64,000 nucleotides of DNA from Candidatus Latescibacterota bacterium. GTDB taxonomy: Bacteria > Latescibacterota > UBA2968. Every line of letters starts with the position of its first letter. The stretch's first letter is position 1. Location of the stretch: the NCBI GenBank assembly GCA_965207885.1, contig OZ242311.1, forward strand, positions 4,832,001 to 4,896,000, in the 5' to 3' direction. Made by a program: the position numbers and the translations under genes. Of this stretch, positions 1-64,000 are shown piece after piece. Under the pieces are notes generated by a model that was not told the origin of the DNA, did no database searches, and was given only the letters and a program-made list of their open reading frames with translations.

Positions 1-1321
1 TTTCTTTTTTCGCCGCCGGGAAGAGAATATTGTTGAGGATGAGGCGATAGCCAGGCGAATTTTTGTGCAGTGCGAGTTGCGTGGGCGGGTCGTTGACAAA
101 GTGTTGATAGTCTTCCGGATCGTGTCCCGCATAAAATGTGAATGTGCCCTTCCCGATGTTGCCGTGGATGTATTTGACGTGGTCGGTGCCGGGTATGTCG
201 CCCATAATGGTGACGGATTTTTTGATGCGATTTTTGCGAAAGGCCGTTGTTTGGCCCAAAAAGCCGGGGACGATGGGTGTGTGGTTTTGCGTGAGCATAG
301 TGGGCACGGGATCGTATTTTGCCGAGAATTCAAATAGTGAAAAGGCGTCGATATCGGCATTTTTGATCTGGCTCATTTCAATGGGCGACAGGTCGATGTC
401 GCCGTGTTCGTATTCGAGGGGGTCCATAACGAGGTTGAAGTTTTCAAAGGCTACTGTGCGTGAAAAATCGAGTTTTTGACGCGCCTGTGGGTCTGCGGGG
501 TCGCCGTCGTAAACGCTATCGACGATGTCGATTCCTCGCGCGGCAAGGGCAATGTCAAATGTATCGGTGGCCGAGCACATGGCAAAGAGAAATCCGCCCT
601 GTGCGACGTAGTTGTAAATGGCCTGTGCAACCGCGCCTTTGAGGTGGGAGACTTTGGCAAAACCCAATTTGCCAGCGAGGGCTTTGAATCCGGCCTGTTG
701 TTGGCGGTACCAGAGGGTGTGGCCGTGGCTGCGATAAAATTTGCCGTATTGTCCTGTGAAGTCTTCGTGGTGCAGGTGCAGCCAGTCGAAGTTTTCGAGT
801 TTGCCGCTGAGGACTTCTTCGTCCCACAGGGTGGTGTAGGGTATTTCCGCGTATGTGAGGGCCAGTGTGACGGCGTCGTCCCAGGGCTGTTTGTTCGGGG
901 GGGTATAGACGGCGATGCGAGGAGCTTTTTCAAGGCGCATGCGGTTCATGTTGCCGGATTCAATATCGGCGTAGATGCGCGTGGCCTGCGCGGCTGAGAT
1001 GGCCTGGAATGAGACGGCGCGGATGCGGGCTTCGCGCGCGATGGTTTCGTGGTTGTCGATGAGGAAGGAGCCGCCGCGGTAGTTGAGCAACCATTCGACG
1101 GGATGGCCTTGCTGCAATGCCCAATACGCAATGCCGTAGGCTTTGAGGTGATCTGTTTGCGATACGTCCATGGGGATGAGTATTTTGCCGACGTTCGCGC
1201 TGCCACCACCAATCGCCGCTGTGCAGGGAGATGATGTTGCGAGAATAAGGGCGAGAAGTGTGAAGTAAGAAGTAAGAAGTATGAAATGGGTATGTCTTGC
1301 ATTTTGCCGCTGTATTTTCAT
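1..1321 (-). CDS. Conserved FCB-group protein, often auto-annotated 'asparagine synthetase B'; N-terminal hydrophobic/signal segment; 3' end runs off the window
   Basis: Absent from the ORF track because it has no stop in the window. Manual translation from ATG at 1321: MKIQRQNARH...KILIPMDVSQTDHLKAYGIAYWALQQG...WLLNYRGGSF...PWDDAVTLALTYAEIPY...DWLHLHHEDFTGQYGKFY...FAMCSATD...GYRLILNNILFPAAKKE. RBS-like AAGGAAG upstream. Confidence 0.8.
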   Translation of the reverse strand, partial: MKIQRQNARHTHFILLTSYFTLLALILATSSPCTAAIGGGSANVGKILIPMDVSQTDHLKAYGIAYWALQQGHPVEWLLNYRGGSFLIDNHETIAREARIRAVSFQAISAAQATRIYADIESGNMNRMRLEKAPRIAVYTPPNKQPWDDAVTLALTYAEIPYTTLWDEEVLSGKLENFDWLHLHHEDFTGQYGKFYRSHGHTLWYRQQQAGFKALAGKLGFAKVSHLKGAVAQAIYNYVAQGGFLFAMCSATDTFDIALAARGIDIVDSVYDGDPADPQARQKLDFSRTVAFENFNLVMDPLEYEHGDIDLSPIEMSQIKNADIDAFSLFEFSAKYDPVPTMLTQNHTPIVPGFLGQTTAFRKNRIKKSVTIMGDIPGTDHVKYIHGNIGKGTFTFYAGHDPEDYQHFVNDPPTQLALHKNSPGYRLILNNILFPAAKKE

Positions 1322-1340
1322 CCCGCTTCCTTTGTTTTTT
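1318..1340. repeat. 23-bp direct repeat, left copy (putative att site or target duplication) TCATCCCGCTTCCTTTGTTTTTT
   Basis: Identical to 14827-14849. Confidence 0.9.
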
Positions 1341-1370
1341 GGTTCTTCCTGAGATGATAGTAATAGCACT

Positions 1371-1425
1371 TGTCATTGCGGCAGGGTTTTAGCCGCCACG
1401 CGCAAGCACAACGCCAGTAATCCAG
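1371..1425. repeat. Degenerate REP-like palindromic element (GTCATT...ATCCAG type)
   Basis: TGTCATTGCGGCAGGGTTTTAGCCGC...AATCCAG with a GCGGC/GCCGC stem. Confidence 0.35.
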
Positions 1426-1499
1426 AAGGTTTTGATCCACTGGCTGCTGGGAACAGTACAGGAGTTGTTCCCTACGGTGATATTGTTAATCTGGTATTT

Positions 1500-1525
1500 G
1501 TAGGGGCGACCCCCTGTGGTCGCCC
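1500..1525. repeat. GTAG-family REP element
   Basis: GTAG-GGGCGACC-CCCTGT-GGTCGCCC: GTAG tetranucleotide followed by a perfect 8-bp GC stem. Confidence 0.7.
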
Positions 1526-1546
1526 GCTGACTATAATTTGGGATAA

Positions 1547-1993
1547 TTAGATATTTCCCAGCAACTGCCTCGCATCAACACCCACATGTTCTTCCAATAA
1601 TTCCCGAAATGCCGCCAGTACTGCCAGAGATTTACTACGGTCTTCAGAGCTTTCAGAATAGAACAAATCCCTAACTTGAGAAAGAGGGAGTTCGAGAAAT
1701 GGAGAGCAAGGTTGAGCGAGTTTTGCCTGGACGTAGTTTTCTGCCAGATGCCGCAACCGAGCATCTACGCCCATGATAGGCTTCCGATGCCCATCTTCAA
1801 TATTTTGAACGATCTTATCCAGTTTTTGAAAAAAAGCTATAAGAATCGCTGTCGCCTGTTCAGCAGCTTCTTTTCTATTTGTATCAAGATACCCCTTTTC
1901 AGTCAATTTACGGTGAATAGACAGGGTATTGATCGCGGATAGGAGTTCCTGGCTTTGTTGGAAACTCTGAATAGCCAGCCAATGTGTACTCAT
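1547..1993 (-). CDS. Hypothetical protein (148 aa, helical-looking)
   Basis: Clean ORF with AGAAGG RBS-like sequence; co-oriented with island genes; no motif recognised. Confidence 0.7.
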   Translation of the reverse strand: MSTHWLAIQSFQQSQELLSAINTLSIHRKLTEKGYLDTNRKEAAEQATAILIAFFQKLDKIVQNIEDGHRKPIMGVDARLRHLAENYVQAKLAQPCSPFLELPLSQVRDLFYSESSEDRSKSLAVLAAFRELLEEHVGVDARQLLGNI

Positions 1994-2101
1994 CAGGTTT
2001 TACCTTCTAAAATACATTTCACAAAGATGGTTTGGTAAACAGTTTTTCGCCTTTTCTATACCCGGTTCTGCACTGGTAGTATGTGGTATAATGCTTTGAG
2101 G

Positions 2102-3310
2102 TCATGCAGGAATATTGAAGACGAGCACGGTGAGTATGATTTCCCTGTTTGCATCATCGCGGTGGCTGAGTATGTACCGAAAACCAGTCTCTGAGTCATA
2201 GTCCCTATTCGTTTTGTAGTTAGGATGGTCTTTAACTGCTTCGGGTATCCTCTTGAGGACGGTGGACATCTCGGCGTCTCGATTGAACACGAGAAGGGCG
2301 ATCTTCGTATCCCTCCAGGTAGAGTAATTCAGCAACTGATCGATGGATTTTCTGAATGCCTTTGGACCTTTCCAAAATTTGCATTCAGCGATGAATATGT
2401 TTTTACCCCCTACGCGGATTAGGATGTCAGTCTTGCCATCGAAGTTAAAGGTTTCGGCTGTGGCCTGTCCCTCATAGTGACCATTGAGCTGTACGAGAAA
2501 GTGTTGCCGCAGGTCCTCCTCTTTCATGTCTTTGAAAGCCTTAGGACTGCGCTCAATGACCATGACCATGTCTGAAACGATTGATAGGATATGTTCATAC
2601 TCTTGCATATCCAGTGCGGGTTCGGGTTTGTAGGGTGCCATGGAGGCTGGCGGAAGTTTCGGAGTGATAACCCGTTTCACTTGCGACGCAATATAGGTAA
2701 TGGGTGTATCGTTCCTGCGCCGGAGTGGGAAACCTATATTCTCCACCAGATCTCTATCCCTGAGTATTTTCTCACGTCTGGCTTTGATTCCTTCAGACGC
2801 CGTTTCACGAATTGACGAGTTGAATGATGTAACATCCCCCTCAACCCATTTCAGGTAATTTTTTAAATTCGCCAGTTCCGACTTGAACTCACTCTCAATT
2901 TGCGCGGCTTCAGAGGTTGTCCGCTCGTATATCATCTCAATCTCGCTGTCTCCCACGTCTGCGCGTGGCGGGTTGAAGTTAAAGTGCGATGGCTGTAGCT
3001 CGAATAGACTTGGATCGCCCGTGAATGGTATGTAAAACGTGATACTGGTTCCCGTTACAGATTGAGTACGTCCGTAATCCCATCTATAGCTTACGTCGAT
3101 CTCAGCATCGTCGTAATCTGCTTGGATTTGCAATTCATCAATTTGAAGTGCTTCTACTTTGTATTTTTCGATAAAGTAGTTACACAGGTCTTCTTCTGAA
3201 GTATTGAGTATCCGGTTTTCATCGAGTGAATTAATCTCATCACGCATCTTTTGCCCTTGAGTGCGGAGGGCATCGCTAAGATATCCCCCATTGAATAGTA
3301 AGTCTGTCAC
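2102..3310 (-). CDS. PD-(D/E)xK restriction-endonuclease-fold protein (402 aa), putative defence nuclease
   Basis: C-terminal EEDLR...ETFN..GKTDILIR....IFIAECKFW...IDQLLNY pattern (D...ExK...Q...Y); GTG start with GGAGG RBS. Confidence 0.7.
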   Translation of the reverse strand: MTDLLFNGGYLSDALRTQGQKMRDEINSLDENRILNTSEEDLCNYFIEKYKVEALQIDELQIQADYDDAEIDVSYRWDYGRTQSVTGTSITFYIPFTGDPSLFELQPSHFNFNPPRADVGDSEIEMIYERTTSEAAQIESEFKSELANLKNYLKWVEGDVTSFNSSIRETASEGIKARREKILRDRDLVENIGFPLRRRNDTPITYIASQVKRVITPKLPPASMAPYKPEPALDMQEYEHILSIVSDMVMVIERSPKAFKDMKEEDLRQHFLVQLNGHYEGQATAETFNFDGKTDILIRVGGKNIFIAECKFWKGPKAFRKSIDQLLNYSTWRDTKIALLVFNRDAEMSTVLKRIPEAVKDHPNYKTNRDYDSETGFRYILSHRDDANREIILTVLVFNIPA

Positions 3311-3479
3311 TGTTTCAGTACCTCCGTTTGCATCTATTGGTTATTTTTTTCAGTAATACTTATCCAGTTCTTATAGGATATTAGAGGTATATAATTTTTT
3401 AATGATGCACAAATATACCAAAGGAGCAGTTTAACACTCAAAAGAAATTTAATATTTCGAATATTTTTTGCCCTTGTCT

Positions 3480-4472
3480 CTACAAAAATTTTTCACCGGC
3501 ATGATCTGTGAACGAATCGGCATCGCGGATGTATTTCATTACAGTTGAGGGATTTGTGTGTCTGGTGATTTCCATTATTTTATCTAAGCGAGCATTGTGA
3601 CAAGCCGCGCTGGTAACAAAACCAGCCCTTAATGAATGTCCTGATATTTCCTTCTCATCTAAGCCACTTAATTTCGCATAATGTTTAACTAAGCGGGGAA
3701 TATCCGAATGGTGCATTGGTTTGCCTCGCAGTGTGCCCCCACGCCTCATTGTCTGAAATACAGGACCATCAGTAATTCCCGATGCTTCCAGCCAATCTTG
3801 CAGCCTTTGTATAGGCTTTAAGTACTTGCCTCCTGGTATAGCGATCTTATGCCCTTTCCCTTCTTGATCTGTCTTTGACTTGCGAATATAGAGAAACATT
3901 TTTTTTCTACCATCTGGGGATGGTATGATTTCAATATCATCTGTTGTAAGTCCGCATATCTCTGATCGCCTAAGTGCACCAGCGAATCCAATAGCAATGA
4001 TTGCGGCGTCCCGTAGGCAGATTAATTTTTTCCCTACCTGATTTGCCGTCAGGTCACATATGTTCAGCATTTTTTTGATATGATATTCTCTTAACGCCTT
4101 GACCTGGCGGCAGGCTGAGCCTCTAAGCCGCGCAAGACCTTTCACAACAGCATTGACATTAGGATGGTTAGTAGGGGATGGGATTCCTAATTCAACATAT
4201 TTCCTATTGATTGCGCTCCGATATAAAACTACTGTACCCATAGAAAGTATTTTTCCACTTGCCGGTCTGGGACGTGTCGCCAGTTCAATCATAAAATTAG
4301 CAATGTCTTTTGGTGTGGCGGATAAAGAGCAGATGTTTTGCGAATCACAATAATCGCTAAAACAAGACCAACCTTTGTCATAGGCGATACGGGTATTGTC
4401 CGCTAAAGCGGATGAAACCACCTCGCTATAAAAGTCTATTTTGATTGCATTAGCCTGAGAAGATGATGTCAT
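3480..4472 (-). CDS. Tyrosine site-specific recombinase/integrase (Cre-like)
   Basis: N-terminal core-binding region (LADNTRIAY...W..F); catalytic motifs ALRRSE, KSKTDQ, SGHSLRAG, TRH...VMKY; AGGAG RBS. Confidence 0.93.
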   Translation of the reverse strand: MTSSSQANAIKIDFYSEVVSSALADNTRIAYDKGWSCFSDYCDSQNICSLSATPKDIANFMIELATRPRPASGKILSMGTVVLYRSAINRKYVELGIPSPTNHPNVNAVVKGLARLRGSACRQVKALREYHIKKMLNICDLTANQVGKKLICLRDAAIIAIGFAGALRRSEICGLTTDDIEIIPSPDGRKKMFLYIRKSKTDQEGKGHKIAIPGGKYLKPIQRLQDWLEASGITDGPVFQTMRRGGTLRGKPMHHSDIPRLVKHYAKLSGLDEKEISGHSLRAGFVTSAACHNARLDKIMEITRHTNPSTVMKYIRDADSFTDHAGEKFL

Positions 4473-4533
4473 TTTGAACTCCTGAGAATTGATTTGGATT
4501 GTACTAAATTGTTGAAACTATAAATATAAATAG

Positions 4534-5310
4534 TCAGAGATAAAAAATATTATCAAGGAGTTATCTATTAACTACGGAATTAAGACTCGTTACAATGAGG
4601 CTTTTATCATTGATAATCAGACTAAGGAGAGATTAATTATCCAAGATTCTAAATCTGCTGAAATCATTAGGCCAGTATTGCGAGGAAGGGATATTAGCCG
4701 TTACAAGGCTAACTGGGCGGGATTGTGGTTGATTGACACTCATAACGGATACGGTGATATTTCCGCTGTTGATATTGACGACTACCCGGCCATCAAAAGC
4801 CATCTGGACATATTCTACCCAAAACTGGAAAAACGCTACGATAAAGGCAGAACACCTTACAATCTCCGTAATTGCGCTTACCATGCAGAGTTCAAAAAAG
4901 AAAAATTGGTGTGGATTGAACTGGTCGAAAATGGGCGCTTTGCCTATGACCACAGCGGGATATACTGTGAAGCCACATCCTTTATAATGACCGGCGATTG
5001 CATCAAATATCTCTGCGTCTTGCTGAATGCAAAGTTAATACGCTGGTTTCTTCAGAAGACAGCACCAACATCGGGTATGGGAACTTTACGCTGGAAAAAA
5101 GCTTATGTTGAAACAATTCCCGTCCCCCAATTATCAGCGAGAGAGCAGTACCTGTTTATTGAACTAATGGAGCATATCCTGACGGCTAAAGCGACTGATC
5201 TGAATGCCGATATATCAGCTACTGAATCCGAGATTGACCTGCGGGTTTACGAATTGTATGGACTGACGGCGACAGAGATCTCCGCAGTGGAAGATCAGCC
5301 TTTACTATAG
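4534..5310 (+). other. Silent (no ATG start) alternative C-terminal target-recognition cassette of the RM gene, TaqI-C-like, in inverted orientation
   Basis: Open frame begins after the TAG at 4531-4533. It translates KELSINYGIKTRYNEAFIIDNQTKE...KSAEIIRPVLRGRDI...CAYH..F.KEKL.W...GRFAYD...IKYLC.LLN..LI.WF...SGMG..RW, colinear with the last ~260 aa of the 5376-9116 gene. Confidence 0.88.
4603..4628. repeat. Inverted repeat, left arm (TTTATCATTGATAATCAGACTAAGGA)
   Basis: 25/26 match to the reverse complement of 6085-6110, including a perfect 17-bp block; contains the dyad TTATCA-N-TGATAA. Confidence 0.8.
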
Positions 5311-5375
5311 ACAATCAACGTGGCAACTCACAAAGCTATGTTTTTGCGCTATTTAGAATTTGATTTACTCAGGAT

Positions 5376-8300
5376 TTATCTTTTACCGCTTACCGCAGCG
5401 ATTTCTTTTTCGTCCAGATAGTAGAGGGTGTAGACTAGCCGGTCTATCTCTACCTCATGCTCGCTGACATCGGCTGTTGGATTAGAGGCTTTGGCCTTCA
5501 AGATGCGATCAACCAATCGTATGAACGAAACTTGCTCTGCTACAGTGAGTTTCGGAATAGGGATTGATTCTACGGAAGCATTAATCCATCTCGTAACACC
5601 CATTCCAGAATTCATGGCAGTGTTCTTCATAAACCAAGTTATCAGATTAGAATTAAGTAGGGCGCATAAATATTTGATTGATGGACCTGACATAATAAAT
5701 GCCGTGTTTAAGCAGAACAGACCATCCACATCATAGGCAAAACGTCCTTGTTCTGTCAGATCCATCCAGATCAGCTTTTCTTTGGAAAAATCTGTATGGT
5801 AAGCGCAAGTATCCTGTAATTCGTACCAAGCATGTGTAGTCTTTTTTCTTGACTTCGTGCCATTCGGAAGAGTTTTACCCGACTGTTCTAATCGCGTTTT
5901 GCCAAAAGACAGCAGATGCCTTTTCACTTCTGGATAGTCATCAATGTTGAGGCCAATAGCAGGAAATGTTGCTATCAGCCAGAGTTTTGTACTTTCCCAA
6001 TCAGCTTGATACCTCTGAATATCCCTCCCTCTTAAGACTGGCCTAATAATCTCAGCCGACTTTGGATCTTTTTTAACCAGTGCTTCCTTAGTCTGATTAT
6101 CGATGATAAAGGCACTATTATAACCGGTTAAAACTCCTCGGTAAATAGATATATCCCACTCCTTCAGCGGCACTCCAACGGTTTCCATCTTGTCCATAAT
6201 GGGTTGCTCTATGGCTGAAAGTGCGCTCCAGGGCTTTTCGCTCTGTGGTTGAAATGTCCCCCATAAGTGCTCAGCGGGCGGAAAGTTTTTATTGGATAAG
6301 TGGTCCATATCCACTGCCTTACCGGTCTCATTGCTTTTGCCTTCGCGTATTATCAGTATATTGGTGTCAACAATAGCATTTTCAAAAATGTCCTTGCCCA
6401 TTTCCAGCAATTGTAATGGTGTCTGTTGTTCGGAAAAGTAGCGGCGTGTGGATTTGCCGTACTCTGCTCTCAGCCAGCTATTGGAAGTGATAAAGCATAG
6501 CAAGCCACGTTGTGGTGTGAGCAATTGGCAGCCTTTTTCGTAGAAAAGTTGATAGATATCACCGGTGGAGGCAAAGGTTTCAAAATCAGCGTATTGATAA
6601 CGGCGTCGCAGTTCCCCTCTGTTTTTTTGCAGTTGAATGTACGGCGGATTCCCGATGACCATATCAAAACCGCGCGTTATGCCGAACATATACTCGGGAT
6701 CAAACCAGTCGGCTTTTGCATTTTGGTCGTACGGTTTCCAGTGGGCGACTTTTTGTGCGGTCTCAAGGCTGGCATCGAAACGTTTTTCGCGCAGACTATA
6801 CTTTTTTAGCTCATCTTCACGCAATTTTTTTCTGTCTTTCGGGTTGGGAATCTGGGCAACTCTTTCGTCTATGTCCCGTTGCTGGCGCGTTGCCCATTCT
6901 TCTTTTTGTGCTTTCAGTGCTTGATCCAATTGGTCACGGCAGGCTTGCTCCTCGCGGGTGTATTGAAGCTTTTGTGGTCGGTTGTTTGCGAGAAAATACT
7001 TTTCACGAATCGCCTCAATTTCTTTTAGCAATTGCTGTACAGTGTCATCTTGAAGTAGAGATCTGGCTTCGGATAGCTGTAAACCGATCAGCGTATCTGC
7101 TGCGACAAAGCGTGTCTCTAAATTCGGCAGGGGCTTGATGCCGAAGTTGTCGGCATTCTTATCTTGTTCTTGCTCAATTGCCAGCGAAATGAAAAAACGC
7201 AGTTTGGCGATCTGGCAAGCAATAGGCTGGATGTCCACGCCGAAGATGCTGCTTTGAATCAGGTATAGCTTACGCCCAAAGTCGCCCGAATATCGCTCGA
7301 AGGTTTCGCTAATTTCCAGCAATTCGGCATAGCGTTCTTGTTGGTTTTTGGTCTCAAACGCCGCGTCTGCCTTTGCTTTGGCGCGTTCTTTTTGCAGGGC
7401 TTCCCAACGAGTGTTGTCGGGATCAATTCGCCGCAATGCCAGGGTGAGTTTGTGCAGCATGCCCATCGGAAATGCACCGGAACCAACCGCGGGATCCAGC
7501 ACTTTGATCTCTGCAATCGCCCGCACAATGCCCTCTGCTTCTTCTTCCTCAAAAAGCTCTTTGGCGTCGTCGAATGCGTCCTCATAATCCAGCAGATAAC
7601 GCAAGCGTTCTTGCCAGAAGGCCCTGTCGCCATCGGTAGGCTGGCTGTTCTCGGTGAGTGATGCCATTAGGGCCTCATCTACCATGTAGTCCACCACGGG
7701 GCGCGGGGTATAGTAAGAGCCAGTCTGTTTGCGGGCTGTTTCGCGTGTCTCAGGGTTGTAAGCTGCCAGCAGGTTTTCAAATACCTTGCCGAGCAGTTCA
7801 GGATCGAGTGCGACTTCCTGCTCTATAGGGGTGTTCTCTTCCACCGTGAACTTGTAATTTTCGAATAAGGTGATCAGCCCGTTGGCACCAAAAAACAGGC
7901 GGTTGGGAATAGAATAGTCACGGCGCTGGGTGGGGTTGTCGGTAAAGCAGTCCAGACGAGTGCCACCGGCTTGGACGCCTTCAAAGCTGTCCAGGCAGTC
8001 AAACAGGCCACCGTTGATAAAGGGCGTCTGATTGAAGAGTTGGCGTAGGCCATCTGAGTCGGCCATCTCTTCCTTGTATCGGTACACGGAGGGATTGCGG
8101 TGGTCGGTACGATTCTGTTTGCTGAAACGACGCTTTTCAATCTCGGTGTTCAGGGTGGCGAAAAACAGGTTTTGCAACACAGCGCGGTAGTAGGAGTCGC
8201 CGGTTTCGTGGTCGTAATTTTTTAGGAGGTCACGAACCTTATTCTTTATGAACAGGTCCTCGGCGATCAGCCCCTTTTCTTTGATAAACCAGACGAATAG

Positions 8301-9116
8301 CAGGCGGGTAATGAGGCGGATGACGTGTTCTTCCGATGATATGGTCTGTGTCTGATTCTTGGGAAAAGTGGCTTCCGCGATAGCGCGCTCAAACCAGTTG
8401 TACAAATCCCGATAGAATTGACGGTTGAGTTCCTGGGTATCCAGTTTGGCCAGCTAGGCGGCGAGCAAGCCATCAAAATTGTGCGATTTGTTGTGATCGT
8501 TCATCCACGTCAGCAGATTTGATAGGGATAATTCCTCAAGGATATCCAGATGTGCACGATACGGCTTATTGGGATGAATATCTTTAATCAATGTGACGCT
8601 CTCCAGCACGTTCCGAGTGTTATCGCGCTTGTGCGGGCGGCGGTGAACAAAGGCGAGGGTGAGCAGGTTGGATGGGGTTCGGAAAAGTACGACGGAGGGT
8701 TGGCTCAAGCGCTTGTTAATCTCGCGGGTGAATTCCGCGTACTGCCCGCGAGCATAGGTGTCTTTCTTCAGTTCTACGGCGGAGAAGATAAAACTACTTG
8801 TGTTGCCCTTGTCAAAAGAAGCTGGTTCAAAAATCAGCGTCTGCTGATTACTGGAAGCGATTTCATCGCTGGTAAGCTGAAAAATGAACCGCACGGATTG
8901 GGCGTTTTCACAGAATGCCTGCTCGGTCTTGGTGTTCTCGTTTGGAGCGGGAAATTGCTGGATGAAGTCTTCTGGATGACCCGAAAGTTCCAACGTGCGA
9001 TCACTCTGGTATCCAAGGACTTTCAGTAGGTCTTTAGTCGTCGCCAGAAAATCGCTATCAGGTATCGTTGCCAGAGCCGATAGAATCTGTTCCTTTGGTT
9101 GAATAACACTGCTCAT
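5376..9116 (-). pseudogene. Type IIG/Eco57I-like RM protein (N-terminal REase-like domain + N6-adenine MTase + TaqI-C-like TRD), interrupted by one in-frame TAG at 8454-8456
   Basis: Motif I VLDPAVGSGAF, motif IV VIGNPPY, TGSYYTPR. ORFs 8454-9116 and 5376-8405 share a frame (3741 nt = 1247 codons). The TAG aligns with TGG (Trp) in the paralogous domain of 9239-10879. The MTase part might still be expressed from TTG at 8405. Confidence 0.85.
6085..6110. repeat. Inverted repeat, right arm, inside the MTase gene (encodes FIIDNQTKE)
   Basis: TCCTTAGTCTGATTATCGATGATAAA is the reverse complement of the left arm with one mismatch; same reading frame in both cassettes. Confidence 0.8.
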
Positions 9117-9238
9117 TGGATCTGCTCCAGAGGATTAGACATTGCCATACTTCCGCTCCCATCAATAATTGTCTATATAGTTCCATTTCGGTCGCAGGAA
9201 CATTTTCGATTCGGAACTTCATTCGCCAATCACGGCGT

Positions 9239-10879
9239 TCAATAGTTTATCTTATAGGGCCATGTAATCAGCGTCTCCAGCGCCTGGTAACTCATTCGAC
9301 GGCGCAGTTTGCTGAGTGCTTGATTCTTGATTTGGCGGATGCGCTCGCGTGTGAGATTCATCATGGCACCGATTTCCTGGAGCGTTAGGGGGCCGTTGTC
9401 ATTAAGGCCAAAATAGAGCCTGATAACGCGCGATTCGTGCTCTTTGAGAAGCCCCAGGGCTTGCATCAGCGCTGATTTGCGCAAGATGTCGGCGTCAAGA
9501 GGAGTTGTCGTGTTATCGGTCAGGGTGTCAAGCAGGCTGTGATTGTCGTCAGAGAGGGATTCGTCGAGAGAGTACACGTCGAAGTCGCTGAGGATAGTCT
9601 CTTGGATCTTCTTGACTGGAACTTCAAGCTCGGTGGCGATTTCTTCCAGGTCCTCTTCAGCCGGAACTTCAAGTTCGGCGGCGATTTCTCCTATATCAGG
9701 CTCACTAACCCAGTCTTGGCCCAGTTTGCGCGAGGCTTTGGAAATTTCCCTGAGCAAGCCGACCTTGTTGTGGGGGAGACGCACGATACGCGCCTGCTCG
9801 GCGAGCGTTTGGTGAATAGATTGGCGAATCCACCAGACCGCATAGGTAATAAATTTGTTGCCCCTCGTCCCATCGAAGCGGTCAGCCGCCGTAATCAGTC
9901 CGAGATTGCCAGCGCTAATCAAGTCAGAGAGGGGCAGACCGAGGTTCTGGTATCTCTTGGCCTCGTTAATGACAAAGCGCAAATTCGCCTGGATCATTTC
10001 ATCGCGGGCGCGCATGTCGCCACTTTTGATGCGGTCAGCCAGTTCTACTTCGCGCTCCCTCGAAAGCGGTGTGGACTCAGCAATGTCGTCGAAGTAAAGT
10101 CGCAGATTGTTCGTCTCTCCTTCTGGGATTTTTTTTTCGGACACCGCCTGTTCAAACCAGGAGAACATATATCGGTAGAATTGCCGGTTGCGCTCTGTGG
10201 CGTCCAGTTTGGCAAGCCAGGCAACCAGCAAGCCTTCGCAGTTGTGTGGCTTGGCATTGGAATTCATCCACACGGTACACTCGGGTAGTGATAGCTGGGA
10301 CAAGATGTCGATATCGGTACGCCGTGGATTCTCTAAAGAAATATCCTTGCTCAACGACGTGACGCGCTCCAGCACATCACGGCTATCATCAAGCTTATGC
10401 GGACGGCGACCAATAACCGCGACGGTCAAGCGTGCTCCAGCGCGGAAGAAGACCACGGTTGGCAAGATTATTCGCTTGCCGATCTCCCGCGTTAATTCGT
10501 CATATATCCCCCGGGCATAGTTGTTCTCCTTAAGTTCCACGGCGAAGAAGAGAACGCTTTTCTGCCGGCCCTCCTTACGGGAAGTACCCTCAAGCCCAGA
10601 CGTCTGCTGATTAGCTGAGAGGATTTCGTCATTTGTCATCTGAAAGACGATCAGTATGGATTGGACGTGCTTGCGGAATGTCTGTTCAGTGCTGGTGTTC
10701 TCATTTGGGGCGGGAAATTGCTGAATGAAATCCTCTGGATTGCCTGATTGGTCAGGCAAGATGCGCTCGCTCTGGTACCCGAGAACATTGAGAAGATCTC
10801 TGATTGCCGATAGAAAATTTTTGTTGGACACACCGACCAAAGTAGCTTGAATACGCTCTTTGAGGTCGCCATTGTTCAT
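9239..10879 (-). CDS. Fusion: RM-protein N-terminal-domain paralogue (~aa 1-250) + RpoD/RpoS-type sigma-70 factor (regions 1.2-4)
   Basis: Sigma motifs LRLYFDDI, ANLRFV, DLISAGNLGLI.AADRFD..RGNKFITYAVWWIRQSI, RIVRLP, SLDE, TLQEIG..MNLTRERIRQI...AL.KLR. The N-terminus aligns with 8454-9116 (VLGYQS, PEDFIQQFPAPNENT, AVELK...YARG, RRPHK, LAKLD...NRQFYR). Confidence 0.92.
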   Translation of the reverse strand: MNNGDLKERIQATLVGVSNKNFLSAIRDLLNVLGYQSERILPDQSGNPEDFIQQFPAPNENTSTEQTFRKHVQSILIVFQMTNDEILSANQQTSGLEGTSRKEGRQKSVLFFAVELKENNYARGIYDELTREIGKRIILPTVVFFRAGARLTVAVIGRRPHKLDDSRDVLERVTSLSKDISLENPRRTDIDILSQLSLPECTVWMNSNAKPHNCEGLLVAWLAKLDATERNRQFYRYMFSWFEQAVSEKKIPEGETNNLRLYFDDIAESTPLSREREVELADRIKSGDMRARDEMIQANLRFVINEAKRYQNLGLPLSDLISAGNLGLITAADRFDGTRGNKFITYAVWWIRQSIHQTLAEQARIVRLPHNKVGLLREISKASRKLGQDWVSEPDIGEIAAELEVPAEEDLEEIATELEVPVKKIQETILSDFDVYSLDESLSDDNHSLLDTLTDNTTTPLDADILRKSALMQALGLLKEHESRVIRLYFGLNDNGPLTLQEIGAMMNLTRERIRQIKNQALSKLRRRMSYQALETLITWPYKINY

Positions 10880-10936
10880 ATCAGTTCCTGTTCATTTCGG
10901 GGTTTAATCGGCAATCTATACTCACGCGGGCTGTGG

Positions 10937-11236
10937 TTAAGTTACGTGGCTCAGGGTTGAGGCAGGGCGGATGCCAGCGGTAAGCCGAGGCTTTTCGCTG
11001 GCCAGTTTGCGAAAGTTGCACTCGACCTGAAGTCCGTGCCAAAATTCGTCGGACTGGCCGAAGAAGGCACCAAAGCGAATTGACATAGCTGGCGTGATCG
11101 AACGCCGGGCGTGAACGATTTCGTTGATCGTCTGCGGCGCAACACCGATGGCGCGGGCCATGGCATTTTGCGAAATTCCCATTGGCTTGAGGTACTCTTC
11201 CAGGAGAATTTCACCGGGCGTGATGGGTGTTTTCAT
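10937..11236 (-). CDS. higA: HigA-family antitoxin (HTH)
   Basis: [20 protein letters not shown]...INEIV..RRSIT...FWHGLQ; probable start MKTPIT at 11236. Confidence 0.92.
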
Positions 11237-11264
11237 GATTGCACCATATAATGTATAAGGGTTG

Positions 11265-11543
11265 TCAATGATAGTCAACGATAGCTACTTCCGCTGGTCC
11301 GGAATCCGTCCATCGAAAGACGATACGCCATTGGTCGTTGATCCGTATAGAGTGAAAGCCCGACAGATTGCCTCTGAGAGCTTGTAAACGATTGCCCGGA
11401 GGGACAGCGAGATCGCTGAGTGTGCGAGCCTGATTCATTTGTATCAATTTTCGCAATGCAACGCGAGATATAGCTGCAAAACGACGGTTATGTTCGGAGT
11501 AGAACAGTTCTTCAGTATCCCGGTTTGCGAAGGATTGAATCAT
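11265..11543 (-). CDS. higB: HigB (RelE/ParE-superfamily) toxin
   Basis: MIQSF...[14 protein letters not shown]...[17 protein letters not shown]...IVDYH; the start ATG overlaps the helicase TGA (ATGA). Confidence 0.92.
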
Positions 11544-14500
11544 GGTGTGTGCATCCCCGAATCGAGGATGATTAACCACGTTACCAACTCAAAATCACCA
11601 GTAGAATTTTCAGATTTTACTGGCAATCTAAAATCGCTCTGACCGTGAATGCCCATTCCCTGGATCTGTGTTGAGGTGTTTGCCCTGTTGATGTGCTTCA
11701 TAACCTCGTCCAGCAATTGATCGTAGCGGACCATGTCCTTGCCGTTTTGGGTTTCGTGGTCAAACTGGTCACAGAGCTTTTGCAGTGGCTCGGTTTTGCC
11801 AATGGCTGCGGATTCAAATAATTCCAGCACTCGTCTGGCATTGGCACAACCGTAGCGAATGTCGCCGCTATCGCGGATATACACGGCGTAATAAGGATGA
11901 ATTGGGCTGGCTACTTTTTCGCGTTTATCCTCGCTGGCGTTGCGCTGGCGCAGGAAGAATATCACGCCCGGCCTTGTGGAATCGCTCCCACCGTCGGTCA
12001 GAGCATAGGCTCCATAGGGCGTTGCCTCCAGTTCTGCTTTGTTTTGTTCTAAATATCGCAACAATTGGGCAAAGAAGTAATCGAGGGTGAAATCGCTCAG
12101 GACGACGCCGTCGGATAACTCGTCAAAGTCCAGCACTTCTTCACGCAATTTTTTTAATTGTTCGTCGCGGAAGTTGAGTTCCATTTGCGCTTCTTCAAAG
12201 GCGTATTCGTTCAACGGGTCATCGTCACCGCTGGCCGCTGCGTCTGCCAGAGCCATGCGCGCTTCTACGCGGCTTTGCAGGCGTAAATAGGCGTCCATGT
12301 CTTTGGTGGGCCAGTAGTTGATCATTTGCACGGATCGGTTGCGGCTGCCAATGCGGTCAATGCGTCCAAAGCGCTGGATGATGCGTACGGGATTCCAGTG
12401 GATGTCGTAGTTGAGCACGGTGTCGCAGTCTTGCAAATTCTGCCCCTCCGAGATACAGTCGGTGGCAATGAGCAGATCAATTTCTCCGTCCACGCCGTTG
12501 CCGCGTTGGCGTGCGCGTGGGGCAAAGTTGGTCAAGATGGCGTTGAAGTTATTATCGCCAAAAGAGGTGTGTGTCGCGTCACCGGATACCATTGCCATGT
12601 TCAATCTGTGTTCTTTTGCCAATTCTGCCAGGTTTTCGTAAAGATATTCCGCTGTATCCTTAAAGGTGGTGAATACCAGCATCTTGCGGTTGATCTTGCT
12701 GTCCTGATCAGTCGTCGGATTTTGCGCCTTACCCTGAATGTGTTCCCGAATGGTTTTGAGCTTGTCATCTCGTGGCGGTGTGATGGCACGGACCTTTTCC
12801 CAGGCTGCTGTGAGGGTTTGCTTGTCTTTTAGTAAGTCTTTTTTCCAGCGAGGCAAATCCAATTCGCGCAGGTGGTAGGGAGTGCGCGCCCGATTGATCA
12901 GAAACTCCTCGTCATCTTCATCTTCGTCGGGCAGTATATCGGCCTGTGCATCCTGTATCGTGGGTTTCTGCTCGTAGCGATGTATCTTGTCTAATAGATC
13001 GTCGATTTTACCGATGGTACGCCAGAGTGTTTCCGTGAGCGCATGCGCGGAACTCTCCAGACGTTTGAGAAAGTTCGTCTGCATCATGCCAATGAGAAAG
13101 CGCTCGCGGTCTGCCTGATTGAACCGCAGTTGTTTTTTTTCATCCGCCAACCGTTTCTTTGCCTCTGCGCTGGTGACATAGCTGGATGGCTGGTAGATGG
13201 ATAGGGCGAATTGACCTATCTGATTGGCCAAATCCCGATAGGACAGTTCGCCTCTTATGTCGGTTTGTGGATAGACATTATCCGGTGCCTGTTGTGTGGG
13301 AAATCTGCCGATTCTGTCTATTTCCCGGGCGTAAAACGTCTTGATCTGTCGCCGCGAGCGGGCAATGGAGACGCCGCCCAGTAAATGAAAGAAATCAGGA
13401 CCCAGCTTATCTAACAATTCAGCCTTATCTCTTTTTGTAGTTGAATTATTCTCCCAGGCCTTAAACTCCTTTTGCGCCCGCCCCAGCAAGGTCCCGATAT
13501 GCCCAATGCCCAGGCTGTTGCGGAATACATCCTCGCGCTTTTCGGTCATTAAATAGATTTGATTGCGCAGGTCAATAAGCGAGGTGTTGACCGGTGTCGC
13601 CGAAAGCATCAGTACTTTGGTTTGGGTGCCTTCCTTGATCACCTCCTCCAACAGCCGCGAGTAGCGGCTATGGCGAATATTGCCGTCGTCGTCTCTGCGA
13701 GGTTTTGATTCATTGCGGAAGTTATGGGATTCATCGATAACCACCAGATCGAAATTGCGCCAGTTGAAATTTGCCAGATCGATAGTGCCTACTTCTCCGC
13801 TATTGCGGGACAAATCGGTGTGCGATAGCAGCGTGTAACCGAAGCGGTCATCGTCGAAAGGATTGCTGGTATGGGAGTTATACGCCGGATACAGTGCCCA
13901 ATTTTCGCGCAGCTTTTTCGGGCATAAGACCAGCACCCGCTCGTTTCGCAATTCAAAAAATTTGATCGCAGCTAATGCCGTGTAGGTTTTTCCCAGCCCT
14001 ACGCTGTCGGCTAAGATACAGCCATTGTGCCGCAACAGGCGGCCGATAACGCTTTTGGCTCCGTCTTTCTGGAAATCGTATAGCTTGTTCCAAATTTGGG
14101 TATCGTAGAGGTGTGTATCCTCCAGTTGGCTTTCGCCCCTTTGTCTATCTTCTATGTCTTCGCGGAACAATTCGTAGAGTGTTTTGTAATAGATAAACTC
14201 TGGCGCGTGGTCTTTACCGATTCGCGCCAGTGCGCGCAGTACATCCCTTTTCACATTTCTGGTCAAATCCTCGTCTGTCCACAGTTCGTCAAACCAGGCG
14301 CTGAGTTCGTCGCGTATTTCAGTGTCGCCAGTCGCCAGGTTGATTTCCACATTTGCACTCGTTCCACAGCCCAAACCGCTCCGGGTAAAGTTGGAACTGC
14401 CGACCACTGCTGCGCCGCCGTTTTCAGATTCGGTGAGATACATTTTGCCGTGCAAAAAATTGGATTTGCTAACAGATCGAATTTTGACCCTTCTGCTGCG

Positions 14501-14830
14501 TACCCATTTGGCGCATTGCTGTGCGAGATATTTTTGCTGTAATGCGTGATTGGGCGAGAGTTGACCTTCGATTAACTCAAAAGATTTTTCCGTTTTCTCG
14601 CTGGGATCTACTTCGCCAACCGATGCTGGGTCGCCAAAGAGAAAGCGCACATCCTTTACATTCTGCAATTCGTTTTGCAGGGCATCGTACCCGTAAATGG
14701 TAAAATACGCCGATACCAGCCGGAATATGTCCGCGGTGGGCAGATGTGCGCGTAGATAATCGACGACCGTATCGAGGCGATTGTCTAAGATATGTTTGTC
14801 TTTTTGCGTTTTGGTATCCTGCTGTGTCAT
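11540..14830 (-). CDS. SNF2-like superfamily 2 helicase with N-terminal phospholipase-D-like nuclease domain
   Basis: PLD-like LHGKMYLTE...GSSNFT; [36 protein letters not shown]. Confidence 0.92.
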
Positions 14831-14849
14831 CCCGCTTCCTTTGTTTTTT
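14827..14849. repeat. 23-bp direct repeat, right copy; covers the last codons and stop of the TPR gene and the helicase ATG
   Basis: Identical to 1318-1340. Confidence 0.9.
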
Positions 14850-16662
14850 CAAGGGTCTGGATTTTTTGTCGGAGGTTTCGCAAGCGCTCGCGTGCTATGT
14901 CGGCTTCGAGGCTTGTGGGATAGTTGACGAGCAGGGTTTCGTAGATTTTTTGCGCGTCGTAATATTGGCCGAGGTATTTGTCGTAGATCGCGCCCTGTGC
15001 GATGTATGCGGCGGGGGAAAGTGGACTATGGGGTTGTGTGGCGATGAGTTTGCGATAGGTCTGAAGGGCTTGTGGGTAGCGTTTTTGGTCGGTGTAAATT
15101 TTGGCCTGATGGTCGAGCAAGCGATCCGCGAGAAAGGATTGCGGATGGGCGCGATGGAGGGTTTCAAATGCGTGCAATGCCCCGTTTTGATCTTTTTGGC
15201 GCAGTTTGAGGCAGGCACTGGCATACGCGCTGAGCAGGGTTGCGTCTGCGCGCTGGCCTTCTTGTAATAGCGCGGATAGGGCGATGGTGTCGTTTATGAT
15301 ATCGCGGTTGACATCTGTTTTGAGCACGGCGTCGAGCAGGGTTTGAGCCTGGTCAATCTGGCCCGATAGAAAATGCAATTCGGCGAGGCGAAAACGGGCT
15401 TCGGTCGCTTCGGAGGCGGTCGCTCTTTCGGCGATGATCTGGTGGTAGATGAGCCGCGTCTTATCTGTGTTGTCCGCCTGTAGATGTCCTTCGGCGAGGG
15501 CAAATAGCGCTTTGTATCGCCAGGTGCTGCGTCGATGGGTCTGGATCAGGTTTTGAAATGCCTGTTGGGCACCTCCGGCGTCGTTGTGGTGGTCGCGCAA
15601 GATGATGCCCACGAGAAAACGGGCTTCGTCGGCCTCTGCGCGGTTGGGGTGACGGGTGATGAGGTCGCTGTAGTGGTTTTGTGCCTCGGCGGGGCGGTTT
15701 GCAAGCTGATATGCTTTGCCCAGGCCCAATTGTGCACGCGCCAGATGGTCGGAACGGTCTGCGCGGTCACATATTGCCCGATAAGCGGCAATAGCGGTTG
15801 TGGGATTTTCATTGTCGAGGGCATAGTGCGCAATGCGGAACAGATAATTCCAGTTATTGTCTGTGGGCGCATTGGGCGAGAGCAAAAGGTCGAGTGTTTG
15901 CGCGACAAACCCAGCGGGCAGGGCGTATTCGATGAGCAGACTGAGATCGGTTTGGTCTTTGGGCGATGAGAGCAGGTCAAAGACCTCGGCATGCTGGTCG
16001 CCGTTTTGGGCCATATCGCGCAGGCGTGCTTCAACGTGTGCGCGGTATTGCGGGTTTTGCCGAATCCAGATTAGATATTCGCGCACGGCATCGGGATAAT
16101 GGGCGCGGCGTTCGGCGAGTTCGGCGAGTTCGCGGGCAAAATGCGTTGTGTTTTTGAGTGCGGTTCTCGCGCGGCGATAGGTCTGTTCGGCGCGTTTGTC
16201 GAGGTTGCGTTTGCGATAGCGGTCGGCAATGATGGCAAAGGGATGTGTGTTGGTCGCCTTCTGGAGCAGAGGTTCCCAGGATGCAGCTGCGGAATCTATT
16301 TGTCCCAGTTCAAAGAGGGCGATGCCCAGGCGAAGGCGTGCGTTGTTATCGTTTGGAACAGATGAGAGGCGTTGGCGAAATAGCACGGCGACTTCGTCAT
16401 GCCTGCCCGCCCGCGATAGTGCGGATTCGAGGCGCATGAGAAGGTCGGCGCGATGGGGATGCTGGATGTAAAGGCCGCGGTAGATGTAGATCGCGCTCGT
16501 GAAGTCCTTTTTTGCTTCAAGGGCTATTGCGCGCTGGATCGCGGCGTTGATCTGCTCGGTAGATGCAGTGGCAATCCCCGCGCATAAGAGGAGGAGTGCG
16601 ATATAGCAACTACCTCGCAAAAACCAAATTTTATTCGTCCGTTGTCTTTTTCGCATCTTCAA
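14827..16662 (-). CDS. Secreted tetratricopeptide-repeat protein
   Basis: Signal-like IALLLLCAGIATA; many TPR-like helical repeats; exact start uncertain. Confidence 0.85.
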   Translation of the reverse strand: MKMRKRQRTNKIWFLRGSCYIALLLLCAGIATASTEQINAAIQRAIALEAKKDFTSAIYIYRGLYIQHPHRADLLMRLESALSRAGRHDEVAVLFRQRLSSVPNDNNARLRLGIALFELGQIDSAAASWEPLLQKATNTHPFAIIADRYRKRNLDKRAEQTYRRARTALKNTTHFARELAELAERRAHYPDAVREYLIWIRQNPQYRAHVEARLRDMAQNGDQHAEVFDLLSSPKDQTDLSLLIEYALPAGFVAQTLDLLLSPNAPTDNNWNYLFRIAHYALDNENPTTAIAAYRAICDRADRSDHLARAQLGLGKAYQLANRPAEAQNHYSDLITRHPNRAEADEARFLVGIILRDHHNDAGGAQQAFQNLIQTHRRSTWRYKALFALAEGHLQADNTDKTRLIYHQIIAERATASEATEARFRLAELHFLSGQIDQAQTLLDAVLKTDVNRDIINDTIALSALLQEGQRADATLLSAYASACLKLRQKDQNGALHAFETLHRAHPQSFLADRLLDHQAKIYTDQKRYPQALQTYRKLIATQPHSPLSPAAYIAQGAIYDKYLGQYYDAQKIYETLLVNYPTSLEADIARERLRNLRQKIQTLEKTKEAG

Positions 16663-19600
16663 TCAGGTTTTCAAAATACCGCCGGATGAGGGCCTGGTAT
16701 TCGGGTGAATATCCCTCTTTGAGGGCGTCGCGCATCAGATGGCGCAGGGGGTTGTCGGCTTCTCCTAAGTCTGCGGGGAGCGTTCCCGGTCCGCGATAGG
16801 TCAAATTTACGCCCGTGCGCGCCTGTCGCTTTTTGCTCTTTCCGCGCGATCTCATCGCCTGTTGGGCATCGAGCATGCGGGAGAGGATCTGTCGCTGTCG
16901 CATGAGGGTTTGGGGTGCGACCTGGCGTTGGAGAAGTTCGCGTGCGGTTTCCTGCATGTCGCTGGCAATTTTGCCCAGGTCGCCGAGCATTTCGCGCTGT
17001 TGCCGCGCCAATTCGCCGCGCAGGGCATTGAGCGCGTCCCGGATGGCGCGCTGTTGGGCCGCGAGTTTTTGCCACGAGGGTTGGCCACCTTGCCCGGATT
17101 GCCCAAATAGATTTTCGGTTTGGGCGTTGAGTGATCCCTGTTGTTGGGCGAGTTGGGCCATTTTTGCCATCATTTCTTCAAAGCCCGTGCCCGATTCCGA
17201 AGAGGCGAGTTGTCCCAGTGCGTTCTGTACCATCATGGCTCCGCGATTGATTTCTCCCATGGCTTCGCGGGCGAGTTGGGCCGCCTGAGTGGCATTGCCC
17301 GCGTTGAGTTGTTCGGCAGCGCCATCCATTTTGTTTAAGGCCTGACCGAGGGCTGCCTGTGCGCTGGGGGGCATAAAGAAGGTTTTTTGCGAGGCGTCCA
17401 TCAGGCGTTGTGCCATGCGCGATGCCCCGGTTATCGCACGCGCCTGGTCCAGGGCGAGGGGAGCGGTGTCGTCGCGACTTCCAGCCTCATTGGCGCGCTG
17501 TGCCGTGCGTTCCTGCGCCTGGGATAAGGTGAGGAGATCGTGCAATACGCGGTTGAGTTCTCTGGCGATTTCTTCTTTTTGTCGCTGAATAAATTGTTGT
17601 CGGGCCTGTGCGAGGTTCTGGCTCAGGTTTTGTAAGTCCCGGGCGAGAGAATCGCTGTTTTGTCCCGCGCTTTGCCGTTGCCCCAGGGCAAGGTCCTGGC
17701 GCACTTGATCCATGCGAGGGGTGAGTTGTTTGTTTTGTATTGCGTTGGCGATTTGGTCGAGTTCGCCGTCAGTGGGGTTGTCCATTTTTTGCGATGCTTG
17801 TTGCAGTTCTGTGCGCAATTGTTCTGTGTCTCGGGCGATGCGTGTCTGGCGGCGGGCGAGGTCTTCGGTGGGTTCGCGTTCGATATTTTGCGTGATCTGA
17901 TCCTGGGCGTGGGCGAGTTCTTCGAGTTTTTGGTTGAGCGCGTCGAGGGTTTGTTGTTGTTGAACGCGCCGCAAAAGGGCGAGGGTGCGGTCGATGCTTT
18001 CGCGGAATTTTTCGCGCTCCATCTGAAATTGTTCAAGAGCCTCGCGCACCATGTTTGCATCGGCACTTTTGATGGCTTCGTCCAATTTTTTCATGACGGC
18101 CTCGAGTTCTGGCGTGCGAATTTGCGAAAGCAATGTTTGTAGTTCTTCGAGTTTTTGCAGGGTATCGTCTTCGAGTAATCCGCTTTCTTGCAGGCGGTCG
18201 AGTGCGCGTTCGAGTTGTTCGGCTGTGGATTCAATTTGTTCGGCGAGTTGTTCTTGTGTTTGGCGCACTTTTTCGAGTTCGCGTTTTTCCTGCCAATCGA
18301 GTTTGTCTTTGGAGAGCATATCGCGGGCGAGTTCTTTGAGGCGCGCGTCGAGTTCGCGCCCGCGTTGTTGCACGGTTTCGATCTCGTCAATGCTTTCGCG
18401 CTGTGTTTTGTCCGCTTCTCGATGGATTTCAAACAGGCTGGGCATGCGAATTGTAAAGGTGGCTGTTTCCCCATAAGAGGGTCTGGGGTTGTTGTCGTAA
18501 GCGCGGATTCTGTAGGTGATTTGATCGCCCGGTAGCAAGTCGAGGTTGGACAGGTCCCAGTGATAAGATGTCTCAATTTCGCGCCCGGGCGTTGTGATAA
18601 TTGGAAGGATGTGGTCTGTGTCGTCGTCTTTCTGGTATCTGAGTTGCAGGCGCGAGATGCCATAGTCGTCAAAGGCTTCGGCAACGAGGGAGACGCGCAT
18701 TGATTCTGTGAGGTCGATATCTTGTCCCGGTCGCAACAGGCGCACGTCGGGCGGTTGATCGGGCAGCGCGACAATGCGATATGTTACGGGGTCTTTGTTG
18801 GCGATCATATAGGGATCGCGCAAGTGTATGCGATAGCGCCCGTCTTTTTTCACTGTCAGGGTCGCCTGTGCAAGCGATGAAGATACTGAGGCGGGTAATT
18901 CGGTTGCGTCGTCAAATACGAGCGAGGCCGATTCGAGGGGTTTGTTGGCTTCAATGGTCAATGAAATTTCTGTGCCGATTGGTACAATTACGTCGCCGCC
19001 CTGTTGATCAATGCGGTCGGGCAGGGCTGTGTGCGGCGGAAATCGGTCGCGGTGCGAGATGCGCGTGACAATGGGGCGCGGGTGTACGGTTGCAGTGTAG
19101 GTGGAGGTTTGCGCGTCGTGGGCAGACAGGCGGTAGTCAAAAGATCGCGTGACATTGGGGAAGTGGTGAGATGTGCCCGTTTGTTTGACTGGTAAGACAA
19201 AAGATGCCCACGTTTGTACGCCTTTTTCGCGCACATACAGGCGCGCAGTGCGCGGAACAATGCCCGCAAATTGTGCGGTGAGCGTAAGTGGCTCCCCACC
19301 GATGATTTCGACATTGCCCGGTTTTAAAATTATGTACGTGTCTGGCGGGCGAGTGTATGGGGTTTGCGGGTTTGCGAGGCGTTGGGCTGCGCCGGATAAG
19401 GCCGTGGGCCATCCCGCGTGGAGCAAGAGCGCGACGAGGGCGAGCACGACAACTGCCGTGGCAGCGCGGATGGGTGGCTTGCGATTGATGAGTCTTTCAT
19501 AAGGAAGATGCTGTGTGGCGCGTTCTGCCTGGATGATTGCGGCATCGACGAGTGCGGTGGCGTGTTTTTCGCGGTCTCTTTGTCGCCACAATTGGAGTGC

Positions 19601-19921
19601 GTTGATCAGGTGTTGCTGGAGGCCGCCAAAGTGTTGTTCCACGCGCAGTGCGATCTGGTCGAGGCTGGCAGGGCGGATAAATGGGATGACGCAGAAGCGG
19701 GCGAGCAGGTATAAGAGGCATAGGGCGCACAAACTCTCCAAAACAATTTTGAGGATTGGGCGCAGGTAGAATAGCGATTCGAGGATGAGGAGGGCAATTC
19801 CCACGCTGAGGATAAATACCAGCGCGAGTCCTACGCCCGTTAGTGCCCGATTCGCCGCCAGCAGGGTGCGCAGTCTTGTGAGGCGGTGGGTGAGTTTTTG
19901 ATGTGCAGAGTGTGAGGTCAT
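16631..19921 (-). CDS. DUF4175-like membrane-anchored coiled-coil protein
   Basis: N-terminal TM helices, Ig-like middle region (D.PP.V, AFDDYGI, AYDNN), long Q/E-rich coiled coil, terminal Y...IRRYF. Confidence 0.8.
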   Translation of the reverse strand: MTSHSAHQKLTHRLTRLRTLLAANRALTGVGLALVFILSVGIALLILESLFYLRPILKIVLESLCALCLLYLLARFCVIPFIRPASLDQIALRVEQHFGGLQQHLINALQLWRQRDREKHATALVDAAIIQAERATQHLPYERLINRKPPIRAATAVVVLALVALLLHAGWPTALSGAAQRLANPQTPYTRPPDTYIILKPGNVEIIGGEPLTLTAQFAGIVPRTARLYVREKGVQTWASFVLPVKQTGTSHHFPNVTRSFDYRLSAHDAQTSTYTATVHPRPIVTRISHRDRFPPHTALPDRIDQQGGDVIVPIGTEISLTIEANKPLESASLVFDDATELPASVSSSLAQATLTVKKDGRYRIHLRDPYMIANKDPVTYRIVALPDQPPDVRLLRPGQDIDLTESMRVSLVAEAFDDYGISRLQLRYQKDDDTDHILPIITTPGREIETSYHWDLSNLDLLPGDQITYRIRAYDNNPRPSYGETATFTIRMPSLFEIHREADKTQRESIDEIETVQQRGRELDARLKELARDMLSKDKLDWQEKRELEKVRQTQEQLAEQIESTAEQLERALDRLQESGLLEDDTLQKLEELQTLLSQIRTPELEAVMKKLDEAIKSADANMVREALEQFQMEREKFRESIDRTLALLRRVQQQQTLDALNQKLEELAHAQDQITQNIEREPTEDLARRQTRIARDTEQLRTELQQASQKMDNPTDGELDQIANAIQNKQLTPRMDQVRQDLALGQRQSAGQNSDSLARDLQNLSQNLAQARQQFIQRQKEEIARELNRVLHDLLTLSQAQERTAQRANEAGSRDDTAPLALDQARAITGASRMAQRLMDASQKTFFMPPSAQAALGQALNKMDGAAEQLNAGNATQAAQLAREAMGEINRGAMMVQNALGQLASSESGTGFEEMMAKMAQLAQQQGSLNAQTENLFGQSGQGGQPSWQKLAAQQRAIRDALNALRGELARQQREMLGDLGKIASDMQETARELLQRQVAPQTLMRQRQILSRMLDAQQAMRSRGKSKKRQARTGVNLTYRGPGTLPADLGEADNPLRHLMRDALKEGYSPEYQALIRRYFENLIEDAKKTTDE

Positions 19922-19931
19922 GGAACAGTGG

Positions 19932-20594
19932 TCAGTGCGTTAGTGCCCAGACAATGACATTGGTGCCCATTTTGAGGGCTTCTTGTCTTTTTTCGGGCGG
20001 GTCGTTGTGTACGTCGGGGTCATCCCATCCATCGGCGATGTCGCTACTCGTGTTGTAAAAGACGATCAGGCGGTCTTCGTGAAATAGGCCCAGAGCCTGA
20101 GGAGGATCGCCGTCGTGTTCGTGGATTTTTGGCAAGCCGTTTGGAAATTGAAACGGCGTTTTGAAGAGGCCAAAAGAAGGGGGCAATTGGACGAGTTTTT
20201 TGTCGGGGAATGCGCGTTTGATTTCCCGACGAAAGGATTCGTCCAGGCCGTAGTCGTCGTTGGCAAAAAGAAATCCGCCGCGTTCGAGATAGAGGCGCAA
20301 GCGCCGCAGTTCCTCTTCGGAGAATCGGATGTTGCCATGTCCGGTGAGAAATAGAACGGGATAGGCAAAGAGGTGTTCGTCGGTAAGCGCGACCTGGGCT
20401 TCTTGCTCGGCGGTGCGGATGGGCGTGTGTTGTCTGATAAATGCGAGCAGGTTGGGTATTTCTGTTGGCCCATTGTACCAATCACCGCCGCCGTCGTATT
20501 TGATACGCGCTATGGTGAATGCGGCGGGCGGGTCTTGCAATTGCGCCAGGCTGGGCGCAGAGATTATCAGGAGTAGAAGGATGAAATGGCGCAT
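19932..20594 (-). CDS. DUF4159 domain protein
   Basis: YDGGGDWY, LTGHG, GGFLFANDDYG, GLPKIHEHD, ALKMGTN; signal peptide. Confidence 0.88.
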   Translation of the reverse strand: MRHFILLLLIISAPSLAQLQDPPAAFTIARIKYDGGGDWYNGPTEIPNLLAFIRQHTPIRTAEQEAQVALTDEHLFAYPVLFLTGHGNIRFSEEELRRLRLYLERGGFLFANDDYGLDESFRREIKRAFPDKKLVQLPPSFGLFKTPFQFPNGLPKIHEHDGDPPQALGLFHEDRLIVFYNTSSDIADGWDDPDVHNDPPEKRQEALKMGTNVIVWALTH

Positions 20595-20632
20595 GGTTTT
20601 TATGACGCGAAAAGGCGGTGTTCGGTTCCGTT

Positions 20633-20687
20633 GTAGGGGCGGTGCCTCCGTATAAAATCATTACGGAGCAGGCTCCTGTGCCCGCCC
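20633..20687. repeat. GTAG-family REP-like element with internal hairpin
   Basis: GTAGGGGCGGTGC...GTGCCCGCCC with an internal CTCCGTA/TACGGAG stem; related to 22216-22260. Confidence 0.6.
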
Positions 20688-20699
20688 GTCGGAGGTCTC

Positions 20700-21041
20700 T
20701 TATGTCTCACTTTTTACGTTGTCAATTTGCAGGATGGAAGGCTCCGTGCCAAAGGTGTAAGTGCAGTCGAAGTCAACTTCTGATAAACACCGCGTGTCAA
20801 TTGGAAATGCCGCGCATTGTTTGGGGCGGTTTTCGTAGATGCTACAGAGGGTATCCCCGGTGTCATTTTTGATGAGAAATGGACATTTGAACAGGAGTTC
20901 GCAGCAGTTGCCACATTGATTGCATTCGCCCTGTCGGTTTTTTTCTTGTTGCGCGACATAGGCTTTGCGAAATCGCAGCAGCACAAAGCGTCGTACTTTG
21001 CCTATGGCTTGTTCGCACATTTTGCCAAGGGTTCTGGGCAT
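20700..21041 (-). CDS. YkgJ-like cysteine-cluster (Zn/Fe-S) protein
   Basis: CNQCGNCC...CPFL...CSIYENRPKQC..FP. Confidence 0.8.
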   Translation of the reverse strand: MPRTLGKMCEQAIGKVRRFVLLRFRKAYVAQQEKNRQGECNQCGNCCELLFKCPFLIKNDTGDTLCSIYENRPKQCAAFPIDTRCLSEVDFDCTYTFGTEPSILQIDNVKSET

Positions 21042-21056
21042 GGAAAAGTCCTGTTC

Positions 21057-22199
21057 TTATTTTATTTGTCCGATTTCGCGCTCTGCGGCCTGTACGCCGC
21101 TTTTGGTGTCGTGAACGGCGATGGTGAGGTCGCAGTGCTGGGTTTCGCCGCCGTTGAGTGTGATGACGCGTCCGGCGTCGCGTTCAAAGCTTTTGGCGTT
21201 GGGATAGTTGGTGGCGGGTTCGAGGCCTACAACGTATCCATCTGGGGTTGCTGCAGTGTTTTTCCAGAGGGTAAAGTACGGCATTTGTTTGAGTGCGTAG
21301 TGGAGCGAAGATCCCAGATTGCCTTCGGCGTTTTTGAGCAGTACAGATGTGTTGCCTTCGCTGTTGCCAGCGAGTTCGTAAAAATAAACTTGTTCGATAT
21401 AACCCGGGGTGGGACCGAGGCATTGGTCGAATGTTTTGAAGCCTTCCTCTGCGCGTGGGTCGCGTGGGGAGACGGTTTTGTGCGACGTTACGATGGATGC
21501 GCCTTCTTCGAGGAGGGGCGCGCCGTAGTTGCAGTGGTAGAGCAGTTGCATTTCAGCGGGTTTGTCGTTGAGGTTGGTCACTTGATCGGCTATGGTGAAG
21601 TTGTTGCTGCCGAGTTCTGTCGATATGGTTGTGGTGAGGCGCAGCGCGGGACCAAACATCATGGTTTCATCGACGATGCCCAATACGGCGATGCGATGAG
21701 GTGGTGTCAGGCCGATTTGCACTTCAACATGGCGCGCGGGTATGTTGGCGATTTTGCCGTGCAGAGGGACAAAGACTTCGGCTTCGTTGCCGTTGTTGTC
21801 GATTACGATGTCGTTGCCGGGGGCACCATTGCTGTCGATGCCACAGCGTACGATCCATTCGTTAAAGCCTTTGAGCCATCCCAGGCCGCCCCGGTCGTTG
21901 AGTTCGATAAAGGCCGGGTTGACGAGGTCGCGCACGGGCGATTCCCAGCCGAGGGAGATACCGCGATACGTGCCTTTCCATATTCCCATGCCGCGCGTGG
22001 GAACGATGAATATAGAGAGTGCCCCGTTGTCGAGTTCTATGAGGTCAACCCCGTCTTGTACGCCGCCTTTGAGGGCGGTTTTTTGCACGCGCCAGGTATG
22101 TTTTGTGCCAAGTGGCAGGGTGGATCCATCGATGTTCCACGATTCTGTCCAGAGTGCGCGTTCGACATCGGTTAGGACAATGCGATACATGCCTTCCAT
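21057..22199 (-). CDS. Aldose 1-epimerase/DUF4432 family protein
   Basis: PTRGMGIW, LGWESPV, LHGKIAN, LLYHCNYG.P, GYVVGLEPATNYPN. Confidence 0.85.
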   Translation of the reverse strand: MEGMYRIVLTDVERALWTESWNIDGSTLPLGTKHTWRVQKTALKGGVQDGVDLIELDNGALSIFIVPTRGMGIWKGTYRGISLGWESPVRDLVNPAFIELNDRGGLGWLKGFNEWIVRCGIDSNGAPGNDIVIDNNGNEAEVFVPLHGKIANIPARHVEVQIGLTPPHRIAVLGIVDETMMFGPALRLTTTISTELGSNNFTIADQVTNLNDKPAEMQLLYHCNYGAPLLEEGASIVTSHKTVSPRDPRAEEGFKTFDQCLGPTPGYIEQVYFYELAGNSEGNTSVLLKNAEGNLGSSLHYALKQMPYFTLWKNTAATPDGYVVGLEPATNYPNAKSFERDAGRVITLNGGETQHCDLTIAVHDTKSGVQAAEREIGQIK

Positions 22200-22215
22200 G
22201 AAAATTTCCTTCTGT

Positions 22216-22260
22216 GTAGGAGCGGTGCCCCCGTGCCCGCCCGTCGTTGGGGCAGGCTCC
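22216..22260. repeat. GTAG-family REP-like element
   Basis: GTAGGAGCGGTGCCCCCGTGCCCGCCCGTCG...GGGGCAGGCTCC; shares blocks with 20633-20687. Confidence 0.6.
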
Positions 22261-22422
22261 TTTTGTTGTCTATGATTGTGAGAATATACGGGAAAATGTG
22301 CGAGGTGAAAAGCGCAACGTAGAGATGCCGCCGCATGATGATGCCGGGATGGTTGTCAAAATGGGTATAAGGACTTAATTTTATACTGATTTTACGCAAC
22401 TTCTACAGCATTGGCGATTGTA

Positions 22423-23805
22423 ATGAAAAAACAAACTTTTTTCTTTTGCGGTATTGGTGGCAGTGGCATGAGTGCCATTGCACAGGTGTTGTTGCATCAG
22501 GGTCATGCGGTGCGCGGGTCGGATCGCAGCTATGACCAGGGGCAGAATGCGGATTTGTACGCGCAATTGCAGGCACTTGGGGTGGTGTTGTTTCCGCAGG
22601 ATGGGTCGGGCGTGGACGCAGATGTGGATGTGCTGGTGGTGTCGAGTGCGGTCGAGCCGACGATTTTAGATGTACAGGCAGGGCTGGATCGCGGTATTGC
22701 TATTCGCAAGCGGGCAGAGGTGTTGGCGGACTTGTTCCATCGGGGGATGGGGATTGCCGTGGGGGGGACGAGTGGGAAATCAACAGTGACGGGGATGATT
22801 GGGCATATTTTGAGCAGGACAGGACGCGATCCCACGGTGATCAATGGGGGGATGATGCGCGATGCTGTGCAGCCTCCACGATTGGGCAATGCATTATGCG
22901 GTGATGCCGAGTTGGTGGTGATTGAGGCTGATGAGAGTGATGGTACGATTGCGCTGTACGAGCCGACGGTGTCGGTGTTGACGAATATTTCGCTGGATCA
23001 CAAGCCGATGACAGAATTGGAGTCGCTTTTTGGGGCATTCTGTGCGCGAGCAAGAGATGCGGTGGTGGTGAATCGTCTGTGCGCGCGGTCGATGGTGTTG
23101 ACGCAGGGTGTAAAACGGCGGGTGACTTTTGGGGTGGATTGCGAAGGGGCAGATGTGCATGCTGCCGATGTCGCGTTGTTGCCCGATGGTGTGCGGTGCG
23201 TTGTCAATGGGCAGGCTTGTCGGTTGCGCGTGCCGGGCCGACACAATGTTGCCAATGCAGTGGCGGCTATTGCCGCGTGTGAGGTGCTTGGGATAAGTGT
23301 GCGGGATGGGGCAGAAGCATTGGGTGATTTTCGGGGGATTGGCAGGCGGTTGGAGGTGGTGGGCAAGGCACAGGGGGTGACGGTGATCGATGATTTTGCA
23401 CATAATCCGGATAAAATTGCCGCGAGTTTGGCTACATTGAAGGCGCAGCCAGGGCGCGTGTTGTCGGTTTTTCAACCTCACGGGTTTGGTCCAACGCGAT
23501 TTTTGATGGATGGGCTGATTTCGGCATTTGTCAATGGAATGGATGGGGATGATCTGGTGATTATGTCGGAAATTTTTTATGCCGGTGGGACAGCGCAAAA
23601 GGATATTTCGTCGGGGGATTTGATCGCTCAGATCGCGCGTGCTGGACGGCGGGCTGAGTATATTGAAAGACGCGAGGATATTGTTGTGCGTTTGGCGGAG
23701 GAGGCGCGGGAGGGCGACCGGGTTGTGGTGATGGGCGCGCGGGATGATTCGTTGACGGATTTTGCAAGAGATATATTATTACAGATTGAGAGCAGGGTGC
23801 GATGA
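22423..23805 (+). CDS. Mur ligase, MurC/Mpl-like
   Basis: GIGGSGMSAIA, GTSGKST, EADESD, DDFAHNP, FQPH; lying next to an LD-carboxypeptidase suggests a peptidoglycan-recycling role. Confidence 0.88.
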   Translation: MKKQTFFFCGIGGSGMSAIAQVLLHQGHAVRGSDRSYDQGQNADLYAQLQALGVVLFPQDGSGVDADVDVLVVSSAVEPTILDVQAGLDRGIAIRKRAEVLADLFHRGMGIAVGGTSGKSTVTGMIGHILSRTGRDPTVINGGMMRDAVQPPRLGNALCGDAELVVIEADESDGTIALYEPTVSVLTNISLDHKPMTELESLFGAFCARARDAVVVNRLCARSMVLTQGVKRRVTFGVDCEGADVHAADVALLPDGVRCVVNGQACRLRVPGRHNVANAVAAIAACEVLGISVRDGAEALGDFRGIGRRLEVVGKAQGVTVIDDFAHNPDKIAASLATLKAQPGRVLSVFQPHGFGPTRFLMDGLISAFVNGMDGDDLVIMSEIFYAGGTAQKDISSGDLIAQIARAGRRAEYIERREDIVVRLAEEAREGDRVVVMGARDDSLTDFARDILLQIESRVR

Positions 23806-24692
23806 GCTTACCTCCTGAATTGCAACCGGGTGATACGGTGGGGGTGATTGCGCCGTCCGGATCTTTTGAACGCGAGCGGTTGGCCCCCGGGCTGACGTTT
23901 TTGCGCGCGAAGGGGTTTGATGTGCGCGAGGGGACGTCGCTTTACGCTCAGGAGCGGTATTTGGCGGGGACGGATCGGGCGCGTGCAGATGATGTGAATG
24001 CGATGTTTGCCGATGGGGATGTGAAGGGTATTTTTGTCGCGCGCGGTGGGTATGGGGCAGCTCGCATTTTAGAGTTTTTAGATTGGGCATCTATTGCCCA
24101 AAATCCAAAGATGCTGGTGGGGCTGAGCGATACGACGGCGTTGCAGTTGGCGATTTTTGCGCGAACGGGATTGGTGACGTTTTCCGGGTTTTTGCTCTGT
24201 TCGGATGCGACAGCAGAAGGTGTTGACCAGGAGACTGAGCAGGCATTATGGGAAGCGGTGTGTTCGCATCGGTTTGAGGGCGTTGGTTTAACGCCTCTGC
24301 GCGGTGGCGAGGTGAATGGTCCATTCATTGGGGGGTGTTTGTCGCTGGTGGCGTCGCTGGTGGGTACGCAGTTTTTTCCAGAACTCAATGGCGCAGTACT
24401 GGTGCTGGAGGATGTGAATGAGCCGCCGTATCGCGTAGATCGGATGCTGAATCAGTTGGCGATGGCCGGGGTGTTTGACCGCGTCGCAGGTGTGGTGTTT
24501 GGCGAGTTTGTGGATTGCGAACCCGAGCGCGAGTCAGAGGGCCGGGTCGAAGATGTGATCGATGATTTTGTTGCACGGGTGTCCTGTCCGGTTTTTTGTG
24601 GTTTGCCCTATGGACATGGCAAGGCGCGGCGGGTACTGCCGATTGGTCTGGGCGTCAGGATTGCACGAGATGTGTTGGAATTTGATCTATGA
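23802..24692 (+). CDS. ldcA: LD-carboxypeptidase (peptidase S66)
   Basis: VIAPS, YLAGTD..RA, RGGYG, GLSDTT, LEDVNE, YGHG. Confidence 0.9.
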   Translation: MSLPPELQPGDTVGVIAPSGSFERERLAPGLTFLRAKGFDVREGTSLYAQERYLAGTDRARADDVNAMFADGDVKGIFVARGGYGAARILEFLDWASIAQNPKMLVGLSDTTALQLAIFARTGLVTFSGFLLCSDATAEGVDQETEQALWEAVCSHRFEGVGLTPLRGGEVNGPFIGGCLSLVASLVGTQFFPELNGAVLVLEDVNEPPYRVDRMLNQLAMAGVFDRVAGVVFGEFVDCEPERESEGRVEDVIDDFVARVSCPVFCGLPYGHGKARRVLPIGLGVRIARDVLEFDL

Positions 24693-25489
24693 AAAAAATA
24701 CCTCTGATATTGATCATTGCCTTGACGATGTCATGCGCGGTGATAAATAAGCTAAATTTGTTGACGCCCGAGCAAGAGGTGGAGCTTGGCAGGCAAGCCT
24801 CGCGAGAGGTGGAGCGGTCCGTGCGATTGTACAGGGATCCACTGGTGCGCGCTTATATAGATAGTTTGGGTCAGGCTCTGGTGCGGGCGTCGAGACTGTC
24901 ACAGTTTCGATATTATTTTAAGGTGGTCGATGCACCCGAGGTGAATGCATTTGCTCTGCCAGGGGGATTTATATATGTGAATCTCGGGTTGATTAAAGCG
25001 GCTGAAACCGAGTCGGAGTTGGCCGGGGTGATCGGGCACGAGATTGGGCATGTGGAGATGCATCACGGGGCTAAGAAAATTTCACAGCAGTATGGTCTTG
25101 CTGTTGTGGTCGATGTGATATCCGGGAGCGGGGATCCATCGTTGAAGCGAAAGGTCATCGCCCAATTATTGGGATTTGGCGGAGGATTGGGCGTGTTAAG
25201 CTACGGACGAGAAGCAGAGCGCGAATCCGATAAGTTCGCGGTACATTGCATGGTAAATGCGGATGTTGATCCCGAGGGCATAGCGCGTTTTTTTGAGACG
25301 CTGTTGAAGTTGCACAAACGGGAACCCAAAGGGGTCGAGGCGTGGTTTTCGACCCATCCCCCAACGCAGTCGCGCATCGATTTTGTCCGATCTGAAATTG
25401 CCAAACTTCCGAATACTGCTGGTCTCAAAAAGACATCCGCGCGGTTCGAGCAAATTCGCGCTCGCATCGGCGGAGGTAAAGGCAGTTAG
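24689..25489 (+). CDS. M48 family metallopeptidase (lipoprotein)
   Basis: VNAFALPGG, GHEIGH, YGREAERESD, STHP; lipobox-like TMSC. Confidence 0.9.
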   Translation: MKKIPLILIIALTMSCAVINKLNLLTPEQEVELGRQASREVERSVRLYRDPLVRAYIDSLGQALVRASRLSQFRYYFKVVDAPEVNAFALPGGFIYVNLGLIKAAETESELAGVIGHEIGHVEMHHGAKKISQQYGLAVVVDVISGSGDPSLKRKVIAQLLGFGGGLGVLSYGREAERESDKFAVHCMVNADVDPEGIARFFETLLKLHKREPKGVEAWFSTHPPTQSRIDFVRSEIAKLPNTAGLKKTSARFEQIRARIGGGKGS

Positions 25490-25495
25490 TAGCCT

Positions 25496-26467
25496 TTGCG
25501 AATTTCACACTTCCTACTTCCTATGGTTCGTTTTCTCAAATGGTTTTTCCCGATTAGCCTGGCGGTTCTGATCGTTGTGGTCGCCAGTGCATACTGGTAT
25601 GTGACGCCGCAACGGTTAAAGGAGATTGTGCAGCCGCGTTTGTCGTCGGTTTTAGGCAGAGAGGTGATGTTCGACCGTATAGAGTGGGGGCTGTCTGATG
25701 GGGTGGTGATTTCGGATTTGCGGGTGGGAGATGGTGCCGATTCCCTTCTAATTGCGGAGCGGGCGCAGGTGGATGTGTCGCTGAGCGCGTGGTTGTTGGG
25801 GGATAAGTGGTGGGGTGAGTTGGCGATGGAAGATGCGGTTGTTTCGCCTGGAGGGCAGAGGCGCATTGAGTTTGTGTTCCGCCGTTTAGAGATGGATTTG
25901 TATCCTCAAAATGGGCGTTTATATCTCTCACAGATGAAAGGGCAGGTGAGCGAGGGGACGCTCACGGGTGATCTGGTGTGGGATAATAGCGCGTGGGATG
26001 GTTCTGTGTCGCTTGCAAATGCCCAGGCAGAACAGGTCGTGCGTTCGATTGGCTGGGATATTCCGCTTTACGGCGCGGTAGATATAGCGATTCAGATTTC
26101 AGATGCAGGCGTGAGTGGTACCGCAAGTATGGTCGAAGGGCGCATAGTGCAGTGGGATTTTTTGCAGCGGTTGTTGCGCCCGATGGCACAATGGGGTTTG
26201 ATAAATGCCGATGAGGTCCCACTCAAAGATGTGACGGTGGTTTTTCAGGTGCAAGGCGATGAGGTGATTCTCGATGGGACAAAGTTCACTGCTTCAGATA
26301 TAGCTTGTGTATTAAATGGTAAGAGTGCTCAGGATCAGTTGGATTATGTGCTGGATGTGGAGATGCCCATTCAATTTGCCGGGTTTCGTCTGGGCAGAGC
26401 CATTCCCATACGAGTAAAAATTACCGGCTCGGCAAACGCGCCAGAGGTGGCGGTAGAGATAAAATAG
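25496..26467 (+). CDS. AsmA-like protein
   Basis: Single N-terminal TM helix, beta-rich body, C-terminal IPIRVKITGSANAP; start uncertain. Confidence 0.65.
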   Translation: MRISHFLLPMVRFLKWFFPISLAVLIVVVASAYWYVTPQRLKEIVQPRLSSVLGREVMFDRIEWGLSDGVVISDLRVGDGADSLLIAERAQVDVSLSAWLLGDKWWGELAMEDAVVSPGGQRRIEFVFRRLEMDLYPQNGRLYLSQMKGQVSEGTLTGDLVWDNSAWDGSVSLANAQAEQVVRSIGWDIPLYGAVDIAIQISDAGVSGTASMVEGRIVQWDFLQRLLRPMAQWGLINADEVPLKDVTVVFQVQGDEVILDGTKFTASDIACVLNGKSAQDQLDYVLDVEMPIQFAGFRLGRAIPIRVKITGSANAPEVAVEIK

Positions 26468-26469
26468 GC

Positions 26470-26586
26470 TTAAAGAGCCAGCAACAAGATAATGATTATG
26501 CCGAGCACTATCAATCCGCCGAAAAAAACGATGCAAAAACCTCTGATAAAACCGCCTACAAATCCATTATTGTCATTGTTGTTCAT
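26470..26586 (-). CDS. Small membrane protein (38 aa)
   Basis: MNNNDNNGFVGGFIRGFCIVFFGGLIVLGIIIILLLAL; GAAGGGAG RBS upstream; below the ORF-track length cutoff. Confidence 0.55.
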   Translation of the reverse strand: MNNNDNNGFVGGFIRGFCIVFFGGLIVLGIIIILLLAL

Positions 26587-26625
26587 GTTACTCCCTTCAA
26601 CTGAGAAGGCGGATCCGCGCGGTTT

Positions 26626-27990
26626 TTAACTTAGCTGGAACCGAAACGCATATAGATCCGCGTCCTTGAGGGTGAAGCGTAACCGCACCGGCTGACCTGC
26701 CAGCAGACGCATATCTCCCCTGCTCTCCCAACGGACTGTACCGTCGATGGCATCACCGAATAGCTCAGGGCACTCGTCCAGTGTGAAGCCCGGCTGCGGA
26801 TGCCCTTCCGTATCCTGGATTTCAACGCGCACAAATCCCACCGCTGATGTCGAAAAGTTCAATCTCAGACTGTCGCCTGTAAAAATTAACGGACGGGTGA
26901 CGAATTCGCCGCCAGTGTAGCCTGCGTGGACCGACACGAACCCGTCGGTTCGGAGCGAGAATCGGCGAATATGGACAGTTGGCAGCCGCCAGTTTTCCAT
27001 ACCGTACAGCGAGAGTTCATCGGGCGATGTTTGCAGAATGCCCCGCTCCATGAACATCCCGCGCTCATGCCAGTTGCCCTCATCGAGCCCGGGACGGACA
27101 AAAGCCTCCATGAAGCGGTCAAAGTGGCGTCCATCGCGGCTGGACATAAACACGATGTCATTTACGCCTGAACCGTATTTCCAGCCCGGAATTGGCTCGC
27201 GTTCTGGCACGAAGCGTGACGGAAACATCAGATACACGGGCGCCCGTTCATAAGGTACGCAGGCATTGGTATAGAGATGTTCAAAGGGCGTCTCGCCGGT
27301 GTCGATGAGTTCAAGCGGTGTCCAATGGCGAAAGTCTTTGGAGGTCGTGCGGCGAATCCAGCGCACCCCGTTTATGAAGTTGCCCTTACCCGCCACGCCG
27401 CGCGTGTAGGCGACATATTCCTCCCGTTCCACGTCCCAAAAGGCGATATTGTGTGAATCAAAGGGTTGATCGGTCAGGATTGGCGCATCCTGCATCAGTC
27501 GCCAGCGGAGACCGTCAGGCGAAACCAACGCGAGTACATCGCCAGTGCGTACAATGGCTTTGTACCGTTCTTCGTCCAATGCGTCGGGGTTGCCATCGAG
27601 AAACGGCGACATGTTATTACCCGGTCCCGCCCAGACGAGGTTATTCTCTTTCGAATCTTGAAACGCAATCAGTCCGAGTCGTGGTTTTTCCCAGTGAACG
27701 CCGTCGGTGCTTTCAGCGTAGGCGATGAGCGGTTGACGCGTATCATGAATCGGCATCTCCTGGTCGCAGCGATACCACGCGCGGAACCGGTCGCCGTCTC
27801 GGAATGTTACCATATAGGAAACACCGCCCCGTTCCCACGGGTGTTCAGGGGAAATTACAACCTCACGACGCACAGGTTCATGCAAGTGCTGCGTGACACC
27901 CCGCGTTTCGGCAATCCAGAAATTGTCCACGAATAATTGGCGGTCTGTGCCGATGTGGATAGGTGAACTGTTGTTATCTTGTCGTTCCAT
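26626..27990 (-). CDS. Glycoside-hydrolase-like beta-propeller hypothetical protein
   Basis: RQLFVD, Asp-box-like S.DG..W repeats, R.DGFVS, C-terminal DADLYAFRF; probable start MERQ. Confidence 0.7.
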   Translation of the reverse strand: MERQDNNSSPIHIGTDRQLFVDNFWIAETRGVTQHLHEPVRREVVISPEHPWERGGVSYMVTFRDGDRFRAWYRCDQEMPIHDTRQPLIAYAESTDGVHWEKPRLGLIAFQDSKENNLVWAGPGNNMSPFLDGNPDALDEERYKAIVRTGDVLALVSPDGLRWRLMQDAPILTDQPFDSHNIAFWDVEREEYVAYTRGVAGKGNFINGVRWIRRTTSKDFRHWTPLELIDTGETPFEHLYTNACVPYERAPVYLMFPSRFVPEREPIPGWKYGSGVNDIVFMSSRDGRHFDRFMEAFVRPGLDEGNWHERGMFMERGILQTSPDELSLYGMENWRLPTVHIRRFSLRTDGFVSVHAGYTGGEFVTRPLIFTGDSLRLNFSTSAVGFVRVEIQDTEGHPQPGFTLDECPELFGDAIDGTVRWESRGDMRLLAGQPVRLRFTLKDADLYAFRFQLS

Positions 27991-28015
27991 TTTGGACTCT
28001 TTCGTCAACAAAAAA

Positions 28016-28990
28016 TTAAAAAAGTGAGAGCTGAACGGGGTCTTGTTCTGTGTCGGGTTGTGGGGTGGGTTGTCTGGAAGGTCTGTCATCGGGGTAGCAC
28101 ACGACTTTGAAGGGGCAGGTGGTACACAGGCGGGTGTTTGTCGTCATTGGAAAGGTGTCTTGCGATGCGGTGTTTTGCTCGGGGTCGTCGAGGAGGGCGC
28201 GCATTTTCTGGACGCTTTCGGTGACGAATATACGGGTCTGATCGAGGTCGTCAGGAGAGAGGTGTAGGGTGCGCTCGGTGTTGGTTTGCAGGTAGATGTC
28301 CTGGAGTTGCAGGTCGGATAATGCGACGCCCCACTGCGAGGTGGCATAGAGAGCGTACACAGCGAGTTGGTGGCGGTCGGCCTGGCGTTCGCGCCCGGTT
28401 TTCCAGTCGAAGATATAGACCGATTTGTCGCGGCGAATCGCCACGTCGAGCACGACCCAGATTTTGGTATTGGCAAGGGTAAAATCTGTGAGGTCTTCAA
28501 TGGTGAGATAGTCTTCGGGGCGGGCAGATTGCAGGGTGGCGTAGGCTTTGGAGGCGAAAAAAGCGTTGAGACTCGTCGAGATGTGATTGGCCGACTTGTT
28601 CTGATCGGTTTCTGTAAAGGGTTCGTTGTAATAGTGTTCAAACAAATTGGTGTATCGAGAGGCTGAATAGCGCCAGAGATGATCCGCGGATTCTTGCAGG
28701 TGTTGGCGGAATAAATTTTGCGCGTAGGTCTCGACGGCAAAGGGGAGAATATCGCGTCCCAGTTTCAGTGCGTTGAGCGCGTTGCTGATGGCGTCGTGAA
28801 CCACGGTACCGACGAGTTGCGGTACTGTGGTTATTTTTTTCAGGCGATAGAGCAACTGGGTCTGCGCGTCTGCGTCTTTGTCCCAGCCTCCCCAGCTTCC
28901 GTAGTAGTTGAAATAGTATTGTCGTTTGCACGAATCAAACATGCGATGGCGCGAAGGCGACCAGGAAAATTCGTTTTGGAAATTGGACAT
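28016..28990 (-). CDS. PD-(D/E)xK nuclease, RecB/AddB/Cas4-like, with four-Cys cluster
   Basis: WSPSR...C.RQYY, GTVVH, D.......IFDWKTG, QLAVY, C..CPF...C; probable start MSNFQ. Confidence 0.85.
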   Translation of the reverse strand: MSNFQNEFSWSPSRHRMFDSCKRQYYFNYYGSWGGWDKDADAQTQLLYRLKKITTVPQLVGTVVHDAISNALNALKLGRDILPFAVETYAQNLFRQHLQESADHLWRYSASRYTNLFEHYYNEPFTETDQNKSANHISTSLNAFFASKAYATLQSARPEDYLTIEDLTDFTLANTKIWVVLDVAIRRDKSVYIFDWKTGRERQADRHQLAVYALYATSQWGVALSDLQLQDIYLQTNTERTLHLSPDDLDQTRIFVTESVQKMRALLDDPEQNTASQDTFPMTTNTRLCTTCPFKVVCYPDDRPSRQPTPQPDTEQDPVQLSLF

Positions 28991-29043
28991 GGAAAAGCAA
29001 CCACTGATGAAAGGGGGGAGGATACAAGGGCTGATATTCAGAT

Positions 29044-30324
29044 TCAATAAAGCGTGTTTAAGACATCAAAATACGTCGGAAATGTTTTGTTGACGCAGTC
29101 GGGGTCGTTTATGACAATGCCGGGGATTTTTAGTCCGATCAGCGATAGACTCATCGCCATGCGGTGATCGTCGTACGTGTCGAGTGCCGCGGGTTGGATG
29201 TGGTCTGCGGGATAGACCGTGAGGCCGTCGGCGCGGGTGTCAACGCGCACGCCGAGCTTGTTCAGTTCGGTTTTGAGTGCGGCGATGCGGTCGGTTTCGT
29301 GGATGCGGAGGACGGCTACGTTGTGTACGCTGATTGGAGCAGAGGCAAACGGGGCCAGGGCGCACAGGGTTGGCACGATGTCGGGCGTGGCGTTCATGTC
29401 GATGTCGAGGCCCGACAGACGCCCTGTTCCGCGCACTTCAATGCCTTCAGAGTCTTTGCGCACATCACAGCCCATTTTGGACAGAATATCGACAAAGCCG
29501 ATGTCGCCCTGAATGGATTGCGCTGTTAAATTGGGTACGCGCACGCGACCGAGGGTGAGTGCGGCTGCGGCAAAAAAATAGGAGGCGTTGGATGCATCGG
29601 GTTCGATCAGGTAGGTGCGGGAATGATAGCGCTGGCCTGCGCGCACTGTGAAAAAGCGGTAATTATTATTGGTGACTTCAATGCCGAAGTCGCGCATGAC
29701 GGCAATGGTGAGGTCGATATACGGTTTGGATACGAGGTCGCCTTTGACGTGGATTTCGACATCACTTTGGGCGTAGGAAGCCACCTGGAGCAGAGCCGTG
29801 AAATACTGGCTGCTTTTGCTGCCGTTCATGGTGGTGCGGCCGCCTTTGAGGCCAGAGGCGACGATGAGCGCGGGGGGGCATAGCCCGTCCTTGCCTTCAC
29901 AACGCGCGGTTACACCGAGGGGGGTGAGGCCGTCGAGAAGGTCCTGGATGGGGCGCTCGCGCATCCGTTCGACGCCATCTATGGTATAGGTTCCAGCACC
30001 CAGGCCGAGATATGCCGCGAGAAAGCGCGCCGAGGTGCCCGAGTTGCCAATGTGAAGTTCTGCCTGATCAGCGGGGATGCGCCCGCCTGTGCCATAGACG
30101 CGAAATGCAGCCTCTGTTTCGTTTTCTTCCACGCGAATGCCCAGATCGCGCAGGGCATTTGCCATATACTGCGTATCATCGCTCATGAGTGCGTTGTTGA
30201 GGTGGCTGATGCCATCGGCAAGTGCGGCAATCAGCAGAACGCGGTTGGTGATGCTTTTAGAACCCGGAATCGCGACATTTGCATCGACTGGGGCTGTCAT
30301 GGGTTGGATTTCAAGAGTTTTCAT
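29044..30324 (-). CDS. aroA: 3-phosphoshikimate 1-carboxyvinyltransferase
   Basis: PGSKSITNR, GNSGT..RF, SSQY, EPDAS, HETDRI, DDHRMAM, KTFP. Confidence 0.96.
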   Translation of the reverse strand: MKTLEIQPMTAPVDANVAIPGSKSITNRVLLIAALADGISHLNNALMSDDTQYMANALRDLGIRVEENETEAAFRVYGTGGRIPADQAELHIGNSGTSARFLAAYLGLGAGTYTIDGVERMRERPIQDLLDGLTPLGVTARCEGKDGLCPPALIVASGLKGGRTTMNGSKSSQYFTALLQVASYAQSDVEIHVKGDLVSKPYIDLTIAVMRDFGIEVTNNNYRFFTVRAGQRYHSRTYLIEPDASNASYFFAAAALTLGRVRVPNLTAQSIQGDIGFVDILSKMGCDVRKDSEGIEVRGTGRLSGLDIDMNATPDIVPTLCALAPFASAPISVHNVAVLRIHETDRIAALKTELNKLGVRVDTRADGLTVYPADHIQPAALDTYDDHRMAMSLSLIGLKIPGIVINDPDCVNKTFPTYFDVLNTLY

Positions 30325-30567
30325 AGGTCTAAAAATAAATGAAAAATTAAAAATGCACAATGCACAATAGTTTTTCTGTGGGCGTTTTTTCGATGTCCTG
30401 TTTTAATGGCGTTACACCCTGCCATTCTGTCGCTTGATTTTTTTCGGTACCGGTTTTAAATTAGAAGACAGATTGTAATATTCTCTCCTGATTCTTTTCC
30501 CTCTCTCCGATTTCTTTGTTTGTCCGAGATGCCCTCCCCCAACATCTCCATTTACGGGAGCGTGTTG

Positions 30568-33500
30568 ATGAAATCCTCTGACTTTGTCCATTTGCACAGC
30601 CACACCATGTACAGTCTGCTCGATGGTGCGTCGAGAATAGAAAATATTGCCCAGGTAGCCGCCGAATGGGGCATGCCTGCGGTTGCGATGACCGATCACG
30701 GCAATCTTTTTGGTGCTATTGATTTTTATCGCGCGATGAAAGATGTGGGCGTCAATCCGATTATCGGGTGCGAAGTGTATTGCGCGCTCGGAAGTCGATT
30801 TGACAAAAAATCTATGCCGGGTCTTCAGGGCAGTTCAAATCATCTTGTTTTACTGGTCAAAAATTATACGGGCTATAAAAATCTGATCAAGCTGGTGTCC
30901 GCGGGATATCTCGAGGGCTATTATTATAATCCGCGCATAGACAAAGACTTGCTGCGCCAGCATTCGGAAGGGCTGATTTGCCTGTCGGCGTGCGTCGGAG
31001 GCGAGATACCCTATTTGATCGAACGCGGGGGATACAAGACGGCGCAAAAGGCCGTGGAGACGTATCTCGATATTTTCGGCGATGATTATTATCTGGAGAT
31101 TCAGCGACACGGCATTGACAAAGAAAAAAAGATCAATCCCGGATTGGTCAAGCTGCACGAGGAGATGGGCGTGCCCCTGGTGGCGACCAATGATTCGCAT
31201 TTTACGCGCGCTGAAGACCACGAAGCGCATGCGGCTCTGGTCGCTATTCAGACGGGTAAGACATTGGACGATCCCAAGCGCATGTGTTATCCCGAAGGCG
31301 TGTATTTTAAGTCGGCAGAGGAGATGTACGAGCTGTTTAAGGATATGCCACACGTTCTGGAACCCACGCTTGAGATTGCCGAAAAATGCAATCTGGAGAT
31401 TTCATTTGATGAGTCTCACGCGCCTGATTTCCCTTTGCCAGAGAGGTATGATTCGGCCAGTGATTATCTGAAAGATCTGGCGCACAAGGGCATGGAAACG
31501 CGTTGTAAGCAGGTGACCGCTGAGCATGAGGAGCGCCTGAAGTTTGAGTTGGGTGTGATCGATCAGACGGGATATCCGGGCTATTTTTTGATTTTGCACG
31601 ATCTGGTGCAATTTTCCAATGCCTCTGGCATCCGCGCAGGCGCGCGTGGGTCTGCGGTGAGCAGTCTGGTGGCTTATGCACTGGGTATTACGGCTGTGGA
31701 TCCCATCGAATACGGGCTGGTGTTTGAGCGATTTTTGAATCCCGAGCGGATTTCGCCGCCCGATATCGATCTCGATATCGCTGACCGCGACCGCGAGCAG
31801 ATCATCGATTACGTGGTGGAAAAATATGGGCGCGACAATGTGTGTCAGGTGATTACGTTTGGCACCATGGGTGCAAAGGGCGTGATTCGCGATGTGGGGC
31901 GGGTGTTGGACCAGCCATTTGCCGAAGTCGATAGAATTTCAAAACTGGTGCCCGGAGAATTGAAGGTGACCCTCGATAAAGCACTCGATCAGGTGCCCGA
32001 GTTGCGTCAGATTGCGGAAGATGGGGGCACGGGGCAAAAGATGATCGGTATTGGAAAGCAACTCGAAGGTCTGGCGCGCCATGCGTCGATTCACGCGGCT
32101 GCGGTGGTGATTACGCCCGAGCCTGTGACCGAGTTTATGCCCGTTTACAAAGCGCCCAAAGGCGGCGAGGTGATGACGCAGTACAATATGCACCACGTGG
32201 AAGACCTGGGCTTTTTGAAGATGGATTTTTTGGGGCTTCGCAATCTGACGGTGATTGACGATGCCGTGAAGATGGTGAAGGAAAATTACGGCGTGGATGT
32301 GGATGTGGATAACTTGCCTCTGGACGATGAGAAGACCTATCGCCTGTTTGGCCGGGGGGATACGACCGGGGTGTTTCAGTTTGAAAGCGCGGGGATGAGG
32401 GGCTATTTGCAACAACTGAAGCCGGATACGATTGGCGATATTATTGCGATGAACGCGCTTTATCGCCCGGGACCGATGCAGTACATTCCCAATTACGTTG
32501 ACCGCAAGCACGGGCGGGAAGAAGTGACGTATGACGATGAGAAGATGCGCCCGGCTCTGGAAGAGACGTACGGCATTATTACCTACCAGGAACAGGTGCA
32601 GCGCCTGTGCCGCGACCTGGCTGGATTTACACTTGCCAAAGCCGATGGCATCCGCAAAGCCATGGGGAAGAAGTTGGCCGATGTAATGGAAAAGTATCGG
32701 CTCGAATTTTTAGAAGGTGCCATGACCAATGACGTTGAGAAAACGGTTGCACAACAAATATGGCGAGATATTGAGGTTTTCTCGGGCTATGGGTTCAATA
32801 AGGCGCATAGTGCGGGCTATTCGATGGTGGCTTACCAGTGCGCGTATCTCAAGGCGCATTATCCGGCTGAATTTATGGCGGCGAACCTCAACAGTGAAAT
32901 TGGCAATATCGAGCGTCTGGTCGTTTTGATTGAAGAATGCCGGCGAATGGATCTGGATGTATTGCCTCCAGATGTAAATGAAGGGCAGAGCGATTTTGTG
33001 GCGACCAAAAATGAGATTCGAATGGGTATGGCTGCCATTCGCAATGTGGGGCGCAGCGCAGTTCAAGCGATTGTTGCAATGCGTGAAGCAGACGGCCCTT
33101 TTGAGTCGCTATTTGATTTTTGCGACCGCGTGGATTCTCAGGCTGTGAACCGGCGGTGTATCGAAAGTCTGATTAAAGCCGGTGCTTATGATTGCGTGCC
33201 GGGGCATCGCGCGCAGTTGCTCGAAGCCTTAGACCGCGCACTGGAGATGGCGCAATCTGTACAGATGGATCGCGCGCGCGGGCAAATTTCCATGTTTGAA
33301 ATGGTCGAGATGCAAACGCAGGTGGTGAACGACCAATCGTTGCCCGATGTTGAGGAATGGACTGAGCGCGAACGCCTCGCACACGAAAAAGATATGCTGG
33401 GCTTTTATCTTTCGGGGCATCCGCTGGAACGCTACAGAACCGATTTGGCGGAAATGGGTATGAGATCGGTAGATGATCTGAAGGGATTGCCCGATGGTGC

Positions 33501-34074
33501 TGAGGTCCAGATTGGAGGCGTGTTGACCGAGGTAAAACCGCATACGACACGCGATGGCCGGCCCATGGCTTTTGGTGTGCTGGAAGATTTGAGCGGCACG
33601 GTTGATCTCGTGGTGTTTTCCGATAATTTTGAAAAATTGCGCGAGCAATTGCTGGTCGATGAAATGGTGGTTTTACAAGGTCGGTTTTCCGCACGCAATG
33701 GGCGGTCTTCGGTGCAGGTTGAAAATGTGATGCCTATCGAGCAAGCGCGCGAGCAACTGGCCGATACCGTCAATGTGATGTTGCCGGGTGATTTGATTCG
33801 AATGGAGCCACTCAAATCACTGCATACCCTGTGTCTGAGACATCCGGGCAACTGTCAGTTGCGATTACATCTGGAATTGGAGCGCGACCATTCAACCGTC
33901 GTCCTGTCTCGCCAGGTTCAGGTGTTGCCTTCCGATGCCTTATTGCGAGAAATTGTCGAACTCACGGACGGCAGGGCTAATGCCTGGGTATCAACTGAGG
34001 TGGGACGCGCCCGACGTGCGGCGAGACGCCAATTCGATGAAATGGTCTTCGAGGGGGAGCTTGTAACGGCGTGA
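30568..34074 (+). CDS. dnaE: DNA polymerase III alpha subunit
   Basis: FVHLHSHT.YSLLDG, TDHGN, RGSA, FERFLNPER, PDIDLD, KMDFLGL, YGFNKAH. Confidence 0.97.
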   Translation: MKSSDFVHLHSHTMYSLLDGASRIENIAQVAAEWGMPAVAMTDHGNLFGAIDFYRAMKDVGVNPIIGCEVYCALGSRFDKKSMPGLQGSSNHLVLLVKNYTGYKNLIKLVSAGYLEGYYYNPRIDKDLLRQHSEGLICLSACVGGEIPYLIERGGYKTAQKAVETYLDIFGDDYYLEIQRHGIDKEKKINPGLVKLHEEMGVPLVATNDSHFTRAEDHEAHAALVAIQTGKTLDDPKRMCYPEGVYFKSAEEMYELFKDMPHVLEPTLEIAEKCNLEISFDESHAPDFPLPERYDSASDYLKDLAHKGMETRCKQVTAEHEERLKFELGVIDQTGYPGYFLILHDLVQFSNASGIRAGARGSAVSSLVAYALGITAVDPIEYGLVFERFLNPERISPPDIDLDIADRDREQIIDYVVEKYGRDNVCQVITFGTMGAKGVIRDVGRVLDQPFAEVDRISKLVPGELKVTLDKALDQVPELRQIAEDGGTGQKMIGIGKQLEGLARHASIHAAAVVITPEPVTEFMPVYKAPKGGEVMTQYNMHHVEDLGFLKMDFLGLRNLTVIDDAVKMVKENYGVDVDVDNLPLDDEKTYRLFGRGDTTGVFQFESAGMRGYLQQLKPDTIGDIIAMNALYRPGPMQYIPNYVDRKHGREEVTYDDEKMRPALEETYGIITYQEQVQRLCRDLAGFTLAKADGIRKAMGKKLADVMEKYRLEFLEGAMTNDVEKTVAQQIWRDIEVFSGYGFNKAHSAGYSMVAYQCAYLKAHYPAEFMAANLNSEIGNIERLVVLIEECRRMDLDVLPPDVNEGQSDFVATKNEIRMGMAAIRNVGRSAVQAIVAMREADGPFESLFDFCDRVDSQAVNRRCIESLIKAGAYDCVPGHRAQLLEALDRALEMAQSVQMDRARGQISMFEMVEMQTQVVNDQSLPDVEEWTERERLAHEKDMLGFYLSGHPLERYRTDLAEMGMRSVDDLKGLPDGAEVQIGGVLTEVKPHTTRDGRPMAFGVLEDLSGTVDLVVFSDNFEKLREQLLVDEMVVLQGRFSARNGRSSVQVENVMPIEQAREQLADTVNVMLPGDLIRMEPLKSLHTLCLRHPGNCQLRLHLELERDHSTVVLSRQVQVLPSDALLREIVELTDGRANAWVSTEVGRARRAARRQFDEMVFEGELVTA

Positions 34075-34101
34075 TGAGAGACGAGAAAAATGAATAAAAA
34101 T

Positions 34102-34135
34102 AAAAGGCGAGAGGCCGGATGACCTCTCGCCTTTT
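34102..34135. terminator. Bidirectional intrinsic terminator between dnaE and rodA
   Basis: AAAAGGCGAGAGG-ccggatga-CCTCTCGCCTTTT perfect stem with A/T tails between convergent genes. Confidence 0.85.
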
Positions 34136-34148
34136 GCGTTTTACATCT

Positions 34149-35369
34149 TTAATAATCCTCATACCTGTTGGCATAAATGTTGAGCAACAGACCAATGAGG
34201 ATCATGTTTGTGATGAGGGTGGAACCTCCGTAGGTCAGGAAAGGCAAAGGTAGGCCCGTGACGGGCATGATGCCGACGGTCATGCCGATGTTGACAAAAA
34301 TGTGGAAGAAGAGAATGGTCGCCAGACCGATAGCGGTCAAGCTGGAGAAGCGGTTTTTGGTCTGTACGGCAATGGACAAGGCGCGCCATAAGATGAACAC
34401 AAATAATACCAGAACAAAAAAGGCACCGAGAAATCCAAATTCTTCGCATATAACGGAAAAAATAAAATCGGTGTGTTGTTCGGGTAAAAAGGCGAGTTTG
34501 GTTTGTGTGCCTTCTAAAAAGCCCTTGCCCTTGAGACCGCCAGACCCAATGGCGATTTTGGACTGAATGACCTGATAACCCGCGCCGAGTTTGTCTATAT
34601 TGGGGTCGAGAAAGGTGAGGATACGGCGTTTTTGGTAGTCGTGGAGTTTGTTTTCCCATACATAAGGTGCGGCGATAGCAACCGCGAGATTGACCAATAG
34701 CAAGATGCTTACGGTGAATAAACGGGGGCGTTCATGGAAAAGGATCCCAATGAGCAGGATTACCACCGCAACCAGCATCCATGGGTGAAAAGCACATATC
34801 AGGGTGAGGGCAGGAGAAATCAAAAAAAATAGATGAAGGGGTTTGGCACCGGCCCAAAAGAACATGGGCAGGATGAGAATGCTAAAAACCAGAGCGGTGC
34901 CCAGATCGGGTTGCTTAAAAACGAATAAGATGGGTACGAGAACGAACAACAGAGGAGGGATAAAGGCACGTACGCGGGTCAGGTCGCGGTTGCGATAGGT
35001 CAAAAAGCGCGCGAGTACCAGGACGGTCGTTATCTTGGCTAATTCAGAAGGCTGTATGTGAATGGGACCAACGTTGAGCCAACGCCGGTCCCCCAATTCG
35101 AGCACGAGTATCAAAAGTGTAACTGTCAGGCCATACAAGACATACGCAAAGGCATAAAAAAGTTTAAGGGGAATGACCATGGTGATGATCAGGGCAATAA
35201 ACCCGAATAAGGCCCAGAGGATTTGCTTTTCATAAATATTGCTGGCCAGGCCCGAATCCCAATTGTAGCTGGCACTGTATATGGTGGTAATGCCCACACC
35301 AATGCCCAGGCATATTGCTGAGAGGAGGCCGATGTCGAGGTCGCGCCGAACAAATAGAGAAAGACTCAC
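34149..35369 (-). CDS. rodA: Rod shape-determining protein RodA
   Basis: QPSELAK, QPDLGT, GYQVIQSKIAIGSGG, PEQHTDFIF, PVTGLPLPF; adjacent to mrdA; probable GTG start at 35369. Confidence 0.95.
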   Translation of the reverse strand: MSLSLFVRRDLDIGLLSAICLGIGVGITTIYSASYNWDSGLASNIYEKQILWALFGFIALIITMVIPLKLFYAFAYVLYGLTVTLLILVLELGDRRWLNVGPIHIQPSELAKITTVLVLARFLTYRNRDLTRVRAFIPPLLFVLVPILFVFKQPDLGTALVFSILILPMFFWAGAKPLHLFFLISPALTLICAFHPWMLVAVVILLIGILFHERPRLFTVSILLLVNLAVAIAAPYVWENKLHDYQKRRILTFLDPNIDKLGAGYQVIQSKIAIGSGGLKGKGFLEGTQTKLAFLPEQHTDFIFSVICEEFGFLGAFFVLVLFVFILWRALSIAVQTKNRFSSLTAIGLATILFFHIFVNIGMTVGIMPVTGLPLPFLTYGGSTLITNMILIGLLLNIYANRYEDY

Positions 35370-35391
35370 AACTACCTCGAAAAATGAGAGG

Positions 35392-37266
35392 TTACTGGTT
35401 ATTGACCGCAATCATTTCGTCGGTGGATTTTGGCACCGCGTGTTCGAAATAGGCTTCAAGCGTTTTTTGTGCAATAGGCGCGGCAATTCTGCCCCCCGAA
35501 CCACCGTTTTCAACAATTACAGCAATGGCAATGCGCGGGTTTTCTGCCGGTGCATAAGCGACAAACCAGGCGTGGTCTTCACCATGGGGATTTTGTGCGG
35601 TGCCCGTTTTTCCCGCAACGACAATATCGGTTAAACGGGCTCGATGACCAGTGCCGCCAGGACTATTGACCACATCTATCATCATGCTTTGCACTGTTTT
35701 AATCACTTCTTTCGAGAGAGGTAAAGATGTGGTTCCCCCCTTTGTCCCTTTGATTACCTGCGGAGTGGGTAACTGACCGGTTGCCAGCGCGCTCGTATAG
35801 CGCACCACCTGAAGAGGCGTTGCCAGAAGTTCCCCTTGCCCAATGGTCAGGTTGAGCATATTGCCACCAGCCAAGAAGCCGTGCCTTTGCCTGTAATAGG
35901 CGCGGTTGGGCAGCAGACCGCGTGCTTCACCATTGCCTCCCGAAGCGATGTCGATATTTGTCAATTCACCAAATTCGAACATAGCGGCATACCGATGCCA
36001 GTTGTCTATGCCCACTTTGAGGCCGAGTTGATAAAAGAATACATCACAAGATTTGACGAGTGCTTGTCGCATGTTGATAAGCCCACAACCTTTTTTGTTG
36101 TGACATCTAAACCGGCGATCGCCGAAATTCATGCCTCCTGTGCATGGTCTCAAACGATATTCATCGGCTTTGATTATGCCCATGTCCAAAGCGGCTATCG
36201 ATGTGATCATTTTGAAGACCGAAGCGGGTGGATATTCGCCTTTAAGGCTGCGGTTGAGCAAGGGTTTTGATGGGTCTGTTTGTAAGTGCTGCCAAGCTTT
36301 GGGGTCCCGGATAGATTGTGGATGAAAACCAGGTTTGCTGACCATGGCAATGATTTCGCCAGATTGTGGGTGCATGGCAATCAGGCTGCCGCGCATGCTA
36401 TCTGCAAAGGCGTGCTCAGCGGCATGCTGTACGCGCCAGTCGAGCGTGAGCCACAGATCTTCACCGGAAATGGGAGGATCTGTTTTTTCGGGGAAACTGC
36501 CCACTTCGCGTCCCTTTGCATTCACTTCGATGTATTTGACGCCCTTATGGCCTCGCATTCGGTCTTCAAATATGCGCTCAATACCCCGTTTTCCAATCTG
36601 ATCGTCGTAGCCATATCCCCGCGTTTTCAGGTGGGTATATTGAGATGCGTTGATAAGTCCGACATAGCCCAAAATATGAGGTGCTAAGACCAGGGGGTTA
36701 CTGGTGTTGTGCTGGGCGTGCGAAAACCCGGTGGAAAGCACCGCGGGTGTGTCAAAGATGGGATAGCCCCTGCGAGGCTCAATTTGGATTTCTACACCTG
36801 GAAAGTCATAGCGGTTTTCTTCGATAATGGAAATGGCTTCAAAATCCACATCGAGTTTGAGTTTGACCGGGTCGTAAAAATGCCGATTATGCGATTGCAA
36901 TTTTTCTGTTATTGTTTTGCAGGGCAGATCTACAATTTGCCCAAGGCGTTCGAGAAGTCCATTACATTTATCTTCTTCAATATTTGCCAAAAAGCGAGGG
37001 GGAATGACTGAGATGTTATAAGCTGGTCTGTTATCGACCAAAATGATACCATTGCGGTCGCGGATCAGGCCGCGATTGGCCTGGATGATGACGGGCTGCA
37101 TGATATTCTTTTCAGATTGGATGCGATAATGTTCCCATCCGGCAATCTGCAATATATAGAGGCGAATGCCCAATATGCCAAAGAGAAACGCGATTACACC
37201 GAAAAGAATGCGTGCGCGATGTGCTCGAATGCCGTTATGTGTGAAGTCATTCTGCATGGGATTCAA
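35392..37266 (-). CDS. mrdA: Penicillin-binding protein 2
   Basis: RGLIRDRNG, PPASVFK (SxxK), SCD, KTGTAQ, DHAWF. Confidence 0.95.
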   Translation of the reverse strand: MNPMQNDFTHNGIRAHRARILFGVIAFLFGILGIRLYILQIAGWEHYRIQSEKNIMQPVIIQANRGLIRDRNGIILVDNRPAYNISVIPPRFLANIEEDKCNGLLERLGQIVDLPCKTITEKLQSHNRHFYDPVKLKLDVDFEAISIIEENRYDFPGVEIQIEPRRGYPIFDTPAVLSTGFSHAQHNTSNPLVLAPHILGYVGLINASQYTHLKTRGYGYDDQIGKRGIERIFEDRMRGHKGVKYIEVNAKGREVGSFPEKTDPPISGEDLWLTLDWRVQHAAEHAFADSMRGSLIAMHPQSGEIIAMVSKPGFHPQSIRDPKAWQHLQTDPSKPLLNRSLKGEYPPASVFKMITSIAALDMGIIKADEYRLRPCTGGMNFGDRRFRCHNKKGCGLINMRQALVKSCDVFFYQLGLKVGIDNWHRYAAMFEFGELTNIDIASGGNGEARGLLPNRAYYRQRHGFLAGGNMLNLTIGQGELLATPLQVVRYTSALATGQLPTPQVIKGTKGGTTSLPLSKEVIKTVQSMMIDVVNSPGGTGHRARLTDIVVAGKTGTAQNPHGEDHAWFVAYAPAENPRIAIAVIVENGGSGGRIAAPIAQKTLEAYFEHAVPKSTDEMIAVNNQ

Positions 37267-37726
37267 TATTGAGAAGTGAGAAATGAGTGAGGACAGACGA
37301 CAATGCCGTGCCCAACACGACTGTATAAAGACTTGTACCCAATCCGACGCTCAAAATTTTGATCGGTTGCAAAATAAAAACAAAAAAAATAATATCGTGT
37401 AAAAGTGTTGCTAAAAATAAAATGGCGGCCTGTGCCCGCAGGGCTTCACCGGCAACGGTCACACGGCTATAACCTGCAAAAAAACCAATCAGGCTGTTGC
37501 CGAGAGCATTGACACCCAAACGCGTGCCAGGGTCGTATATGTCGATGAGCACTCCCGATATAAAACCCAGTACCGTCACTTCAATTTGCCCTCGGGTAAA
37601 GGCAATAAAAACCAGTATGATGATGACGATGTCCGGCGCAACGCCGTAAATGGCGAGGCTTTCGATCCAGGATGCCTGGAGAATCAGTGCCAGAAGAATG
37701 AGCAAAATATTGCGGGTGATAATCAT
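37247..37726 (-). CDS. mreD: Rod shape-determining protein MreD
   Basis: Small hydrophobic protein with PD and GFISGVLID motifs, directly upstream of mrdA. Confidence 0.85.
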   Translation of the reverse strand: MIITRNILLILLALILQASWIESLAIYGVAPDIVIIILVFIAFTRGQIEVTVLGFISGVLIDIYDPGTRLGVNALGNSLIGFFAGYSRVTVAGEALRAQAAILFLATLLHDIIFFVFILQPIKILSVGLGTSLYTVVLGTALSSVLTHFSLLNIESHAE

Positions 37727-37786
37727 TGGTAAAACAGTCAGCTTTCACCCCATTGGAGCGGATTAAAAACGGATAGCTGGCAGTTT

Positions 37787-39640
37787 TTAATCCGCAATTT
37801 CTCTAACGCGAATGCGCGTGCCGGGCCGCAAGCGCGATGGACTTCGAATGTCATTCCAGGATTGCAAAGCTGCCACACTGGTATCAAAGGCGCGCGCTAT
37901 GCCCCACAAGGTATCGCCCGTGCGTACTGTATAAAAGATGGTAGATTCCGATGTTCCATCTTTGGGGACCCACAGTGTGAGGCGGTCACCCGGGTGAATG
38001 GGATGATTGGCATTCAGATTATTCCATGCGCGCAGGTGCGAGACCGTGATGCCTTTTCGTCTGGCAATGCCCCATAGAGTATCACCTGTGCGCACCGTGA
38101 CATTGATCTGGCGATAGTGTTTGGGGTCGGGCTTGTGGCTGATATTTTTTGTTTGTAGTACCGGGCGTGTCTGTGTTGTAGCAGACACGCGTTTGGCGTG
38201 GGGATACATTGGAATGCTGAGTTTCTGACCGATTTGCAGGCGGCGAGGGTTGGTGATGCCATTGGCTGCCTGCAGGTCGGCTGACGATACCCCCACACGG
38301 GATGCGATGCCCGATATGGTGTCGCCGCGTTTGACCACATAGTCAATGAGTTGGATCTTTTTGTGTTCTGGTATTTGCGCGTAATTGGCTCTAAATTTCG
38401 CGCCTGTGCCTTTTGGAACGCGCAAAGTATAGGCGTTTCGCCGCATGGCAGGCGGTGTATATGGACGACGCAGTTCGGGGTTGAGGTGCCTCAGCCAGGT
38501 ATAGGTAGTGCCCACACATTCCGCTGCCAAACGCAGGTTTACTGGTTCTGTTAAAACGACTTTGTCATAAGACATGGGAGGTTGATAGACAACATCTTTA
38601 AAGCCAAAAAAAGTGGGGTCTTTGGCGATGATGACCATAGCCATAAATTTGGGTACATGATTGCGGGTTTCTCTGGGTAATGCGTCGATTTCCCAAAAGT
38701 CGCGGGTTCTGGATCTTGCAATGGCGCGATCCATCCGGCCCTGTCCACAGTTGTAGGCCGCGACAACGAGGCGCCAATCTCCAAAGTAGTCGTATAGATG
38801 ATTGAGATGTCGCGCAGCAGCGTGTGTAGATTTTTCGGGGTTCATGCGATCGTCGATATAGGTGTTGCGCCGCAGGCCATAGAGCAAGCCAGTGCGGTAC
38901 ATAAATTGCCACATGCCCAGGGCGTATGCACGCGAGAGTGCACGGGGATTAAATCCGCTTTCGATCATGGCTTTGTACGCGAGGTCCAAAGGCAGGCCCT
39001 GTTCGCGGAAAACAGTTTGGATCATGGGCAGATAGGCGGTGGAGCGAGACAGACTGCGTTCAAAGAAGTCGCGCTTTTCCGTAAGGAAATATTGGATGTA
39101 AGCCATGACTTCGGGGGTCAGGTCAATAGGTACATCGGCTTGCCCTGCCAGCACTCTTATTTTTAGTTCTCGATAGTGCGGATGATGCAACAAGTCGGCA
39201 ACTACAGATTCGGGAAGGGTATTGAGCAGGGTTGCCAGTGGCGCATGCGGTGGTATGGGCGCACGGGACGAAATCGCGTAATAGCGTTCGAGTGTAAAAC
39301 GCATTGTCGCGGTCCATTTGGCGGCTGTATTCGGTTCAGAAACAAAACGATGGCGCAACATGTGCGCTGCCGTATCGAGCAAAGCTCTTACGCGAAGAGA
39401 GTGGGTTTCGACTGCGGCATTTTGAAGCAGTTCATAGAGACGATCGCCCTTGGGTTCAATATCTTCTATATTTTCTATAGCTATAGAAGGCTTTATTGGT
39501 ATAATTGGTTCTACAACTTCTGCTGGTTCTGTAACTTCTGGTACAGTTACGGGGGCAGGCGCAGGTGTGAGGGGAGTGCGTGCGGTGGTTGCACAACCGC
39601 CAAAAATTAGAACTGCAATAAGACACAGGTTATACCGCAT
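37787..39640 (-). CDS. MltD-like lytic transglycosylase with three LysM domains (lipoprotein)
   Basis: IESGFNP.A.S...A.GMWQFM, AAYNCG.G, ETRNHVPK, three V..GDT LysM repeats; probable start MRYNL with lipobox FGGC. Confidence 0.92.
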   Translation of the reverse strand: MRYNLCLIAVLIFGGCATTARTPLTPAPAPVTVPEVTEPAEVVEPIIPIKPSIAIENIEDIEPKGDRLYELLQNAAVETHSLRVRALLDTAAHMLRHRFVSEPNTAAKWTATMRFTLERYYAISSRAPIPPHAPLATLLNTLPESVVADLLHHPHYRELKIRVLAGQADVPIDLTPEVMAYIQYFLTEKRDFFERSLSRSTAYLPMIQTVFREQGLPLDLAYKAMIESGFNPRALSRAYALGMWQFMYRTGLLYGLRRNTYIDDRMNPEKSTHAAARHLNHLYDYFGDWRLVVAAYNCGQGRMDRAIARSRTRDFWEIDALPRETRNHVPKFMAMVIIAKDPTFFGFKDVVYQPPMSYDKVVLTEPVNLRLAAECVGTTYTWLRHLNPELRRPYTPPAMRRNAYTLRVPKGTGAKFRANYAQIPEHKKIQLIDYVVKRGDTISGIASRVGVSSADLQAANGITNPRRLQIGQKLSIPMYPHAKRVSATTQTRPVLQTKNISHKPDPKHYRQINVTVRTGDTLWGIARRKGITVSHLRAWNNLNANHPIHPGDRLTLWVPKDGTSESTIFYTVRTGDTLWGIARAFDTSVAALQSWNDIRSPSRLRPGTRIRVREIAD

Positions 39641-39653
39641 GGCCGTCTTCGCG

Positions 39654-40415
39654 TTATTGAGAAGATTTTGCCTGTACAATAAATGCTGTTTCATAGCCTT
39701 TCTTTGTTACCTCCTCGAGTAATATTTTTGCATCGTTGCGCGTCTAAAAATTGCCGACGCGCACCTTAAAATAAGGGGGTTCAAAATCGATAAAAACATC
39801 GTCGCGCGCCAGTTGAACACGCGCTTGCATTTGTGCATTTTCCGCTGAGCCTCGCGTCGATGACGAAAAAATTTGAACTCGAAACCCCGATGTGGCACCG
39901 CTTTCAGGTAGCACATTGGCAATTTGTGTGCGAACGACATAAGCATCGGGAAAACCCAGTGCTCTGATGGCGTCGCGCAGTGTTTTGGCCGATTCGGGCG
40001 TGCGGCTGTTGCCCGCTTGAATTTTGTAGAGTTGGATGTCTTCGTCGAGATGCATATATGTCAGTACCTGAGCCTCACGCTGAATTTGTTCGCGCAAAGC
40101 TTCTGCCCGGTTGTGATCGCGAAGGGCTGCAACCTGAACGCGGAAGCCCTCAATTTGTGATACTTCCGCAGGGGATATTGCTTCGGCGCGTACAGGTGTT
40201 TGCAACACCGGGTCGTCGTCCATGAGCGTCTGCGGGTCAAATTCTTCTCGCGCCGCCAACGAATCGGCTGCCGATGAATCAGCCATCGGTGAATCAGCCG
40301 GGGGGACGATTTGGGTCTGCGGTGCGACACAGCCGATCAGGAACACGACAAATAAGACAAATAACAAGATTTTTTTTCTCATCATTTTGTCTCCACGAGC
40401 AGTGGTCAGGTTCAT
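39654..40415 (-). pseudogene. Lipoprotein with two SPOR domains; in-frame TAG at 39744-39746 truncates the second domain
   Basis: GFRVQ...YKIQAGN...DAYVV, then GFRVQ...FKVRVGNF*TRNDAKILLEEVTKKGYETAFIVQAKSSQ*; the frame after the TAG completes a typical SPOR domain. Confidence 0.75.
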
Positions 40416-40611
40416 TTTTTATCTTCACCCGTGCCATCTACCTCTGTCCATTGTCCAGATGCGATTTCACCTTACACTTTAAGAATACATGCAAAATTTG
40501 TCAACGACTTATATTGCGTAATTTATCGAAAAATGCTCTATTTTGCCCAATATCTTGTATATCTTAAAAAAATCATAAAGTCACTTAATTATGGAATAAA
40601 CGTGGAGTTTA

Positions 40612-41646
40612 CTATCCTAACCACCGCTCAAATATTTCTGAGTAATTGCCCTTTGCTACGCCTTTTTCCGTTATGATCGCCGTGACGAGGTGGTTAGGGG
40701 TCACGTCAAAGGCGGGATTGTACACCTGAATGCCACTGGGTGCGGTTTGCCGGCCCATGCCGTGCGTGATTTCTACTTCTTCGCGCTCTTCAATGGGAAT
40801 TTGTGTGCCAGTATCGCGTTTCATGTCAATGGTAGATAGGGGCGCGGCCACATAAAATGGCACCTGGTGCGCTTTGGCTAAAATTGCCAGTCCATAGGTG
40901 CCGATTTTGTTGGCTACGTCTCCGTTTTTGGCAATGCGATCTGCGCCGACAACAATGCTGTCGATGTTTTTTTCGCGCAGCACCGCAGCAGCCATGCTAT
41001 CGCATATCACGGTGACATCTACGCCGCTTTGATTCAGTTCCCAGGCAGTGAGACGCGACCCCTGTAAGAGTGGCCGGGTTTCGTCGGCATAGACCGCGAC
41101 TTGTTTGCCCGCTTCAACGGCGGCGTAAACCACTGCGAGCGCCGTGCCATAGTCAGCCGTGGCCAGGCCGCCTGCATTGCAGTGGGTCAATACAGTCGCC
41201 TGTGAAGATAGCAATTCGGCACCATTGCGACCAATCTGGCGGCATATTCTTTTGTCGTCTTCAAAAATTTCATGGGCTTCTTTGAGCAGGCGGTCGCGTT
41301 TTTTTGCGGGTGAATGGTCATCTGCTTTGGCGAGGACCTTTTCTTGGCGATCAAGTGCCCAAAAGAGGTTGACGGCTGTGGGGCGCGTTTGCGCCAGTTT
41401 TTGAATGCTTTTCGCGACATACCGATCAAAGTCGGCATTACGCGCTATGGCTTCTTGCGCTGCAATCACGACGCCATAAGCAGCCGCTACACCAATGGCT
41501 GGCGCGCCGCGCACTCTCAAGCTGACGATGGCTTCTGCCACCGTGCCGACATCGCGGCAAGTGATGAATTTGTACTCTTCTGGCAATAAGGTCTGGTCGA
41601 TGAGGCACAGGGCATCATCTTCCCATGTGATGGTTGGAACGGGCAT
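40612..41646 (-). CDS. mtnA: Methylthioribose-1-phosphate isomerase
   Basis: DQTLLP, VRGAPAIG, RPTAVNL, THCNAG.LAT, ETRP.LQG.RLT, ANKIGT, NPAFDVTP. Confidence 0.96.
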   Translation of the reverse strand: MPVPTITWEDDALCLIDQTLLPEEYKFITCRDVGTVAEAIVSLRVRGAPAIGVAAAYGVVIAAQEAIARNADFDRYVAKSIQKLAQTRPTAVNLFWALDRQEKVLAKADDHSPAKKRDRLLKEAHEIFEDDKRICRQIGRNGAELLSSQATVLTHCNAGGLATADYGTALAVVYAAVEAGKQVAVYADETRPLLQGSRLTAWELNQSGVDVTVICDSMAAAVLREKNIDSIVVGADRIAKNGDVANKIGTYGLAILAKAHQVPFYVAAPLSTIDMKRDTGTQIPIEEREEVEITHGMGRQTAPSGIQVYNPAFDVTPNHLVTAIITEKGVAKGNYSEIFERWLG

Positions 41647-41661
41647 TGGCCATCTCTTGTG

Positions 41662-42045
41662 TCACGGGTCGCGGATTAAGTTGTCCATCAATACATCGTC
41701 TTCAATGCGCTCTATCGGCGCGTCGCGCCACAGGCGTTCCAGACCGTAAAATTGGCGCGATTCTTTTTGAAAAATGTGTACGACAATGTCGAAGAAGTCG
41801 ATCAGTACCCATTTCCGCACATCATATCCTTCGATCTGATAGGGGTGCTGCCCTTCTGCCTTGAGCCCCTCAATTACCGCATCGGCCAGGGCGCGAACAT
41901 GCACATCGGAGGTTCCCGTGCAGATGATAAAGTAATCGACGAAGTCGGCTGTTTGGCGCAGGTCAATGGCAATGAGGTCTTCGGCTTTGCGCGATAGCAA
42001 CTGTTCAATACAGATACTGCGAACGTTTTCGGTAGTATCTGACAA
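41662..42045 (-). CDS. rsfS: Ribosome silencing factor
   Basis: KAED, DYFIICTG.S..HV.A, WVLID..DIVVHIF...RQFYGLERLW. Confidence 0.93.
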   Translation of the reverse strand: MSDTTENVRSICIEQLLSRKAEDLIAIDLRQTADFVDYFIICTGTSDVHVRALADAVIEGLKAEGQHPYQIEGYDVRKWVLIDFFDIVVHIFQKESRQFYGLERLWRDAPIERIEDDVLMDNLIRDP

Positions 42046-42054
42046 ATTGAACTC

Positions 42055-42468
42055 CTATTTAAATATTTCCAATCTGCGATAATCGCGCCCAATGATGACG
42101 GTGACTTCCTCAATGCGAAAAGGATCGGGTGTTTTTTGCTGGATCACATTGGGCGTGCCGAGTACATCGGCGACTTGTTTGGCATATTCTATTTTGCCCA
42201 GGCGATCTATGACAATGGTTTCGGGAAAGTTGAAATTTTCAGCATTGCCCAGGGTCATGACATCTATGCCAAAATCGCGCAGTTTTTGCCCGACCTCGGT
42301 TGCAATGCCGCCTGTACCACAGCCATTGAGAATTTCAACGCGAATATTGTGAGAGACCTGGGGTGCTTCGGGCACGACATCAGGTGCTGTTTGCGGTTCC
42401 CAAAAAGCTTTTGTCGCAAAGACCAGGCCGGCGATAATAAGGCAGCCGAGAACCCATAACCATTTCAT
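42055..42468 (-). CDS. LytR C-terminal domain protein
   Basis: VEILNGCG..GIA, GNA, VTVIIGRD; N-terminal TM helix; probable start MKWLW. Confidence 0.85.
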   Translation of the reverse strand: MKWLWVLGCLIIAGLVFATKAFWEPQTAPDVVPEAPQVSHNIRVEILNGCGTGGIATEVGQKLRDFGIDVMTLGNAENFNFPETIVIDRLGKIEYAKQVADVLGTPNVIQQKTPDPFRIEEVTVIIGRDYRRLEIFK

Positions 42469-42506
42469 ATTGGCCAATATAACAATAAAAAAAACAATAA
42501 AAAGAG

Positions 42507-42545
42507 AAAAAAAAAGAGACGCCAACCTTATGCGGTGGCGCCCTT
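42507..42545 (-). terminator. Probable intrinsic terminator
   Basis: Minus strand: imperfect CGCCA/TGGCG hairpin followed by a long T run, downstream of 42565-43032. Confidence 0.55.
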
Positions 42546-42564
42546 ATCTGTTCAGGTCAGTTCT

Positions 42565-43032
42565 TTAATAACGTCTGTACCTGTCGTTGTAATAATAGGG
42601 ATAGCCATAGCCATTGAAGGTGCTGAATTCAAATTCGATGCGAATATTGGGTTTGGGCTGATACAAAAGACTGACATTGGGAACGACGACTTGAACACCA
42701 CCCGATGAGGTCGAACCGTAACGCGTATTGCCCGACATTTGATTGACCAGACCAACTTGCGCTCTGACGATGAGCGGTTTGGATATCTGATAGGTGATGT
42801 CGTTGAGATAATACTGGTTCAGGCCTCCGCCGTATCCCGAACTGTAACTGATTCCAATGGTGTGGTTAAATTTGAGCTTTTTCAGGTCGAACAAACCGCT
42901 GGTGGTTTTTAACCCGTTCACGAGGTTTTCACCTGCGAGTGGGATTTTGTTTTGCGGCTGAATGCCAATTTCTGCCCGTGCCTGCGTCGCAATCAAGGCT
43001 ACAACTGCAAGTGTAGAAATCCATTTGCACAT
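42565..43032 (-). CDS. Secreted hypothetical protein (beta-rich)
   Basis: Signal peptide ending QARA; aromatic/Gly-rich beta strands. Confidence 0.7.
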   Translation of the reverse strand: MCKWISTLAVVALIATQARAEIGIQPQNKIPLAGENLVNGLKTTSGLFDLKKLKFNHTIGISYSSGYGGGLNQYYLNDITYQISKPLIVRAQVGLVNQMSGNTRYGSTSSGGVQVVVPNVSLLYQPKPNIRIEFEFSTFNGYGYPYYYNDRYRRY

Positions 43033-43160
43033 ATGTAAAACCCCCTTTCCGTTATGAACAGGATACGGAAACTGAGATGAGATGTCAAGTGTTCTGTTTT
43101 CTTAGACACCTGAGTATATCTTTATGTTCCATAGTGGTTAATGTATGTCGTTCGCTGTTA

Positions 43161-44282
43161 TTACGCCTTGTCCATCAACTTAGCAAATTCGTCGAAGAGA
43201 TAATCGGCATCGTGCGGGCCAGCGGAGGCTTCGGGGTGGTATTGGACGGAGAAGGCGGGTAGTTCGCGGTGGCGCAGGCCTTCGAGGGTGTTGTCATTGA
43301 GGTTGATGTGGGTGAGTGCTACGACTTCCCGGTCGAGGGTGTTGAGATCGACGCAGAAACCGTGATTTTGTGCGGTGATTTCGACTTTCCCCGTGCTGGC
43401 GTGTTGCACGGGCTGGTTGGCACCCCGGTGGCCAAATTTGAGTTTGTACGTTTTTCCACCCAGTGCCAGGCCGAGAAGCTGATGGCCCAGGCATATTCCA
43501 AAGGTGGGGCGTTCGCGGATCAATTTGCGGATGTTTTCGACCGCATAAGTCACGGGTTCTGGATCGCCCGGGCCGTTGGATAAAAAGATGCCATCGGGAT
43601 CAATTTCGAGGAGTTGCTCTGCGGGTGTATCGGCGGGAAAAACAGTTACATCGCAGCCGCGGTCAATGAGGTAGCGCAAGATGTTGTGTTTGATGCCAAA
43701 GTCGTAAGCCGCCACGCGGTATTTGGCTTTTTGCTTAAGATGTCTGGTCTGGCCGATTTTGAGATCGCAAAGACCCTCGGCCCAGTGATAAGGTTCTGTG
43801 CAGGTGACGTTTTGCACGAGGTCACGGCCAATTAGGCCGGGAAAGTCTCGCGCTTTTTGAACGAGGCTGTCAGAATCGAGATCGATGGTTGAAAGCACGC
43901 CTTTCATTGCGCCTTGACGGCGGATATGCCGCACGAGGGCGCGGGTGTCAATGCCCTCAATGCCGGGTATATCGTGTTCTTTTAGAAAGTCGCCGAGGGC
44001 AATGGTCGATCGCCAATTGCTGGGGTATGGACAGTATTCTTTGACTATAAAGCCAGAGACCTGGGGTTTTTGAGATTCAAAGTCGGATGGGTTGATGCCG
44101 TAGTTGCCAATGAGTGGATAGGTCATGGTTACGATCTGGCTGTTATAAGACGGGTCTGTGAGGATTTCCTGATAGCCCGTCATGCTGGTGTTGAAGACAA
44201 CTTCTCCTTCGCATTCGGCTTCTGTGCCAAAGGATTTGCCTTTGAAAATGGTGCCGTCTTCCAATGCGAGAATCGCTTCCAT
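43161..44282 (-). CDS. carA: Carbamoyl-phosphate synthase small subunit
   Basis: [33 protein letters not shown]. Confidence 0.97.
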
Positions 44283-44295
44283 GAATGTCTTTCCT

Positions 44296-45567
44296 TTAGT
44301 GTTTGTACGTCACTCGACCACCCAGTATCGTCATTGTAGCCCGGCCTTTTAATGACCATCCGTGAAAGGGCGTGTTGCGCGATTTGGATTTGAACTGATT
44401 GGCATCTACAATCCATTCGAGATTGGGATTGATGACTGTAATATCGGCGGGTTTGCCGAGGGAGAGGTTGCCGCCTTCAATGCCGAGGATGCGCGCGGGT
44501 TCTATTGTGAGTTTGGCAATTGTATCTAAGAGGGGGAGCAGATTGGTGTGGACGAGTTTGGTGAATATGACGCCGACAGCGGTTTCGAGTCCGAGTATGC
44601 CATTGGGTGCATTGGTAAATGCACCCAATTTTTCTTTGGTCGTATGTGGCGCATGGTCTGTGGCGAGTGCGTCAATAGTGCCGTCCTGTAAGCCTGCGAT
44701 CACAGCTTCCCGGTCTTCGCTGGAGCGAAGTGGCGGACTCATTTTGCCAGCCGTGCCGAGTACGCGCACGTCTTCATCGGTCAAGGCAATGTGATGGGGA
44801 GAGGCTTCGCAGGTGACGGGCAAGCCCTCTGCTTTGGCTTTCCGCACGAGTTCGGCGGCGCGTTTGACACTGAGGTGCAGGATGTGGAGACGCCCCCGGG
44901 TTTGGCGCACGAGCTCGATGTCGCGCGCGTTCATGGCGGCTTCGCCTTCGGCGGGCATGCCCTTCAGGCAGAGTTCGCGGGAGGCCGTGCCTTCGTGCAT
45001 GTGTCCGCCACGCGTGAGTTCAAAGACTTCGGAGTGAGGATAAACCGCAAAATCATTGGCGGCCGCGCGCTCCAAAAGTTGGCGCATTAGAGCTTCGGAT
45101 TCAATGGGGAGGCCGTCGTCGGAAAATCCAACAGCCCCTGCTTTGAGCAGGGCATCGGTGTCGGTGAGTTTTTCGCCCTGCATTTTTTCGGTTGCACAGG
45201 CAATGGGATACACGCGGGCATCTGCCGATTTTGCCTGTTGGGCGATGTATTGGACAATTTCTGGATTGTCCATCGTCGGTTCTGTATTGGGCAAACAGGC
45301 GACAGATGTGAAGCCTCCGGCAGCAGCGGCTTCACATCCGGTTTTGATGGTTTCTTTTTCTGGAAAGCCCGGATCGCGCAGGTGGACGTGCATATCGATG
45401 AGGCCGGGTACGACGATTTGGCCTGAGACATCGATGGCTTTGACACTTGCGACGATATGCGGTTCAATACGCGCGATGTGACCGCGCTGGATGAGCAGAT
45501 CGGCGATTTCCTCGCGGTTGTTAGCCGGGTCGAGGATGCGACCGTTTTTGAGCAGGAGTTCGGACAT
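44296..45567 (-). CDS. pyrC: Dihydroorotase
   Basis: [30 protein letters not shown]. Confidence 0.95.
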
Positions 45568-45591
45568 TAGAAAGGTTGTAAATATCCTCTC

Positions 45592-46893
45592 TCAATCTGC
45601 GAAAACGGATTCGGGTACGCGGTCGCGGTAAGCTTCGATGGGCGGTAGATTGCCGTCGGCTTCGGTTTCGAGGGCACGTAGTCCGGTGAGGATTTCGAGG
45701 TCGTCGCGGATGTCGGCCTGTGCCAGATAGGCTTCAGAGGCTTCGACTTCACCCAGGTCGAGCGTGTTGGGGATCCAGAGTACGCGGGCGTCTTCTGGCG
45801 CGATGAGGCCAACGGATTCGAGGGCGATGTCGAGGACTTCGGCGTCTGTGTCGCAGTGCAGCGGGACCGCCCCTGCTGAAACGTGTTGCCCGGTGATGAC
45901 GTTGGTATAGGTGGCGTGATAGTCGATTTTATCGACGAGACGCCGGGTGGCAAATTCGGCCATGCCGATGCCGGTGGCGTTTCCGTGCGTGGCTTCGGTG
46001 AGGTCGCGCACAAAGATGCGCAAGACGCGCGGGGTTTCGTCGCCCATTGCGCGGCGGTCATTGCGTTTGCGTCCGATGACGTTGGTGTCCATGCCCGAGC
46101 CGGAGATGTTTTTGCCCATTTCGTCGATGATGAGGAGATCGACATCATCGAAGGGAAGTGAGGGGCACCACTCTTTGGATTTGGCTTGAAGTACTTTTTC
46201 GCGTTCTTCAAAGTCTGCCGCGGGAATGGCTTCGATACGTGCGGTTTCGTCATAGCCGTTTTCAAGAGTGGCTACGCCAAAGGTGATGGGCATTTCCTCG
46301 CGCACGACTTTGCCGACTAAGCGCACGATTTTGTCAAAGGAATGGTGGATGATGGCGCGGTGATATACCGAGGCGCCTTTGTGTTTGCCGAGGCCAATGA
46401 GCATCATTTTCATCAGCCCGCTTTCAATTTCGCCGGCAAATCCCGTATGCGGTTTGATGCGGTTGACCACAATGACGTGATCGGCTTCGGATGCGTGTTT
46501 GTCAAAGTAGATGGGCATGCCAAAATCCGATACGCCGATCTGGACGACGTCCATCGACGATTTGATTGGACATTCCATTGTGCCTTCGGTGATGCCATAT
46601 CCGGCCAGGACCTGGATTTGTCCCTCGGCTGTGCCCCCGCCGTGCGATCCCATTGCGGGCACGATGTAGGGAACAGCGCCAATGGCTTTCATTTCTTCGA
46701 CGATGGTTTTGATGATGGTGTCGATGTTGGCGACGCCGCGGCTGCCCGCGGTTATGGCGACGGTTTGACCGGGTTTAATCACACAACTGGGATTGATGCT
46801 GGCGATTTCATCGCGCACAGTACCGGCGATGTCATCGACGCGAGGAGCGTCGAAGTGCTGGCGAATGCGGAACATTTGAGGGTAAGTCGGCAT
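45592..46893 (-). CDS. Lactate racemase (LarA)-like/DUF362 domain protein
   Basis: GSRGVANI, PAMGSHGG.TAEGQ, NRIKPHT, GKNISGSGMDTNV. Confidence 0.8.
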   Translation of the reverse strand: MPTYPQMFRIRQHFDAPRVDDIAGTVRDEIASINPSCVIKPGQTVAITAGSRGVANIDTIIKTIVEEMKAIGAVPYIVPAMGSHGGGTAEGQIQVLAGYGITEGTMECPIKSSMDVVQIGVSDFGMPIYFDKHASEADHVIVVNRIKPHTGFAGEIESGLMKMMLIGLGKHKGASVYHRAIIHHSFDKIVRLVGKVVREEMPITFGVATLENGYDETARIEAIPAADFEEREKVLQAKSKEWCPSLPFDDVDLLIIDEMGKNISGSGMDTNVIGRKRNDRRAMGDETPRVLRIFVRDLTEATHGNATGIGMAEFATRRLVDKIDYHATYTNVITGQHVSAGAVPLHCDTDAEVLDIALESVGLIAPEDARVLWIPNTLDLGEVEASEAYLAQADIRDDLEILTGLRALETEADGNLPPIEAYRDRVPESVFAD

Positions 46894-46920
46894 GGTTTAT
46901 CCTCCTGTTGTGAGTTGCTA

Positions 46921-48087
46921 TCACATGGATTCTTCGTAAAGGGCGATTACGTCTTTTATCGTCGTTTTGCGCGGGTTGACCTGAATATTGCCGCTTTTCA
47001 TCGCGTCTTCAGCCATGACATGGATGCCTTCGGCTTTTGCACCGGCTTCGCCCAATGTGGCGGGAATACCCACGTCGTCGGATAGGTTTTGCACGGCTTC
47101 AACGGCGAGAACAGATGCGTCAACAGCGCCCAATCCATTGACATCTTCGCCCATGGCGGCGGCGATGTCGGCGAATTTTTCCGGGCAGGCATAGCGATTG
47201 TAGGTCATGATGCGAGTGAGCAAGATCGAGTTGGCAATGCCGTGTGGTACGCCGTAGTGACCGCCGACTGGATGTGACATGGCATGTACGTTTCCCAGGC
47301 GCGTTTGTGAGAATGCGAACCCGGCCATGGTGCTGCCGATGATCATGTTTTGCGTGGCCTCGTGGTTGTGGTCGCTGTACGCGGCTTGTCGCAAATTTTG
47401 CGAGATGAGGCGGATGGCGTGCAGGGCCATGCCTTCGGAGATGGGGTTGGACATTAGAGACACATAGGATTCAATGGCGTGTGTCAATGCATCCATTCCG
47501 GTCGCTGCGGCTATGGGCAGTGGCAATGCGACGGCCATATCGGCATCGAGAATGCCCACATCGGGAATGACATAGGGACCTGAGACGGTGCCTTTGAAGT
47601 GGTTGTCGTCGGTAATGACGGCAAAGGGCGTGACTTCGCTGGCTGTGCCATAGGTGGTGGGGACGCACAGGAGAAAGGGGATGGGACCGGGAACGGGTTT
47701 TTCGCCGATAAAATAATCGGTGATTTTTCCCCCGTGATTGACGAGTACGCCCGAGGTTTTTGCCACGTCCATCGAGGATCCCCCACCAATGGCGAGCAGG
47801 AAGTCGCAATTTTCCGACTGGTATTGCGCGGCACAATCCTCGACGTTGCGAATGGGGGGATTGGGTTCAACGCCGTCGTAGATGCTGTAGGCTATGTGCG
47901 ATTTGTCGAGTATTTCTGTAACGCGTGCGACAACGCCGGCCTGGACGAGGCCCCTGTCGGTTACGATTTGTGCCTTTTTCACCTGCTGTTCGTTCAAAAT
48001 TTGGGGGATGTTGCCAATAGTCCCTCGCCCCATGATGAGGCGCGTGGGACCGTAATAACTAAAGTGATCTTGAAACGCCACGAGCAA
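46921..48087 (-). CDS. Iron-containing alcohol dehydrogenase
   Basis: GGGSSMDVAK, PTT.GT.SEVT, DALTHAIE, HAMSH, HG.AN. Confidence 0.93.
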   Translation of the reverse strand: MLVAFQDHFSYYGPTRLIMGRGTIGNIPQILNEQQVKKAQIVTDRGLVQAGVVARVTEILDKSHIAYSIYDGVEPNPPIRNVEDCAAQYQSENCDFLLAIGGGSSMDVAKTSGVLVNHGGKITDYFIGEKPVPGPIPFLLCVPTTYGTASEVTPFAVITDDNHFKGTVSGPYVIPDVGILDADMAVALPLPIAAATGMDALTHAIESYVSLMSNPISEGMALHAIRLISQNLRQAAYSDHNHEATQNMIIGSTMAGFAFSQTRLGNVHAMSHPVGGHYGVPHGIANSILLTRIMTYNRYACPEKFADIAAAMGEDVNGLGAVDASVLAVEAVQNLSDDVGIPATLGEAGAKAEGIHVMAEDAMKSGNIQVNPRKTTIKDVIALYEESM

Positions 48088-48185
48088 ACTCCTCTGCGAT
48101 TTTTATTCTTCCGATAGTAGCTAAAAAAAGAAAATGGTTTTTGATGGTGTTGTCAATGACATAAAAACACACCCGTGGCGTTGGT

Positions 48186-51140
48186 TTAGAACGATGTGCC
48201 GACGCGGACATAGTAGCCGACGCCTTCTGGATCGGTGAATCGGTATGCCACGCCGAGGCGATAGCGGATTGCTGAATAGAGGACGTAATAGTCGATGATA
48301 ATCTCGGTGCCAGCCGAGAGGAGTGGGCGCGACTGCGATGTGTCGCGCCCATAGGTGTTGGCGGCGTCGGCGAAGAATGTCCAGAAGATGCGGTTGTAGT
48401 GTATCGGCCACGCCCGCAGGCCGCGATTCTCCAATGCGAGGGGGGCGCGGTATTCCAAGGATGCGGACCAGGCGTGCTGTCCCGACCGCGTAGATGTATC
48501 GTATCCTCGTGCCGGGAAAGTGATCGACTCAGCGCCTCCGATGTCGAAGTAGCTGTTGTCGCTGCCCGGTCCCCGAGATGCACCAGCACTCGCGCGCAGT
48601 GCCAGCACGGGTGCTGCGAATTGGCGGCCCGGAAACCAGTGTGGCAGTCTCGCGTAGGTCCTGATGGTGCCTCTAATGTCATTGACTGAGTGGTCATTTG
48701 AGGCGCGGGAGAGGTCGTGGCGCCGCCTGACGCGGACGGAGAACGATGTGCCGGTCGCCGGTCCCATCTGAAAGGCGGATGAGCGCGCATTGGTGGCGGA
48801 GAAACGCACCGATAGTTCGCCCAGGGTGCTGCGCGGATCGTCGAGTTGAAAGCGATGGGTTTTTCGTAGCGCAGAGTCCAGTACTTGTCGATCCTCTCGC
48901 ACGAGTCCGCCGGAGACTGTGAGTGAGACACTGCTTCGCGCCTTTGGCTTTACCAGCGTCATTGATCCTGAGGCGCGGCGTTGCCGCTCGAGGACGAAGA
49001 AGGTTTCGGTTGGGGCATCGGTACTCTCCCGGTATAATCTGGCACCGTCTTCGTCCCAATTCTGCGATAGCGATAACCCGAGCGAGGGGTTCCCCAAGCC
49101 GTAGTAGCGGTACGACAAATTGCCCGTTGCTCTTCCGGTGGAAGAGGATTTAACTGGCAGGAAAATACGAGCACCGATTTCGTATTCGTGCCGGCGTACG
49201 AGGTCGATCCCGGAGGTGCGAGCGCCGATGGATGTGCCGAGTACTTTGGTGCGAGGTATTGCCGTTTCTCCCTTGCGGTGCGCGGGTACTGCGATAGGGA
49301 CATCCCATACGGGTATCCAGTAGTAGGGACGCAGGGTCTCAAGCGGCGAGTAGGCGCGCACCTGTCCCTCAGCGAGTCTGCGTGTTCTGTTGGCGACCTC
49401 GATGTGCGTCGAGTCCGCGCGAGTCGCGGGTGGTGCCGCAATGGGATTGAATGGAATCCGTTCGATCTCCCAGCCATTGACGTGGTAAGCTGAGAAGTAG
49501 AGCCAGCGGCCAGACGGATCGACGTTTGGGTACGCCGCCCCTGTGCGGAGATTGGTCAGCATGACGGGGGGCGAGACTTGCCCGTTATCGACTTGTGCCG
49601 CGAGTATGTTCGGGATGCCGCTACGGTCAGATGCCCAGACCAGCCACTGCCCGTTGACACTCCATGAGGGAGCGAAGTCGAGGGCGCGGTCATGGGTTAC
49701 TTCGCAGACGAGTTTGCCGTGTGCATCGAGGAGGACGATGTCGTGGTGCCCTTGAGTCCAGCGGGTCGCCGCAATCCAGCGGCCATTGGGTGAGATTGCC
49801 GGGTACGCCCAGTGGATATCCGGGTCGGGAGGGACCAGCATTTCGGTCGCGCCGTTGCTGAGATTGATCCGCGCCAGCCCGCTGGTTCCCCCACCTTCGG
49901 CGACTGCGACTGCCCAGCCTGTGGGGCTGACCGATGGAGCGGTTAAGCGTGCGCGAGTTGTTATGCGTCGCACATCACTGCCCGGCGTTACGCGGTAGAG
50001 ATCTCTAAACCTGCGATAGCGACCGGCAAATTCATATTGCGCGAAGACGATGTCTCCATTGGGGATGAAGGCAAATGTGGTGCTGCCGTTGGTCAGGGTT
50101 ACGGTCGATTCACCACTGCCATCTAATCTGGTTGATACCAGTTTGGCATCTGACCGTCCATCTGATCGGATGTAGTACAGTGTTTTGCCATCGGGCGATA
50201 CTTTTGGGTGGTACGCATAGCGGGCACCGCGGGTTATCGTCTGTGGCTCGGTGATTGCACCGAATTTGGCGAGGCGGGTGTCCAGTTCCGCCGCCGCTGT
50301 TCGCTGTGTGTCTGCCCACGCTTTCCACTCGCTCGTCAAGGTGGCGCCAAAGGCGCTGCGACCTGCGGCATCGAGGCGGTAGGGTATCCACTGTTTTTCC
50401 ACTGCTTCGACGAAGGCTATCATGCGGTCACGTCCGTATTTTTGTATCAGGTGCTCGAAGAAGAGCGATCCGTAAGCGTAAGCACGGGTGCCTCCCGGCC
50501 ACTGGGGTGAGTTGCCACCCGCCTGGTCGATGGACTCAAACCGTCCTTCGAGATCCGCTGTTCGCAGGATCATTTTGTGGAATGTGCCATGAACGCGCCC
50601 GGTGCCAGTCAGTGCAGATTCGTACCAGACGGCAATGCCTTCCCGCACCCACCGCGGGGTGGCACCTGCGGGAAATGATAAGAAAGGTACTGGCACTTTC
50701 CCAAAGGGCTTGTGCAACAAGCTATAGCGGCCCGGGCGGTCAATGTGGAAGATGTGCGTCAGTTCGTGTACGATGACGTTTTCCAGCCGATCGTTGTAAT
50801 AAGCGCGTCCGAAGGAGTCGATAGGTGGGCGGGCGTAGATGGTGATTCGGTTCGAGGGCCACACACCCGCGAAGCCATTCGAGACGTCGATGTGATCGGT
50901 TAGTACAAGGTCGATTTTCCCGCGTGGCGCGTCGATGAACTGTTCGGATAGCCGGGCATACGCCCATTCTGCGCGCTCCGCTGCCCTGCGTCCCAGACCT
51001 TCGAGATCCGCGGGAAAAGTGACGCGGAAATGTGCTGTATCGAGCGTGCGCCACGATTCGTCCGGCGCAATGCGTTGCGCCGATGCAGACGCCGTGCATA
51101 AGGTGATGATGGTGAGTAGCACTTTTATTCTTGCACCCAT
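48186..51140 (-). CDS. Secreted multidomain protein: HExxH peptidase-like domain + TolB-like beta-propeller + C-terminal outer-membrane beta-barrel
   Basis: Signal peptide, VHELTH...EGIA, repeated P..SP.G motifs, beta-rich C-terminus ending in Phe; probable start MGARIK. Confidence 0.75.
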   Translation of the reverse strand: MGARIKVLLTIITLCTASASAQRIAPDESWRTLDTAHFRVTFPADLEGLGRRAAERAEWAYARLSEQFIDAPRGKIDLVLTDHIDVSNGFAGVWPSNRITIYARPPIDSFGRAYYNDRLENVIVHELTHIFHIDRPGRYSLLHKPFGKVPVPFLSFPAGATPRWVREGIAVWYESALTGTGRVHGTFHKMILRTADLEGRFESIDQAGGNSPQWPGGTRAYAYGSLFFEHLIQKYGRDRMIAFVEAVEKQWIPYRLDAAGRSAFGATLTSEWKAWADTQRTAAAELDTRLAKFGAITEPQTITRGARYAYHPKVSPDGKTLYYIRSDGRSDAKLVSTRLDGSGESTVTLTNGSTTFAFIPNGDIVFAQYEFAGRYRRFRDLYRVTPGSDVRRITTRARLTAPSVSPTGWAVAVAEGGGTSGLARINLSNGATEMLVPPDPDIHWAYPAISPNGRWIAATRWTQGHHDIVLLDAHGKLVCEVTHDRALDFAPSWSVNGQWLVWASDRSGIPNILAAQVDNGQVSPPVMLTNLRTGAAYPNVDPSGRWLYFSAYHVNGWEIERIPFNPIAAPPATRADSTHIEVANRTRRLAEGQVRAYSPLETLRPYYWIPVWDVPIAVPAHRKGETAIPRTKVLGTSIGARTSGIDLVRRHEYEIGARIFLPVKSSSTGRATGNLSYRYYGLGNPSLGLSLSQNWDEDGARLYRESTDAPTETFFVLERQRRASGSMTLVKPKARSSVSLTVSGGLVREDRQVLDSALRKTHRFQLDDPRSTLGELSVRFSATNARSSAFQMGPATGTSFSVRVRRRHDLSRASNDHSVNDIRGTIRTYARLPHWFPGRQFAAPVLALRASAGASRGPGSDNSYFDIGGAESITFPARGYDTSTRSGQHAWSASLEYRAPLALENRGLRAWPIHYNRIFWTFFADAANTYGRDTSQSRPLLSAGTEIIIDYYVLYSAIRYRLGVAYRFTDPEGVGYYVRVGTSF

Positions 51141-51153
51141 CCTCAATCTCTTA

Positions 51154-53142
51154 TTAAAAATTGTGGAAACCATGTCCTGAGCCGGGGAACCAGATGAGGT
51201 CTATGACCATTCCGACGCCAATGCCGGTGCAATAGCCTATTACTGTGCCGTAGAAGAAGGGTTTTGCGCGTTCGTAGAGGCGTGGACCGCCAAAATGGAC
51301 GATGAGGAGTTTGGCTGCCCAGACCATGAGTATGCTCAGGGCGTAATAGCGCGGTCCCGTTGTGTATTGAAATGCGAGACCAAGAGGATGCAGTGGCCAG
51401 CGGGGGAACCAGGTGCGCAGGCCCGCCAATAATGCGGCTATTCCTGCGCCCAGGAGCCAGATGCCGAGTTTTTGGAGGTCGAAAGATGTTTTTTCGGTTT
51501 CGCCCAATGCGCGTCCAATTCCACCAAAAATACCCAGGGGTCCTTCCCAGAGGGTCCAGGAACGTAGGAAGAGCGCGGAGTCGCGATAACAATAGTAGAT
51601 GATGGTGGCGGCACAGACAAAGAAGCCCATGGTGAATGCGAGAAAGACGACGCCACTCGTCCAGTGTTTGCCGCGTTCTGCAGGCACATCGTCCATGGCT
51701 TTGAAGTGGTGGGGCAATACCTGCATGGTTTGAATGCGTCCGCCGCCGTAGAATACGCCGCTGTTGACGAGGTGCATCGCGGTCATTTCGCGGGTCGATA
51801 GGGTGGCTGTGCCGAGGATTGCGTTGACAAAGCCCGATCCTTTGATCCACACGGGGAAGAGGTATCCAAATCCGCTGGCGGCAATGAATTTGGAGGTCGC
51901 AAAATACGCGATGAACATCATTAGTAGATGGACAATTGCGAGAGATAGCGACATGCCCAGAGATATGAAAAAGCTACAGAGGTACAACACGGAAATGATC
52001 AGGCCGATAACGGCGAAGCGATAGGAGATGGGGCCATCGCCGCGGTCGCCTTTTAAGGCGGTTTTTGCCACCTGTATCAGATGTCGCCGCGCGATCCATA
52101 CAGACCAGACGACGAGTACTGTCATTGCGCCGTGGCTTTCGAGGTTGACGATTTCTCCGCCTTTGGCAACTTGTCCTTCTAACCCGACTGTGAAACCGGT
52201 GCGGTTGATGACGCCCATTTTGACCACGGCGAAGAGGCCAAAGAACCAGAAGCTGAACAGAAGATCCAGGCTGCACAAATATCCGAGGCCAATGACCAGG
52301 GGCAAGACGCGCAAATAGACGGGGGGGAAGCTCTGTGCTACAGTCATGGATTTGGTGTTGATGCTGTCAAAGAGCGTGATGCGGGGTACGTTGGGAAACC
52401 AGAAGTTGATGATGTTCCAACCAATGATGCCCGCAGTCCAGGCAAAGCCAGCCCAGAAGACGGGGTCGCGGAAAATTTTGGGCAGTGCACGGCCTTCGCC
52501 AAACCCTTCCATGAGGTCCATGGGGAAGTTGACGAGTGGATAGGTCAAGCGCTCGGCATCGGCCCATTGGCGGTGAAAAATGGCGATGACAAAAAATCCG
52601 GCGGACATGAAGGCCAGTACGCCAGAGAACCACCATAAGACGGATGGTATCCAGCCTGTCCAGGGGACAAATTCGCCCGTGTGCAGGCCAAAGTAGAAGC
52701 GGTCCATGATCCAGGGCGTGGGTTCGGGAAATGCCCAGTGAGGCAGTTCATCTAAGAACAATTCTGCCCAGCGATTTTCCGGCGATGCAAAAAAATAAGG
52801 TGCGGGCAATGCGCCGATAAAATATCCCATCCAGCCGACGCCGGGCATCATGCCCACAATCCACATGGTGGCAAAGATGACCATCATTTCGTGACGCGAG
52901 AGCACAGATTGCGGCGCGATCCGGGCGATGATCATGTTGATCACGACCCAGAGGAGGAATCCCAGGATGAGGGCGACGGGAAAACTGGATTTGACCATCG
53001 ATCCCGCGTGGAGTACGATTTCGAGGACATTTTGAGAATAGGCCATCAGGCCGGCGGTGAGCAGGCCGAGGAGGATGGATCGCCCGGTAATACGCGGTGA
53101 TTCGGTCGGTTGGATTTGGGGGTCGGGTTGCGAAATAGCCAT
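51154..53142 (-). CDS. DUF6785-like multi-pass membrane protein (putative transporter)
   Basis: Many TM helices; QW..AERL.YP and WPLHPLG motifs; probable start MAISQ. Confidence 0.75.
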   Translation of the reverse strand: MAISQPDPQIQPTESPRITGRSILLGLLTAGLMAYSQNVLEIVLHAGSMVKSSFPVALILGFLLWVVINMIIARIAPQSVLSRHEMMVIFATMWIVGMMPGVGWMGYFIGALPAPYFFASPENRWAELFLDELPHWAFPEPTPWIMDRFYFGLHTGEFVPWTGWIPSVLWWFSGVLAFMSAGFFVIAIFHRQWADAERLTYPLVNFPMDLMEGFGEGRALPKIFRDPVFWAGFAWTAGIIGWNIINFWFPNVPRITLFDSINTKSMTVAQSFPPVYLRVLPLVIGLGYLCSLDLLFSFWFFGLFAVVKMGVINRTGFTVGLEGQVAKGGEIVNLESHGAMTVLVVWSVWIARRHLIQVAKTALKGDRGDGPISYRFAVIGLIISVLYLCSFFISLGMSLSLAIVHLLMMFIAYFATSKFIAASGFGYLFPVWIKGSGFVNAILGTATLSTREMTAMHLVNSGVFYGGGRIQTMQVLPHHFKAMDDVPAERGKHWTSGVVFLAFTMGFFVCAATIIYYCYRDSALFLRSWTLWEGPLGIFGGIGRALGETEKTSFDLQKLGIWLLGAGIAALLAGLRTWFPRWPLHPLGLAFQYTTGPRYYALSILMVWAAKLLIVHFGGPRLYERAKPFFYGTVIGYCTGIGVGMVIDLIWFPGSGHGFHNF

Positions 53143-53355
53143 TTTGTGCTCCGTATTTAGAATGCGCGTTAATATACGATGCCCAAATAGCAGTGTCAAA
53201 CGCATGGGGTAGTATTTGTCAATTTGTAGTATTGGGGTTATTATGAGGGGGCTGGGGGTTGGGTTGTTGGGCGGGCTGGGTGCTGACCGCTGACTGCTTG
53301 GGAGCTGGTTGGGTGGTCGTCTTACGTCTCACCTTTTACGTCTCACCTTAATCTT

Positions 53356-53610
53356 ATGGCACGCAAAGATATTCGAACCATTTCGATTTTTTGTGCGAAA
53401 TGTAGAACCCTGCTGTACAAATACCGCAAGGGTGGGCGAGGCGGATTGGTGAAGTGCATGGTGGATCGGATTGCCGAAGACCATACCCGAGGGGATATGA
53501 AGTGCCCAAAATGCAGACAGGCGTTTGCGAGGTTCAGGATGTATGGCGGGCAGGCCGCGCATAAGATTATACAGGGAAAGGTTTTTACGAGGGGTATGGC
53601 GAGGCGGTAG
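53356..53610 (+). CDS. Small basic zinc-ribbon-like protein
   Basis: CAKC...LYKY.K.G.G.LVKC...CPKC. Confidence 0.7.
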   Translation: MARKDIRTISIFCAKCRTLLYKYRKGGRGGLVKCMVDRIAEDHTRGDMKCPKCRQAFARFRMYGGQAAHKIIQGKVFTRGMARR

Positions 53611-53634
53611 AGTTAAAAAAGGAGCGAAAATACG

Positions 53635-54828
53635 ATGGCTAAATTTGTCGCGAATTACGATGAAGACAAGGTGCCCGATTACACATTGCCCGATCCGTTG
53701 ATTTTTGGAGATGGAACAAAGGTCGAAGATGCTGCTTTGTGGGAAAGACGGCGGGCAGAGATTTTGTCTTTGTTTGAGACCCAGGTGTATGGCAAGATGC
53801 CGGGTGCTACGGCGGACATGCATTTTGAGACGCGGTTTGTGAATGGGGATGCGTTGGACGGGATTTGTAAGGAAGTTCGCATTTATTTTTCTAAAGATGC
53901 GGAGCCGCGAATGGATATTTTAATTTTTTTGCCAAAAGACGCTGATGGACCTGTGCCGTTGTTTGTGGGATTGAATTTTGGGGGGAATCACACCGTTCAT
54001 GCCGATCCCCAAATTACATTGTCCGAGCGGTGGATGCGTTCGAAAACGGAGGGGGTTTTGGATCATCGGGCAACGGAAGTGGCGCGCGGTAAGGCTGCAA
54101 GCAGGTGGCCTGTGGGGCGGATTTTGGCAAGGGGTTACGGTCTGGCTACGATTTATTGTGGCGATCTGGATCCGGATTATGACGATGGGTTTCAAAATGG
54201 CGTGCATCCGCTTTTTGGCAGGCGAAATACTGGGGATGACTGGGGGGCTATTGGTGCGTGGGCATGGGGATTGATGAGGGCGATGGATTATTTTGAAAGC
54301 GATGAGGCGATTGATCACGCGCGGGCTGCTGTGATGGGGCATTCGCGATTGGGCAAGACCGCGTTGTGGGCTGGCGCACAAGACGAGCGGTTTGCCCTTG
54401 TGATTTCAAATAATTCGGGATGTGGGGGTGCCGCGCTGTCCCGCCGTCGATATGGCGAAACTGTGGGGCGGATTAATACCAGTTTTCCACACTGGTTTTG
54501 CGACAATTTTAAGCGGTATAATGAGCGCGAGGACGATTTGCCCGTTGACCAGCATTTGCTCATTGCCCTGATGGCGCCTCGCCCGGTTTATGTTGCCAGT
54601 GCAGAAGAAGATCGCTGGGCGGATCCAAAGGGGGAGTTTTTGGGTGCGAAACACGCCGGTGCGGTTTATCGTTTGTTGGGAACAGATGGTCTGGATGTTG
54701 AAGATATGCCGCGTGTTCACGAGCCGATTATGAGTCGCATTGGATATCATATTCGCGCAGGCGGTCACGATGTGACGGATTACGATTGGGATCGGTATAT
54801 GGATTTTGCCGATAAACACTGGCAGTGA
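53635..54828 (+). CDS. Carbohydrate esterase family 15 (glucuronoyl esterase-like)
   Basis: NYDE.KVP.YTLPDPL, AWAWG, GHSRLGK, SGCGG, LPVDQH, WADP.GE. Confidence 0.88.
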
Positions 54829-54862
54829 AGTTCGACGAGTGGTTGAACAGAAAGGAATAGTT

Positions 54863-55915
54863 ATGGCAACTCAAACAGAGCGACCTTACGCGCTCAAAGC
54901 GGTGCCGGGATTTTATTCGTCGTATTCGGGTATTCAGATTGCAGCGCAAACGTCGGATAGTGCGAGCGATGAAGATTTGCAGTTTATGCAACAACTCGGC
55001 GTGGAATGGATGATGGTCGGCGTGGATGATCTCGAGAATCAGAATGCCGATTATTACAAGGCGTTGAAAGCTCGGTTTGCAAAATACGATTTACAGATTT
55101 ATCGCATTGCCAATCGCAGTGTGCATAATATGCCCGAAGTGACCCTGAATTTGCCGGGGCGCGATGAGAAGGTCGAGGAATTTATTACTTTTATTCGCAA
55201 TCTGGGCGAGGCGGGTATTCCGTATAATACGTATGCACACATGGGCAATGGGATTTGGAGTTCGGGGCGCACAACGCGGCGCGGGGGCATGGATGCGAGG
55301 ACGCTCGATATCGAGAATGCCACAGGGCATTGGGACGGTCAAATTTTTGAAGGAAAATTGACACATGGGCGGGTATATAGCGAAGATGAGCTTTGGGAGA
55401 ATTACGAGTATATGATCCGCAAGGTCGCGCCTGTTGCCGAGGAATCAGGTGTTTATATCGGCATTCATCCCGATGATCCTCCCGTGTATCCTCTGGGCGG
55501 GATTCCGCGCTGTATGTTTGGCAATTTTAAGGGGTACAAGCAGGCGATGGATATTGCGGATAGTCCAAATATCGGGGTTTGTTTGTGCGTGGGGTGCTGG
55601 CTCGAAGGGGGTAAAGAAGGCATGGGCGTGGATGTGATTGAGGCTATTCACTATTTTGCCAGCCGCAAGAAGTTGTTTAAGGTTCATTTTCGCAATGTTT
55701 CAAATCCAATGCCAGAGCCGTGGGCAGAGACTTTGATGGACGATGGGTACCAGGATATGCATGCGGTGATGAAAGCTCTGCAGGAGGTGGCGTTTGATGG
55801 GGCGATTATTCCGGATCATATTCCGCAGATTCTGGGAGGTCATCGCGCGGGGGTGGCGTATTCGATTGCCTATATGCGCGCGCTGGTTCAAGCCGTGAAT
55901 AACGAAGTGGGTTAG
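54863..55915 (+). CDS. uxuA: Mannonate dehydratase family protein
   Basis: LWENY, PVAEE.GV...IHPDDPP, VHFRNV, PDH.P; probable start MATQ. Confidence 0.8.
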   Translation: MATQTERPYALKAVPGFYSSYSGIQIAAQTSDSASDEDLQFMQQLGVEWMMVGVDDLENQNADYYKALKARFAKYDLQIYRIANRSVHNMPEVTLNLPGRDEKVEEFITFIRNLGEAGIPYNTYAHMGNGIWSSGRTTRRGGMDARTLDIENATGHWDGQIFEGKLTHGRVYSEDELWENYEYMIRKVAPVAEESGVYIGIHPDDPPVYPLGGIPRCMFGNFKGYKQAMDIADSPNIGVCLCVGCWLEGGKEGMGVDVIEAIHYFASRKKLFKVHFRNVSNPMPEPWAETLMDDGYQDMHAVMKALQEVAFDGAIIPDHIPQILGGHRAGVAYSIAYMRALVQAVNNEVG

Positions 55916-55918
55916 GGG

Positions 55919-57379
55919 TTACGGTCCACGTTTGCCTGTCGCGATGATTGTACCGGCGGGCAATAACGCGTCAAGGCGGTTTGGTAGATCGTCGCCGATG
56001 CTGTGCAGCCAGGTCAGGAGTTGCTTGCGCAGGTCATTTTCTGTGGTTGATATGTGGGGTTGCCCACTCAGGTTTTTCATTTCGTGTGGGTCGGTTTGCA
56101 GGTCGTAAAATTCGTCGATGTCTTGCGGGTTCCACACGTATTTGTATCGTTCGTTGCGAATGGCGCGCACTTCAAAGCTGTAACCGTTGTAGCGGTAGTA
56201 GGTGCCATAGGCAATTTGTGGCCAGTCGGGTGGGCGGCTTTGCGTTCCGATGAGTGGGAGAAGGTTGCGCCCCTCGCGCGGTTGGTCAGCGGATGGTTCG
56301 GCGCAGATGAGAGAGAAGATGGTTTCGCCGATGTCGAGCAATGAGACATACGCGTCCTGGGTTGCAGGTGGTGTGTCGGGCGCGCGAATGATGAGTGGGA
56401 TGCGCCAGACTTCTTCGTAAAAATAAGCCCCTTTGTCAAATCGGTTGTGCGCGCCTTCCATGTCGCCGTGGTCAGATGTGAAGACAACGGTTGTTGTATC
56501 GGCGAGGTCGAGGCGGTCTATGGCGTCGAGAATTCGCCCGATGGCTTCATCGACCATTGTGATGTGTGCGTGGGAATAGGCGATAACGGTTTTCCATTCT
56601 TCTTCGTCGAGCGAAGAGGTGTCCATGCATCCCCACCAGGGTGTCGAATGGAACCAGGGGCGTCCCTCGCAGTTGTCGTTCAGGTTTGCGGGGAGTTCGA
56701 CACGCGTGCGGAGTTCTTCGGCGAGTTTGACGTATTCTTCGGGCAGGTGATGCGGAAAGTGTGGCGGTGCGGAAGATACAGTGAGAAAGAAGGGTTTGTT
56801 TTGGTGGCTCTTAGCCCATGTTTCGAGAAATTTTACGCCTTTGTTCACGGTGGGAAAGGGCTGGATATTTTCTTTTGGTTGGGGTGAATCCCCCCAAAAT
56901 GGCGCGTGCCCTTTGATGAGGTTTTTGGTTTGATTGGCGTAGCTGGCAACGGTCTTTTCATAGGTGTGATCATTTGTTTGTGGGTGGTATGGCTTTGAGT
57001 GTATTTCGATATTGGGATCAAATCCGTGTGCGCCGCGTTTTTCAGGGTTGATATGCCCGAGGTGCCATTTGCCGTAGTAACCGACGTGATAGCCGAGGCG
57101 CACGGCTTCGTCAATCCAGGTTTTTTGGTCGAGCGGCATGGATTCCTGGAGGGAATAGCCGACGGATTGGTTGTCGTAAACGCCATTTTGGTGTGGCCAG
57201 CGAGCCGTGAGTAGTGTGCCCCGAGCAGGTGTGCAGAGGGGACAAGATGTGAAAGCATTTGTGAATACCGTGCCTTCGGATGATAGGCGATCAATATTCG
57301 GCGTGGGTATGTCGGCACCGAGAAAGCCAAATGCCCATGCAGGCCATTGGTCGGTGAGGATAAATAAGACGTTTTGCAT
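55919..57379 (-). CDS. Sulfatase
   Basis: NVLFILTDQ, TPNID, CTPARG (CxPxR), GKWH, SDHGD; probable start MQNVLF. Confidence 0.92.
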   Translation of the reverse strand: MQNVLFILTDQWPAWAFGFLGADIPTPNIDRLSSEGTVFTNAFTSCPLCTPARGTLLTARWPHQNGVYDNQSVGYSLQESMPLDQKTWIDEAVRLGYHVGYYGKWHLGHINPEKRGAHGFDPNIEIHSKPYHPQTNDHTYEKTVASYANQTKNLIKGHAPFWGDSPQPKENIQPFPTVNKGVKFLETWAKSHQNKPFFLTVSSAPPHFPHHLPEEYVKLAEELRTRVELPANLNDNCEGRPWFHSTPWWGCMDTSSLDEEEWKTVIAYSHAHITMVDEAIGRILDAIDRLDLADTTTVVFTSDHGDMEGAHNRFDKGAYFYEEVWRIPLIIRAPDTPPATQDAYVSLLDIGETIFSLICAEPSADQPREGRNLLPLIGTQSRPPDWPQIAYGTYYRYNGYSFEVRAIRNERYKYVWNPQDIDEFYDLQTDPHEMKNLSGQPHISTTENDLRKQLLTWLHSIGDDLPNRLDALLPAGTIIATGKRGP

Positions 57380-57658
57380 GATCAGAAGCCTTTCTTCTGC
57401 GTTTATCTGCGAAAAACGCTCAAATGAACTGGCCTTATAGGCGGCCAGTTGTACACCGCTCATTCGCGTTTTTTTCTGCGGATTGTTCTTTTCGATAATA
57501 AACCGATCTTTGCGGTATTTCGCAATCTCAGATTTGCCCTTGATAGATGCACATAGAGTCACTATATTATATCACCTCTTACTCCTCCCCTGAGTTGTTT
57601 TTCCTTCCCCAGGTCCTTTCTGTTATCATCACCTTCCAAATAAGGGTAGGAATATATT

Positions 57659-59539
57659 ATGGCAACGGCAATAAAATCGCGCACTTCTAATACTACACAA
57701 CTCGATTTGCTCTCGTCATCCAGAAGTAATAGTAAAGCCAATGGCAAGAAAAATGGTGCCCATAATTACGACGAGAGCAAGATTAAAACCCTTTCTTCGC
57801 TCGAGCATATTCGTTTGCGCACGGGTATGTACATTGGGCGACTCGGCTCGGGTACAGATCCCGATGACGGTATATACGTTTTACTCAAAGAGGTGGTGGA
57901 TAATGCTGTCGATGAATTTATTTCGGGTTTTGGCACAAAAATCGATGTGACTATTGACGCCAATCACGTCAGTGTGCGCGACTATGGGCGCGGCGTTCCG
58001 CTGGGCAAAATTGTCGAATGCGTTTCTGTGATCAATACCGGTGCCAAATACAACGACGATGTTTTCCAATTTAGCGTGGGCCTCAATGGCGTGGGTAGCA
58101 AAGCGGTCAACGCGCTTTCTACGGATTTTCGCGTGGTGGCCTATCGCGATGGCAAGTACGCCGAAGCCCGCTTTACGCGTGGGAAACTCATTGGTGAAAA
58201 AAAGGGGCGGACTCGGGAACCAGATGGCTCCCTTTTTGAGTTCACGCCCGATTCTGAGATTTTTGACGAATACGATTATAATTTCGAATACGTCGAGCGC
58301 CGCATGTGGAACTACGCCTGTCTCAATAGCGGTCTCTCGCTCGTTTTTAACAAACAGAAATTCGTCTCAAGGCGCGGCTTGCTCGATTTTCTCAGCCGCG
58401 AAGTCGATGATTCGGCGCTTTATGAACCCGCGTATTACAAGGGGCAATATCTCGAATTTGCATTTACCCATACGTCTAATTATGGGGAAAATTATTTTTC
58501 TTTTGTCAATGGGCAATACACCATTGATGGTGGTACGCATCAAAGTGCTTTTCGAGAGGGCATCTTAAAAGGCGTCAATGAGTTTTACAAGAAGAATTAC
58601 AGCGGCGTGGATGTGCGGGAATCCATCAATGGCGCTGTTGCAGTCAAGCTCAAAGAACCCGTTTTTGAGTCGCAAACAAAAAACAAACTCGGCAATACCG
58701 AAGTGCGCTCGTGGATTGTTTCTGAAACGCGCAGTGCGGTGGTCGATTTTTTGCACAAGAATACCACGGCGGCGCAAAAGCTTCAGGAGAAGATCAACCA
58801 CAATGAGCGCCTGCGCAGAGAACTCAACGATGTCAAGAAAAAGGCAAAGGAAGTCGCCCGCAAAGTCTCCATCAAAATTCCGCATTTCAAGGATTGCAAA
58901 TATCACAAGGGCGATAAAAAACGCGGCGATGAATCTACGATTTTTATTACCGAAGGTCCATCTGCTGCCGGGTCTATGGTTGCCGCCCGCGATGTGGAGA
59001 CGCAGGCTATTTTCGGTCTGAAGGGCGTGCCTCTCAATGTGTTTGGGAAAACAAAAGCCGCGATTTACAAGAATGAAGAGCTCTACAATCTCATGACGGC
59101 TTTGGGCATTGAAGACAGCGTTGAGAATCTCCGTTTCAACAATGTGGTCATTGCCACTGATGCCGATTACGATGGTTTCCACATCCGCAATTTGCTGATG
59201 ACTTTTTTCCTCAATTATTTCGAAGAACTCGTTACTTCTGGTCATGTCTATATTCTGGAGACGCCAATTTTTCGCGTGCGGAATAGCCGCGAAACGCGCT
59301 ATTGTTATAGCGAGAAAGAACGCAATCAGGCTGTTGCCGATTTGCGAAATCCCGAGGTCACGCGCTTCAAGGGATTGGGAGAGATTTCACCCGGTGAATT
59401 TGGACAATTCATCGGAGAGGATATGCGCCTGATCAAGGTCGGCGTGCGCGCTCTTGCCGAGGTTCCAACTACCCTCGAATTTTACATGGGAAAGAATACG
59501 CCCGATCGCAGAGATTATATTGTGGAGCATTTGATTTAG
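57659..59539 (+). CDS. parE: DNA topoisomerase IV subunit B
   Basis: EVVDNAVDE, DYGRG, GLNGVG.KAVNALS, TEG.SA, ATDADYDG, RFKGLGE. Confidence 0.9.
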   Translation: MATAIKSRTSNTTQLDLLSSSRSNSKANGKKNGAHNYDESKIKTLSSLEHIRLRTGMYIGRLGSGTDPDDGIYVLLKEVVDNAVDEFISGFGTKIDVTIDANHVSVRDYGRGVPLGKIVECVSVINTGAKYNDDVFQFSVGLNGVGSKAVNALSTDFRVVAYRDGKYAEARFTRGKLIGEKKGRTREPDGSLFEFTPDSEIFDEYDYNFEYVERRMWNYACLNSGLSLVFNKQKFVSRRGLLDFLSREVDDSALYEPAYYKGQYLEFAFTHTSNYGENYFSFVNGQYTIDGGTHQSAFREGILKGVNEFYKKNYSGVDVRESINGAVAVKLKEPVFESQTKNKLGNTEVRSWIVSETRSAVVDFLHKNTTAAQKLQEKINHNERLRRELNDVKKKAKEVARKVSIKIPHFKDCKYHKGDKKRGDESTIFITEGPSAAGSMVAARDVETQAIFGLKGVPLNVFGKTKAAIYKNEELYNLMTALGIEDSVENLRFNNVVIATDADYDGFHIRNLLMTFFLNYFEELVTSGHVYILETPIFRVRNSRETRYCYSEKERNQAVADLRNPEVTRFKGLGEISPGEFGQFIGEDMRLIKVGVRALAEVPTTLEFYMGKNTPDRRDYIVEHLI

Positions 59540-59549
59540 AGGACTAACA

Positions 59550-61451
59550 ATGGCTTATATCGACAAGTTATTTGACCAGTATTTTTTAGAACACGCTTCT
59601 TATGTTGTGAAGGATAGGGCGATTCCCGACATTGATGATGGTCTCAAGCCCGTACAGCGCCGCATTTTACACGCGTTGAAAGAACAGGACGATGGAAAAT
59701 TTCACAAGGTCGCCAATGTCGTGGGACAGACGATGAAATATCACCCCCACGGCGATCAGTCGATTTACGGCTCGCTGGTTCACCTGGCGAACAAAGATAT
59801 GTTCATCGACAAACAGGGCAATTTTGGCAATATTTATACCGGCGACGAGGCCTCGGCTGCGCGCTATATCGAGTGTCGATTGACCCCGCTCGCCAAAGAT
59901 GTGCTCTTTAATCCGGAAATTACCGAATACATTGAGTCCTACGATGGTCGCAATAACGAACCAGTTGTTTTTCCGGCGAAGATTCCCGTGCTTCTCGCGC
60001 AGGGTACCGAAGGTATTGCGCCGGGTATGACTACGCGGGTGTTGTCCCACAATCTGATCGAATTGTTGCAGGCACAAATTGCCTATCTTCAGGGGGAGGA
60101 TTTTCAGGTCTTTCCCGATTTTGCCACGGGCGGTTTTGTCGATGTCACCGAATACGCCGACGGCAATGGCAAAGTGCTCGTGCGTGCCAAACTCGATACC
60201 AAAAATCCCAAACGCATTATCGTGCGCGAATTGCCTTTTGGCGCTACATCTGACTCTCTCATCGCTTCGATTGAAGGTGCAGCCCGGAAAAACAAGCTCA
60301 AAATCGCGGGTATCAGCGATTATACGGGTGAGGAAGTCGAGATTGAAATTCGCCTTGCTCGGGGCGTGCATACCAAAGATACGGTGGATGCGCTTTACGC
60401 TTTTACCGACTGCGAGCAATCTATCAGTGTCAGTGCTCTCGTTATCAAGGACAATCGTCCCCATATCGCCACGGTGAGCGATATTCTCAAACACAATGCC
60501 GACCGATTGGTCGATATTCTCACGGCAGAGCTTAAAATTGAGCAGAGCCAGGTGCGCGATAAGTTGCACGCCAGGACTCTCGAACAGGTTTTTATCGAGA
60601 ATCGCGTTTACAAAGCAATTGAGGATGTCGCCGATTCCAGTGCGATTCACGAGGCGATACGCACGGGTTTGGAGCCTTTTTTTGGTTCAATTAGACGCCA
60701 GGTTACGACGGAAGACCTTGATACGCTTTTACAAATTCCCATTCGGCGCATTTCGCTGTACGACATCACCAGAGCCAAAAGAGAGATGCGCGAGATGCGC
60801 GCGCGGCTCAGAGAGATCAAGACCAATCTCGACAATATTACGGGCTTTACCATTGATTTTCTGGAATATCTGATTGATGAATACAAGGATCAGTATCCTC
60901 GCCGTACTGAGGTCACTTCTTTTGATCAGGTGGATGCACGCGAAGTGGCACAGCGCAATCTCAAGTTGCGCTATGATAAGAAGACGGGTTATCTGGGGTA
61001 TGATGTCAACGGTAGCACGCTTATGGATGTGTCGCAATACGACCGCGTGCTCGTGATTCGAAAAAATGGGACTTATTCTCTGCACGAAGCACCCGACCGT
61101 CTCTTTGTGGATAAGGGTATGCTATTTTGCGATTTTGTCGATTCCGAACGGGTGTACACGGTTATTTACCGGGATAAGAAGACCAATTATCCCTGTATTA
61201 AACGCTGTAAGCTGGACACATTTATTCTGAATAGAGGTTATGAACTCGTGCCGCCGAGATGCCGATTGCTCAAGCTCACAACTGACCGCGATGTCGAGGT
61301 CCACGTGTCGTATAAACCCAAACCCCGTCTGCGTATCCTCAATGAAGAATTTGCGATCGAAGACTATGCGGTTCGCGGCAAAACTGCCAAAGGCATGCGC
61401 CTATCAGCGCGCGAGGTCAAAAGTGCTAAATTTGTAAAGCCTAAAGTTTGA
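59550..61451 (+). CDS. parC: DNA topoisomerase IV subunit A
   Basis: DRAIP...DGLKPVQRRIL, YHPHGD, AARYIE (catalytic Tyr); short C-terminal domain. Confidence 0.9.
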   Translation: MAYIDKLFDQYFLEHASYVVKDRAIPDIDDGLKPVQRRILHALKEQDDGKFHKVANVVGQTMKYHPHGDQSIYGSLVHLANKDMFIDKQGNFGNIYTGDEASAARYIECRLTPLAKDVLFNPEITEYIESYDGRNNEPVVFPAKIPVLLAQGTEGIAPGMTTRVLSHNLIELLQAQIAYLQGEDFQVFPDFATGGFVDVTEYADGNGKVLVRAKLDTKNPKRIIVRELPFGATSDSLIASIEGAARKNKLKIAGISDYTGEEVEIEIRLARGVHTKDTVDALYAFTDCEQSISVSALVIKDNRPHIATVSDILKHNADRLVDILTAELKIEQSQVRDKLHARTLEQVFIENRVYKAIEDVADSSAIHEAIRTGLEPFFGSIRRQVTTEDLDTLLQIPIRRISLYDITRAKREMREMRARLREIKTNLDNITGFTIDFLEYLIDEYKDQYPRRTEVTSFDQVDAREVAQRNLKLRYDKKTGYLGYDVNGSTLMDVSQYDRVLVIRKNGTYSLHEAPDRLFVDKGMLFCDFVDSERVYTVIYRDKKTNYPCIKRCKLDTFILNRGYELVPPRCRLLKLTTDRDVEVHVSYKPKPRLRILNEEFAIEDYAVRGKTAKGMRLSAREVKSAKFVKPKV

Positions 61452-61513
61452 TATAAAACAACATGACAGGGTGGATACAGATGGACTTTTATTGATTAAA
61501 AGGATTTTGTGTT

Positions 61514-62161
61514 ATGCCGAAGTTTCTTGTCATAGGTCGGTATGTATTTTTCATCTACTCTGCTGATGAGGTGGAGCGAGCACATATTCATGTGCGAGTC
61601 AGAGCATCGGCATTTCCGACGGCGAAGTTCTGGCTGGTTCCTGTTGTCGAGTTAGCATATAACAATGGTTTTAAGCGTAAAGAAATTTCAGATATTGGGA
61701 AACTGGTTGTGAAACACGCGCAAGAATTGTTGACAAAATGGAACGCAGAGTTTAATCAGAGTCAAGCAATGGATAACGGCGAAATACGTGAAGCACTCCT
61801 GCGCGGTTATGATAAAGTGCGTTGGTTGGATGAGGCAAAGCGTTTGGAATGCCATCGTCCGTCTATTTTGGATATTCGATTCGATGAGTCACTCATGCAT
61901 GTTTATCTCGATGATGGTCGGGGTATCTCTGTACCGTTACGGTGGTATCCGCGTTTGTACTTCGGCTCGCCAGAAGATCGGGCGGATTGGGAACTGTGGT
62001 GTCACGAAAGCGAAGAGGTGTATGATGTGATTGCTTGGGAAACCCTGGATGAACACATACGTCTTGAAAGTTTGTTGGCAGGACGAGCGAGCCGTGAAAG
62101 TGTAACATCTATACGTCGATGGTTGAAAGGTGAAAGATTGTACGAAGTATATGATGAATAA
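61514..62161 (+). CDS. DUF4160-DUF2442 fusion (toxin-antitoxin-like)
   Basis: N-terminal FFIYS.D...HIHV...AKFWL (DUF4160-like); C-terminal L.DGR.ISVPL.WYPRL...W..LDE.I....LL (DUF2442-like). Confidence 0.75.
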   Translation: MPKFLVIGRYVFFIYSADEVERAHIHVRVRASAFPTAKFWLVPVVELAYNNGFKRKEISDIGKLVVKHAQELLTKWNAEFNQSQAMDNGEIREALLRGYDKVRWLDEAKRLECHRPSILDIRFDESLMHVYLDDGRGISVPLRWYPRLYFGSPEDRADWELWCHESEEVYDVIAWETLDEHIRLESLLAGRASRESVTSIRRWLKGERLYEVYDE

Positions 62162-62528
62162 CGTACTTGCGGGAAGGATGATGAGCAAAATGGAATAATT
62201 TGATGGTTATTAGTCATCCCACAGACGATAAGGAGCAATTGTTCATATAGGGACAACCGACTGATATTTTCTTCTAATTCAGAAAGAAGAGATGGTGTAG
62301 GCATGGTTTTTCTCGTTAAATCATCCCGTTCAAAATGGGCGCGGATGATTTTTCTTTTGGAACTTCAAATTGTCTATTAACTTGCACGCGCCTACCTGTG
62401 TTGGACACCTGTCTGTGTGGTCATATACAAGTAGAGATCAACAGGCGTAATGGCTTATATTGTTCCCACTTCTGTAAGATTTAGTAAGCGGTATAAGAGG
62501 CGAATCAGTAGTATAGGGAGTTAGAATC

Positions 62529-64000
62529 GTGTCAGTAATCAGTCAGATGATAGAAGCACTATCACTCGAAGTACAAGCTATCAAGAAGCGAGGCGGTTCA
62601 AGCGCAATCGAAGTAAGAGGCGGAGAATTACGAGGGCATACAGAGGGACAAGTGCTCTACGTTTTTCCAGTAGATGAAGACGTTTATTTTCGCGAAGAGT
62701 CACCGATTAGAGTTGTTATCGGACAGCAAGAAACAGACGGAATTGTGGTTTCACTTAATGAAGGTGTGCTTTTGATTGCTGTTGAACGCGATTTGGGACC
62801 GAAAATTCCGTTTGCTCGAATTATATCCGATGATTCTTTTTTGGTAGAAAGATTGAAGATCAAATTGGAGGAAATTGTCGAGGGCGAAGCTGTATTCAAT
62901 CAAGACAAAGCAGACCAGATTCTCGGAACTAAAAAGGCGGAGTGTGGTGATACCTGGGCTGATTCTAGCCTGTTTTTAGGTGGTGAAAAATTGAACAAGC
63001 AGCAAGAGTTAGCTGTAGCCCGTGCACTTGGGAGCGAGGTTTTCTATCTTTGGGGACCACCGGGAACAGGCAAAACTACTGTTCTTGCATGTATTATAGA
63101 AGGGTTTTATAGGTCGGGCCTATCTGTACTTGTGGTTTCAAATACCAATTTAGCAGTAGATACTGCACTTGAGAAGTTGGGAGATCGTCTTAGTAAGAAA
63201 GGAGATATGGGGTTTCAAGAAGGTAAAGTTTTGAGATTCGGCCCAGCAATTAAACCAGAACTGGTTGAGAAATACTCAAAACAGGTTGTTGTGGATGAAG
63301 TGATCGCTAAACTTGGACGACCATTGGAAGATGAAAAACGAAATCTGGAAGCACAACAGGGACTAATTGAGGCACAGGTAAAGCCCCTTCGTCAGGCAAT
63401 GACCGATCTTGAAGAATTTGAGGAAGTAAAGGAACAGCTAGCCCATATTGAAGGCTCTCTACGAGATGCTGCAAGCAAACGGGAAAACACTGAAAGAAAA
63501 ATTGGAGATGTTGAAGCGAAGATAGATGAGAGAAAAGTGCGTCTGGAAAAAGCGAACAATATGGGTTCATTGCGCCGTCTGTTGTCGGGATTGAATTCTG
63601 AAAATCTGACAAGGGATATTGGATATCTGGAAGCTGAAAGGACATCTCTGGTAGATGTGCTTACTGAGTTAGCATTCGAAATCAATATGCAAAGCATAGC
63701 CCTTAAGGATGCAAAAAGACTGGTTGCATATTGGGAAAACAAGGTCGGAAACTATCCTTCCTATAATGAATGCAAACAGAGATTTCAGGCTTTTAACAAG
63801 CAGATTTCAAAATTGTCAGAAAGAATTCAAGAAATTCAGAAGCAATTGGATTCTTTACGCGATGAAATTCTCGCAAAATGCCAGGTGTTAGCCACTACTG
63901 TATATCGAACCTATCTTAAAGGCCAAGTAGAAAGGCAGTTTGATGTGGTAGTGGTTGATGAAGCATCTATGTTGGCTTTGCCAATGGTGTATTATGCAGC
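62529..64000 (+). CDS. Superfamily 1 (Upf1/DNA2-like) helicase with coiled-coil insertion; truncated by window edge
   Basis: Manual translation from GTG at 62529 (AGGGAG RBS): ...LNKQQELAV...LWGPPGTGKTT...VSNTNLAVD...long coiled coil...FDVVVVDEASM. Absent from the ORF track because there is no stop in the window. Confidence 0.88.
   Translation, partial: MSVISQMIEALSLEVQAIKKRGGSSAIEVRGGELRGHTEGQVLYVFPVDEDVYFREESPIRVVIGQQETDGIVVSLNEGVLLIAVERDLGPKIPFARIISDDSFLVERLKIKLEEIVEGEAVFNQDKADQILGTKKAECGDTWADSSLFLGGEKLNKQQELAVARALGSEVFYLWGPPGTGKTTVLACIIEGFYRSGLSVLVVSNTNLAVDTALEKLGDRLSKKGDMGFQEGKVLRFGPAIKPELVEKYSKQVVVDEVIAKLGRPLEDEKRNLEAQQGLIEAQVKPLRQAMTDLEEFEEVKEQLAHIEGSLRDAASKRENTERKIGDVEAKIDERKVRLEKANNMGSLRRLLSGLNSENLTRDIGYLEAERTSLVDVLTELAFEINMQSIALKDAKRLVAYWENKVGNYPSYNECKQRFQAFNKQISKLSERIQEIQKQLDSLRDEILAKCQVLATTVYRTYLKGQVERQFDVVVVDEASMLALPMVYYA

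Follow-up and report, generated by a model that had tools for sequence, protein, structure and literature searches.

In the pneumococcal ivr / SpnD39III locus, a Type I hsdS system, several methylation specificities come from a single locus, whose half-domain cassettes are reshuffled by way of a tyrosine recombinase and several pairs of inverted repeats. The locus described here works like these hsdS inversion systems, in that it has a recombinase, repeat pairs and reshuffled half-domain cassettes, but there is no HsdS, HsdM or HsdR, and what varies is the C-terminal end of a fused methyltransferase instead of a specificity subunit of its own. The closest described relatives are the programmed inversions of Type II/IIG restriction-modification genes, homologues of C. 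jejuni Cj0031, published in 2023 (Milman et al., NAR; PMC9881135). In that paper, 11 such loci are confirmed by long reads, co-existing variants appear in the sequencing data, and some loci lie beside a phospholipase D + SNF2 helicase gene. An earlier note on the present DNA, made from the sequence alone, had called inversion much less familiar for single-chain Type IIG genes, a view that the 11 long-read loci (PMC9881135) overtake. As those loci are described there, they share with ours a single-chain methyltransferase/recognition gene inverted with respect to a partial copy, an adjacent recombinase, and a PLD/SNF2 helicase gene nearby (here 11540-14830). The long-read loci of that paper belong to Actinobacteria, Bacteroidetes, Firmicutes and Proteobacteria, while ours belongs to Candidatus Latescibacterota, and the two are likened by description, not by sequence (PMC9881135). 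The kind of switch is thus already known, and similar loci may already stand in the supplements of that paper. The same paper describes nested inversions in the BREX type 1 gene PglX of Lacticaseibacillus rhamnosus, where two are needed to swap an internal piece (PMC9881135). Nested inversions that exchange part of a large adenine methyltransferase are common to PglX, as portrayed there, and to our locus. Unlike in PglX, the C-terminus itself is exchanged here, so the products of one inversion are complete frames. A literature search found no publications on invertible restriction-modification in sponge symbionts.

Coordinates below are those of the window, the whole 64,000-nt stretch of contig OZ242311.1 (Candidatus Latescibacterota bacterium, GCA_965207885.1) that was analysed. 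Its relevant features are the following.

3480-4472, minus strand: Cre-like tyrosine recombinase of 330 aa, the predicted invertase, outside the invertible segment and adjoining the cassette
4534-5310, plus strand: silent, start-less recognition-domain cassette, with a short 'V1' first half and its own C-terminal half
4562-4569, plus strand (partner 6144-6151): outer conserved block TATCTATT, the start of the arm homology and the outer exchange limit in related genome G014
4603-4628, plus strand: left arm of the outer inverted repeat IR1, 26 bp, with a perfect 17-bp core at 4612-4628
4629-6084, no strand assigned: invertible segment, 1456 bp between the IR1 cores, made up of the two recognition-domain tails on either side of a 65-nt spacer (5311-5375)
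4872-4884, plus strand: left arm of the inner inverted repeat IR2, a 13-bp perfect core over C-A-Y-H codons
5376-8405, minus strand: methyltransferase and recognition-domain frame of the Type IIG-like gene, the expressed copy, now with a long 'V2' first half
5796-5808, minus strand: right arm of the IR2 core, a 13-bp perfect match to 4872-4884
6085-6110, minus strand: right arm of IR1, within the expressed gene, with its perfect core at 6085-6101
8454-8456, minus strand: in-frame TAG splitting the Type IIG-like gene, a Trp codon in 14/14 homologous loci
8457-9116, minus strand: N-terminal 220 residues, cut off from the rest of the gene and probably forming the nuclease domain of the Type IIG enzyme
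11540-14830, minus strand: HKD (phospholipase D-like) + SNF2 helicase gene (Pfam PLDc_2, Helicase_C and ResIII; PADLOC HKD+Snf2 3.6e-110)

We are fairly confident that target specificity at this locus is set by an active DNA-inversion switch, a gene-altering programmed inversion of the shufflon type. The earlier note had read it as an invertible switch, and that reading is supported by what was observed here: the anatomy of the locus, both IR1 junction forms in the contigs of one population, alternative states in relatives, repeats that evolve in concert and linkage of the recombinase to the cassette. In the mechanism that we propose, the recombinase at 3480-4472 would act on a short inverted repeat that is present twice, in the gene and at the head of the cassette. 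Inversion of 1456 bp between the 17-bp cores would then put 232 cassette codons in place of the last 241 codons of the expressed gene, with the reading frame preserved. The part exchanged would be a TaqI_C-type recognition domain, and the methyltransferase would be directed to a different DNA motif, as would the nuclease where the gene is intact. The inner repeat (4872-4884 / 5796-5808) would permit the halves of the recognition domain to be exchanged separately, and up to four enzymes could come from one locus as a result. Inversion presumably changes the target specificity, and its purpose may be to diversify phage defence or methylation patterns.

The Type IIG-like frame at 5376-8405 is fully open for 1009 codons from its first TTG (8405). 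Its product has the domains of a gamma-class N6-adenine methyltransferase (Pfam Eco57I 3.6e-34, N6_Mtase 1.1e-10; GNPPY in the translation) followed by a C-terminal target recognition domain (TaqI_C 9.7e-15, residues 789-950). Identity with BREX PglX or DISARM DrmMI was rejected: NCBIfam BREX_1_MTaseX gives 70.6 bits against a cut-off of 500, and the PADLOC profiles PglX and DrmMI give ~1e-20 versus 3.4e-144 for REase_MTase_IIG. BrxC, PglZ and DrmA/B had no match among the scanned ORFs of 1-20600 (11 with PADLOC, 16 with Pfam).

The cassette lies inverted and tail-to-tail with this gene, a promoter-less and start-less partial copy beside a full-length one. Its 258 codons are fully open from 4534, just after a TAA at 4531-4533, to a stop at 5308-5310, and the earliest possible start would be a TTG at 4678. 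That an inverted second copy of the C-terminus lies downstream of the gene had been noticed earlier, and the alignment agrees, with 135/262 identities (52%, E 5e-88) between the cassette and the last 260 residues of the gene product. It matches Pfam TaqI_C (E 6.5e-14) and PADLOC REase_MTase_IIG (E 1.6e-64, over the last 270 profile positions only). The peptide segments said to differ between the copies (DKGRTPYNLRN; YCEATSF vs FCLNTAF) are present, as is the shared TATCTATT. The structure model of the recognition domain is too poor (mean pLDDT 64.7) to serve here, and no DNA-contact claim for either half rests on structure. Scans for promoters and terminators were uninformative (17 promoter-like sites vs 10.1 expected; 2 terminator-like vs 6.2 expected), and the terminator scan found no terminator-like site in the spacer 5311-5375.

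The outer repeat is as the earlier note had described it: 4603-4628 and the reverse complement of 6085-6110 differ by one mismatch (T/C at 4611 / 6102), the 17-bp block is perfect, and both copies are in the same frame, the core beginning at codon position 1 in gene and cassette alike and covering the conserved peptide FIIDNQTKE. The internal dyad is also there, as TTATC-NNN-GATAA. The inversion of ~1.5 kb that had been proposed to swap the C-termini in frame corresponds to the 1456-bp segment, and the hybrid built in silico after inversion is an open frame of 1000 codons. A repeat search gave two pairs of inverted arms, 4557-4717 / 5996-6156 (161 nt, 71%) and 4869-4949 / 5731-5811 (81 nt, 75%). 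The earlier note had not treated IR2, the inner repeat, as a crossover site. Across 798 alignment columns the two arms share 55% identity, and their longest perfect runs are 17, 13, 11 and 11. Shuffling columns produces a perfect run of at least 17 by chance in 1.3% of trials, and shuffling codons does so in 7.2%. By itself, IR1 is only weakly beyond chance, so the case for an invertible switch rests on the contig data and the related genomes. The core in the window is among the shortest in the family, at 17 bp compared with up to 148 bp elsewhere.

The neighbouring frame at 3480-4472 is a tyrosine recombinase, as had been noted (Pfam Phage_integrase, E 1.1e-16). Among solved structures Cre comes closest (E 6.9e-09 over residues 39-322), and by alignment to Cre the catalytic R-K-H-R-H/W-Y set is complete, as R, K, H-x-x-R, H and Tyr314; the H aligns with W315 of Cre. 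The locus resembles Cre/loxP in these matching catalytic residues but differs in that its core has no lox-like dyad: a search by eye for a 13-8-13 arrangement around the core found only the short TTATC-NNN-GATAA. XerC, XerD and XerA are ruled out as identities, the scores falling under the equivalog cut-offs. The recombinase is single copy in the genome. Among relatives, it accompanies the inverted cassette in 6/6 complete switch loci and 0/10 switch-less homologues, and the same layout recurs in 20/42 full-length recombinase relatives, from MAGs titled under many phyla. With an intact predicted active site directly beside the cassette, this recombinase is the probable catalyst of the inversion. 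The region 2001-6000 has a G+C of 0.42-0.43 vs about 0.5 or more.

Both orientations can be seen in assembled contigs. Runs X19, X20 and X22 are of one environmental-type sample and hold the same organism (0.99 of sampled words); the kind of run is unrecorded. Metagenome runs X1-X18, with 0.09-0.24 of the words, were left out. The evidence consists of contigs (k=31) of that one sample, not raw reads. These tile the region as 3400-4628, a 43-nt contig at 4599-4641, 4612-6101, a 43-nt contig at 6072-6114, and 6085-6501, and in all three runs contigs end or begin at 4628, 4612, 6101 and 6085, which are exactly the edges of the IR1 core. Because 17 bp of shared core is shorter than a 31-mer, contigs can branch in this way only if alternative 31-mers truly exist. 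The piece 4612-6101 is one unbranched contig at full depth, and the 43-nt junction contigs stand at about two thirds of that. The two reference junctions have depths of 49.6 and 45.5 in X19, 43.8 and 50 in X20, and 100 and 100 in X22, compared with flank depths of 71-80, 64-72 and 144-151, and therefore carry about 64-70% of flank depth. X20 has an additional 43-nt contig, at depth 27.7, that matches 4603-4641 with one differing letter and 4 letters unaligned. It has the form expected of the alternative junction, in which the gene-side flank is joined to the variable part of the cassette. The sum of 43.8 and 27.7 is close to the flank depth, so the two forms have identical flanks. Among the contigs listed, the alternative junction is seen in at least one run (X20). 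Counting both orientations in reads had been suggested as a check; in the contigs, rather than raw reads, of this one sample, both IR1 junction forms are found, and the two orientations co-exist in one population.

Over the 3.1 kb of 3400-6501, the contigs of these runs show no branch outside the two cores, and the sole position with another letter is T>C at 5795, at a contig depth of 4-8. No branch was seen at IR2 in the X19, X20 and X22 contigs, from which absence does not follow because contigs drop rare variants. A low-depth X19 contig (depth 4.2, 6436 nt) has a same-strand joint from 4893 to 5787, together with T>C at 5795, beside the IR2 cores. It was rejected as an IR2 inversion, as about 40 nt on each side match at ~90% only, and is taken to come from another locus or organism. 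In run X23, from a related organism (B), a 67-nt contig over 4562-4628 stands at ~2x flank depth, and the doubled depth suggests a 67-bp perfect repeat there.

The related genomes record exchanges of both kinds. Two of one genus, G031 and G049, are separated by a single clean inversion at the IR1 core: the 60 columns before the core are position-bound at 90-100% identity, and from the core to the stop codons the sequence matches the opposite position at 80-100%. In G014 and G019, the expressed gene holds the variable part of the window's cassette (4629-4868; 96% and 92.5% identity) and the silent place holds the window's expressed variable part (5812-6084; 93% and 92%), with the centre colinear with the window. 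Only the first half of the recognition domain is swapped, which requires the second repeat, IR2, and the net effect equals that of two inversions, one outer and one inner. In G014 the exchange extends outward as far as an 8-bp TATCYATT block, ~45 nt outside the 26-mer, so the crossover point differs among historical events. The earlier suspicion that the true crossover might lie further out than the 26-mer thus holds for G014, but the contigs of the present organism cross inside the 17-bp core. Gene conversion or horizontal replacement may contribute to the exchanges.

The repeats evolve in concert, species-specific bases being common to both arms within a genome. The core varies between lineages and is identical between the two arms inside each genome, and its synonymous sites are identical between arms in switch loci but variable in switch-less homologues. 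Total arm identity in the 23 switch loci is only 54-65%, and perfect inter-arm runs of at least 12 nt cluster at two hot spots, IR1 in 22/23 of them and IR2 in 21/23. All 19 loci in which both cassettes could be anchored (19/19) pair a short first half (V1) with a long one (V2). The expressed copy is V1 in 10 loci and V2 in 10, and every C-terminal type with more than one member (7/7) is found with V1 and with V2. Both cassettes of G049 carry frameshifts.

The N-terminus of the Type IIG-like gene appears broken in this genome. In a Type IIG enzyme, the nuclease domain belongs to the same polypeptide; here the TAG at 8454-8456, as read from the assembly, separates the N-terminal 220 residues, which are fused in 14/14 homologous loci with Trp at the TAG position. 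The product of 8457-9116 has no Pfam, NCBIfam or PADLOC match. Its structure model is confident (pLDDT 88.6), and in VIA-align it is best, though weakly, matched by DrdV, a Type IIG enzyme, over DrdV residues 2-142 (Z 5.7, rmsd 4.1, 122 aligned), followed by weak scores for BpuSI (Z 4.0) and Hjc (Z 3.4). These Z values all fall short of the level at which a merely common arrangement can be excluded, and Foldseek gave no match at E 0.001 or better, so a PD-(D/E)XK nuclease fold is a possibility at most. This piece is probably the nuclease domain of the Type IIG enzyme. Because the TAG cuts it off, restriction activity may have been lost in this genome, and the switch may now be acting on a methyltransferase-only product or a pseudogene. 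An HKD-SNF2 gene lies directly upstream of the homologous Type IIG gene in many related loci, and the one at 11540-14830 is likely a partner of the gene here.

How far these data leave room for other explanations differs from case to case. That the repeat is merely conserved coding sequence in duplicated paralogous tails, with no inversion, is hardly credible: the core does cover FIIDNQTKE and codon shuffles yield a 17-nt run 7% of the time, but contig branches and an alternative junction contig fall exactly at the core, relatives show reciprocal swaps, and the core's synonymous sites agree between arms only where there is a switch. It is also quite improbable that general homologous recombination inverts the segment and that the nearby recombinase is unrelated, for example one serving as integrase in a mobile element. 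RecA could use the long perfect repeats present at many loci, which reach 148 bp, exchange limits vary between relatives, and the low-G+C region 2001-6000 looks acquired; but the crossover here falls within a 17-bp core. Efficient RecA pairing needs more than 17 bp. The recombinase is moreover linked to an inverted cassette in 20/42 relatives, and in 6/6 switch loci versus 0/10 switch-less ones.

A somewhat better case, though still an unlikely one, can be made for two co-existing sub-strains, each fixed in one orientation, so that the inversion is an old polymorphism and not ongoing switching. The three runs are of one environmental-type sample, contigs cannot tell clonal switching from a strain mixture, and either state can be fixed in assemblies of relatives. 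However, since 3400-6501 is unbranched away from the two cores and the depths of the junction forms sum to that of the flanks, any sub-strains would be identical in this region save for orientation, and the homogenised arms within genomes argue for recurrent exchange. Less unlikely than any of these, but doubtful, is that the locus is a decaying relic here, its gene broken by the TAG and any remaining flipping without phenotypic consequence. The Trp of 14/14 homologues, the window's repeats, among the shortest of the family, and the frameshifts in both cassettes of G049 point that way; against it, the 1009-codon frame and the 258-codon cassette are fully open, the recombinase is intact, the inversion is evidently recent or still occurring, and a methyltransferase-only product could restart at TTG 8405. 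Decay concerns the consequence and not the mechanism, and is compatible with an inversion switch.

Returning to the locus as an active switch, we tentatively put forward a wider reading, which is slightly less likely than not. The recombinase and silent cassette would together form a 'specificity kit' that moves horizontally and has reached sponge-associated bacteria whose titles name nine or more different phyla or classes. In all of them it would impose the same two-level code on Type IIG systems, many of which adjoin an HKD-SNF2 helicase gene. In that code the first half would be strictly binary, each locus having a V1 and a V2, the second half would be highly polymorphic, and reshuffling of the two would take place at two fixed sites. 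Members of this recombinase family may, in the same community, also invert surface genes for TonB receptors and RTX-repeat proteins.

The results indicate that, in a natural population of an uncultured sponge-associated lineage, a single-chain restriction-modification gene has its recognition domain switched by inversion, and that 17 bp of crossover core is enough for this. From the comparison of loci comes a testable rule for the build of such enzymes: the recognition domain has a binary half and a polymorphic half, and each can be exchanged without the other. The results further suggest an exchange of defence specificity among unrelated bacteria that live in one host-associated community. 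Assemblies of such genomes hold an arbitrary switch state, and methylation motifs called from them may be mixtures.

The Type IIG-like gene, a start-less copy of its C-terminal end and a tyrosine recombinase lie side by side in the window, and two inverted repeats connect the gene to the copy:

3480–4472, minus strand: tyrosine recombinase of 330 residues, adjoining the cassette (Phage_integrase, 1.1e-16)
4534 to a stop at 5308–5310, plus strand, directed at the gene: silent cassette, an open frame (ORF reading, alignment)
4557–4717 / 5996–6156, inverted: outer repeat pair, IR1, 71% (repeat search)
4869–4949 / 5731–5811, inverted: inner repeat pair, IR2, 75% (repeat search)
5376–8405, minus strand: methyltransferase and recognition-domain frame of 1009 codons (Pfam, PADLOC)
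11540–14830, minus strand: HKD + SNF2 gene (Pfam, PADLOC)

In the 5376–8405 frame, Pfam identifies an adenine methyltransferase domain of the Eco57I type (E 3.6e-34; N6_Mtase also matched) and, at residues 789–950, a recognition domain of the TaqI_C family (E 9.7e-15), and PADLOC assigns the frame to the Type IIG enzymes (3.4e-144). Its stop codon is separated from that of the cassette by a spacer of 65 bases. The earliest possible start in the cassette is a TTG at 4678, with none before it. The cassette matches the gene's final 260 residues (135/262 identities, E 5e-88), and its PADLOC match to Type IIG profiles is confined to their last 270 positions. The recombinase has no other close copy in the genome, a single contig of 6.23 Mb. 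Its nearest solved relative is Cre, and its Arg, Lys, His-x-x-Arg, His (Trp in Cre) and Tyr314 line up with the Cre catalytic residues. A 402-residue gene at 2102–3310 (minus) matches the PADLOC candidate defence protein PDC-S54 (1.3e-158) and gives no Pfam or NCBIfam match; a PDC-S54-like gene also adjoins the recombinase in G014 and G019, two genomes of the same genus.

The gene is split by an in-frame TAG at 8454–8456 (minus), a position occupied by Trp in 14/14 homologous loci. The 220 residues thereby detached have no family match in Pfam, NCBIfam or PADLOC. Their predicted structure is confident (pLDDT 88.6), and its best structural match is a weak one, to N-terminal residues 2–142 of the Type IIG enzyme DrdV (Z 5.7 only); Foldseek returned no match to the model at E 0.001 or better. 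The window enzyme may be methyltransferase-only or dead. A paralogue of the same 220-residue domain, 52% identical by alignment, is joined in a 546-residue gene at 9239–10879 (minus) to a sigma-70 factor that is complete, with regions 1.2, 2, 3 and 4. This gene matches MzaA, the defence-associated sigma factor of MZA, below threshold (PADLOC, NCBIfam). G014, G031 and G005 also have this fusion next to their copies of the system (loci L016, L018 and L021). Between the sigma fusion gene and the HKD-SNF2 helicase gene are a HigB-like toxin and an HTH antitoxin (10937–11579, minus).

The earlier note had described a 26-bp inverted repeat shared in frame by gene and cassette. It is present within the outer pair at 4603–4628 / 6085–6110 with one mismatch, and it includes a 17-bp perfect core (4612–4628 / 6085–6101) that starts with the first base of a codon in gene and cassette alike. 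The predicted in-frame swap also holds in silico, where inversion leaves an open frame of 1000 codons. The inner pair contains a 13-bp perfect core at 4872–4884 / 5796–5808. Identity between the two arms is 55% across 798 columns. When columns are shuffled, a perfect run of at least 17 arises between the arms in 1.3% of cases, and when codons are shuffled, in 7.2%; therefore, the repeat by itself is suggestive, not decisive.

Both orientations were found in sequencing runs of a single sample, which is probably the source of the genome assembly. Four organism-A runs each contain 0.99 of sampled words of 3400–7400, and three of them (X19, X20 and X22) were examined at the locus. Their contigs all end or begin precisely at the IR1 core, tiling the region as 3400–4628, 4599–4641 (43 nt), 4612–6101, 6072–6114 (43 nt) and 6085–6501. 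Since the identical stretch is only 17 bases, the arms have no 31-mer in common, and branch points therefore need real alternative words in which the core continues into the other arm.

Contig depth at the IR1 reference junctions and in the flanks
X19: left 49.6, right 45.5, flank 71–80
X20: left 43.8, right 50, flank 64–72
X22: left 100, right 100, flank 144–151

The reference junctions thus carry about 64–70% of flank depth. Among the pieces listed (39 more fell outside the listing), X20 alone has a further 43-nt contig, at depth 27.7, which matches 4603–4641 with one other letter and four letters unaligned. This is how the gene-side flank joined through the core to the cassette variable part should look, the expected marks of that flank being C at the mismatch position and differing bases at 4599 and 4602. 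The two X20 junction depths, 43.8 and 27.7, add up to about the flank depth. Among the pieces listed there is no branch point in 3400–6501 besides the cores, so both forms have identical flanks; the lone row with another letter stems from a low-depth contig. On this evidence, which consists of contigs rather than raw reads from one sample and runs of unrecorded kind, roughly one third of the sample's molecules have the segment inverted, with the crossover within 4612–4628.

Other contigs touch the repeats. A 6436-nt contig of X19 (depth 4.2) joins 4855–4893 to 5787–5828 on the same strand, and low-depth contigs of three runs have T>C at 5795, adjoining the inner cores. Run X23, from a related organism B, has a 67-nt contig over 4562–4628 at depth 8, about twice that of its flanks (2.9–3.1), which suggests a strain with a 67-bp perfect outer repeat.

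Relatives show alternative states as well. DNA matches turned up in 22 of the 61 genomes searched, a set made up of 60 relatives plus the genome of the window itself. G014 and G019 have recombinases 97% and 94% identical to the window's and methyltransferase cores 91% and 89% identical. The window's cassette variable part (4629–4868) sits in their expressed gene (96% and 92.5%), and its expressed variable part (5812–6084) is in their silent place (93% and 92%). Between these parts the order is that of the window: the spacer, the two arms of the inner repeat and the second-half codons in gene and cassette alike are colinear. Judged from sequence, the net result is what an outer and an inner inversion, one of each, would give. 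In both genomes the inner exchange limit lies in a stretch of about 21 nt surrounding the 13-bp core. The earlier caveat that crossover could lie further out is partly borne out by G014, where the outer limit is an 8-bp TATCYATT block (4562–4569 / 6144–6151). The expressed copy of G019 switches type in or next to the 26-mer. G031 and G049, of another genus, differ by a single clean inversion: the leader ahead of the core keeps its position (90–100% identity), and past the core, up to and including the stop codons, all sequence corresponds to the other position (80–100%). Concerted evolution is seen at both repeats. Repeat bases that differ between species agree between both arms of one genome, and the core varies between lineages, yet the arms are identical within each genome. 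Homologues that lack the switch show synonymous variation in the core codons. The G049 locus (L019, 2719–4309) has frameshifts in both expressed and silent cassettes, seen as split tblastn matches with single-base indels; this copy may be decaying, or these may be assembly errors. The silent cassette of G004 (L027) consists of two separate parts (5778–6002 and 3964–4524) about 1.25 kb apart, with the recombinase at 6032–7030.

The recombinase goes with the inverted cassette. Among 18 regions scored from relatives and the window's own genome, all 6 complete switch loci have it, 2 further switch loci are interrupted by contig ends, and it is absent within 1.6–4.5 kb downstream from 10/10 homologues without an inverted cassette. 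The window's own genome has two more homologues of the Type IIG gene, at C1:6085944–6086591 (L032) and C1:5244242–5245920 (L033, where the match ends at query residue 698), with no inverted cassette or recombinase in the region compared. Scanning for relatives of the recombinase turned up 45 loci, in MAGs titled Latescibacterota, Thermodesulfobacteriota, Poribacteria, Dehalococcoidia, Caldilineaceae, several Gammaproteobacteria, Binatia, Rhodothermales, Opitutales and Nitrospirales. The layout of methyltransferase-recognition domain, inverted recognition domain and recombinase is present in 20 of the 42 loci with a full-length recombinase; 4 have fragments only, and 18 have none of it. Recombinases of Thermodesulfobacteriota- and Poribacteria-titled MAGs are 73–75% identical to the window's, and those of same-genus G012 and G004 only about 60%. 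Taken together with low G+C at 2–6 kb of the window (0.42–0.43 vs. about 0.5 or more further on), these identities suggest horizontal transfer. Six recombinase relatives (62–65% identical) lie away from restriction-modification genes: those of L062 and L064 between two divergent TonB-dependent receptor genes, and those of L063, L068, L070 and L072 adjoining very large RTX-repeat genes. Inverted repeats surround the recombinase in L064 (795-nt arms, 83%), L062 (27 nt) and L072 (28 nt). These loci may be other inversion switches.

Across 23 switch loci, overall arm identity is 54–65%, and perfect runs of at least 12 nt between arms are confined to two places, IR1 (22/23 loci; runs of 9 to 148 nt) and IR2 (21/23; 12 to 45 nt). 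The first half of the recognition domain is dimorphic: 19/19 loci where both cassettes could be anchored combine a short form (V1) with a long one (V2), 6 of 46 cassettes that could not be anchored being left out. The second half falls into 14–27 types, depending on threshold, and 7/7 types with more than one member pair with both V1 and V2. Of the expressed copies, 10 are V1 and 10 are V2. All of these counts are descriptive, as the loci are kin.

The earlier note held such inversion to be much less familiar for single-chain Type IIG-like genes than for Type I hsdS loci. Milman et al. (2023, NAR, PMC9881135) already include homologues of the Type IIG gene Cj0031 among inversion loci, of which two adjoin a PLD + SNF2 helicase gene, along with BREX PglX and DISARM-like methyltransferases. 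The window likewise has its HKD + SNF2 gene, which is directly upstream of the Type IIG homologue in many related loci; this kind of switch is therefore already known. The supplements of that paper may hold related loci. Our literature search found no description of such a switch in sponge symbionts. What may be new is the lineage, the natural-population evidence, the two-site binary-by-polymorphic design and the spread across a host-associated community.

Most likely, the recombinase pairs the copies of an inverted repeat and inverts the intervening DNA; its role, the change of motif and the biological use are what we infer. Inversion at IR1 would exchange the whole TaqI_C-type recognition domain in frame, and inversion at IR2 would exchange its second half in frame. 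With exchange at either repeat, each locus could encode up to four enzymes.
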